Part shown: one piece after another, positions 1 to 64,000 of the stretch | How positions within the stretch are numbered: the stretch's first letter is position 1 | Layout: every line of letters begins with the position of its first letter | Assembly (NCBI GenBank): GCA_951406725.2 | Contig: OX597825.1 | Location: forward strand, 76,446,001 to 76,510,000 | DNA: 64,000 nt | Reading direction: 5' to 3' | DNA from: Octopus vulgaris | Lineage: Eukaryota | Made by a program: the position numbers and the translations under genes | Notes under the pieces: generated by a model | Databases searched by the model: none | What the model was told of the DNA's origin: nothing | What the model saw: the letters and a program-made list of their open reading frames with translations, nothing else

Positions 1-60
1 ACTTTAGCATTTTCTAGAAAGTGCAGTTGAAGCAAAACAGTATATCTTCAGTAGTGAATA

Positions 61-323
61 CAGTTCTATATTTAAGAGATGAGGAATTATGTACATTATT
101 TACATTTGATGGATATTTGTCCTTATCTTGTTTGTTGTTAACACGTATCAGCTGATATACCCTCCAAGCCTTCATCAGGTGTCTTGGGGAAATTTCGAAC
201 CTGGGTTCTCATTCCTCAGGTATTTTTTGATGTTGTTGTTGTTGTTGTTGTCATTATTCAGGTCACTGCCTGGAATCAAACTCGGAATATTGGGGTTAGT
301 AGCCTGTGCTCTTAACCACTATG
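61..323 (-). mobile_element. tRNA-headed SINE with hammerhead-like tail (copy 1)
   Basis: Reverse complement of 463-692; A/B boxes; CTGATGA-stem-GA(T)A motif. Confidence 0.75.
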
Positions 324-462
324 AAATATAGTTATAGAAATTACATATATTGATGGAAAAAAATATATATACCATTTATACAAACAGAAATCATTTTATA
401 TTTATGATACCATAATGTAATGTAGGGAAAAAATTTAAGTATTTCCTCGAAAGTGCAGCTGT

Positions 463-692
463 CATAGTGGTTAAGAGTATGGCGACTAACCCCAAGATTC
501 TGAGTTCGATTCCAGGCAGTGACCTGAATAATAATAATAAAAATAATAATAATAGCATTGAAAAATACCTTAGGAATGATAACCCAGGTTCGAAATTTCT
601 CCAAGACACCTGATGAAGGCTGGAGGGTATATCAGCCAAAACGTGTTAACAACAAACAAGATGAGGACAAATATACATAATGTAAATAATGT
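463..692 (+). mobile_element. tRNA-headed SINE with hammerhead-like tail (copy 2)
   Basis: A box TAGTGGTTAAG, B box GAGTTCGATTCC, (AAT)n spacer, then GACAC-CTGATGA-A-GGCTG..CAGCC-AAAAC-GTGTT. Confidence 0.75.
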
Positions 693-949
693 TCAGTAGT
701 GAAGAATGAAGAATCTGAACATTCAAACTTTGTTTATTTACAGTTGGTTTATTCATAATAATTGTCTGACCTATGTTTCAATTGCATTAATTGCATGTTG
801 TAATTCAAATATCAAACCTATTTCAACAGTATATTGAAATTATTACTGAATTAATAATGCTTTATATTGTGTTGCTTCACTGTTTTATACTCAATCTACA
901 CTAAGGAATTCCAGTGGTAGATACAGCAACATCTGTGTAATATCAGGTA

Positions 950-1560
950 CATTTTCAAACCCCAAGACAAAGAGAAAAAATAGACAAAAAAGGAAAACCA
1001 AAATAAGAAGTACAAAAGCATACAAAGAAGAATTGTGCAACAAGGGACTACACAATTAATTCCATGTAGTCACAACAGAAGTTGCTGGAAAAAATAGGTA
1101 GGATTGCCTGAAGAAAAGAACACTAAAAAAAGAGACTGAGAGTACTGTACTGGCAGCACAAGACCAAGCTTTGGCCATGAACTGGAATGAGCAAGTGTCT
1201 CTGTTGTGTTGCATCTGTAATAGACTGGATGAAACCATTACCCATATCACAAACGTATGCCATAGACTTGCGCAAAACCACTACAAGTTGTGGGGACATG
1301 ATCAGGTAGTGAAAGAGCTGCATTGGAAACTGTGCAAAAAGTGGGGGCTAGTGAGAGGCAAGATGTGATATGAGTACAAACTGCAGAGAGTGGCAGTGTC
1401 GGGGACTTGCAAAATTCTCTGGGATTACCCAATCCAAATATATCAGGTGCTAGAGAATAACAGACTGGGCCTAGTGGTGGTCGTTAAGAGGCACTACATG
1501 TGCTATATAGTTGGTGTTGCATGCTCCTTTGTCCCATGAATAATCAAGATGGAAGGTGAA
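950..1560 (+). mobile_element. Degenerate non-LTR retrotransposon C-terminal fragment, R4/Dong-like (CCHC zinc knuckle plus RLE region)
   Basis: LKKETESTVLAAQDQAL; CCIC..DETITHITNVC..LA..HY...HDQV...LHWKLC; KILWD; stops present. Confidence 0.7.
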
Positions 1561-1802
1561 AAAATAGATGGCTAGAATAATCAGGAAAGTATTAGATAAC
1601 TGAAAAGAATGGATAGCATGGTACAGTAGACTGCAGGTTGCAAGCCTGCTATGCATGCAGAACTCCAGGAGTTCAAACACAACCTGTGATGAAAAGAAAT
1701 GATGATGATGATGATAATAATAATAATATCAACAACAATTAGATTCTGTCTTGATAATGATTTCTTTATTAATCACAAGGAATTTACATTGAGTGTGTGT
1801 GT

Positions 1803-1850
<48 letters not shown>

Positions 1851-1858
1851 ATATACTA

Positions 1859-2170
1859 ATGGTTTCAAATTCTGGCTTAAGGCCTGTAATTTTAGGAGGT
1901 GAGGCTTGTATGATTTCATCAACCTTAGTGTTCAAATGATTTAATTCCATTGAGCCTGGAAAGATAAAGAGCAAGGCCATATCATACTGGGATTGCCTTT
2001 GCCTGTCTTTTTAATGTGCATAGAGTACTATGTGTCAAGTGTCAAAGTTATCACTGAGCAATGCGAGATGAAATATGTTGCTTAAAAACAATATGCACCA
2101 TCTAGTAGAGGGATTGAAACTATGATCACTAAGTTGTGAATGCAACACCCTAACCACAAAGCCATACACC
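1859..2170 (-). mobile_element. Degenerate SINE
   Basis: Reverse tRNA-like head (gggattgaa...ccctaaccac) and body similar to other SINEs in the window. Confidence 0.5.
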
Positions 2171-2512
2171 CCAGTAGCAATAAAAATAATGATGCTAATA
2201 ATGATAATAATAATAGATTGATTTTAAAAAATACAATTTATTTTTTTAAATGGTTTTATACTAAGATTTTTTGTAAGTTAAAAATAATGAGAAATTATTC
2301 CATATATTATTTTGAAATTATTCATTATGGGGTATATTTTTCAAATTTTCTGGGTGATGATGTCACTGTCTAAAAAAGTAAGATACAGTTTCTGAAATTT
2401 AAAAAAATCATGCCAAACTACCAAGCATTAAAATTTTATCTTAATATATATTTGTCAGGTTATGTGTTGAGTTGTTCAATACGAGGATTATCAACAAGGT
2501 GAGGAGTTCTTT

Positions 2513-2783
2513 TTATGCAAGTTCTTCATATATATGGATTTCTAGATCTGAATAGAATGGTTGTTGTGTGGGTTTATTGATGTAAACTGAACTGGGATTT
2601 TTCATATGGCAATATCCATCTTCAACAAGATCTTGAGATTTAAGCTGTGAAGATGGTAATTCTTGATTGCGTTTGCTGATACAAACTGGAGTAGTATTTT
2701 GCATGGAGTAATAATGATTTTCATTTACATCTTGAAGTTTTGATGTGTTACCTCTGTTTACACTGTTTCTGAACACTTTCTTT
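2513..2783 (-). CDS. Receptor-like gene, terminal coding exon 10 (cytoplasmic tail with Tyr motifs, ends HIYEELA*)
   Basis: 3' part of ORF 2513-2863; tctattgcAG acceptor, phase 2 matches exon 9; motifs YYSM, YCHM, YIN, YSDL, YEEL. Confidence 0.85.
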
Positions 2784-3154
2784 CTGCAATAGACAATACA
2801 TACATACATATATATATATATCCACACACACACACACACAGAGAGAGGCACACAGACACACATTTATATAAATAGATAGATTGATAGATATATAGATAGG
2901 TAGATAGGTATATAGATAGATATAGATAGTCAATTCAAATAAATGATTAATATTAAAAATTAACAATAACAGATAAGAAGACATACTCAGGGAATGTATT
3001 AGCTTGACACTCAGTAAAAGGATATGTATGTATGTACTATAAATTGTGACTAAGGTTTGGTGGAAGATTTTGATTTAGAACTTTTGAAAACACGACATTT
3101 GTCTTGCAGAGCCAGAGGTAGTTTCAGGCAGATTGGTATGAAAAGGGTTAATCA

Positions 3155-3197
<43 letters not shown>

Positions 3198-3229
3198 GTA
3201 TATATATATATATATGTATATACATATAT

Positions 3230-3402
3230 AACGGGAGGCTTTATGAAAATAAACAAAAGACGAAGGCAGGTGGAAAACAAACGAACAATTGTATTAGTAT
3301 GGCGCTCAGGAAATATAAATAAAACAAGTCTTTAACGTTTCGAGCCTACGCTCTTCAACAGAAAGATACACAGAGAGAGAAAAACACAGAAAGAAGGAGA
3401 GA
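3230..3402 (-). mobile_element. Penelope-like terminal-repeat fragment carrying a minimal hammerhead-like motif
   Basis: Minus 3330-3365: CTTT CTGTTGA A GAGC-GTAG-GCTC GAAA CGT T AAAG; shares a GCTCAGGAAA motif with 3690-3780 and 48524-48720. Confidence 0.6.
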
Positions 3403-3417
3403 ATGTATATGCTTTAT

Positions 3418-3657
3418 TAGAGTAATATGCTTTATTTAAAAGCAGCAGAAATATAACAAAAAAATATAACAAAAAGCAGCAGAAATATAACAAAAGCTGT
3501 TATTCAGAGTTTCACATTCCCGTTCGTCAGCCAGTTTATATAAGTATATATATATATATATATATATATATTCTTCCATTTTTCCTGAGCGCCTAATAAT
3601 AATAATACTTTAATTGTTCCACGTGTTGTTGTTTTTTCTGTTTTCCCGTTTGGATTA

Positions 3658-3693
<36 letters not shown>

Positions 3694-3895
3694 TAATCCA
3701 AACGGGAAAACAGAAAAAACAACAACACGTGGAACAATTAAAGTATTATTATTATTAGGCGCTCAGGAAAAATGGAAGAATATATATATATATATATATA
3801 TACTTATATAAACTGGCTGACGAACGGGAACGTGAAACTCTGAATAACAGCTTTTGTTATATTTCTGCTGCTTTTAAATAAAGCATATTACTCTA
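3418..3895. repeat. Near-perfect fold-back palindrome centred on (TA)n at ~3662-3688; Penelope-like repeat arms
   Basis: Left arm 3418-3661 is the reverse complement of 3690-3895, apart from a small tandem duplication and one mismatch. Confidence 0.95.
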
Positions 3896-3951
3896 CCTCT
3901 GGTGTTTGAGTACTCTTTTTCCACCTTGTTTCACATTTATGTGCTTACTCC

Positions 3952-3992
<41 letters not shown>

Positions 3993-4558
3993 GAAAGCAG
4001 AGTTAGCAGTTGTAATAACCATCTAAGGGATAAGAATATCCGTTCTTACTACCAGTATCATTTACCTATGTTATACTTGGGCATGGGTATGCAAGCATAC
4101 TATACACATAGGGTACAGGTTATAACAGAATAAACAAAAGTTTATCAGGAATCAAATTTAAATAAGCAGAAAATGGAGAAAACTTTTGATCAAACATTTT
4201 CTCTATTTTCTGCTTATTTAAATTTATATAATTTACACACACACACACACACACACACAATACATATTATAATAATAACAATAATAACCTGCAGATGGAA
4301 ATTCATATGCTTTATCAATGCATCACAACATATGTTTCTGCACCTACACACTCATTATGTAACAATTTTTCATATTCATAAGATACTACTGAAGATTACT
4401 CTTAATCCTCATGAATCTAAGAGTAATCTTCAGTAGTATCTTGTGAATATGAAAAATTGAATCTTATCCCACCAAACAGATAACAAAACCTTATGTGGGT
4501 GAAGATCTTTAGCTTGGGGTACCTGTGTTTCTCATTTCTTTACCCACTATATATATCC

Positions 4559-4601
<43 letters not shown>

Positions 4602-4895
4602 TAGATAGATATACATATATATATATATATATATGTTTGTATGTGTGTGTATATATGTATACATATGTGCATAGGTATAAATGAGAATCCCCTTATTTAC
4701 CTAAAACTCTATTCCCTTTTTTTATATATATATTTTTTTATTTTTTTATTTATTCTTCTATCTAATTTAACACTGACTCCTTGACCACTCCCCCAAGTAT
4801 GATATTTTGCGCTATGCCTACCCCCAAAAAGTCCCCCACCAACACCCCTTTAAACCTGCCTAAATGTATAAATGCCAATACAATTCTTCTTAACT

Positions 4896-4946
4896 AGCTT
4901 CCTGAAGATTTCTCTTGAATGAAACAGTTCTAGTCCTGTAGAAGCT
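4896..4946 (+). ncRNA. Type I hammerhead ribozyme motif (near canonical)
   Basis: Stem I AGCTTC/GAAGCT; core CTGAAGA; stem II TTC-TCTT-GAA closed by a T.T mismatch; GAAA; stem III ACAG/CTGT; cleavage triplet GTA ending at 4940. Confidence 0.7.
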
Positions 4947-5036
4947 CCTTCTATATAATAATAAATAAATTAATTTTACTCTGCTATGTATTGAGTACCT
5001 TATTTACTGTGGTTAACCCCGAATCAACCCGGGACC

Positions 5037-5094
<58 letters not shown>

Positions 5095-5095
5095 T

Positions 5096-5152
<57 letters not shown>

Positions 5153-5153
5153 T

Positions 5154-5186
<33 letters not shown>

Positions 5187-5280
5187 TAGATAGATATACA
5201 TATATAGATATATATATATATATAGATAGATAGATATACATATATATATATATATATATATAGATAGATAGATATACATA

Positions 5281-5311
<31 letters not shown>

Positions 5312-5368
5312 AGATATACATATATATATATATATAGATATACATATATATATATATATAGATATACA

Positions 5369-5647
5369 TAATATTAATTCGAGACAAAACCACTATTTTG
5401 CAAATCAAACAAGGAAAGACTTAATCAATACATAAAAAATTTTAATATAAAGTAAATATTTACTTTATTTATTTATTTACTTTATATTAAAATTTTTTTA
5501 TGTATTGATTAAGTCTTTCCTTGTTTGAATTTGCAAAATAGTGGTTTTGTCTCGAATTAATATTATATAATATTTTACTATAAAATTGGATTTAATCCTA
5601 AATCTGATTTTTTCCCTGTAAATTTGGATTTATTCCTAATATTTATT
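5369..5647. repeat. Fold-back repeat element within (TA)n; same family as 62578-62812
   Basis: Arms ~5369-5457 and ~5475-5562 are reverse complements (gagacaaaaccactattttgcaaa...). Confidence 0.9.
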
Positions 5648-5656
5648 ATTATATAG

Positions 5657-5747
<91 letters not shown>

Positions 5748-5840
5748 CATATATATATACATATATATGTGATTTTTTTGATTTTTGATTTTTCTAGTTT
5801 CAGCTAATGAGCTGTGGCCATGCTGGGGCACCGCCATTTA

Positions 5841-5871
<31 letters not shown>

Positions 5872-6019
5872 CCATATATATATATATATCCATATATATA
5901 TATATATCCATATATATATATATATCCATATATATATATATATATCCATATATATATATATATATATATATATATCCATACCTACATACCTACATCTATA
6001 TGTATATATACATGCATAT

Positions 6020-6800
6020 ATGGGTACAAAACATAAAAAAAAAACATTGTACACAATGAGAAACGAAAACATAAAAATAAAAACATGGAAACAAACTATT
6101 TTTCAAAAAACAAAATAATAGAGTACAAGACATACAACACAAGGAATATTCCCCTTCTTCAGTTGTCCCTGTTTTGCCTACTCTGTGTTCGAAGGCAAGG
6201 ACAAGATGCAACTTTGTTGAAACAGTCCTTCCCGCAAAGCAAATTAAATAAAATTTGGGATTTTTTGCAGAGGGGTAAAAGTGGTAACATGAGCAGGACA
6301 GTAAGAACAAAACAAGACGACAGTAAAAACAGTAAAAGACAGAACAAAGAGAATAACTCAGTAAAAACAAATGATGAGGGCTGTTAAGCCAAGACATTGG
6401 AAAAATTATTCTGAACGTTTGAGGAGACAGCTTATTATGAGAGAGACAGGATAAGCGGTCTTGTCTTGGTGAAGATAGCAGTTCGAAAGATGCCTTCCCT
6501 CTGATCACGTATCAGTGACGAGAGAGTCGAGGAGGAGGAGGAGTAAGAGAGAGGGAACAGTGAAAGGGAGAGGAGAAGAATGACAGGGACACAGTGAAGT
6601 GAAAGAGGAAGGAAAGTGAGCATGAACAGAAGTCAAGAAAATGTGAGAGAGGGGGAACGAAAGAACGAAGTGTGGAATGAACGAAGTATGCGTGAAAGGG
6701 CTGATAGACAGAAGGAAAGAATAAAGTCGTACAAGATTTAGTGTACCCTTTTTGTATCACCAAACTGTGTGGATGTCTTGTGTTCTAGTCCCATTATGTA
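6020..6800. repeat. Unclassified interspersed repeat, purine-rich on + strand
   Basis: Complex non-coding block bounded by microsatellites; no credible protein; class not determined. Confidence 0.35.
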
Positions 6801-6839
6801 TTTTTTATATAATTATATATATATGCAGAAATAAACATA

Positions 6840-9475
<2,636 letters not shown>

Positions 9476-9616
9476 TAAAGAAAAAAATATATATCCATAT
9501 GTGTATGTGTGTGTGTGTGCGTGCTGTGTGTGTATGTATGTACACATATGTGCATGCACATGCAAAAATAAGTAGGAAATAAATTGAGAGTAAAGAATAA
9601 TATTATATGATTTTAC

Positions 9617-9671
9617 CTGACAATGAAAATCATGATCAAGCATAATATAAGGACTACAAGGGGACCAACAA
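9617..9671 (-). CDS. Receptor-like gene, coding exon 9 (transmembrane helix VVGPLVVLILCLIMIFIV)
   Basis: ttttttctttAG acceptor, AG|GTAAAA donor, phase 1->2; strongly hydrophobic, followed by RKK stop-transfer after splicing. Confidence 0.85.
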
Positions 9672-10004
9672 CTAAAGAAAAAATGAATAAGATATTCAAT
9701 CAAACAATATTTTATGTATGCTTAAGTCTCTGCTAATATACTTAATGTAATAATTGAAAACAAATAATTCTCCATTCAAAGTTACTAATGTAATTAAAAG
9801 AAAATTTATTAGCTTAAGTGAGAATTGGTGTCAGAATCAAGACACTTCCAAGATAAAGATTGTTAAAAAAACTCCCCAGTAAAATACAGTAATATTTGTT
9901 CTTACCAGACTGCACACACTCCCTCCTGCACAATTACATTGTTTTAAAATAGTTTGAATGTTGAAGTTTTTGACAAGGATTATTGTTAATTATTGTCTTT
10001 TTTT

Positions 10005-10400
10005 TCTTTTACTTGTTTCAGTCATTAGACTGTGGCCATACTGGGGCACTGGCTTGAATAATTTTTGTTGAATGAATTGACTGCAGTATTTTCTTTAAAA
10101 TTTTGGTACTTATTCTATCAATCTCTTTTCCCAAACTGCTAAGTTACTGGGACGTAAACGCATCAACACCAGTTGTCAAGCTGTGAGAGAGGAGAGAAAC
10201 AGACACAAAGACACACAGTGATACATATATATGTATATATAACAAGCTTTTTAGTTTCTGTTTACCAAATCCACTCACAAGGTTTTAGTCAGCCTGAAGC
10301 TATAGTAGAAGATACTTGCTCATGGTGCAATGAAGTAGGACTGAACTCAGAACCATGTAGTTGGGAAGCAAGCTTTTTACCAAACAAGCACACCTGCACG
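10005..10400 (-). mobile_element. tRNA-derived SINE with CR1-like tail
   Basis: Reverse complement of the family seen intact at 56528-56940. Confidence 0.8.
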
Positions 10401-10917
10401 TAATGATTTTTCATACTTATGAGTTTTCTTTTCATAGTCAGTGTAATTTTATCTCTTAACTACCTGTACGATGACCCAGTACCATAAGGAAATGTACAAA
10501 CTTTGTTTAGATTCATTTGGAGGGCAGTAGGGAACTGTCTGATGTAAGGAGGGAAAACCCTAATCCCTTCTTCTATCATTCAGCTTTGTTTTATCTCAGA
10601 ATCATTAGAAAACTGTGCTTTTGACTTGGAAAATTTTCCATATGATTTTAAGAGTTAATTAAATATTTTGGGGTGGGAAAGTTAATGTATTAAATTTGAA
10701 AACCTCGCTTAACTCCCTTGTCTTTCATTCAGACATTCTAGCTGCAGTTTTTAAATTCCCAAATACTAGCTTAATGATAAATTTATTACTCTAAATTCTT
10801 CTTTACTTTCAAAATTAATTAAAATAGATGAAGAATAATTGAATAAAAATATAGTAACAAAAGGGGTTAATCTCATTCACACATTTTTGGGGCTGTTATC
10901 AAACTGTCAATCTCATT

Positions 10918-10962
<45 letters not shown>

Positions 10963-10988
10963 GTTTAACGAAAGAAATAGATAATTAC

Positions 10989-11036
10989 CTATTTTTATGA
11001 GGAGATATGATTCATTTGATTGCAGTTCTTCTTTCT
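10989..11036 (-). CDS. Receptor-like gene, coding exon 8 (juxtamembrane stalk KEELQSNESYLLIKI)
   Basis: ttcttcactttctAG acceptor, AG|GTAATT donor, 48 nt, phase 1->1. Confidence 0.7.
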
Positions 11037-11374
11037 CTAGAAAGTGAAGAATAAATTTTAATTACAAATTGACAAAAATATCTCTGAAATACATAAAAAC
11101 ATTATCATTGAACTGAGAATATTATCATTGAACTCCACTGGATTTGGTTAAAAAGAGATGATGAGCGTTGGCAAGAAGAATATTGAGGTTTATTTGATAA
11201 TCAGTTGATCTAGTAAGCGGGGTGCCTCATATCAGTGAGGACGCAATGGTGCCATTGAGAAGTAAGCCCTGAAACAGCACACATTCTCTTTTGATGACCC
11301 CACACACTTGCTGGCTTCCAGTATGCAGAACTTTTGACTGGTAGCACTTGCATGTGCAAGTTGTTTGCAAAACA

Positions 11375-11408
<34 letters not shown>

Positions 11409-11689
11409 TATTAATGAAAGTACAGTATTATTTATCCATCATGGCCAATTTTACCAATTGGTTTCTCACAAGGGGTCAACAGCTAGTTTATTCCCACAAG
11501 TATTCTTTGACATGTACATCTGTTCTTGTCTTCTGGCAGAAGTCATGTCACATATTTGTTTTCTTTTTCTACATCACATACACATATATAGATATATACA
11601 TCATGTACCAACTGCATGAGACTCATTGTATATATTTGCTGATACTATATTTCAAGATGTATCTTAACAGCTTTGTCGTGTCAATGCTT

Positions 11690-13235
11690 TTCAAAGGTTT
11701 GAATAAATCATCACATCTAATCCTCCTGGTTTTCTGTTTCTTCCTTTATCTACACGCACACATACATTGGAACTCAAACCAGCTTTATCCTTCAGTACAA
11801 CTGAAATGTATAAGAAGAAAGCTGGGTATAAAATGCACCAGATGTATGCAAAAGAGAAGACTGTGCTGGTTAGTCACATGATGCATATGGATGAGGCCAG
11901 CTGCATTAAGAAGTGCTGAGCTCATAGTAGAGGGAACCTGGAGGAGGAGTAGACCTATGAAGACGTGGGAACAAGTGGTGAGAAAGGGTCTTCAGATCCT
12001 GAACCTCATTGAAGAAATGACAAGGGAATAGGAATTGTGGCGATTTGCTGTACTTGATGTGAAACATCAAGTTAAGTAAATTTGCTGTTATCCTTTACAG
12101 GTGCTAGTCCCACATAAAATGCATGTTCATATTTATGTGTGTGTAAAATAATATATATATATATATATATATCAACAAGCCATGTACAGTGATGTTGTCA
12201 ATAAGGTGTGAGTTGGCCATGAATACAGCGATGACTTTAGTGTACAAGTAGAGGCTCGCCAAAGTTCAGTTCTCAGCCCAATCCTATTCATCAAAGTCCT
12301 CCAGGCCATAACTGGATCCCCATGGGAACTACTTTATGCTGATGACCTCGCCCTTATTGCAGAATCCATAGTAGAAATGGAGAAGAAATTCCAGGTATGG
12401 GAGCAAAACCTGGAACAAAGGGCCTTAAAATCAAGCTAGCTAAGATCAAAGATATTGTTAGCAAGAAAGCAAATAAGCCTCTAATTCCACCAGGTAAAAG
12501 GCCCAGCGTAATCTGTAGGGAAGGAGTAGGAAGTAGACTATGGACACATAAGAGATGCAGTGGAATCAGGGGTAGATTAACTGCTAAGGTCAACTTTGTG
12601 TGTGGCAGATGTGCAGGAACAATAAGCACTAAGAGCACACCAAATTCAGTCTCTCTCAAATGTTCAGGAGGCTCTCTCAAGGTAGTAGTTAATTTCTGTT
12701 ACTTAGGTGACCAAATCAGCAATGGGAACGGATGCTCTGAAAGTATTGTTTCTAGAATATGAATGGGATGGAGAAATTTCAGAGAGCTACTACCTCTGTT
12801 GGACACAAAGGACTCTCTCTGAAAGTGAAAGGTAGATTGTATGATGCTTGAGTATGAACAGTTACATTCCATGGGCTCTGATTGTAGAGGACATGCATAG
12901 ACTAGAGAGAAACAAAAGAAGTATGTTCCACCAGATGTGCATGAATGACAAATTGCAAATACATTGAGAGAAAAGTTGGGCATAAGAGGAATCAAGTACA
13001 GTATGCAAGAGACTACATTGGTCTGGACATGTGATATGTATGAATGAAGACAGCCTTACAAAGAAGTGCCAGTCACTGAAAGTGGATGGCACCTGTGGAA
13101 AAGGGAGACCCAGTAAAACATAAGATGAAGTGGTGAGGATTGATCTCAGGATGCTGGGATTCACAGAGGAAATGACACTGGACGCAGATGTCTGGCGATA
13201 TGAGGTTCTAAAGAAGACCTGCCCATGTCAGCGAA
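11690..13235 (+). mobile_element. Two degenerate RTE-clade LINE 3' fragments
   Basis: PWELLYADDL, WTHKRCSG, FVCGRC, YLGD, and GRP.KTW-like segments, with stops and frameshifts. Confidence 0.8.
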
Positions 13236-14329
13236 CCTGAGTTCTAGAAGCGTTGTGTCCCGCAATAAAACTTTCACACACCCTACTCCAGCAAACCAAT
13301 CTACATTCCCCACTTCTCTCCCAAAGTGTTTTTCTTCTCTTCCCCACATTTCCTCTTCATAATCACTTATCAGTATGGTGGGCACATAAGCCAGATCGAT
13401 TACCTCCTTACCAGGCAATTGTTAACTCTCCCTCTCCTCTCGCACACACACTCATGCACACAGGCACTCACACACATGCACATACACACACTCACACACA
13501 CAAATATTTTTAGACCTGTAAAGTGTTCAATGGCTCAGATTGCAGCAAACCACCTGAACTTGTTGGGATTGTTGATCGCTTCAGTTTGTTGAATCTCTTA
13601 ATATGTACACTTCACTCACAAAACTAAAGCAGTGTACTTCAACTACCTGCTGAACTATTTTGATACCAACTTAATATCACCCCTCATTCTGTGACTCAAA
13701 ATTCCAGCTTTAAAGTGATCTAAATTAAAACCTTCCAATAAAATTATTCATTAATTAATTCATTTTCAAAATAAGTTGAAAGCAAAGTAGTGAATTTTAA
13801 TGAAAATATTGTAAGAAAAGTGTTAACAGTGAACTGTCATTCAAGAATGTGTGACAACAGTAATTTCTGTTGTAAAATAGGCATTAATGCAAAATGGATA
13901 TACAATTAATATAATGACATATTAATTGATCTAATTAATAGATGCAGACATGGCTGTGTCATTAACAAGTTTGGTTTGGAATCATGACATTAGGTTCAAT
14001 CTCACCATGTGGCACTTTGGACAGATGTCTTTTGCTTCAGCCCTAAGCTGAACATTGTTGTACTTAAATGCTTAAAGAGCTGTTCTTGAAATATCTTTGA
14101 CCCCCTCATCTAATCTTAGCTCTTATGACACTAGCGTAGGTTCAGTTCTTTGTATGTTACTTAGCTTAGATGGCAAAACTTTATAGCTACTTCTAACAAT
14201 CTGACTCAGTATTCTAGAGCTTTGTTTCAAGTTGCTTGCATATCCTGCTGATACCCCAGTGCATCTGATCCTGTCTAACATGAACTTAGAGAAATTTCAC
14301 CTGCTTTCAAATTTCACAAAGTTTGCCAC

Positions 14330-15068
14330 CAGCACAGGTACCATAAAAAGAACAATCACTATGCATTGTGAAGTGGTTGGCATTAAGAAAGATATCCAGC
14401 CATAGAAACCATGCCAAAAAAGATACTGGAGTCCTTGGTCCCATCAGATCCTGTTAAACCATCCAACCCATGCCAGTGGATGATAAATGATGAAGATGAT
14501 TATGATGCTGCTGCTGCTGATGATGATGATACATGTGTGTGTGTGTGTGTGTGTGTATACACTAAGACCTATGCATCATCTTCTTGCACTCTTGCAGTCT
14601 CTCACACTCTCTCTCTCTCTCTCTTGGCTAGGTAACTATGTACCTCCTCTATAGCAAGACACCTGCTTCTGCCTCCCTGTCACACTATAACCTTTCATCA
14701 TCTGGCTCAAGATCCCCTCCTCCAATGCGCCTCCACTCTTAAAGGATCTTTGTCTTGCAAGTTACTTGGTGACCCTGCCAGTGCTGGTGCCATGTAAAAA
14801 GCATCCAGTCCACACTGTAAAGTGGTTGGCATTTAGAAGAGCATCCAGCTGTAAAAGCCATGCCAAAACTAACCTTGCCTGTGCTAGAGTCACATAAAAA
14901 GCACTCAATCTACTCTATGGGGTAGTTGGTGTTAGGAAGGGCATCCAACCATAAAACCCATGCCTATGCCACACAGTCACAATAGCCTAGTGTAGCCTTT
15001 TACCCAGCCAGCTCCTGTCAAGCTGTTCAACCCACGCCAGCATGGAAGACAAACATTAAATGATGATA
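14330..15068 (+). repeat. RTE-type 3'-tail fragments ending in (GAT)n
   Basis: gtggttggcatt..gaagggcatccagc...caacccatgccagcatgg tail, same as the ends of the RTE copies. Confidence 0.7.
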
Positions 15069-15560
15069 ATACCTGTGGATTTGTAAAACATTCATTGCTT
15101 CTATTTTTGTTTTACAGTACAGATGGAATCCATAGGTTCATATTCACTTAAAATTCACCCCTAATATTTGACAGATTATCAACTCCTTACTTGGAGCTTT
15201 AATTCATTAAGAGACTTGCTAGAGACCTCTATTATATTTGCTAAGTGTTTTCATTGATTATACAGAAACTATCCCAAGATTCTCTTGAGTAAGTTCTTTA
15301 TGTGACATCATACCATACTGATTATTTATCAAAGAAATGTAATAGTGCTATCCATGATTACCAATGACTCAAAATTTTAAGAAATTTGTATTAAATAAAC
15401 AAAATAATAAATATGTGAATTCTATGCATCTTTTCTTTTAGTTTCCTTAATTTTAATTTCAAATTTCTAACTCTGCTTGTAATAATTAACTCCCTTGTAA
15501 TAGCTGCCCCCTATTAGAGAGACTACATGAGTTTGGTTTAGGTGTTCAATGAAATCTTAC

Positions 15561-15654
15561 TGTTTAGGAATTTACAAGAATATTCATTAGAATTTGTCTT
15601 GTGTACGTTAACACAACCATATTCTTCTCCAGTAAGTATTCTTGTCATGACAAT
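15561..15654 (-). CDS. Receptor-like gene, coding exon 7 (IVMTRILTGEEYGCVNVHKTNSNEYSCKFLN)
   Basis: aatttttcAG acceptor, GTAAGA donor, 94 nt, phase 0->1; paralogous to exon 5. Confidence 0.85.
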
Positions 15655-16114
15655 CTGAAAAATTATAGAAGAAAATTGTTAGCTGATAAGTTTTATTACA
15701 TTTTTAAATTAACACAAATGTCTACACTGATAGTAGGGCAGTTGTTGCCTCTATGAGTGTATTATGATCAATATTTTTCACCTATTCTGACAGTCAATTT
15801 TTGCTTGAAATATAAACTCAGAAAAAAATGTCTTTTAGTGTGTTTGTGTGCATGTGTGAGTAATTCACAATTTGAAAATAATCTAACTCCATATGATACA
15901 GAGTAAATCGTTCCCCCATTATAATACATAAAAATGTATCTAAATATATATATGTATATTAACCCAAACTATCAACAGATAAGATTAATACATCTAATTA
16001 AATAAGAAATTACAATAAAAATTGAAATTATCTCAATTAAATAAGTAGAAGTTAAATATATTGATTTCTACCCTTTATATTTATAATGCTATTTAATTGT
16101 AAAATCTAGATATC

Positions 16115-17985
16115 AGGCAGTGTGGGTTATGGTCTTGTCACCTGCATCATAAATTAGGTAGTTCATGAAGGAGTCATACCCAATGACTGGTGTAGCAGCA
16201 CCATAGTCAACTGCTACAAGGGAAAAGGTGATGCTTCAGATAGAAATAACTACAGGGGTATCAAATTACTGGATCAGGTGATGAAAGTTACAGAGAGGGT
16301 CATAGCTCACTTTGTACTTGGCTTTTGTTGACTTGGAGAAATCCTTTGACAGGGTCTCCCGATCCCTTATCTGGTGGTCAATGCAGAAACTGGGGATAGG
16401 TGAGTGGCTGGTAAGGGCTGTACAAGCTGTCAGTAAGGTGAGGGTTGGCAACGAGTATAGTGAAGAATTCTGGGTAGAAGTAGGGGTTCACCAAGGATCA
16501 GTCCTCTTATTCATTATAGTCCGCTAGGCAATAACAGAGGAATTCAAGACAGGCTGCCCCTGGGAGCTCCCCAATGCTGATGACCTTGCTCTAATAGCTG
16601 AGTCACTGACAGAACTGGAAACGAAATTTAGGGTGTGGAAGCAAGGTCTAGAATCAAAGGGCCTTAGGATTAACCTAGCCAAAACCAAAGTCTTAGTAAG
16701 TAGGAAGGCTGTAAAATCACAACCCGCTTCAGGAAGATGGCCCTGCATGATCTGTAGAAAAGGCATGGGTAGAAACCCCATATGATGTACCAGATGTTAG
16801 CTATGGATGCATATGAGATGCAGCAATATCAAAGGAAGGTTAACTGGGAAAATAGATTTTATGTGTGGTGACAGGGGAAGAAACTAGAAGTAGTTAATAG
16901 TTTCTGTTACCTAGGCGACCAAGTCTGTAGTGGGAGTGGTTACTCTGAGAGTGTAGCGACTAGAATAAGAATAGCTTGGGCAAAGTTCAAGGAGCTCCTA
17001 CCTCTGCAAGCAACTAAGGGCCTCTCAATCAGGGTGAAAGGTAGACTGTATGATGCATGTGTGCGAACTGCCATGCTACATGGCAGTAAAACATGGGCCA
17101 TGAATACTGAGGATATGCGTAGGCTTGAAAGAAATGAAGCTAGTATGATCTGCTGAATGTGTAGTGTCAGTGTGCATACATGACAAAGTATAAGCACCCT
17201 GAGAGAAAAGTTGGGCATAAGAAGCATCAAATGTGGTATGCAAGAGAGGTGACTATGCTGATATGTTACGTATGAATGAAGACAGCTGTGTGAGGAGGTG
17301 CCACTCCCTAACTGTAGAAGGAACCTGTGGAAGAGGTAGACCCATGATGACATGGCACGAGGTGGTGAAGAATGACCTTTGAACATTGGGCCTCACAGAA
17401 GCAATGACAGAAGACCGGGACCTTTGTAGATATGCTGTGATTGAGAAAACCCAGCAACTAAAGTGAGATCACAACCACACACATCCATCCCTGTTAAGAA
17501 TACTCCTGATGCATCGAGTGAAATGATATGCTTGAGAAGACCTCTTAAGTCAAGTAAAACCAATATCATAGCTGGGGCCGGTGCCCCCTGACTGGCTCCT
17601 GTGCTAGTGGCACATAAAAAGCACCATCTGAACGTGGTCAATGCCAGGTCCGCCTGACTGGCTCCCATGCCAACAGCACGTAAAAAGCACCAACAGAACA
17701 TGGCCGATGCTAGTACCCACTGACTGGCTCCTGTGCCGGTGGCATGTAAAAAGCACCATCCAAACATGATTGTTGCCAGGTCCTCCTGACTAGCTCCTGT
17801 GCCGGTGGCACATAAGAAGGACCTACTACAGTCTCAGAGTGGTTGGCGTTAGGAAGGACAGCTGCAGAAACTCTGCTTGACTAGATTGGAGCCTGGTGCA
17901 GTCGTTGGTTCTCCAGACCTCAGAGAAACCGTCTAACCCATGCCAGCATGGAAAACGGACGTTAATCGATGATGATGATGATGAA
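16115..17985 (+). mobile_element. RTE LINE, 5'-truncated and degenerate, with 3' UTR tandem repeats and (GAT)n tail
   Basis: YLAFVDLEKSFDRV, VGVHQGSVL, ADDL; ~60-bp repeats at 17570-17830. Confidence 0.9.
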
Positions 17986-18327
17986 ATGAAGTTAGGAATT
18001 GAAACGTGCATAGATGATATGAAATTGACTATTTTGTAAATAAACTAATTTTTTCTGTGTTTACACTCTCCATTTTCTTTATATTATATTTTTAAAATTC
18101 TGTTCTCCTGTATTGGATAGATGAAAGCATCTATAATGGCAACTGGAACTTCATAAGTGTTAAGTACTGATGTCGAAGAAGAACCATCAATAAACACCAA
18201 TACTAACACAAATTAACAAGTTACAGGGAAATTAATTGATATAGGGCTAAACCAGTGTATGCTTGGATGAAATGCATCCCTGTTGAAAGAGCAACCTCTT
18301 TCCATTTGAAACCTATATATGTGTGTG

Positions 18328-18369
<42 letters not shown>

Positions 18370-18373
18370 GCTG

Positions 18374-18480
<107 letters not shown>

Positions 18481-18859
18481 CTCTATCTATCTATCTATCT
18501 GTCTGTCTGTGTGTCTATCTATCTGTTAATCTATATGCACACACACAGAAACATACACACATTGATACATATAAAATAGCCCCAGTGAATGAAGGAAGGT
18601 TGTATGGGATTAGTCAACTTGCTGGAAATAGGTACCAAATTTCCTTTAAGGCTGACTGAATAAAGATTGTAGGTTTATGCAGCTCATAAAACAACTTGAT
18701 GGCCATGCCTAGAATATCTTTGACCCTTAGGTTTTATCAGTGAATGCTGATCAAGACTTTAACAACAGCATTAATAATAGCAATGATTACAATAAATAAG
18801 TAAATAAATAATTAAAATAAAAAAGGAAATACGAAATTTAAAAAAGTAAAAATTCTAAC

Positions 18860-19092
18860 TTTAGATATGTCAATAGCTTTGTTATTATTTTCAAAGGATA
18901 TTTCAACTTCATCCATGCTTATATTTCCAATATTGATAAAAGCAGAAAATGTGGGGAGATAAGCTAATTTTTTTAATGTTAGAGCTTGTAAAGTGTTTGT
19001 TTCACTGCCAGTCATTCTAAAAAATATTTTCATTTCTTCTATATTTCCAATTAGTTTCGATTGAAAGGTTAGTTCTATTTTCCACACAGTAT
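18860..19092 (-). CDS. Receptor-like gene, coding exon 6 (module 3, long half: TVWKIELTF...DISK)
   Basis: Overlaps ORF 18812-19087 in frame; ttctttcatctctAG acceptor, GTTAGA donor; 233 nt, phase 1->0. Confidence 0.8.
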
Positions 19093-19292
19093 CTAGAGAT
19101 GAAAGAAGAAAATGAAAAAAGCAATAAAAAGATGGTATAGTACTTGTGAAACATAAAAAAAAAAAGAAATGTGCTGTGAAAAAATCGTGAATTACTTGAC
19201 ATTTTGAAATCTGAATTATTATTCAAGAGAAGATGACTGATTTTCTTCCCTTTTTGTTAACCATTTTGTTACCATATTTCTGTTGAGATATT

Positions 19293-20483
19293 TTATATCC
19301 TGCCACAGGTTGGTATAGATAAATTATGTAGTGGAGGTTTAATCAATGTGTTCCCTATTTTACTCCATGTATCTGTATTGATTATCGTGATATCATAACC
19401 CGTATCCAATTGTATCCAATTGTAACTTGATATTCATATTATTCATTTTTATGGACACAAATTTTCTTTTCTGAGCCTCTCTTAGAATTTCATTTAACAG
19501 TCCATTCTTTCTAGAATTTTTGCTTGTTTCACTATACAGTGGGAGCTTTTTATGTCCGATTTTTCAACAATCAAAACATTTACAATTTTTAAAAGGACAA
19601 TTACTTTTAAAACTTAAACCTCTGCAACCATAGCATGGATTTGGCCTGGATGTTCGTTTTTCTTTTTTTATCTGTTTCAGGATGACACACATGTATCTGA
19701 GAGCAATCTTTTTCTTCAATTTTATCTACGCCATGCCTTAAATTGATAATCCTCTGGCATTCTTCAGCCACTGCTTGTAGAGTTAATTTTTGGTCCTGTT
19801 CTAATTTTGTTAATATACGGAAACGTATATCAGCATCTTTTCTTGCTGTTAACCCTTGAACAAAAATTAGACATTTGAACAAATCTGGCATTAATTCATT
19901 TAATTTGAATTTTTCACACTCTTTTAATGATCCCAACATTGGTGACGAAATCTTCATCATATTTTTTAACTAAATTTAAACATTGCTAATGAATATTGAA
20001 CAGGGAACTTCTTTCACAGATAATTCTCATTAACAAATTAGCTGTTTCATAGAAACAAATCTTACCTGATTTGTTTGGCAGAATATAGTTACAATATTTT
20101 TTGTGTTCAGCAGGCGATAACTTTTTTTAAAGTAGTCGCACCTTCTCGTCATTATAATTCTTACATTCTTCTTTGAAGATTTCTTTGTATCTTTGACAAT
20201 ATGAAGAAAAATACTTTCTTCTGGGTTATAAATAAATTCTCCAATTGAAGTTTCTATGCTGTCAGGTATTGATGCTGTTGTTATAGTTGTTGTTGTAACT
20301 GCTGTTGTTGCTGTTGCAGCTGCACCACATTAGCCAACAAATTTTCCATGTTAATGACTTTTTTCCTTGGTTTCATAAAAAAAATTAAACTTTCTACGCA
20401 AGCTTAAAATATCTCTTTGCCACTTTTATATCCTACCACAGGTTGGTATAGAAAAGTTAGCGGAGGTTTAATCAATGTGTTCA
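19293..20483 (-). mobile_element. Gypsy-like LTR remnant (degenerate gag with zinc knuckle)
   Basis: ~60-bp direct repeats at 19293-19353 and 20424-20483; TGGCA PBS-like motif; ORF 19607-19960 (FKCLIFVQGL...IRFRILTKLE) and CFDC..GH. Confidence 0.7.
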
Positions 20484-20519
20484 CATGACATACTTTGCAA
20501 GACTACCAAAATGCTCTCT

Positions 20520-21800
20520 CTTTCTTTATTTTGGCACTACGGCCACAACACAGAGGGGACACTACAAAGATAGACACAACACCACTGTGGGGACAAAAAC
20601 AAAAACATTAAACAAATGAAAATGAGATGTTATATGAAAATGAAAAATGAAATGGCTGCATGAGCCCCATTCCCATGCAGTACTATTTGAACGTTTATAT
20701 AAACTATTTACAATCGTTCTATTTTCTTATTGTTTTTTCTTAATCATCGTTTTTTCCCCTTTTTTATTTTTTTAAATGAAACAATTTTACTTTTTTCCTT
20801 TTTTGCAACAAAACAATTTACTTTTTTTCCTTTTTAATGCCTCATGAAAGGTTTTAAATCTTTTAGCTCCACTACTGGTGGCAATTCGTCGAACACCACC
20901 AACACTCCTGGCGGGTCAATCCTGCTTCAACACATGTCTTTTAGTCTGTTGTGTCTTTGTCAACCATGATGGGCTTCACATTCTTGGTATACACATCTGT
21001 GGGTAATTTCACTTTTATGACATGTTTAAATTTTAAAACTTTCTTTTCAGTTTCTTTGCTTTTCACGAATGTCACAAAATTTAATCGAAATCTTCCTTTT
21101 CTTGTTTGTTTTCTCTTTTCCCATTCCAGTCCTAGGACCTTCTTTTCTCCATCCACTCTCCTCGGTCTCTGCAGTTGCGTTTCAAAATCTTCTCCCTCCC
21201 TGGGAACAACCGGTGTCTTCACCAATGTCTCTTCTTTATTCAGTTCCTCCTCGAACACATTTTCAAATTTCTTTTTGCTTTCTCTTTCCACCACCATTTC
21301 GTCTTCCTTCCTTTTGGTCTCCTCCTTTCCCACTACTTCTTTTTCTGCTGCTATGGCGATGAGCTCACTCTCGCATTTCTCTTACTTTTTTTTTACCACT
21401 GTGAATTCCTCCTCCGTTGCTTTCTCTTTTATCTCGACCTGTACCACCTGGTCTGTGCTCTCCTGCCTCTCCGTCTGCTCTATTTGTTGTTCTCTTTGGG
21501 GATACCTTGCCTTCATGTGGTCTTTTTCCTCACATGTAAAACATATAGGTGGCCTGCCCTCCACCACCACTCTCAATCTAAAGTCATCGGGCTGCACTAT
21601 CTCTCCAACAATTCAGTTTAAGTCTTCCACTGTTGCTTGGATGGTTAACTCAATCCCATATCCCCAGTAGTTTATACTTTGGGTCCTTGTGGCCTCCAGT
21701 AACTTGGCCTCTTCATTCATGTTGTACATTATGGCTGTCATTAGCCATGCTTCTTTCAGCTCTGGGGGCAATTTGCCAACTCACTACTCTGGCCACAGGG
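20520..21800 (-). mobile_element. Tx1/L1-like ORF1-only element fragment
   Basis: LRVVVEGRPPICFTCEEKDHMKARYP zinc knuckle, charged low-complexity C-terminus, then a 3' end with TGTCCCCTCTGTGTT...AATAAAG; no ORF2. Confidence 0.65.
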
Positions 21801-22139
21801 ATGTAACCAGAATAGCGCTGGTCAATATTACCTAATATAATATTATTATTCATCAGAAGTTTTGACTTTTGAACTTAAGCATTCCAAGTTCAGATTTGAG
21901 GAAGGCACCTTAAGCACATGTCTTCTACTATAATCTCTGACCAACAAAGACTTGAGAGTAGATTTAGTAAACAGAAAATGAAAGAAGGATGTCATATGAG
22001 TGTGTGTGAGTGTGGCAGGGGTGCTTGTGTCTCCTTGTCTGAGAAATGATCATAAATGAGCACCACCATCATACAATTGGTTCCTTCATTTCAAATCTGA
22101 TGTAAAATATGTCAATCTTTCATACTATTTATATCTTCT

Positions 22140-22880
22140 ATTTTTTACTTGTATCAGACATTAGACTTTGGCCATGCTGGGGCAACACCTTGTAGAATTT
22201 TAGTTGCACGAATCATCTTCAGTACTTCACTTTTTAAAAGCCTAGTACTGATTTGATAAGTTTCTTTTGCCAAACCGCTAAGTCACGGGAATGTAAACAC
22301 CCTGACATCAGTTGTCAAATAGTGGTGGGGAACAAAAAGAAGCACATGTGCACACGTGTGCACACACATACACACACACACATATGATCAACATCATGAT
22401 TATCATCATTTAGTGTCCATTTTCCATGTTAGCATCGATTGGACTAGATATATTTATATATATATCATGATCATAATCATCATTGTTTAACATCCGTTTT
22501 CCGTGTTAGCACACATATATATATTTTTACAAAATGGGCTTCTTTCAGTTTGTGTCAACCAAATCCACTCACAAGGCTTTGGTCTGCCTGAGTTATAGTA
22601 GAAGACACTTGCCCAAGGAACCATACTGTGGGATTGAACCTGGAATCATGTAGTTGGGAAGCAATATTTTTACCACACTACCAAGGGAATATTGGTTTCA
22701 AGAGCAAGTTCAGAAGAGGAAATAAGTCAATTACATTGACCTACAGTTCTCAACAGGTACTTATTTTATTGACTCCAAAAGGATGAAAGGCAAAGTCAAC
22801 CTTGGTAGAATTTGAACTCTGAACATAATGACAGACAAAATGCTGCTAAGCATTTTGCCCAATTCTGCCAGCTTGCCACA
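22140..22880 (-). mobile_element. Cluster of SINEs (two families)
   Basis: Reverse matches to the 56528-56940 and 26341-26555 families. Confidence 0.75.
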
Positions 22881-23099
22881 TACTACCAAGGAAATATTAC
22901 CATGAATGTAGTATGGCTTTGGAAATTGGTGTGGGTGATAGGAAGATTTAACTCTTAATAGTAATATCAATGCAGCAGCATGAGTCATTTAGAATTCACC
23001 TTGATCACTCTCCTTCTTAATAACATCTGATAAAAGCCAGCAAAGCAGAACTATTTCCTAATTTCTAATAAAGTGATATAATATGTTTTATCAACTTAC

Positions 23100-23193
23100 T
23101 ATTTGTCAATGAACATTCATGATAAGGAGTACTTTGATTAAGAGCATAAATACAGGAGTATCTGTTGGAAGTTTCCATATTCTTCAGGTTGAC
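23100..23193 (-). CDS. Receptor-like gene, coding exon 5 (VNLKNMETSNRYSCIYALNQSTPYHECSLTN)
   Basis: Strong polypyrimidine acceptor, GTAAGT donor, 94 nt, phase 0->1; same length and Cys spacing as exon 7. Confidence 0.85.
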
Positions 23194-23619
23194 CTAAAGC
23201 AAAATTAAAAGAAAAAACAACAAAATTATGTGTCCTGGAATTACATGGGTTTAGGTAGGTGACAATTTGTTCTTGATCCAGTAATTACATAGATAAGGAA
23301 TATCTAATTTATCCATCTATGCAGTAATTCTATCTCTTTTTCATCTGGAGTGTTTTTACAAATATTGAAAGCTTTATAAATAATCAAACAAGCCCATGTT
23401 TACAGGAGCTGAGCCATTCAGATTCTTTACTCATGGTTTAAGAAAATTAAAACAGCTTAAAGGAATTATATTAATCTACAGATGATGTCAGCACGAAGGG
23501 AGCCTGGTCTTGTCATCTTAGTATATTCAACTTGAAAATATCACTCTATTCTAAATCATAAAAACAGAAGTAGTGGTGGAGACTGGCAGATATAATATAT
23601 CTACAGTTGGGTCTCTTTC

Positions 23620-24129
23620 CTATTATATTCCCTTTTAAGTTTACATTGGCTATCTACACTGTCTCTTTTATTTTGTTCTGTTCTGTTATATTAGTGTCTA
23701 TGGTATTTTCTGCTTTACTATATATCAAATTATTTTTCTATCTTTATCTCTATTACTGTTGTAAATATAGACCTTATTATTACCCTCAGGGTTTAAGTTA
23801 TTTTCTTTATCAACCTCATTGTCTGGATCTATGTTTTTTTTTTTTTTGTTTGATTTCAATTTTTCTTTATATCCTGCCCTACTAAGTACTAGTTTATAAA
23901 AATCTTCATTTTTTGAAAATATTTCCTCATCCACCAATAGGTTTGAAATACACGAGACATTTTCTACAATTTTTAGTGGAAATTATTATTATTTATTGTA
24001 ACAAATGAACAGGGAAGAAAAATACTGAAAAGAGCAGCAGAGTAAAAGCAAATATCCAAAATGAAAATACTCACCTAAGGCATGGAAACAGTGAAGCAGC
24101 AGCAGTAGCAGAAGAAGAAGAAGAAGAAG

Positions 24130-24160
<31 letters not shown>

Positions 24161-24720
24161 GACGACATTGAGTAATAACTCAAATAATAATATATTGGAA
24201 AGCGATACTGAAATTGAAAATCAAGAAATGGAATGTAAATTAGCAGATAAAGAAGGCAGAAAGAACAAAGGAAATAATCAGGAAAGGAAACAAGATATAT
24301 AAAATAGAGTTATAGATAAAAAAAATTCTGATTGTGCAATAAATAGATTAAGTCTTCTTGATTTTAACTGCAAAATTAAAGAAACAGTATACAGGTGAAA
24401 GGTAATCTCAGAAGATCATGTATGTTATTACTTTCGTGCTTGTGAAACATATAAAAAGAAGAATTATCAACCAAGATAACTCATTTAGAGACTGCAAAAA
24501 GAAAAAATAACACTAGTTTAAGTAAACTAATTGGTCCTTAAAAGATAATAATAAGGAATATAAAAGTACCTGGGAAATAATTAGTAGAGCCAAACCATAA
24601 AGAAGAAGCAAACAGTGTGAATTGTGTGTGTGAAAGAAATTTAACAAATTCTTACATCAAAATTCAAATTAATCAACTGTAGATGTGAGAGTGCATTACA
24701 TTGTATTCACCAAGCTAAAC
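23620..24720. mobile_element. Penelope-like element fragments (degenerate GIY-YIG endonuclease on + at ~24330-24720; inverted piece at ~23620-23990)
   Basis: Frameshifted translation gives VYR..V, CE, NTSLSKLI, TWEIISRAKP, CELCV, typical of the PLE GIY-YIG C-terminus. Confidence 0.65.
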
Positions 24721-24889
24721 ATACATTTCATAAATTTGAATAATTGCATAATATATAATATTAAAATTAGAATCGAAATCAAGTAAACAATAGCAGGTTG
24801 AGAGGGTAATTAAATTAGAGGAGGTGAGCTCGGTTAATGTGGCACAAGGGAGCAAAGAGAGAAGATTAATATACACGCATGTATTTATA

Positions 24890-25740
24890 TATGAGGTGGT
24901 GTAAACATGGTTGCATGTGAAGTGAGAGCTAGCAGTGACCTTCATGAGGCAGTGTGCTGAGTGACATCGCTGTGTTTACTTTTCAAGTTGTGAAATTTGT
25001 GTTTTGTAATCATGTGTATGTTATAGTCTGCGATTTTTGATATGGACAGGAAGCTGGAATAAAGAGCCAATGTGAAAATTTGCATTACACTTGGGACGTC
25101 TGCTACAGAGACATTGAGCATGCTTAGGCAAGCTTAAGGCGACAAGGTCGTACACAATGTTTCAAGTGGGATAGGCGCTTCAAAAGTGGAAGAACATCCC
25201 AAGATAATGAGCAAAATGGAAGATCTACTTCGAGTGTCACCACCGGAAATGTGGAAGAAATTCATCAGCTTCTGCATGAGGATCGTCGGAGGACAACCAT
25301 CGACATTGGTTATGCTGTTGGTCTGTCGTATGGGTCCATGCAGGCAATCCTGACATCTACAAAGAATTGGATTCTTCACAACATTGCACCTTGTCACTAA
25401 ACTCTCCTCACAGTGAGTTTCTTATTGAAAACGACATGGTATCGCTTCTGCACCCATACTATTAACCAGATTTAACACCTGTGCACTTCTATCTCTTCTC
25501 CAGGATGAAAATTCAGTTAAAAAATCACTGGTCTAACACCGTTATCAAGATCCAAAGTGAATCACAGAAGATCCTCAACTCGCTTATGGAAAATGACTTC
25601 CAGGCCGGATTCCAAACATAGTAGAAAGGCTGGGACTGGTATATTGCTGAGCAAGGAGACTATTTCGATGTTAAAACCTAGTTAAATTAGATTTTTTTTT
25701 ATTAAATGTAACTAGTCTGTGAACTTTTTGATACACACAC
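24890..25740 (+). mobile_element. Degenerate mariner transposon
   Basis: RANVKIC..LGTSATETLSMLRQA, LLHEDRRRT, HPY.PDLTP.HFYLF, W..CIAEQGDYF. Confidence 0.75.
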
Positions 25741-26340
25741 ACACACATATATGTACATATATATTGCATCAACTCCCGCATTCAACGGTACTTATTTTAT
25801 CACCTCAAAAGGATGAAAGGCAAAGTCAACCTTGGTGGAATTTGAATGAACTCAGAACATAAAGACAGATGAAATGCTAGTAAGCATTTCGTCCAGTGTG
25901 CTAATGATTCTGCCAGTTCACAATCTTACTATATTTGGTAATATTGACAAAAGATTATTGGCACAAGTGAATGATATTTAGTAATATTCAACCAAGTACC
26001 AACATCCAACATCAATTTGGTAAAAAAGGAAAGTTGAATTTTCACACCTGAAGGCTTAATGGAATATTCTAGAACTTCTTGGTAGGTCTATAAAACTCTA
26101 CATTTCAACTTTCTCTTGTATTTTTGTCTTTTTGTTGCCAAAATAATTTCATTCATTTACATTCTATCTGTAGCTGCTAATTATGTTGTAATTTATAAAG
26201 AAACATTTGACAATTCATGATTTGAACATTATATATCTGTGCATATTAAAAATGTTTAGAGTTATAAATAAACATTTTTCAGTTTAATAATTTCTCTTAT
26301 TAATAGCAAAACTTATATAACTAATGATATTTCTTTTGAC

Positions 26341-26555
26341 TAAGGCGGTGAGCTGGCAGAAACGTTAGCACGCTGGGCGAAATGCTTAGCGGTATTTTGT
26401 CTGCTGCTATGTTCTGAGTTCAAATTCTGCCGAGGTTGACTTTGCCTTTCATCCTTTTGGGATTGATTAAATAAGTACCAGTTTTGCACTGGGGTCGATA
26501 TAACCAACAGGCCCCCTCCCCACAAATTTCAGGCCTTGTACCTAGAGTAGAAAAG
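26341..26555 (+). mobile_element. tRNA-derived SINE (other copies at 25775-25925 -, 49075-49287 -, 56308-56505 +)
   Basis: GGCGGTGAGCTGGCAGAA head, GAGTTCAAATTC B box, conserved CCTTTCATCCTTT..GAT.AAATAAGTACC body. Confidence 0.8.
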
Positions 26556-26912
26556 ATATTTCTTTTGACTATGAATAAAAACAGTTTTTAAGGTGATTGA
26601 GAATACAGAATTGAAAAAGTGCTTTGCTATAATTCATTTTGGTAAACAACAAAAAGGATAAATAGCCAATTTAAACCTGGCATGAAGTGAACACAGAAGA
26701 GTGATGTTGAATCATTCATCCAAACCATCAACTTTCTAATGAGAAATTATCAATACACATCTGTGCGTTTGCTGAATTATGTATGAGCATACATGTATAT
26801 AATGTATTTCATTTAATCAAATCCAGAAAACCTGAAAACAAGTAATACATTGAAATTCAAGTGAACCGGTTATACTTCTTTCTAAATGAGAAAAAATAAA
26901 GGGTTTACTCAC

Positions 26913-27118
26913 AACTGTCTCTAACCAAAATTTTCCTGTAGTCTCTATTTCTATTCTTGACCTTGTATTCATTTCCATTGGAAGAATGAATGATTTATTT
27001 GATGTTTTAGAATCTTTCTCAAATTTTATATCGTCTTTGCCATAAGGTATTATTTTAAAAGATTGTGTGTACTTGTTGTTCATCTCACTATGTATAACTT
27101 CAAGGTTCCAGTGTGTCC
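26913..27118 (-). CDS. Receptor-like gene, coding exon 4 (module 2, long half: THWNLEVIH...GKFWLETV)
   Basis: Lies within ORF 26817-27125; ttcttctgttacttgctAG acceptor, GTGAGT donor; 206 nt, phase 1->0. Confidence 0.85.
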
Positions 27119-27711
27119 CTAGCAAGTAACAGAAGAAAAATTGTCATTAATGACAACAAAATTTCAAATTACTAAATTTGAAAGAATAATTGTTTTATAA
27201 GGAAGGAGATTTAAAATGAAACTATTAGAATACAATTGAAAACTATTTATTTTCTCTGCTCTTCTACCATACATTCATTACACTTCTTTTCATTTATAAT
27301 TTATTTAGATTTGATGTCAAAAATGTTATAAACTTTCAAGAGAATTTGAAATAATGCATTTTAGAAAAGCAGATCTTGAAGCACACACACAAGGTTATAA
27401 ATAATAGCATATAAATATTAGGTTGGAAATCTCTTTTGGATAAAAAATACGTGAAAGGGTGTCCATAGGACTCAAACCCACATCCCCCATAGACATGACT
27501 GATGTTCTACCATTGGACCAAGGCAATTCCTTAAATTTTTCTATTGATTTTAGAAATGTTATTCTTACCAATGAAAACTCTATGTTGTTGATGTCATAAG
27601 AATTTTTCTATAAACTTCTGAGAGAATGTGAATCAATTCTTATTTTTAAAATATCACAAAGTCCTTGACTAATTCTATCCAAAAGGATTTATCAACCCAA
27701 TATATATATCT

Positions 27712-29671
27712 ATAGAGAGTTAGTTTAGATGAGATGCAGTTTGGGTTTGTGCCAGGGAAAAGTACTACTGATGCTATATTCCTGGTAAGGCAGCTGCAGG
27801 AGAAATACCTAGCCAAAGATAAGCCCCTGTACCTGGCTTTTGTTGACATGGAGAAAGCCTTCAACAGGGTCCCCCGATCCCTTATCTGGTGGGCAATGAG
27901 GAAACTAGGGATAGATGAATGGTTAGTGAGAGCTGTGCGGGCCATGTATAAGGACACTGCTAGTAGGGTGAGGGTTGGAAACGAGTACAGTGAAGAATTC
28001 CGGGTAGAGGTAGGGGTCCACCAAGGCTCAGTACTCAGCCCCCTCCTATTTATCATAGTCCTCCAGGCAATAACGGAGGAATTCAAGACAGGATGCCCTT
28101 GGGAGCTCCTCTATGCTGATGACCTTGCTCTAATTGCTGAGTCGCTATCAGAACTGGAGGAGAAGTTTCAGGTGTGGAAACAAGGATTAGAATCGAAGGG
28201 CCTCAGAGTCAATCTAGCTAAAACCAAAGTCGTAATCAGTAGGAAGGTAGACAAATCACAAATGCCTTCAGGTTGATGGCCCTGCTCAATCTGTAGAAAA
28301 GGTGTAGGTAGAAACTCTATAAGATGCACCAAGTGTAAGCTATGGACACATAAGAGATGCAGCAATGTCAAAGGAAGGCTAACTAGGAAGATGGTTTTTG
28401 TATGTGGCAGATGCTCAGGAACAATAAACACTGAAAATGCTCTGAGACCAACTTCCGTTACTTTCCAGGGAGAAAAACTAGAAATAGTTGATAGTTTCCG
28501 TTACCTAGGTGACCAAGTCAGCAGCGGGGGCGGGTGTGCTGAAAGTGTAACTGCTAGAGTAAGAATAGCTTGGGCAAAGTTCAGAGAGCTCTTACCTCTG
28601 CTGGTGACAAAAGGCCTCTCGCACAGAGTGAAAGGCAGACTGTATGATGCGTGTGTACGAACAGCCATGCTACATGGCAGTGAAACATGGGCCGTGACTG
28701 CTGAGGATATGCGTAAGCTCGCAAGAAATGAAGCCAGCATGCTCCGATGGATGTGTAATGTCAGTACTCACACTCGGCAGAGTGTAAGTACCTTGAGAGA
28801 AAAGCTGGACCTAAGAAGCATCAGTTGTGGTGTGCAAGAGAGACGTTTGCGCTGGTATGGTCATGTGGCGAGAATGGATGAAGATAGTTGTGTGAAAAAG
28901 TTCCACACTCTAGCGGTTGAGGGAACCTGTGGAAGAGGCAGACCCAGGAAAACCTGGGACGAGGTGGTGAAGCACGACCTTCGAACTTTAGGTCTCACTG
29001 AGGAAATGACTAGAGACCGAGACCTCTGGAAGTGTGCTGTGCACGAGAAGACCCGGCAGGACAAGTGAGTCCATAACCCGTGGCCTTCTACATGGGATGG
29101 AGCCAGCCTACGTATGCATACCTTCCCTTCTTGGGACACAAAACTTTACTTGTGAAGACCTGTTGAGGCAAGTGAGGATCAGAATCGAAATCGATCAATG
29201 GAAATTGCAGATGTGTTACCAGTGCCGGTGGCATGTCGAAACTCTACTTGTGAAGACCCGTTGAGGCAAGTGAGGATCAGAATCGAAATCGATCAATGGA
29301 AATTGCAGATGTGTTACCAGTGCCGGTGGCATGTAAGAGAACCTTCCGTTTCGCGACCGTTGCCAGCACCGCCCCATTTCGTGCCCGTTGCCAGCCTCGC
29401 CTGGCCCTCGTGCCGGTGGCACATAAAAAGCACCATCCGTTTGTGGCCGTTTGCCAGCTCTGTCTGGCACCTGTGCGGGTGGCACGTAAAAAGCACCCAC
29501 TACACTCACGGAGTGGTTGGCGTTAGGAAGGGCATCCAGCCGTAGAAACACTGCCAGATTTGACTGGGCCTGATGAAGCCATCTGGCTTCACAGACCCCA
29601 GTAGAACCGTCCAACCCATGCTAGAATGGAAAACGGATGCTAAACGATGATGATGATGATGATGATGATGA
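27712..29671 (+). mobile_element. RTE LINE, relatively young, 5'-truncated (RT to 3' end)
   Basis: ORFs 27734-28276 and 28391-29068 share a frame, broken by one TGA; QFGF, QGSVLSP, YADD; 3' UTR repeats and (GAT)n tail. Confidence 0.95.
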
Positions 29672-29858
29672 TATATATATGCTGAACTTCTAAAACATAT
29701 AGACATAGGCATGGCTGTGTAGTAAGAAGTTTGCTTCTCAGCCATATGGTTCTGGGTTTAGTCCCACTACATGGCATTTTGGGCGAGTGTCTTCTATTAT
29801 AGCCCCAGGCAAAAACTGAAAGAGGCTTGATGTAAGTGTATGTATGCATGTATGTATA

Positions 29859-29904
<46 letters not shown>

Positions 29905-30629
29905 CACACACACACATATATATACCCATATATATAAATACATATATATACACATATATATATATGTGTATGTGTGTCTATATATATATATATATATATA
30001 CATACATACCTCCGCCTAAAGAATATGAATTTCAGAAGATGCTCAGATAAGAAATTTTGTCTTTTCAACCTCGTTCATCTACTCTTCTATTTCTGTGCAG
30101 GTCATAAACCCCTTGTTAATTCTTTTCATTATTCTATCTGTTTCATTACCATGTAAACATAGTTTCAATAGTTTCGGCTTCTTCGTTGGTGTCTTAAGAC
30201 AAACTTAAGTGCATGCATATTCGTTAATCGTCACATATTCATTTATTCAAGTTTATCACATTGTCACTTATTTCTCTAATTTTGTCACAGATTGGCTGAC
30301 CGAAAATTCTGAGATTTTTCAATTCTATTTCACTATTATCAGCATAATAGTGAAATACTTCATTAAATTATGTTACCCAAAATTCCAAAAGAATATTCTT
30401 CTCTCTCGTGTTCTATCCCTGACCACCCTAACTCTGGACCCTCTCTCTTTGCCTCACTCTGTCTGTCTGCCTGTCTGTTTCAATTACCACTTGCTTCGCC
30501 AACACTTCCCCCTCCTTCCACCCACCCCTACCCTATATAAATTAGCACACGCACTCAGATTTCCCTACTCGATTTTTAATACCTCCCCCGAAAGAATACA
30601 ATCCAGAAGATGCTCTCATCTAAATTTGC

Positions 30630-32705
30630 TAGTTGGCAGTACACCCTCCACCTGTACTGGAAGTTCCTATCCTCTGTCATCCTTTGGTTGTCTCCCATGA
30701 GCACTTCTAAAGGCTTTACGCCATCTCCACCCCTACTTAGGGTTTATCTCCTATGTAAGGTAGTGATCATATAGTGCATAAAAAGTGTATGCAGGTTGAA
30801 AGCTATTGTTTGTTTATGAATTCTGCCAAATGCAAGCTTTTTTTTCAGGTACATGACCTAGCTATCCCCCATCCCAGGGTCTCATGGGCCCACACCTTCC
30901 ACACCCTCAGAGTTGACACACTCAACGTTGGCACACTGAAAGGTAGGTCTGGTGAGATTGTTGAGATGCTTGAATGGAGATGTGTCGATTTGTGCTGCCT
31001 CCAAGAAGTATGGTGGAGAGGAGGTTCCGCTAGGTTCCTTACAGGCAAAGAACACAAGTACAAGATTTTCTGTGCAAGGGACACTGACAGGGTCGGGGGC
31101 GTGGGTATACTTCTTGCAGAGAAATAGATTGATAAGGTAATCGAAGTAGTCAGAGTATGTGACAGAATACTTAAGGTTAGAGTAGTGCTTCATCATGGGT
31201 TAGCTACCATACCTCAACCTATGCCCCTCAGCCAGGGCTACCTGATGGACAGAAAAACCGATTTTATGACATCCTCTTGCAGACTACCTCATTGATAATG
31301 ACAGGGACCTTCTCTTTGTGGCTGGTGACTTCAATGGATATGTTGGACAACATACAGGGGGCTTGCATGGTGTACATGGAGGCTATGGTTTTGGTTCCCG
31401 AAATGAGGAGGGAACAAGGCTACTGGAGTTCTGTGATGCAAATGACCTTATGGTTTGCAATACTAACTTCAGGAAACCTGCCAGTCATCTAGTCACCTAC
31501 CGTTCTGGCAGACACACTAGACAAATTGACATCATCGCCAGAAAAAGGGAAATATGTCTGCTTAAAAATGCCAAAACCTTCCCAGGTGAAGAATGCACCC
31601 CACAGCATAGACTATTAGTGACTTCAGGATCAGGGCTAAATGGATGCCCAGAAGACGACCTGGATGAAGGAGAAGGGTCAGGAAGCTTAAAGATCCTGTG
31701 AATCTGTGAATGGACAGAGATTTAGAGACATATTATTTGAAGCCTTTGATGAAATAGAAGGGTATATAACATCACATGATGTGCAAGACAACTGGAGGTT
31801 TCTATGGGAAAAACTGCTGAGGGCTACTGACCAGATCTGTGGATTGTGCAAAGTCCCTTCTCGACTCAAGGTAATGTGGTGGTTTAACAATGTTGTTGAC
31901 AGGGCTATTAGAGAAAATAAACAAGCTTGGAAGGACTGGAAGAATGGTGGTAGTAGGGAATTGTATCAGACTGCCAGAAGGGAACCTAGGAGACAGGTTT
32001 ATTTAGCCAAAGGGAAAGCAGATAAGAAAAAATTTCCCAATGTTTGTTGCTGTGTAGACCAAAGACTTGAGGTATTTCGTGTTGCAAGACAGTGCGTGAG
32101 AGAGAATTGTGATGTCTTAGGAGAGAAATGTTTCTGCATGGATGATGGCTCACTTGCAATTAATGAGGCTGCAAATAGAGAGACTTGGAGATGCCACTAT
32201 GGAAGGTTGCTAAATGAAGAGAATAAATGGGAGAAAGTGAGCCTGCTGAATGTCAACCCAACAGAGGGACCAGCTATCCAAATTGACAGTACCTTGGTAG
32301 ATAAAGCAATTAAGAGTATGAAGACAGGGAAAGCCCACGGCCCATTAGGAATCACCGCAGAGATGCTCAAAATATTTGGCAGTGTTGGCTATAGCCTAGT
32401 CCTCTGTATAGTTAACCAGGTGATATATGAAGGAGTCATACCCAATGACTGGTGTAGTAGCACATAGTCAACTGCTACAAATGTAAAGGTGATGCTTTAG
32501 ATACAAATAATTACAGAGGTATCAAGTTGTTGGATTAGGTAATGAAGGGCACGGAAAGGGTCATAGCCCAACTAATTAGGGAAAGAGTTAGTTTAGATGA
32601 GATGCAGTTTGGGTTCGTGCTAGGGAAAAGCACCACTGATGCTATATTTCAGGTAAGACAGCTGCAGGAGAAATACCTAACAAAAGATAAACCTTGTATC
32701 TGGCT
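30630..32705 (+). mobile_element. RTE LINE 5' portion (AP endonuclease plus start of RT), degenerate
   Basis: TLNVGTL, CLQE, GGVGIL, AGDFNG, QHRLLV, WWFN, KAHGPLGITAEMLK, NYRGI. Confidence 0.9.
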
Positions 32706-32929
32706 TGCATCCCACAGAATTGGCTCAAAACCGCAGAGTTCAACAAAACAATAATTCCCCCACAGGGGGGAATTGAAAACAAGCTGCTTCAACGAAATAA
32801 TAAACAGTTTTTTAACAAAAACAACTGCAAAACAACCTCAACTTACTGTAACAATACAACAATTCAACAAATGATATAGGAAACACTGGCAAAACGTTCA
32901 AACGACAAAAGACTTGCACTAAGAATAAG

Positions 32930-33910
32930 TTATTTCTTTATTGCTCACAAGGGGCTAAATGAAGAGGGGACATATAACACAAAACTTAAAGATAATTACA
33001 AATAAAATTATAAAAATGATAATATGAAATGAAAATGAAATGTGACAATGGAAATGAGCTGCCTGCCCACCACAAGCAACATCACTTATTCCTTTGGAGT
33101 CCTTTCTTCACGCTGATCCCATATTTTTTCAACAGATCCTCACATTCAGTATTGACCAGTATTTTTTTTTATGTCCTTGTGTATTCTCCATATCTTCACA
33201 CCCTTTTTATATTTTTTCGATTTCCTCCATTTGTGCTTCTGAGATCAGTACACACAAGTGTTTCGGGATATTTTTCACTGTTCACAAATCTTGCTGTTTT
33301 TCAGCTTGCTACTTTTTGAATTAGCTCCATATTTTGTTTGTCGATATGTACGTAATTAACATCGTGGGGAGGGGGGCTCTTTGTTCTTTGTTGTGCATGT
33401 GTTTCTTTTTTTTTTGCTAGTGTAAGAGGGGAAGGGTGGGTTTGGTGTCTGTAGGGAGGAGTGGGTCACAGAGGGTATGGGCTGGGTGGGTAAGGTTTGG
33501 GGTTCCACAATATACTGTTCTTTTTTTCTCTTCCTTTTTCCTTCAGTAATCTTCCATTCATCTTCTCTTTCTTCCTTTTTTCTCTTCTTGCTTCTTTTCC
33601 AGTATCCTTTCTTCCGTCTGCTTCTGCAGAGGGCAGTGTGCTCTAATGTGGCCGTTTTGGCCACATTTAAAACAACGTGGAGTCCTGCCCTCCCACCACA
33701 CTTTCAGCTCCAGGTCTCCTATCCATACCATCTCTGCAAAATTATCTAGAGTCTCCCCTTCTGCCTGTACGATTAGCTCTAATGTTTGGCCTCTCCAAAC
33801 CGAGCCGTCCGTTTTTGTGGCTTGGAGGACGGCTGCTTCTCCACTTCCCAGGAGAACAGCCACCATGACCCAAGCCACATCAGTTTCCAGTAGAATTCCC
33901 TCCACCTTCC
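32930..33910 (-). mobile_element. Tx1/L1-like ORF1-only element fragment (second family member)
   Basis: LKVWWEGRTPRCFKCGQNGHIRAHCP CCHC knuckle; 3' end TGTCCCCTCTTCATTTAGCCCCTTGTGAGCAATAAAG; no ORF2. Confidence 0.7.
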
Positions 33911-33987
33911 CATATAAGTTGGAGTTTATAAAAGACAGAAAAGCAAAAAAGAAAAGAATAAAGAACAGTTCTAAAACAAAAACTTAC

Positions 33988-34072
33988 ATTTTCCTAATTT
34001 TGTTTTCTTATAACATTCTGACTTGCACTCGCCAAAATATATTTCTGAATGATCTGGTTTTCCAACAATTGT
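33988..34072 (-). CDS. Receptor-like gene, coding exon 3 (TIVGKPDHSEIYFGECKSECYKKTKLGK)
   Basis: ttctattttAG acceptor, GTAAGT donor; only the phase 0->1 frame is open; two Cys as in exons 5 and 7. Confidence 0.65.
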
Positions 34073-35169
34073 CTAAAATAGAATAATACAACAAAGTTGA
34101 ACAAAATGCTGTATTTGGAATAGTTTAATGATGATGATGATGATGATGATGATAGTGACCATTATCATTATCCTCATGCTGTAGATCACAATGATGGTAA
34201 AACATATATAATGCACAGCCAGGACTCTGTTTCTCAGCCAAAAATCATTTGAATTAGTCTACACACACATGTGCTCATAAACACAAACATACATACACGT
34301 ACATATACGTATATCCTTATCATCATCATCAACATCATAATCATCATTTAATATCCATGTTTTATGCTGGCATGGGATTAATGGTTTGACCAGATCCAAT
34401 GTGTCTAAGGACTGCATCAAACTACAATGTCTATTTTGACATAGTCTTTCAAGCTGTATACTCTTCCTAACACCAACTACTTCAAAGCATGAACTAGGTG
34501 CTTTGTCCAAGTTGCCTGGGCAACTGACATCGCCATGCAGTCAACAAAACGATATTCAGTCTCACTCCAAGGCACTTTGAGTGACTTCTACTATAGACTC
34601 AAGCTGATCAAAGCCTTGTGAGTGAATTTGGTAAGAGGAAGTAGTGCTGTGTATATATAAGTGTGCCTGAAAGATATATAAATGTGTGTGTGTGTGTGTG
34701 TACGTGCATGTTTGTATGTATGTGTATGTATATATGTATGTATGTATGTATGCATGTATGTATGTGTATGTATGTATGTATGTATGTATGTATGTATGTA
34801 TGTATGTACATGTTTATCTATTTGTTTTTTAAGATTTTTTTTGTGAAGTTGTTTGTTGAAACAGATATTGTTATATTTGGGGATGGTCACCTTTTTCCAG
34901 TTGAACACACACTATTTATTTGATCATCACTTGAGCTTTATTACTTGTCAGACTTCTTTTTGTGGCCTTTCTAATGACTTTTTGTCCTATGTGTCTCTGC
35001 TTGTCCTGCCTATTCCATTTTGTCTTTGTGTATTATGTATCCCTATCTTTGCATGCATTTATGTCTGTATCTGCGTGTGTGTATTTGTGTCCACCTGTTT
35101 AGTACGTGTCTTGTATGTGTGCATATGAGTTTGTGTATTATACAGATGACCCAGCTTGATCTGTAGAAA

Positions 35170-36218
35170 AGTCATAGAAGGTAGTTTTTGTGTGTGGAAG
35201 ATGCACAGGTGCAATAAATGTACAGAAATTAGATTCCATCACATGCCAGGGGGAAGAACTATAAGTAGTCAATAGCTTCCATTGCCTAGGTGACCAAGTT
35301 AGTAGTGGAGGTGGATGTTCTGAAAGCATAGCTGCTAGAATAAGAATAGGCTGGGCAAAGTTCAGAGAGCTTCTACCTCTGCTGGTAACAAAGGGCCTCT
35401 CACTCAGAGTGAAAGTAGATTTATGATGCCTGTGTGCAAATAGTCATGTCATACAGCTGTGAAACATGAGTTGCTGAGGATATGCATAGGCTTGTAAGAA
35501 ATGAACCCAGCATGCTCTACTGGATATGTAATGTTAGTGTGCATACACAACAGAGTGTAAGCATTCTGGGAGTAAAGTTGCATATAAGAAGCATTAGATG
35601 TGGTATGCAAGAGAGATGACTGTGCTGTATGGTCATGTGATGTGTATGGATGAGGACAGCTGTGTGATGAAGTGTTACACTCTAACAGTGGAGGGAACCC
35701 GTGGAAGATACAGGACTGGGTGGTGAAGCATGATCTTTGAATGTTGGGCTTCAAGGACACAATATCAAGTGACCAATGTCGAGTATGCTCACTGACATTA
35801 CACATCCATCAGATCATACTGGCTTCATTCCTTGCGAGCTTACGCATGTCCTCAGCAGTTACAGCTCATGTTTCACTGCCATGTAGCATGGCTGTTCTTA
35901 TACATGCGTCATACAGTCTACCTTTTACTCTGAGCGAGAGGCCCTTTGTCACCAGCAAAGGTAAGAGCTCTCTGAACTTTGCCCAGGTTATTCTTATTCT
36001 AGCAGCTACACTTTCAGCTCATTCTCCCCTGCTACTGACTTGATCACCTAGGTAACGGAAACTATCAACTACTTCTAGTTTTTCTTCCTGGAATGTGACG
36101 GAAGTTGTTCTCTGCGCGTTTTTAGTGTTTATTGCTCCTGAGCATCTGCCACATGCAAACACTATCTTCCCAGTTAGCCTTCCTTTGATATTGTTGCATC
36201 TCTTATGTGTCCATAGCT
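35170..36218. mobile_element. Two RTE fragments in opposite orientation (35170-35770 +, 35780-36218 -)
   Basis: Both cover the LGDQV / WAKFRELLPLL segment. Confidence 0.85.
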
Positions 36219-36830
36219 TGGGTTCTTTCAGTCTCCATCTTCCAAGTTCAATCTTGACTTTGCTTGACCTGGGGCTCTAGTAGTAGACATTTGCCCAAGA
36301 TGCCAAGCAGTGGGACTGAACCTGAACCCATGCAGTTGGGAAGCAAATTTCTTACTGTGGATTGATGCTTGCACCTGCACACACACATACATGCATGCTC
36401 ACACACACACACATAATTTCTTTTCAAGCCATCTTATTAATTTAATATTTATAGTTGACAGAAGTTTTTAATCACATAGTTCAGAGATAAAGCTAGCAAT
36501 AAAGGACAGGAGTTCAAATCCTGTTAGGGGTGAAAATTTTCAAGCTCTTTGAATCTGAATCTAAATTCAAATATAAAGAACATATGCAGTGTCAATGCAA
36601 TTATTAAATACCATTTTCAGCTTATTTCTTTGAAAATAGCATAATTTTTGATGATACAAGTGTACAAGTAGATATGCATGTATGTGTGTGTGTACATACG
36701 AGTATGTGTATGTATGTGTTTGTAAACTTTTTGCATATTTCTACAGCTGGATGCCCTTCCTGACACCAACCACTCCGAGAGTGTAGGGGTGCTTTTATGT
36801 GTCACCAGCACGTAATTGTAATTTACTTAC

Positions 36831-37036
36831 CTCATAGTTATTATACGGATTAACTTTAATAAAACTTGGCTTTTCTCCACTGTTTAATTCAAAATTGGGT
36901 TTGAAACATTTTTGTTTGCTTTGATATGATATGTTGACATATTTATTGTTCAAAGCAACACGAATTGAAGAATAGTTAGCTGTATCAAAACAAACTGTTA
37001 CATCCCAACTTGTGGCCTGGATATCTGCAAAATAGA
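36831..37036 (-). CDS. Receptor-like gene, coding exon 2 (module 1, long half: YFADIQATSWDVTVCF...NNYE)
   Basis: ttcttttttcAG acceptor, GAG|GTAAGT donor, 206 nt open, phase 1->0; an in-frame alternative acceptor starts at 37024. Confidence 0.85.
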
Positions 37037-37200
37037 CTGAAAAAAGAAGAAAATGATTTCAATTTATTTTCAAAACATCTAAAAAGTTTTATAATGTGAA
37101 GTGTTACATAAAAAAAGACTCATATAAAACATTGGAATTGGTTTTAAAAATAACATAAAAATCTGAATAATCATGAAAATCTGAATTCTTCCCACATTTT

Positions 37201-40200
37201 TGTGGAGTAAGCGGGAGATTTGAAGTAAAGTCACCTACCTTCTCTTTGTTGATGCAGACCTCTCTGGCAGTAACGCACCCTTCCACGGGGCCCGACCCGA
37301 ATGCTAAAAATAGCAGCTGCTTTTCCTTTACCTTGTCGAAGCGCCCACACGTCCAGCACTGTCAGCTACCCCATCAAAAAAGCCCAATCATCCCCTGCCT
37401 GCTCACGCGTCACTCCTGCACCCTTCTTCCAGTCAGCTCCCCAGCAACTGACGTCATCCCACACACCACCCTGATCTTAAAGATCACATTCTCTTTATTT
37501 CACATTGAAGTCCACCATCCAACCGGGAGGGCGCCTTGCGCATCGAGATCTTCTCAGGCTAGGCACCTCATTCTCCTCCTCTCCACAATCATCATCCGAC
37601 AAAGCAACAATCCTGCGAAGGCCTAAGACATGTCGCGGCATTCCATCCACGGAGATGTTGTTTCTGGAATTGACCGCCATCACCGTTTCTCTGCTCCATT
37701 GAGACGTACAGCATGCCTTCGGCGGCTTAACTCAGACTTCCTCCCCTATTTTCACATAAGCAGGTCCCTTCTCTCCCTCGTAACACTCCGGCACTTTACT
37801 CAGACACCTCCATTCATATTTAAATATCGCTCTTTGTAGCACAGATTCTTCAGCTTGTCCGGATCGGGGAGACATATTGTACCAGAAAACTGCTTCCAGC
37901 GGCGAAATGTGCCCTCTTTCCGCTATGGCCTTGACTGTCCGCTGGTGCCTCTCTATGATTCTGTTACCACTCAGCCTATACGCTGCTCTGAACAAGCGAC
38001 GCACTTTCCACCAGTCAAGCATATCCCTCAACGCTTCCGTATGAAATGCTGCCCCGTTGTCCATTAGCAGTTCTTCGACAGGACCCCTCTCCAAAAATAT
38101 CCCATTCAAAATCTGCGCAATCTCATCAGCAATGCCTGTTCTCGACTCCCTCCAAATGGCCTGCTGGCCCAGCCCACAGTCGACCATGGAGAGATACATT
38201 CCCTGACGGTAGTGCATCACATCCACAGGTAGCCTCTTCCAGTTGTGCTCCACCGAAAGGTTTCCTTGCTCATGCCCGCATGAAGCAGGGTCAATGGACT
38301 GACACCTGTCACAGCTCCCGACCACTTTCCGGATGCTTCTCCTAGTGACGTCAGCATCAATCTTCTTCGTGAGATACAAGGTCCTTTCCACACCCAAGTA
38401 ATGTCTAGTGTACAGTCTCTTCAGTTCGGAGTCATCCAACCGACACATTGCAGCTATCCCTTTCCATTCCAGCACTGAACGGACAAAATGCCTTGTGGTA
38501 TTTAGTTACGGTCCTCTTTACGATCCATTTTTAATTTTTTTCAGCTATCCCTATCCCTTCTCCAGCTCCTCCAACCACGCCCTTTTCACCATAGTCAGTG
38601 CGTCTGCCCTGCTTCTCTCCGAAGGCATGAAAACCATGATCAGCTTCAGTCCGAACTCAGCAATCAGTTCTCCTAGGACTCCTAGACAGCACTTCATCAA
38701 CATCTCCGTGGCACCTTTCGTCCGAACTCTCCTCTCACCGGTGATCACCGATCCTACCCAGACAAGCACAGTGGCCGAATTCGTCCGGATTTCAATTGAG
38801 CACAGCCCCCATTTCAGGGCCAAGTTCACCCCCTTCAGCACCGTGTCTAATTCGGCGACATTGATGTGGTTAAAGTCATCTGCTTTCCGAAGCGAGGCTA
38901 CGTCCTCTACCTCACCGCCTTCGATCTCCAACACAACCCCTATCGCTATACTGCTAGCATCACACCAGATGGTCCCGCATTCCGTCTTGGGCACATACCA
39001 GTTCCCCCTGACCGGGTCTTCCACTCTTGTCCTCTCTAAGATTTCCTGCATCATCACCACCGTCCCTTCTCTCACCTTGTCGCCCCAACTCTCCCCCTCG
39101 ATCGGGTAGTGACTGACCAACTTCCCACACACCGAGAACAGCTCTCTCCTGCTGACGCTGGGACTCAGCTCTGGGATTTCATTTCCTCTCCTGAACACCA
39201 ACTCACCCAATCTATCTCTTCACAGCTTCAGCCCCAGTGCAGCTCCCCCTTCCATCGGCTCCGGTGGCTTCGCAATCAGTCCGAACTTCTCCAGATGTCT
39301 CACTACCTCGTTGGCTGGCACTACAATTTCGTCCACCAAAATGTCATCTATGTAAGAACTGGTTGCCTTTCTTATCTTGTCCTCTTTCCCTAGGACGGAC
39401 TTAAGCACTGCCGCCATGATCTTCATAGCGGAATTCAGTCCATAATCCAGCCTGGTTAAACAGTACGTTGGGCCCTTGTACCACACCAGCTGATATTGCC
39501 ACAGTTTGTCACTCACATGGAGCTGCAAGTATGCCGATTTCAAGTCGACAATCGTCGCTGCCTTGGTCGACTGTCTCCACACACGTAACATCTCGCCACA
39601 AACGTCCGTCACCTCACCTCCCATGTGGCATGATATATGCTCGTTTAGCTCTCTAAACTCCAGTACTGATCTGACTTTTCCCTTCATCGGCTGCACCACC
39701 GACATCAGAGGTAGCACTCCACCCACTACCTCCACCTCCCACGGGACAAGGACCCCTTCCTCGATCCACCTTTCTACCTCGTCTTCAAACTCAACCCCGG
39801 CGTGGCCTTTCAGGGTATGCTGATAGCAGCTCACCCTGTTTTTCAGCATCTGGGGCTCGTCTTTCCATTGCCACTCTATCGTCCACCGCTGACCATCGAA
39901 CGCCGCCTGAAAATCCTTGTCCTTAATGGTGTAAGCGGCGCAGTCCCTCGCGGGGCTCTGCTCTCTCTGGCGATCCTGACTCACAGTGCACGATACCGCC
40001 ACGCTTCCGAACGTACATCTCCTACAATACTGACACAACTGAGGCGGTTGATGGCGTCCATCCCCATTACCACATCAACCTCGTCAACAACAATTACCTG
40101 CAGCCTTAGCGTCGCGCCTCGCACCACTATCTCTACATTGCTGCATCGGATTTCGCTGCCGTCGATCGCCCAGACGCTACTTGCCCCATTCCATTTCTTC

Positions 40201-41364
40201 GTCACAAGAGTGGTCGTGCAACCTGTATCCACGAGGGCCTTGAACGACTTACCCTCGGCCTCGACATCAATTAAGGGCAGCGTCTCCAAAAGCATCTCTA
40301 CTCGTTTGCGGGGAAAGTTCGAGAGGCAGCAACTTCCCCACGGTCGTTTCCCTGGTCGCAATCACGGGCGATGTGCCCTGTCTGCCTGCATCGATAGCAG
40401 ACGGGCCTCGGTTGCATACACTTCCTCGCCATGTGCGACCCCTGACATCTAAAACACCGGCCTGAGAACGGCCGTTGTCATTGCAAGGTAGGCTTCTTCG
40501 CGTCTTTCTCCGGCCGTCGTCCGTCTTTATGCTCCTCCGTTACCGCCATCGCTATTGCCTTCCGTCCAGTGTTTTGCATCAACATGCGGGCTTGAGTCTC
40601 AAGTTCACTCAGCGCCATCTTTTTACCCCCGGGCAATTGCTGCAGTCGAATCCCTACATCGTCAGGCAACCCACTTACGAACGCCAGTCGCGCTGCTCTG
40701 TCCAGGCTTTCTCCTGTAAACCCAGCCAGTGTGGCCAGCCTGCGCACCCCCATCGCGTATTCATCCACCTGCTCTCCCATCCATCTAATCGTGCCCAGCT
40801 TAACAAAGGCTGTATATTCATACTCGGTGTAAGACTCTCTCAGACGTCGCTCAATCTTCTCCTCACTCAGATTTTCTTCTTCGTCCATCTCGAGATACAG
40901 AGTCAACGCGCTCCCTTCCAAATATAGTGCCATAAGGCTCACCACATCGCTAATGCCTTGCAATCTCGCCACAAGCCTGATTTTACGCATCCAGGCCACT
41001 ACATCGCCCTCACCATTAAAGGGTCTGATAACGTCGCTGGCGATCCTGATTTTAGCTGCCATCGTGGTGACGTCTTATGTGGAGTGCCAAAATAGTTTGT
41101 GGTGTAAGCAGGAGATTTGAAGTAAAGACACCTACCTTCTCTTCTCTCTGGTGGTAACGCACTCTTCCACGTAGCCCGACCCGAATGCTAAAAATAGCAG
41201 CTGCTTTTCCTTTACCTTGTCGAAGTGCTTATACGTCCAGCACTGTCGGTTACCCCGATCGAAAAGGCCCAATCCTCATCTGTCTGCGCGCACGTCACTC
41301 CTGCACCTTCTTCCGGTCATCCCCAAGCTCCAGCCAGCTCTCCAGCTGCTGACGTCATCCTACA
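37201..41364 (-). mobile_element. Full-length degenerate Ty3/Gypsy LTR retrotransposon
   Basis: LTRs 37201-37463 and 41098-41364 (TG...CA), 5-bp TSD ATTTT, PPT AAGATCAGGGTGGTG; gag 40478-41062, PR (ALVDTG), RT (YIDD), RNase H (WCDAS), IN (37732-38475) in Gypsy order; stops and frameshifts. Confidence 0.95.
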
Positions 41365-42094
41365 ATTTTATCCCAAGAAAATGGTTTTCTTAACATGTTT
41401 TCTTTAAGAGTCAGACATAAATCTGATTGTATTATTATCAATTTTTTTCACAACATCCACTCATATTTCATGTATCTCCTTCTTCTCATTAAACACTTTA
41501 AATCTCTGATTATTCAAAGGATCTTTAAGCATGCAGATCCTTCTTTTCCAAACTGGGTTGCTTCTTGGAATCCTTCATGCCGACAGTTTGAAGTCACTAA
41601 TGAGTAACCAATGTTCCGGAATACTTTGGACAAAAACAAAAATAAAAGGTCATTCCAACATTTTCAATTAAAAAATAATAAAAAGGACCAAAAGGTCATA
41701 TTAAGTACAATGTCTTCTTCTACATTTCCTGGTTATATTCATTTAGTCCTGTTTAAAAGACACTGCTATTTAGACTAAAATGGAGATAATGATAATCCAT
41801 CGGCTGTTATAGCATCTTTGTTTTCCTCTTCTCCTCTAGACCATCCATCATTAAATTGAAGACAAGGGAAAGTAAATTTTCCAATGTTATCCATTGATGC
41901 TTGCTTAAATATTATAGTTTTTATGCTCTGCAATGCCCTGCTGAGCTAGGCTTGCATATATTAATTATATCATGCTAAATTTCTGCCTGCCAATCTCTTA
42001 GAGAAAGGTACTGTTTGTTTTTAGGATTTGTACCATCCTTATTTACAAATATTTTCTAGTTTATCTGCACTTTATTTATATCCTCCTCCTCCTC

Positions 42095-42602
42095 ATCATC
42101 ATCATCATCGTTTAATGTCTGTTTTCCATGCTGGCATGGGTTGGACAGTTTGACTGAGGTTTGGAATGCCAGCAGCTGTACCAAGCTCCAATCTGATCTG
42201 GTAATGTTTCTACAGCTAGATGCTCTTCCTAACGCCAACCAATCCGAGAGTGTAGCGGGTGCTTTTTACATGCCACTGGCACAGGAGCCACTCAGGTGAG
42301 CCTGGCATTGATTACATTTGGATAGCGCTTTTTACATGCTGCCAGCAAGCTAGCATCAGTCACATTTGGATGGTGCTTTTTACATGCCAGCAGCATGGAA
42401 GCCAGTCAGGCAGCCCTGGCATTGATCATATATGGATGGTGCTTTTTACGTGCCACTTGAATGGGAGCCAGTCAGGGGGCACTGGCATCGACTATGTTTG
42501 GAGGATGCATTTTATATGCCACCAGAACAGAAGCCAGTCAGGAAGCATTGGCCATAGTTATGATTTGGGTTTTACTTGACTCAACAGGTCTTCTCAAGCA
42601 TC
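42095..42602 (-). repeat. RTE 3' UTR/tail with ~60-bp tandem repeats
   Basis: Reverse complement of the tail type at 17530-17985. Confidence 0.8.
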
Positions 42603-42619
42603 TAGGGTACTTTTAAAAC

Positions 42620-43522
42620 ATAACTTCTTTACGATTCACTAAGGCGGGTCTTTTTTCTTCAAAGCTTGGTTCAAATGCTCTAATTGCTGACAGTAGACTT
42701 GAACATTGATTGTTGCATTAGACGGTAACAATTCAAAGTGAAATACTCCTTTGCAATCCCACCAGATAGAGAGAAGAACCTTTTTCCTATGAAGTTCCCT
42801 TCTTGGCTGTGGTTGAGCTTTTTCCCTTTTACCAAGCCGCTGTTTACGACATTTAACATTTCGATAGAAGATCCATTTTTCGTCACCAGTCACAAGTCTA
42901 TCCAAAAAGGGTGAAATGAGTTCACGAGAATGGAGAAGAGCAGATGTCAAGATTTGTGGTTGCTTTTGGGCAATTCATGAGGCATCCATTTTCCAAGTTT
43001 AGGAACCTTTCCAAGTTGTTAAAGATAACGATGAATAGTTGTATGGTTTAAACTAAGCTTTATTGCCAATTCTTCAACTGATAATCAGGATTTTCTTCAA
43101 GTAATGCCTCAAAGAGCATATCATCAAACTCAACTGGATGTCCTCTATTCGATCTTCATTTTCAAGGCTGAAATCTCCACTTCTGAATTTTGCAAACCAT
43201 CTTCTGCAAGTTCTTTCATTCAAGCATTCTTTCCCATAAACTGAGTGTATGTTTCGAGTCACTTCGGCTGCAGAGTTTCCTGTTTTTATACTCATAAAGC
43301 ATTATGTGCCTCAAATGTTCTTTGGATACTTCCATATTAGAAAGGGTTTTAATCAAAAAAATTTTAATTCTATTATCCTGTAAAATAATATTTAATTAGT
43401 TTAAATGTACACAAATGCATAAAAATATATTTAAATTCCATTAAACATTCTAAAATGCTGTTAAATTTAATTCAATTTTAAAAAAGGTAAAATTAGGAGA
43501 GAACTTATGGGGTGACCTGATA
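42620..43522 (-). mobile_element. Degenerate mariner transposon, 3'-truncated
   Basis: RTCRRWFAKFRSGDFSLE, WMPHEL, LVTGDEKWIFY, KKVLLSIWWD; 5' terminus TATCAGG.. near 43522. Confidence 0.85.
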
Positions 43523-43617
43523 CAATAGAAACTGACCTGGAAACAAATTTCTTGATCATACACAGCCATACTCAGTGATTTCACAAACAAATAATAAAAA
43601 TAACAACAAGAACTTAC

Positions 43618-43672
43618 TTGCAAAATTAAGACAAATGAAAACCAAAATACTCCAACAGGAAAGAAATAACAT
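43618..43672 (-). CDS. Receptor-like gene, coding exon 1 (signal peptide MLFLSCWSILVFICLNFA)
   Basis: ACCACC-ATG Kozak context; hydrophobic N-terminus; GTAAGT donor, phase 1; pyrimidine-rich upstream acceptor (exon would start at 43772) implies an earlier non-coding exon. Confidence 0.8.
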
Positions 43673-44819
43673 GGTGGTATATGGAATGAAGTGGATCTTC
43701 TTGACAATTTTTATATCAACTATTCTTAGAGATGAGCATTATCAGTTTCCTTATTTTTATCGTATTTACAAACTGTAAAGATAAAAAGAGATAGAGTCCT
43801 TTGTCAGTTGATATAATACCAAATGTTTTTTTATAATTCTTGACACTTCAAATGATTTTGTGTTTATAGGGGAACAAAAAAAAATTGAAAGCTTGTAGGA
43901 AATGTGAGGTTCTATTAAAATATTTGTTCAATTCTTTCTAAGTGCCATGTCTGTTCTATGCATTGATCATATCCTAACCTCTGTGTTTTAACCGAACCTC
44001 AATGTTCTAATTGAGCATGTTGGTAGAGCACAGACAGTCTTTCTCCTCTTAGAGTTCCCTCCTATGTTTGCCTGTCTTCTTCCTTATGCTATGTGCTGTA
44101 TCATCACTGTAAGCTGTTGTCTTGTTTCTGCACCATTCCTCAGTACATCTTAAGATATAGACTACATTCCTAATCTTACAGTTAACCTGTGGGTTCATCG
44201 TATGTGTTATACAATTGTTCTCCATACATGAGGACTTATTGAAAGTTATATACTCTACAGATCAGGGATTTCATATTTGTGCTTTATATCCTATAGCAAG
44301 AATATCCTTGAACAAGACACTTCACTCTCCTTGTTTCTCTTTCTTTCCCTCTCTTTCACTTTTTCTCTTTCTGCCTGTCTCTACATGATTTATGCATTCA
44401 AATCTCAATATGAATAATAATCTCAATTTCAATTATACTAAATTAAGGATTTAATGGATATCAAATGAAACACTTATGACTTATTTCATTGTCATCATAT
44501 TGCATGATACTTGTTCTAAGATACTTCACCTTGACACAACACAAGATCATCTTGTATTGTTTCATCGTCATCATGTTCCTTTAACGTCCGTTTTCCATGC
44601 TGGTATGGGTTGGACGGTTTAACTGGAACTGGCAAGCTGATGAGGTGCACCAGATTCCAGTCTAATTTGGCATGGTTTCTAAGGCTGGATGCCCTTCCTA
44701 ACACCAACCACTTTACAGTGTGTGCTGGGTGCTTTTAACTTGGCACTGCATGATATGAATGTATATACATATGTCCGTGTGTATGTGTGTGTGTGTGTGT
44801 GTGCATGAGCATATGTGGG

Positions 44820-45867
44820 TGTTTAACGTCCGCTTTCCATTCTAGAATGGGTTGGACAGTTCAACTGGGGTCTGGGAAGCCCGAAGGCTGCACCAGGCCA
44901 GTCAGATCTGGCAGTGTTTCTACAGCTGGATGCCCTTCCTAATGCCAACCACTCCGTGAGTGTAGTGGGTGCGTTTTATGTGCCACCGACACAGGTGCCA
45001 GACGAGGCTGGCAACGGCCATGATCGGATGATGTTTGTTACGTGCCACCAGCACGGAGGCCAGTCGATGCGGTGCTGGCTATGGCCAAGTTCGGATGGTT
45101 CTCTTATGTGCCACCGGCACTGGTATCACAACTACAATTTCCATTGATGTTGATCGATTTCAATTTTGATTTGATTTTTTGATTTTCACTTGCCTCAACA
45201 GGTCTTCACAAGTAGAGTTATGTGTCCCAAGAAGGAAGGTATGCACAGGTGGACTGACTACGTCCCAGGTAGGGGCCATGGGTTATGGCCTCACTTGTCC
45301 TGCCGGGTCTTCTCACGCACAGCATACTTCCAAAGGTCTTGGTCTCTGGTCATTTCCTCGGTGAGACCTAAAGAGCGAAGGTCGTGCTTCACCACCTCGT
45401 CCCAGGTTTTCCTGGGTCTACCTCTTCCATAGGTTCCCTCAACTGCTAGGGTGTGGCACTTTTTCACACCATAATCTTCATCCATTCTTACCACGTGTCC
45501 ATACCTGCGTAGACGTCTCTCTTGCACACCACATCTGATGCTCCTTCAACTTTTCTCTCAAGGCACTTACACTCTGTCGGGTATGAACACTGACATTACA
45601 CATCCATCGGAGCATACAGGCTTCATTTCTTGCAAGCTTATTCATATCTTCAGCAGTCATGGCCCATGTTTCACTGCCATGTAGCATGGCTGTTCGTACA
45701 CATGCGTCATACAGTCTACCTTTTACTCTGAGCGAGAGGCCTTTTGTCACCAGTAGAGGTAAGAGCTCTCTGAACTTTGCCCAGGCTATTCTTACTCTAG
45801 CAGTTACACTTTCGGCACACCTGCCCCCGCTACTGACTTGATCGCCTAGGTAACAGAAACTATCAAC

Positions 45868-45870
<3 letters not shown>
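44820..45870 (-). mobile_element. RTE LINE 3' fragment
   Basis: RLYDACVRTAMLHGSETW, GRPRKTWDEVV, and tail. Confidence 0.9.
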
Positions 45871-45904
<34 letters not shown>

Positions 45905-45934
45905 ACATATGTACATACATACAGACATACATAC

Positions 45935-47131
45935 TAGGTTTTGAAACAGCTCCCTCACCATTCTGATGCCAGTGTGATATACCTAGGCTTTGTAAAAGCA
46001 TTTAATAAGGTGGATCATGGCATGATAAGCCATAAGCTATGTGACCTTGGCGTTGCTGGTAAACTGGGAAAGTGGCTGCATGACTTCCTTAAAATCAGTC
46101 AGGTGTTTGCAGCCAATGATTCCCTTTCTGAGGAAACTCAAATCCTAAGTGGTGTCCCACAGAGAACTGTTCTGGGGCTATTACTGTTCATAATAGCCCT
46201 CTTAGATATGCCCACGGTTACTTGGACAGCCACTGTCACTAGCTATGCTAATGATACAAAATATCACAGGCAATAAAAAACTAAGATGATGTCACAAGCT
46301 TACAGTGGGACATAAATTCAATATACAAATGGGCCAAAATAAATAACATGCAGTTTAATGCTAGAAAATTTCAAGTACTGCACTATCAGCTCATGAATAC
46401 AGTACAATCTACTGTACAGGATCTGAAGGCACTACAATCCCTGGGTCACAGGCAGTGAAAGACATGGGGATCAGTATGTGCAATGACGCATCATTTTATA
46501 AGCACATTAGCAAGATGGCATCAAAGTGTAGACAACTGGCTGGATGGATACTGAGATCCTTCAAGACGAGAGCAAGAAACTATGTTGACCCTGTGGAAAA
46601 CTTTTGTTCTCAGCCACCTGGACTACTGCTCCCCATATAGTGCCAAACTAAGAGCAGAGTTTGAAGCAGTCCAATGCCACTACACCAAAAAATTGAAACA
46701 GTGCAGTGGATGAGCTACAGGGATAAGCTGAGAAAACTACAGCTTCACTCCCTGGAGTGAAGGCATGAGAGATATGCAATAATATACATATGGAAAATCC
46801 TAGAAGGGCTAGTATCTAACTTTGGCATTGAGTGTTATACAAATGCCAGAACTGGCTGCCATTGTATTGTACCAAAGGTACCGTCCACTCCATCTAAATT
46901 CAGGACTAGGTACTGCAATAGTCTAGGGTTTAAAGGCTCACAGCCCTTCAATGCCCTGCCACAAAAATTAAGAAATTTGCATAAGGTGGAAGTAGATATC
47001 TTCAAAAAGAACTAGACATCTTCCTCTTCACAGAATTGGATGAACCGACAGCCCGACATGAGGTACAGACGAAGGGGCAGTGGAATGAAACTCCCTTATA
47101 CACAAAATGTACCAACAGCTGGGACAGAGGC
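45935..47131 (+). mobile_element. CR1/L2-group LINE RT 3' fragment
   Basis: YLGFVKAFNKVDH, SGVPQ.TVLG, YAND (degenerate YADD); C-terminus resembles 9050-9400. Confidence 0.85.
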
Positions 47132-47147
47132 ACATACATACATATAC

Positions 47148-48235
<1,088 letters not shown>

Positions 48236-48261
48236 GAAAAGAAAGAATATATATATATATG

Positions 48262-48426
<165 letters not shown>

Positions 48427-48523
48427 GTATGTATGTGCCTCTGTCCCAGCTGTTGGTTCATCCAATTCTGTGAAGAGGAAGATGTCTAGTTCTTTTTGAA
48501 GATATCTACTTCCACCTTATGCA

Positions 48524-48720
48524 AACAAGAAAGCACAGAAAAACACAATAACGCGAGGACATGGAACAAATATAGTATTATTGGATGCTCAGGAAAGAAG
48601 GAAAGAAGTAGGGTTTAACGTTTCAAGCGGAGCTCTTCGTTGGAAACATAGGAGAAGGAAAGATCCAGAGAAGGGAAGACAGAGGAAAAAAAATCGCCAA
48701 CGGTACACACGCGGTCACAA
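48524..48720 (-). mobile_element. Penelope-like terminal-repeat fragment with degenerate minimal hammerhead
   Basis: Minus 48613-48647: GTTT CCAACGA A GAGC-TCC-GCTT GAAA CGT T AAAC. Confidence 0.55.
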
Positions 48721-49296
48721 GGTTACCTGAGTTAGAGGTTAATTTAAACAAAACATAAAATGGCAATAACATAGATGAACAACAATTGATGCAAAATAAT
48801 AAATAATAACTGATGCGTTCTAATGATCCCCAGCCACCGAGCATTTGAGGGAGTCTATTGTCTAGACTAAGACATATATGGTAGACTTCTTTTAGTTTCC
48901 ATCAGCCACATCCAATCACAAGTCTTTGGTCAGCCCTGGGCCCAGAGTAAAAGGCACTTGCTTAAGGTGGCATACAGTGGGACTGAACCTAAGATCATAT
49001 GGTAGGAAGCAAGTTTCTTAATTGCAAAGCCATGTCTGCACCATATATATATATATTTGTGAGTAGATATATATATTTTTTTTTACTACCCACAAGGGGC
49101 TAAACACAGAGGGGACAAACAAACGGATTAAGTCGATTACATCGACCCCAATGCGTAACTGGTACTTAATTTATCAACCCCGAAAGGATGAAAGGCAAAG
49201 TTGACCTCAGCGGAATTTTGAACTCACAACATAACGGCTACGCATTTTGCCCTGCGTGCTAACGTTTCTGCCAGCTCTCCGCCTTAAGTAGATATA

Positions 49297-49327
<31 letters not shown>

Positions 49328-49360
49328 GTAGACATATATATATACATATATGTGTGTGTG

Positions 49361-49391
<31 letters not shown>

Positions 49392-50512
49392 AATAACAAT
49401 ATAGCAACAACAAAACAACAAAAGCCAAGGCCACTCCTCAATACTAGCACAATTAATGAAATATTAAACTCCACAATCAAGAACCCTTCTCTGTGTAGTT
49501 ATCCCCACTTTCTCATTTTCTCAAAATACCACAAGTGACCCATCATCTTCATTATTGTCATTATATTCTACTGCAATTACCCTTACCACAAATAGACAAT
49601 AGCAATAACAACATGATTAGTATTGACAGTCACTCTTTAATACTAGAACAATTGATGACTCATTAAACAACACAGTCTCTCACTCTTCTCCACAGTCAGG
49701 TCACTCAAATTCTTCTCAGAATAACACAAGAGATCCATCATAGCCATTGCTATTCTAATCTACTGCTACTACCATTACCACTACTACTACTCCAATTAGT
49801 GAAGTACCACTCTTTTCTTCCTACCTACCTCCCCATTACTATCCACTTCAATCTGAATGTATACCTGACAGCTCCATGATAAATTTACCAACTACAAATA
49901 AAGTAAAATCATGATCACACGAAACCCAAAAATATGTTGCTATTCTCAACATGAGAAACTATGCAAATGCAGTGACTGTAGCTTCACCCATTTTCCAAGG
50001 ACAAGATGCATAATTTGCACAAGCAATACCAGCCAATGCCAAACCACACATCTTACAACACCACCATCAACACTTCTAAATGCTAAATCACACTTAATAA
50101 CTACTACACATGTAACCTGGACTCTTAAAATCTGTTGCTTTCCCAACATAAAAGATTAAGTCAGATGTGTGCCTGTCCCTTCACTAATCTTTTAGGGACT
50201 CTATGCACTAGTAAAAGCATGACTTCAAATCACCACCAAATCTACAAGAGAAATATCCTTTACAGTGGCAGTGTTGGTCCAGACTTTCATTGAAATCCAG
50301 ATGTCACTGAGATATCTACTGTAAAATCAACAGCCACAAACCATAGTGAATCTGGTAAAAGAAATAAAAAAGACTTCTAACTCTCACACACACAGCACCA
50401 ACCACTGCTATTACTCCAGTTCACAACCACACACCATTGCTGTCATTAACTCACAAACTCAACTCTATGATAATGCCGAATATACGAGATCTTTCACACT
50501 TCACAAATTGAC

Positions 50513-50618
50513 TATAAGTATCATATCTTGCACAGTGAGAGAGAGAGCTCATACAGTGAGAAAAGTATAAGTATCATATCTTGCACAGTGAGAGAGAGAG
50601 CTCATACAGTGAGAAAAG
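50513..50618. repeat. Perfect 53-bp tandem duplication
   Basis: tataagtatcatatcttgcacagtgagagagagagctcatacagtgagaaaag x2. Confidence 0.95.
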
Positions 50619-50619
50619 T

Positions 50620-51600
50620 CAATATGTGTAGCACTAAATGAAACATACCTGACCCCAGGCGTATTAGATGTGGATGTACATATGCCAAGTTATGTATTAC
50701 TTAGAACTGACTACATAACACAGAAACAATGAGAAATAGCGATTTTCATCCAAGAAGACCTGGTAACAAATGTCCTCCTCTACCACTCCAACAGTGTGCA
50801 CTGCACTAATAATGCATGTGATTGACTTCAATTTAATCATAGGTATTACCAACTGGCTTCCTGGTGCAACTAACTGCGGAGATCAAAGATGCTTTGACGC
50901 TTATAAGCTAAACCTCAAATGAGGCCAGCCCACTGGCCAATGTACATTTAGCAGGAGATTTTAGTTTTCCTAATTTCAGCCGGCCTGAGAATTATATCCA
51001 ACCTGAAATTATGCAACTGAATAGGAGAGATATGAATGCTCTTTGTGACACTACTAAAAGACTGCCTCATATAACAAATCATTACCCGTCCAACTTGGGG
51101 GAAAAAGCATACTCAGCCTAGTCTTTACCACCGATACAGACTTCACTCACAATGTTCAGATCATTCCCACAGCTATTTCCGACCACAAAATTATACAATT
51201 ATCAGTATCCGGTTCAAATAAAATCAAACATGACTCACTCCTCATGAACTTGAATTTCAGGAAGACCAAGTGGAATGAAATCGAAACTGAATTCCTGGAA
51301 ACAAATTAGTAATCTCTATGTTAACAAAGGAATGCAGTTTCTATATGAAGAGTTAGTCATGATCTGTTGAAAGCATGCCCTATATAAACACATCTATTCC
51401 TGCAAGTACTTGATTCCATGAGATAGACGGATACCAATGAGTAATAGAATCAAACCAATAAACCAACCATAAAACCAAACTCATTCAGATTAAGAAAAGG
51501 AAAATGAACATCCAACTGGGCCTAAAACTGTCTCATGAAGAAACTTTGTGGAGAGAACAACGAGCAATGTAAAATATAAAATTTATTTTAAAGTTCTATA
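50620..51600 (+). mobile_element. Highly decayed CR1-like APE region
   Basis: ALNETYL, LAGDFSFP, ISDHKIIQL remnants. Confidence 0.55.
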
Positions 51601-52574
51601 TTTCGCCTTTGCGAAGCAAAAATTAGCTATGCATAACCAGATGCATGAATGAATGAATGAATGAATGCATGCATGTATGTACAGTAGCCCAGGAATGAAA
51701 TTTGCTTAGGGGGTGCAAACTCAGGTCCAAATTTTTTACAAACACAGCTGTGCTTCTTTTTCAATCTTAATATCAAAACAAACACAGGTATAATAATTTT
51801 TTTCATTATCATACATCAATGCTTGATAAACTTTTTACATTCATGACCCCATTTTTCATCACAAGATGAAGTACCTTTGCTCATGATTTCGAAGGTGGTA
51901 TATCTGGAAGCCGAAAGTGTCTAACATTTCATGCATTAAAATTCTCTCTAATGTTGGAGTTTGGAACAGGATTTTCCATACATATGTGATCGCAAATTAC
52001 TTTTCAGCATTCAAGATAGTAGAGATGCAATGCTTTCAAATATTCCCAGTGGACAAGTCTTTTAACCAAAGGTATTTTACTGGTGAACATTCTTTGTAAC
52101 CTTTTAATTTCTTTTATGAGACCGGATGAGTTAGGAGACCAAAGCTGTGAGCAGTAATCTAACCTGCTCAGAACTCAGGTTTTCCATTGAGTAAGCCTAA
52201 CTACTGATTCTCTTGTCACAAAGGTTTGTAGGATCCAACCTATGAGATGTCTGCATTTAGAGGTCAGTTTGGTGATGTGGCTAATGAAAGATGCATCATT
52301 TGATATGATTACTCCTAAGTCATGAGGGCTCTGCATCATTCTTGTGTCAGATATTGTGATTTGTGTGTATTCTCTCTGTAATGAATGGCCTGAAATTTTG
52401 ATGTATTAAATTTTATACTTTTTTAATCCACCTATTGATGAATGAGGTTTAGCTTATTTTGGAGTGTGACAATATTTTTGAATAGCCATGGATTTTTTTG
52501 CATCGTCGTGGTAAAATGGAAATGAAAATTAGGATATTGCATAGGAAGTGTTCTAGAGAATAACACATTCATCG

Positions 52575-53115
52575 GACAATAAACTTTGCTTGCGAAGACC
52601 TATTGAGGCAAGTGAAATCAAAATCGCTGACGTGGCTGATGACAGTACCACCTGATTGGCACTTGTGCCAGTGGAACGTTAAAAGCACATATGAGCATGA
52701 TCGTTGCCAGGGCCACGGATTGGCTCCTGTGCCAGTGACACAAAAAGCACCATTCGAGTGTGATCATTGCCAGCATCACCTTATTGGCACGTGTACCAGT
52801 GACATGTGTAAAACAACATTCGAGCATGGTCATTGCCAGTGACACTGGACTGGCTTCCGTGCTTGTAGCACATAAAAAATACCTTTTGAGCATGGTTGTT
52901 ACCAGTACTGCCTGACTGGCCCTCATGCTGGTGGCATGTAAAAGCACCCACTACACTCTCGGAGTGGTTGGCATTAGGAAGGGTATCAAGCAGTAGAAAC
53001 TTTGCCAGATCAGACTGAGCTTGGTGCTGCCTTCTGGCTCATCAGTCTCAGTCAAACCGTCCAACCCATGCCAGAATGGAAAGCGGACATTAAATGACGA
53101 TGATGATGATGATGG
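52575..53115 (+). repeat. RTE 3' UTR/tail with tandem repeats
   Basis: Same unit (gtgcc.gtggca..taaaaagcacc) and (GAT)n end. Confidence 0.8.
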
Positions 53116-54139
53116 TATTGAGGCAAGGGTAAGGCTGTGTGATAAGAAGCTTGCTTCTCAACCACATGGTTTCAGTTTCAGTCGCACTGTGTGGCACTTT
53201 GTGCAAGTGTCTACTACTGCCTCAGGCCACCCAAAGCCTTGTCAGAACCTGAAAGAATCTCATTGTAGGTAACACATATTTCATGATGGTCTATTGAGCA
53301 ATACAATGATGTACTAATAACACCATAGGAGATATTAATGAGACTTTGGAGCAAGATGGTGGGGTCATCTGATTTGTTGGATCCTGTCAAAATGTCCAAC
53401 TGATGTCAGCATGGAAAGAAAGCAGAAAATGATGACAACAGGCACAGAAAGTGGGGGATTGAAAAGCTACTTTAGAATATTATCCTCTCAAATGTAAAAT
53501 GCAAATATGTATCACACTGCATTGTCCCCAGCAAAGTTTCATTTAAGAAAAGACTAAAACAAACAAGGCTCTTGTTTTTTGAGCCCAACTGTGAGCTGTT
53601 TGAGACAAACAGAGCAATGTGATTTTGCAGATCTACATCATGACTATTGTAAAGTTAATTAAACTTATATTTATAAGTTTTATTTCCCAGCATGTTAATA
53701 TCACTGTTGTTCTATCTCTTAAAAAACTATATGAGGCTCAATAATCATCACAAAAATTGGATCACAACACAAATAGCTGTACCAATAGCACAAAAAAAAC
53801 CCCAGTACACATTGTAAAGTGGTTAGCATTAGGAAGGCCATCCAGTTACAGAAACCATGCCAAAGCTCACACTGGAGTTTGGTGCAGCCCAGTGGTTTGC
53901 CAGACCCTGTCATACCATTCAACCCATGCCAGTACGGTAAACAGATGTTAAATGATGATGATGATGTCTGTGAAAGTGCAGAAAGACAAGTCATGTCAAC
54001 TAGCAATGTAAACATCATATCACTATTTCGCACAAATGAAATCACAAGATGTAAACATTCATGCACACTCACATAGATGCACATATGAAGGGCTTCTTTC
54101 AACCAAATTAACTCACAAAACATTTGTCAGACAAGGGTT

Positions 54140-54890
54140 TTTCATCATCATCATTGTTTAACATCCAGTTTCCATGGTAGCATAGGTTGGACGGTTTGGA
54201 GGGCCAGTAGCTGCACCAAGATCCAATCTGATCTGGCAGTGTTTCTACAGTTGGATGCCTTTCCTAACACTAACCACTCCAAGACTGTAGTGGGTGCTTT
54301 TTACGTATCACTGGAACAGGAGCTAGTCAGACAGGCCTGGCATCAGCCACGTTCGGATGGTGCTTTCTATGTGCCATCAGCATGCAAGCCAGTCAGGCAG
54401 TCCTGCAATCGATCACATTTGGATAGTGCTTTTTACATGCCACCAGCATGGGAGCCAGTCAGAGGGCACTGGCTACAGCTACAATTTTGGTTTTACTTGA
54501 CTCAACAGGTCTTCTCAAACATATCATATCGCCCAATGCAACAAGGGTACTCTTAAATGGGCTGGACATGCAACACTAGCATCAGTAATGGCTGCGTCTT
54601 CTCAATCACAGCATATCTCCTAAGGTCTCAGTCTCCTGTCATTGCCTCTGTGAGGCCCAATGTTCAAAGGTCTTCCTAAGTCTACCTCTTTCACAGGTTC
54701 CTTCCACAGTTAGGGTGTGGTACTTCTTTACACAGCTATCTTTATCCATATGTAACATATGACCATACCAGCGGAGTCGTCTCTCTTGCACACCACATTT
54801 GATGCTTATGTCCAACTTTTCTTTCAGGGCGCTTACAGTTGTGTATGCACACTGGCATTACACATCCAGCAGATCATACTAGCTTCTTCT
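54140..54890 (-). mobile_element. RTE LINE 3' fragment
   Basis: Reverse tail plus C-terminal coding remnant. Confidence 0.8.
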
Positions 54891-55857
54891 ACATCCAGTA
54901 CTTATAAAGGTGATACAGTAAAGCTCCCATAACCTAGTATTCAATAAGTCCAGCACATGTATTTATTTTTTTGTTTTTGCTTATTATTTACCTAAAATAT
55001 GATTTTGTTACATTTCAAGAATGAGTTCCAGTCCACCAATATATTTGATAATCTGCATTTATCCAGATTCTACGGGTACTGGATTAGCAAATCTCTACAT
55101 TATTGGTTTTTTTATTATGTAATATAATTATCATCTTATTTATGGACTTTTATTCTTACACAGCAAATTACTCAAATCTAATATTTTAGTGAGGTATTGA
55201 GACAGATTTTACTACTGTTTTTGGCAGTTGTCACAAACTTTTTGTCACCGACACAGAAAATTATTTTATTATTTAAATAAAAATATAAAGAAGTGACTAT
55301 TTATTTTGAAACAATAGTGATCTTTGAGTTTAAAACTTCCCTTTTACTTTTATTATTCAGTAATGAATAAAATTGAGCAAACATTTTTCATTTTACAAAG
55401 ATGTTTATAAATCTATATTTTGGTTTGCAATTAACATGTGTTGTTAGTGGCAATCTTTAAATTAGTTTTATATTTTATTCCAGTAGTCTTTCTTCCGCTG
55501 GCTTTTTCCATACTTTTGCCTGTCTCTACCACAAAATTTCAGTTTGTTTTTAGATTTATTCCATTTAGAATTGTGTAGACAAAACAGATAAACTTCTACA
55601 TTGAATCCACTGGCATAACTATAGATGTGTGCCCCACTCACACCACTGCTGCCACCATTGTTGCTGCTACCACCACCACAGGAGATATTTTTCAGATGGT
55701 GTACATTACGATTATGTCAGAATTTGATTTGAAAAAACTGAGAGAGGATGACTCAAATAATTCACACATCTCGACATTGGTTCCTCATATCATTCCTCTG
55801 TGAATTATCCACCTTCATCATCACAACATTTTTTTTTGTACATCAAATTCCAATATA

Positions 55858-56170
55858 TAGGTACCGAACCTCTTATCCAGAATCCAGAAATCCAGGTATT
55901 TTTTAAATTGGCTAGCTTTGAATTTCGTGGGCTGCAGTAGTTCGCCTATACATTATATGTAGTACAGTATTCTATATTTTAATCGTTTTAAGTAGCTTAA
56001 TAAGGATCAAACAGACCCTGGTTTACAAATGTATTAATTAGTATATGTTACACAATTTTGTTCTTTACTTTCTGTTGTTTATTTCATACTTTCAGTATAT
56101 ATTTGGCCTGTATCCAGAAATCCAGACCACCTCTGGTCCTAAGGTTGCTGAATAAGAGGTTCAGTACCTG
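55858..56170. mobile_element. Tc1/mariner/pogo-type MITE
   Basis: ~23-bp TIRs (YAGGTACYGAACCTCTTATYCAG) flanked by TA dinucleotides; non-coding interior. Confidence 0.8.
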
Positions 56171-56527
56171 TACTCAAAATGTACACCAACTAGAAAATCT
56201 CACGATGAAAATATACATTTTTACCAAAGGTTATGAAGAAACAAAGTCAGGGTGGGGCACACTTGTGTAGATATGCCAATCTACCTCTATATAATCAGGA
56301 ATGTGTCAGCTGGCAGAAACGTTAGTACGCCAGGCGAAACGCTTAGTGGTATTTCGTTCCTCTTTAAGTTCTGAGTTCAAATTCCGCCGTGGTTGACTTT
56401 ACCTTTCATCCTTTCAGGGTCGATAAATTAAATGCCAGTTGCATACTGGGGTAGAATCTAATTAACTGGCCCACTCCCCAAAGATTTCGGGCCTTGTGCC
56501 TAGAGTCAAAAAAAAAAATTAACCAAT

Positions 56528-56940
56528 GCGCAGGAGTGGCTGTATGGTAAGTAGCTTGCTAACCAACGACATGGTTCCGGGTTCAGTCCCACTGCATGGC
56601 ATCTTGGGCAAGTGTCTTCTGCTATAGCCCCGGGCCGACCAATGCCTTGTGAGTGGATTTGGTAGACGGAAACTGAAAGAAGCCTGTCGTATATATGTAT
56701 ATATATGTATATGTATGTGTATGTGTGTGTGTTTGTGTTTGTCCCTCTAGCATTGCTTGACAACCGATGCTGGTGTGTTTACGTCCCCGTCACTTAGCGG
56801 TTCGGCAAAAGAGACCGATAGAATAAGTACTGGGCTTACAAAGAATAAGTCCCGGGGTCGATTTGCTCGACTAAAGGCGGTGCTCCAGCATGGCCGCAGT
56901 CAAATGACTGAAACAAGTAAAAGAGTAAGAGTAAAGAGTA
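56528..56940 (+). mobile_element. Young full-length tRNA-derived SINE with CR1-like 3' tail (older copy at 57165-57510)
   Basis: TGGCTGTATGGTAAG A box, GGTTCAGTCCC B box, CTTGGGCAAGT core, tail CAGCATGGCCGCAGTCAAATGACTGAAAC then (AAGAGT)n; CpGs retained. Confidence 0.85.
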
Positions 56941-57639
56941 ATGTAAAAACAACTAGTGGTCAGTAGAAACAGCTGAAAACTAGAGGCCATGGAATAAACT
57001 TATAGTTAAAGCGTGTGAGGTGGTGGGGAGTACACTAGCAAAAGTGACAGATGGAAATTACTGATGAGGAAACAATGAAAATAAAGGAAAAGTTCTTTTT
57101 GGAGAAAGTGTTCAACAACAACGTTACCCATTCATACATACACAAAAATACATATTGTACCGACCATGGTTGCCTGGTAAGAAGTATGCTTCCCATCCAC
57201 ACGGCTCTGGGGGTTCAGTCCCACTGTGTGGCACCTTGGGCAAGTGTCTTCTACTATAGCCTCCAGTTGACAAAAGTCTTGTGAGTGAATTTCATAGATG
57301 GAAACAGAAAGAAGCCCATCCTGTGTGTGTGTGTGTGTATGTCTATGCTTATCTACCACCTCGTAACGTAGTAGTCCAGGAAAAGAGAATGATAGAATGA
57401 GTACCAGACTTAAAAGTAAAAGTACTCAGGTTGATTCATTTGACTAAAAATTCTTCAACGCAGTGCCCCAGCATGGCAGCAGTCTTATGACTGAAACAAG
57501 TTAAAGATACAATATACATGCACAAAAATACATAAATACACACAAACATATACATGTACAAAAATACATACATACTCGCATATTAAGCAAATCTTACAGA
57601 AATAAGTAATTTTCATTTTATTGAGAAAAAAATTGATAT

Positions 57640-58050
57640 GAGTGAGGGACTAATCCCAGCCGCTGATTAGTAGACTGGGTAGATAGCGAGAACGTGTGTG
57701 TGTGTCTTCGACTGCTCAGATCAAAGACAATGTAACGGAAGAAAAGTCAAGGATATAAGCCCGCCCACACCAAAATTGCCGAACACATCAAACTGAATGA
57801 CGTCATATACTAATACCGAAAGATAGAAAGATTGTCAATATGACAGTCTTAACTAGTTTTAGATGATTATAAAAACATAGGTTTTTCGGGGCAGTGTTTC
57901 GCTATTAATATATGAAGTCAGTCATGGGTGAGCGCGAATGTGTTTGATAGTTAACTTCTGTCGAGCAGACGAAACAATGTCATGACGTCACATACTTTCA
58001 CCGAAAGATTGCAGTTTTCGGTTATTGGATCTTGTCCAAATCCGAATGGT
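57640..58050. promoter_or_regulatory. CpG-rich promoter-like block: two CRE sites, GC box, CCAAT box
   Basis: TGACGTCA at 57798-57805 and 57983-57990; GCCCGCCC near 57759; ATTGG near 58024; candidate minus-strand donor (GTAAG) at 57597. Confidence 0.55.
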
Positions 58051-58218
58051 TTGTTTCAGCAGGGGTTTTTTTTTTACGTGTAATTTTTTTTAAAATCGCC
58101 ATCAATACATGTGCTTGTATTGAAAGAACGAAAGTATTCAATAACAAAATTATTTACATTCTTGATTTTTTTTCATCTTTAATAAATAAAAAAAAAAAGC
58201 TTTTCATCACTAAAATCA

Positions 58219-59160
58219 TTACACAGGATAATAATGCCGAACCCAGTAAATAAATGACATAAATGTATTATCTTTGTGAACACGACGCCAACTGAATTCT
58301 TGTAAGTAAGTCGAGAACAGATTATCAGAAAGTCCATACAAATGTTTATATCTATTTTTCACGTTATTCCACGTCCCTTCTATTTTGTTTCTGTTGAGTT
58401 TTTCATCTTTGGGATCCATAAACTGAAGATTGTGACCAGCTGATTCTTGAAGTTTTTCATAGGAATGACAACCATCCGTTACTATGCAGGTGCCTGGCAA
58501 CACATGTTCAAGGATGATAGGTAACAAAGTGGCACCACTTTGATCAGGGACAGGTACAAGGACGGAATTAAGACTGTGGCGCTCCACCATCCCAAGGATC
58601 AAGTGGCCTTCCTTATAATGACCACGATGATATTGGCGGTGCATAAATTTTGACTCGGCGATATCTACCTTCACTCCTTCTCCTCCGATCTTCGTAGGGT
58701 GATCGATGCACCACATGGCACAGACATCTCGAAAATAGTTATACCAATTAACTATGGCCTCTGAACCAAGACCAACCTGATTCATAACAACAGACTGCGT
58801 GGACTCAATTGACGTCCACCAATAAATAAGTTCAAGATGGCGGGTTAGACGGATAGAAGACTTAGAAAAGAAAGAATCATTCCTAATGCTACGATAAGAT
58901 CTGCACACAGAACAGTGCCAAACTTTTCCATCTGAACATTGTTTACGAGTCACAAAAGTCATGTGCTGGGTACAACATACCACTGAATTGTGAAGTAAAC
59001 CGACCGATGCAAGGAACTTAATTGTACTATCAATATTCTTAGTTACCTGTTGAATATCGTGTAGAGTATATTCCTTTTGAATTAGATCTTCTTTATTAAT
59101 GATCGCGTCCACGATTTTTACCCGAATTTTCGGTTTCTCACGTTCACATATTTCAGTCAT
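58219..59160 (-). CDS. Merlin/ISXO2-like (IS1595-family DDE) transposase-derived protein, 313 aa, intact ORF, first catalytic D->A
   Basis: N-terminal CC...CSVC Zn ribbon plus SIRNDSFF and HTH-like segment; family motifs IGGEG.VDIAESKF, YHRG, G.VER, TLLPII...V.PGT.I.TD, IEG.W, YLQEF.WR. Confidence 0.9.
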   Translation of the reverse strand: MTEICEREKPKIRVKIVDAIINKEDLIQKEYTLHDIQQVTKNIDSTIKFLASVGLLHNSVVCCTQHMTFVTRKQCSDGKVWHCSVCRSYRSIRNDSFFSKSSIRLTRHLELIYWWTSIESTQSVVMNQVGLGSEAIVNWYNYFRDVCAMWCIDHPTKIGGEGVKVDIAESKFMHRQYHRGHYKEGHLILGMVERHSLNSVLVPVPDQSGATLLPIILEHVLPGTCIVTDGCHSYEKLQESAGHNLQFMDPKDEKLNRNKIEGTWNNVKNRYKHLYGLSDNLFSTYLQEFSWRRVHKDNTFMSFIYWVRHYYPV

Positions 59161-59335
59161 AATTAAAACTCGGAGAAAAACTTTCTACGAACTTCTCGGA
59201 GAAGCGGTGAAGTTAAAACCGATAACTGAAATAATGGCAAATACAAAAACACGAATTGCCGAAACGAATAAAATATGCGTTTCAAAATTAGTAAATCATT
59301 ACCTCTAGCTTTTTAGTTAGCGAGGAAATTGCATA

Positions 59336-59404
<69 letters not shown>

Positions 59405-60561
59405 GTTGCTTTGATCTAGTACTTTCAAAAACTTTCAAATAAATAATTACATCTGAGTTTCAATTCTAATTTTAATGATGCGTTTTTTTTTTTATTTTTA
59501 GTAACAAGTGTTTACTTTTCGCTAATGTTAATTCATTAAGTGAACCAATTTGTTTTGTTTGTTTTACGTTTGTGTAAAGAAATGAAAGCAATAAAATATC
59601 ATGAACTATTTATATGTAATTATTCGTTTCGTTTAAGAAAACCAAGTTACTTTTTTGTATTCTCCATTATTTTTGTTTACTTTTACTTTCCAAATGCGGA
59701 ATGAATGTAATTAAATAACAAGAAATTAACACCACTTTTTTATTATTTCGATTTTTTCTTCTTTTAGATCAATTAAAAATTTTTTCTTTGAATATATATC
59801 TATATAAATAAATAAATAAATAAATAAATAAATTTCAGTCATATAGTTTTGTAAACCAGGGAGGTAACTCCTGAAAATATAGTAAAACGTGAGTGAGATT
59901 TATTTATATTGTATTGGGATTTATCCGTGTTTTATTCTATTTTCTTCACTATACTAGAAAACAGTGATTGTTGTTAATCAAGTTTTCCTGTTTAAAGACG
60001 TAGTCGTCACTCTGCGATGGAGTAGCAATGTTAAGAGTTCTGTTAATAATGAGGGTCGATAGAATAAGTATCAGTTGAGCATGTAATCGACTTTATCCCC
60101 CGAAATTGCTGGCCTTGTGACAAAATTTGAAACAATAATTAATATGACACTTTTCAGAGTTACAGATAGTTGGCTCTGAATTAATTACATAGAAAGAGAG
60201 AAAGAGAGAGGCAAGCGTAGTGCATGTGGTTCAGTGTGTGTAAGGGAGGGGGAATGAATCACTAAGGTGGGTGGAACAATGATTAAAGGACGAAGAAAGG
60301 CTGACAAATGAAATGTTGCTAAGTAGCTCCTCCCACCACCATAAAAAGGTTGTTCTCAAGGGGTGGGTGGAGTCTGTGAGAGAGACATTTGGAGGTGATT
60401 ATATTATATATATATATGTATGTAATATCATCATCATCATTGTATAACATCCATTTTCCATGCTGGCATAGGTTGGACGGTTGGACGTTTTGACTGAGGT
60501 CTGGAGAGCCAGTGGCTGTACCAGACTCTGATCTGATTTATATATATATATATATATATAT

Positions 60562-60945
60562 AAACTTAGATATGTTTCGACCAAAGATTGGTCCAGGTCA
60601 TGTCTAACTTAATAGCACCACCTGATAGGATTATTTGAATCCTGTTTAAGTCAAGTTTTGTTTATGGTCCATTCAAGTAGTGAGTTTTTGTTGGGTGAGT
60701 TGTATCTAATTATGGGTGGCTTATCTGGTATTCTTTGAAGGAATCTATCCAGACTCCGTTTAAAGTTGATGGGATCCTTTTCCTCTTTGATCTCTTTCGG
60801 GACAATGTTAAATAGGGCAGGGCCTGTTGAGGAAAAGAAATTATGTTGCAGTGTACATGTATTGGGCAGGGGACGTATGGCCCGTGGTCCCAGTCTTGGA
60901 TGAACCTTGAAGCTAATGTTCAGTTCGTTTGGGCAAAGTTGGCGG
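60562..60945 (-). mobile_element. CR1-like LINE extreme 3' fragment in (TA)n
   Basis: [28 protein letters not shown]...NSL resembles the other CR1-like C-termini; terminal stem-loop. Confidence 0.75.
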
Positions 60946-60985
60946 TATATATACGCATATATATATATATATATAAATATATACG

Positions 60986-61017
<32 letters not shown>

Positions 61018-61019
61018 CG

Positions 61020-61057
<38 letters not shown>

Positions 61058-61428
61058 CGCATATATATATATATACACACACACACATATATATATATAA
61101 ACTTAGATATGCATATATATATATGTATGTATATATATATATAAATGTATACGCTTTCCGTATATTTTGTATAAATAGTTGTTTACGTAACAGTGACAGG
61201 ATTTTGTCTCAGTTTTTAGACGCAGCAAATGATTTCAGCTCAAATAGAGGCGATTCATTGGTTAAAATTCGAAAAATTAAACTACGTTAAACAAAAATTA
61301 AACTACGTTATCAAGAAAACCAAGTGAAAATAATGTTTTCTTTTGACACATTCTACCAGTATACGAAGTTTTAAAATGTTTAGTTAACTAGAGATTGTGT
61401 TGAAATCTGCCATTCAAAATGAAAAGAT

Positions 61429-61468
<40 letters not shown>

Positions 61469-61612
61469 TACATACATACATATATATTATAGTGCATTGT
61501 TGTGCCATTCTAAACACATTATTACCATTTACTATCATTGTTGTTTACAAACAATATACAATGCTTCAAGCACACACACACACACATATACATATGCATT
61601 TATATGTACATA

Positions 61613-62558
61613 TACAAGGGACGTTCAATAAGTAATGCCCCTGACCCACTTGCAGTTGTTTGATCTAGCTGAAATTTGATCTTGCATGTGCAATTATTTA
61701 TATCTCTATAGATTAAGTGGCAAATTACAGCTCTGAACTATTTGTGGTTTCTGATTTACAGGTGTTTGAACTGAGTCAAGTGTGAAATGGAGCCTGTTGA
61801 ATGACGAGCAGTGATCCGGTTTTTGTATTTGAAAGGACGCACACCACGGGAGACTTTTGATGAAATGAAAGTAATTTATGGTGATGATGCCCCATCATAT
61901 GGCCATGTAAAACGCTGGCACCGTGAATTCAAACATGGTCGGAACTCTGTGGAAACAGCTCCCAGATCTGGTCGCCCCCCCCCCCTTCTGCCATTGATGA
62001 GGCATCTGTCCGTCAAGTTGAGGCTGCCATTTTGGAAGATCGACGTATAACTATTCGTCAAATAGCCCATGAGGTCAAGATTAGTACCGGGTCTTTGGAA
62101 ACTATCATTCATGACCATTTGCATATGCAAAAGGTGTCTGCCAGATGGATTCCCAGGTTGCTCACACCTTTCCAAAAGCAAGAACGCGTCGATTGCGCGA
62201 GGATGAATTTGGAAATGTGCCAAGAAGATGAGTCAAAATTTTTCAAAAGACTGATTACACAGGATGAAACCTGGGTCCATCACTATGATCCAGAGACCAA
62301 AGCCCAGTCAATGCAGTGGAAGCACCGTGACTCACCTCCTCCAAAGAAGGCAAGGGTGCAGCCCTCCGCTGGCAAGGTCATGCTCACAGTCTTCTGGGAC
62401 CAGGACGGAGGACCAAGCTGGGGTCTTCTACAAAAACGGTCTCCAGAGCTGCATCAAACGATGGGAGAAATGCGTAACTCTGGGTGGATCCTATGTAGAA
62501 AAAGACTAATAACTGTGCCAAGTTTCGTTGCTCTACTGCTATCGGAACGCCTCTCGTG
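61613..62558 (+). mobile_element. Internally deleted mariner transposon with both termini
   Basis: RAVIRFL, SARWIPRLL, ITQDETW, GKVMLTVFWD, then a jump to RWEKCV..GSYVEK; imperfect TIRs with TA. Confidence 0.9.
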
Positions 62559-62577
62559 TATATATATATATACATAT

Positions 62578-64000
<1,423 letters not shown>

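Follow-up and report, generated by a model that had tools for sequence, protein, structure and literature searches.

Several transposases have been domesticated into proteins that bind or repress the terminal inverted repeats (TIRs) of their parent elements, including SETMAR/Hsmar1, P-element repressors such as KP, and the Drosophila P neogenes. SETMAR is a fusion whose parent is extinct, and the P repressors are truncations. Among Merlins, those of Stentor, Symbiodinium, Perkinsela, and Bodo have been reported as putatively domesticated (PMC8101967), and the word "purifying" is absent from that report. Its accessible part counts 191 Merlin proteins in Octopus bimaculoides, which probably include the proteins described here, unremarked, and does not discuss their domestication. 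Additionally, Octopus transcription factors derived from transposable elements (TEs) comprise ZBED, CENPB, THAP, HTH-Psq, and FHY3 (PMC10027918). In the literature searched, with subscription journals mostly outside it, we found protist candidates only, no animal Merlin domestication with selection evidence, and no work joining ISXO2 with octopus.

In this study, we analyzed a Merlin-derived gene of Octopus vulgaris, paralogue A, within a 64,000-nt stretch of DNA (the window; C12:76446001-76510000 of the 2.8-Gb assembly, where C-numbers are contig labels and C12 is the contig of the window). A second copy on C12, L002, is referred to as paralogue B. The original prediction described paralogue A as a domesticated, catalytically impaired transposase and the only long unbroken TE frame of the window. 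Indeed, it is the longest stop-free frame there apart from microsatellite frames, the other TE frames are partial, and its protein matches the Pfam profile PF12762 (DDE_Tnp_IS1595) with an E value of 7.4e-16. In the Zn ribbon and HTH-like region, which the prediction took to be intact, the CC...CxxC cysteines are kept and the structure model shows three helices. CpG retention was likewise found (observed/expected 0.87 versus 0.43 for the window); however, young TE copies are equally CpG-rich (0.81-0.84), so this feature does not discriminate and was rejected as evidence of domestication. The features of the locus are collected in Table 1. Elsewhere in the window, motifs judged by eye indicate a broken Ty3/gypsy-like element of high GC with gag-, protease-, RT-, and integrase-like frames (37732-41074, minus strand) and partial mariner-like transposase frames (61927-62589, plus strand; 42639-42974, minus strand).

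Table 1. Features of the paralogue A locus, in window positions
Feature	Position	Strand	Basis or remark
Paralogue A ORF, intronless, Merlin/IS1595-derived, 313 aa, no stops	59160..58219	minus	frame translation and Pfam
Zn-ribbon-like region, Cys62/63...Cys83/86 kept (CC...CxxC), spacing as in the young family; putative metal binding	58903..58977	minus	alignments
Predicted HTH region, aa 105-153	58702..58848	minus	helices 105-118, 122-130, and 133-153 in the model
Predicted recognition helix, aa 132-151	58708..58767	minus	20/20 match to young Merlin L007
Ala168 replacing the first catalytic Asp, codon GCC	58659-58657	minus	alignment
Asp229, second catalytic residue, kept	58474..58476	minus	alignment
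VNH motif, eroded and shortened, reads QESAGHN	58429..58449	minus	alignment
Glu261, third catalytic residue, kept	58378..58380	minus	alignment
Upstream block common to both paralogues, 67% identical with 18 gaps; probably a promoter or 5' region	59161..59987	minus	pairwise alignment
21-mer in the upstream block, genome-wide only at the two paralogues	59844-59864		exact 21-mer search
ATTAAA after the stop	58183-58178	minus	
AATAAA, weak candidate poly(A) signal; the lowest contig end (57603) follows after 14 nt	57622-57617	minus	
Merlin-type MITE, 124 bp, TIR of ~32 bp starting GGCA, in the likely 3' UTR	57890..58013		TSD 57882-57889 / 58014-58021, 7/8 match
Further TIR-like end of this MITE family (D7), unpaired	57797..57824		

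Although a single copy had been expected, two were found. Paralogue B lies 3.5 Mb away on C12, is 88% identical to paralogue A in nucleotides and 89% in amino acids, and also carries Ala168; its protein is identical to one recorded under the name O. vulgaris. The next full-length matches reach only 54-57% amino acid identity; these counts from DNA and protein searches are lower bounds, with the best 127 of 759 candidates scored. Instead of many near-identical dispersed copies with an intact Asp, there is thus one close copy, itself with Ala168, and the pair combines the low copy number and the lack of mobile ends of a domesticated gene. The paralogues align over ~1.9 kb (58066-59987), and because 0.8 kb of this homology lies upstream of the frame, the duplication occurred at the DNA level and not by retrocopying. 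The upstream 21-mer occurs exactly twice in the genome, once per paralogue. When the upstream block served as a similarity query, the best 40 of 947 candidates scored yielded a common repeat (60050-60145) and nothing else, missing paralogue B; therefore, the uniqueness of the block is taken from the exact 21-mer. At its N-terminus, paralogue B keeps an RGRP motif that is present in several outside relatives and lost in paralogue A (59125-59160); we take this motif to be AT-hook-like.

Based on the alignment, the predicted change of VEIDE to VDIAE (aa 165-169 in paralogue A) through a GCC codon is borne out: position 168 is Asp in 86 of 93 outside homologues and Ala in paralogue A, which consequently lacks a complete D-D-E triad. 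The second and third catalytic residues remain, as predicted, within TD (aa 228-229) and IEG (aa 260-262), and the VNH region is eroded and 3-4 residues shorter than in the closest relatives. Additionally, the conserved residues K176, R207, W231, H256, and T257 are lost from this domain. Across the positions conserved in at least 75% of the 93 homologues, the clade that carries Ala168 has lost 10 of 35 in aa 156-272, none of 17 in aa 1-155, and none of 6 beyond aa 272, a concentration in the catalytic domain with a Fisher p of ~0.02. Moreover, the catalytic domain of paralogue A is identical to that of the young Merlin enzyme described below at 64 of 117 positions, versus 71-87 of 117 between this enzyme and four other relatives. 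With 10/35 conserved positions lost in the catalytic domain and 0/23 elsewhere, the cutting machinery was reshaped, and the helix predicted to read DNA was preserved. Since the first Asp is gone, DDE enzymology implies the loss of catalysis, and paralogue A is probably catalytically dead.

The two paralogues differ by 47 synonymous and 42 nonsynonymous changes, corresponding to a dS of 0.22-0.27 and a dN of 0.060. Their dN/dS is 0.23 (p 3e-11), or 0.29 with kappa 3 (p 2e-8). Copies of the active family (L005 vs L007) likewise give 0.24, so that a low value is informative here only because selection continued after the Asp was lost. Because both paralogues have Ala168 and the shortened VNH region, their divergence postdates the catalytic damage, and purifying selection after immobilization is thus measured directly on the pair. 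By region, dN/dS is 0.12 in the HTH (aa 101-155) and 0.15 in the catalytic domain (aa 156-313); in the Zn region (aa 46-100) it is 0.56, where constraint is not significant (p 0.2). No gaps separate the two coding sequences, against 18 in the upstream block. In neutral simulations, both frames stayed open in at most 0.16% of runs (0.14% of 5000 at distance 0.22; 0 of 5000 at 0.27), and the neutral expectation for amino acid identity was 57-68%, compared with the 89% observed. Collectively, the two Ala168 copies, the dN/dS of the pair, and the O. bimaculoides counterparts described below support the predicted domestication, and the pair is very probably a domesticated Merlin gene.

As a possible target, we considered a young Merlin family in the same genome, represented by four copies on C16, C28, C22, and C1. 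VEIDE, TD, VNH, and VEG are intact in three of the four; in the C1 copy, VEIDK and LNH stand in place of VEIDE and VNH. The elements on C16 (9.05 kb) and C28 (9.29 kb) have TIRs of ~350 bp that start with GG, and target site duplications (TSDs) of 8 bp. One 21-mer from the TIR has 2,646 exact matches in the genome (control, 0), and among the 100 places listed, many are inverted pairs a few hundred bases apart. Two recently active Merlin families with 11 insertions have been reported (PMC13282606). The 9-kb elements (L031-L034 with L071-L074, on C28, C16, C22, and C1) also carry, on their opposite strand, a LINE fragment of several kilobases that includes parts of the endonuclease and RT, and the C16 copy is nested in a Ty3/gypsy-like ORF.

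Paralogue A and the young transposase are identical at 173 of 303 positions (57%) overall, at 60% of the Zn-ribbon region, and at 45% of the first two HTH helices. In the predicted recognition helix, the match rises to 20/20 against L007 and 19/20 against P0004, four residues ahead of any other window (shuffle p 0.0016). Since 12 of the 17 degenerate codons of this helix differ silently between paralogue A and L007, the match does not reflect recent conversion. Elsewhere in the genome, the same helix matches at 1-9 of 20 positions in 31 further Merlin loci (L040-L070), where aligned, and at 15 of 20 in L003. Outside relatives retain 16/20 (P0007) and 13/20 (P0005), and part of the match is therefore structural or ancestral. 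In the predicted structure, aa 133-153 would be the segment that reads DNA. The lack of significant constraint in the Zn region between the paralogues implies that binding specificity may have drifted.

From these sequence comparisons, we propose that a Merlin transposase gene lost its first catalytic Asp, that the Ala168 gene was then duplicated, and that both copies were retained under purifying selection in Octopus. The protein would bind the ends of the related young Merlin family and its MITEs without cutting, competing with or joining the active enzyme, and such occupancy might dampen the movement of these elements or regulate nearby chromatin. We give this proposal as a whole an even chance of being correct; for the target on its own, once domestication is granted, we lean slightly toward Merlin ends. 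The original prediction named either a host DNA-binding or chromatin protein or a transposition repressor, and between these the conserved helix would favor binding of Merlin ends, with repression of Merlin elements as the presumed consequence of occupancy. However, binding of DNA ends does not by itself account for how strongly the dead catalytic domain is constrained. It is plausible, though on balance doubtful, that the protein was retargeted away from Merlin ends and became a transcription or chromatin factor of the host, with its dead RNase-H fold serving as a protein-interaction scaffold. All of the selection evidence applies equally to such a factor. In its favor are the change of 10 conserved catalytic-domain sites on the stem with strong constraint afterwards, and the differences between the paralogues in the Zn region and in the N-terminal GRP motif, kept only in paralogue B. 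In contrast, retargeting offers no reason for a 20/20 helix match with a co-resident young family despite the turnover of silent sites.

The structure of paralogue A was predicted by AlphaFold2 with a 97-sequence alignment at a mean pLDDT of 90.6 (31 for the single-sequence fold). The model comprises a beta-hairpin region around the four cysteines, the three helices of the HTH region, and an RNase-H-like core. By structural alignment, this core (aa 160-303) resembles integrases and DDE transposases, with a best Z of 11.7 and an rmsd of 3.0 over 117 aligned residues. The aligned ranges start with residue 160 on residue 56 of the SIV/HIV integrases and on residue 120 of PFV. Assuming an ungapped first strand, residue 168, not 166, would fall on integrase Asp64 and PFV Asp128, which we take from their numbering to be the first catalytic Asp. 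This placement bears on whether the protein still nicks or cuts DNA through a shifted triad of Asp166, Asp229, and Glu261. Such a triad would draw on a Glu-to-Asp change at position 166, which shares its predicted strand with the lost Asp and precedes it by two residues, and on the retention of Asp229 and Glu261 in four of four clade members; but given the structural register and the loss of the further conserved residues listed above, including VNH, we consider residual cutting quite improbable, and a non-cutting protein remains our preferred reading.

The Ala168 clade has 100/100 support on a long stem, and its inner order, including the place of P0022, is not settled by the tree. In O. bimaculoides, P0021 is 96% identical to paralogue A (14 differences in 313 aa; tree support 99/98) and P0022 is 98% identical to paralogue B (4 differences in 188 aa), which identifies both as counterparts by identity and tree. 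The Logan protein P0002 is 82-86% identical to the pair and also carries Ala. The same Asp-to-Ala change had been expected in octopods, squid, and cuttlefish together with a dN/dS far below 1; the former was found in the O. bimaculoides counterparts and the latter in the paralogue pair, whereas no squid or cuttlefish orthologue appeared among the protein matches that carry a species name. A search for shorter proteins returned no clade members and three matches at 53-64%, and a multi-domain match, P0031, was set aside as it looks like a gene model stitched together from TE copies. The split of O. vulgaris and O. bimaculoides has been placed at ~34 Mya (PMC10700109) and at 13.3-33.5 Mya (PMC13282606). 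Taking orthology from tree and identity, the dead form would have been preserved for at least 13-34 My. With the calibration of the latter report (JC 0.09 = 25 My), the duplication would date to near 30-37 My ago.

Of the 24 listed sequencing runs, 20 contain this stretch, covering 12 studies and 4 organism codes, and none is on record as RNA; paralogue-B-type contigs are likewise present in the runs. The ORF is covered, with no listed joint inside, by three small contig sets of 61-98 Mb from three studies, whose RNA origin is only a guess. Among the ends listed for the four runs compared, the guessed-RNA contigs end at 57603-57642 and 59209-59327, where a large, probably DNA, run continues. 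The ATTAAA noted after the stop is present, and the AATAAA further downstream fits these contig ends better, if weakly. At 57530-57594, coverage is slight in the DNA run and absent from the guessed-RNA runs, a difference not counted as evidence. Together, these ends give a weak hint of an unspliced transcript of paralogue A. The gene could also be a dead relic that does nothing for the host and has survived through chance, a low mutation rate, or gene conversion. Merlin copies are numerous in octopus genomes, with 191 in O. bimaculoides (PMC8101967), and no transcription is on record for this gene. However, the excess of dS over dN and the ungapped coding sequence between gapped flanks largely refute such a relic, and recent gene conversion is excluded because paralogue-specific residues are common to both species. 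We consider a relic very improbable.

No recognizable TIR or TSD encloses the ORF, in agreement with the original prediction; a separate MITE lies 3' of the stop. When 6 kb on either side was scanned for GG...CC ends flanked by exact 8-bp duplications, a search that partly covers 9-bp or decayed TSDs, no candidate enclosed paralogue A and only noise (score <=1) appeared around paralogue B. The same scan recovered the C16 and C28 young elements (score 17) and missed those on C22 and C1 (2/4). The TIR of the young family is absent from the window and from the neighborhood of paralogue B. A 14-bp inverted match (~56016 and ~59848) was rejected as a TIR, with an E value of 0.66 and a start other than GG. 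The ORF lies outside the MITE, which has no counterpart in the aligned 3' flank of paralogue B, so that Merlin-type elements were probably still moving after the duplication, the alternative being a deletion in paralogue B. That the protein is a fixed helper of Merlin movement, for example a non-catalytic subunit, is barely credible: the same helix match, the continued activity of the family, and the entry of a Merlin MITE into the 3' region of paralogue A after the duplication would suit it, but a fixed host gene has no obvious gain from such a role.

Beyond the pair, the 31 further Merlin-match loci (L040-L070), chosen mostly for open frames, include many intact-triad copies from at least four other families and several open frames in which the triad is eroded, poly-Q is fused on, or a GT donor follows an ILPG motif. 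L003 (C3:154368789-154369736, minus strand) is a third intact Merlin ORF of the same subfamily, in which the first Asp is replaced by Gly; its O. bimaculoides counterpart, P0028, is 81% identical and keeps the triad, and a decayed copy of the TIR of the young family lies ~0.9 kb beyond the L003 stop. Clusters of diverged Merlin ORFs at C7:128.48-128.51 Mb and C14:13.78-13.80 Mb (L052, L053, L056, L062, L081) are all broken at ILPG, where the adjoining GTATG is a likely splice donor. The remainder of L081 (aa 211-286) lies 5.8 kb downstream of the break, and these clusters are candidates for an intron-bearing domesticated family. L057 (C23:46.41 Mb) is a 609-aa open frame with a poly-Q/H N-terminus and a Merlin domain without the second Asp and the Glu, which resembles a fusion of the transcription-factor type. 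Further open Merlin frames, in which the triad is altered (VELGE; SAE; VEIAE) or only the Zn/HTH part is present, were also seen at L040 (C7:30.42 Mb), L049 (C25:33.74 Mb), L048 (C19:53.82 Mb), and P0035 (likely C24:13.12 Mb). More speculatively, octopuses may have repeatedly turned Merlins into host genes, with the pair as a full-length dominant-negative repressor tuned to a still-active family and the dead or intron-bearing ORFs on C3, C7, C14, C23, and C24 as further members; we consider this broader scenario rather unlikely. If true, octopuses would possess an unrecognized group of DNA-binding proteins, with MITEs as binding sites in the thousands.

Dead domesticated transposases are already known as a class, to which the octopus pair adds a Merlin member. 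Few DNA-transposon superfamilies lack an animal domestication backed by selection evidence in the literature searched, and Merlin is among them. The presence of a young parent family with defined TIRs in the same genome is unusual and makes the often-proposed idea that tamed transposases first restrain their own family directly testable. For the debate on how TEs have driven novelty in octopus, the pair supplies additional DNA-binding candidates that are specific to the lineage.

Similar to SETMAR and the P repressors, the octopus gene keeps its predicted DNA-binding part, is probably impaired in catalysis, and has abundant MITEs as potential targets; in contrast to them, it belongs to a different superfamily and is full length. 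It shares with Merlin/IS1595 transposases (PF12762), such as P0004 of the young family, the domain order (Zn ribbon, HTH, and RNase-H-like DDE domain), the length, and the predicted recognition helix. Unlike active Merlins, the pair has lost the first Asp, has an eroded VNH motif, lacks TIRs and TSDs, and consists of two fixed copies with counterparts in another species. Its host-gene origin from a DNA transposon in the same lineage is shared by the Octopus factors of PMC10027918, although Merlin, IS1595, and ISXO2 do not occur in that survey. Finally, the protist Merlins are likewise intact ORFs without TIRs or TSDs, some without DDE and some duplicated without transposition, as far as the accessible part of PMC8101967 describes them; the octopus pair, by contrast, provides a measure of selection since the Asp was lost, and its young parent family is co-resident.
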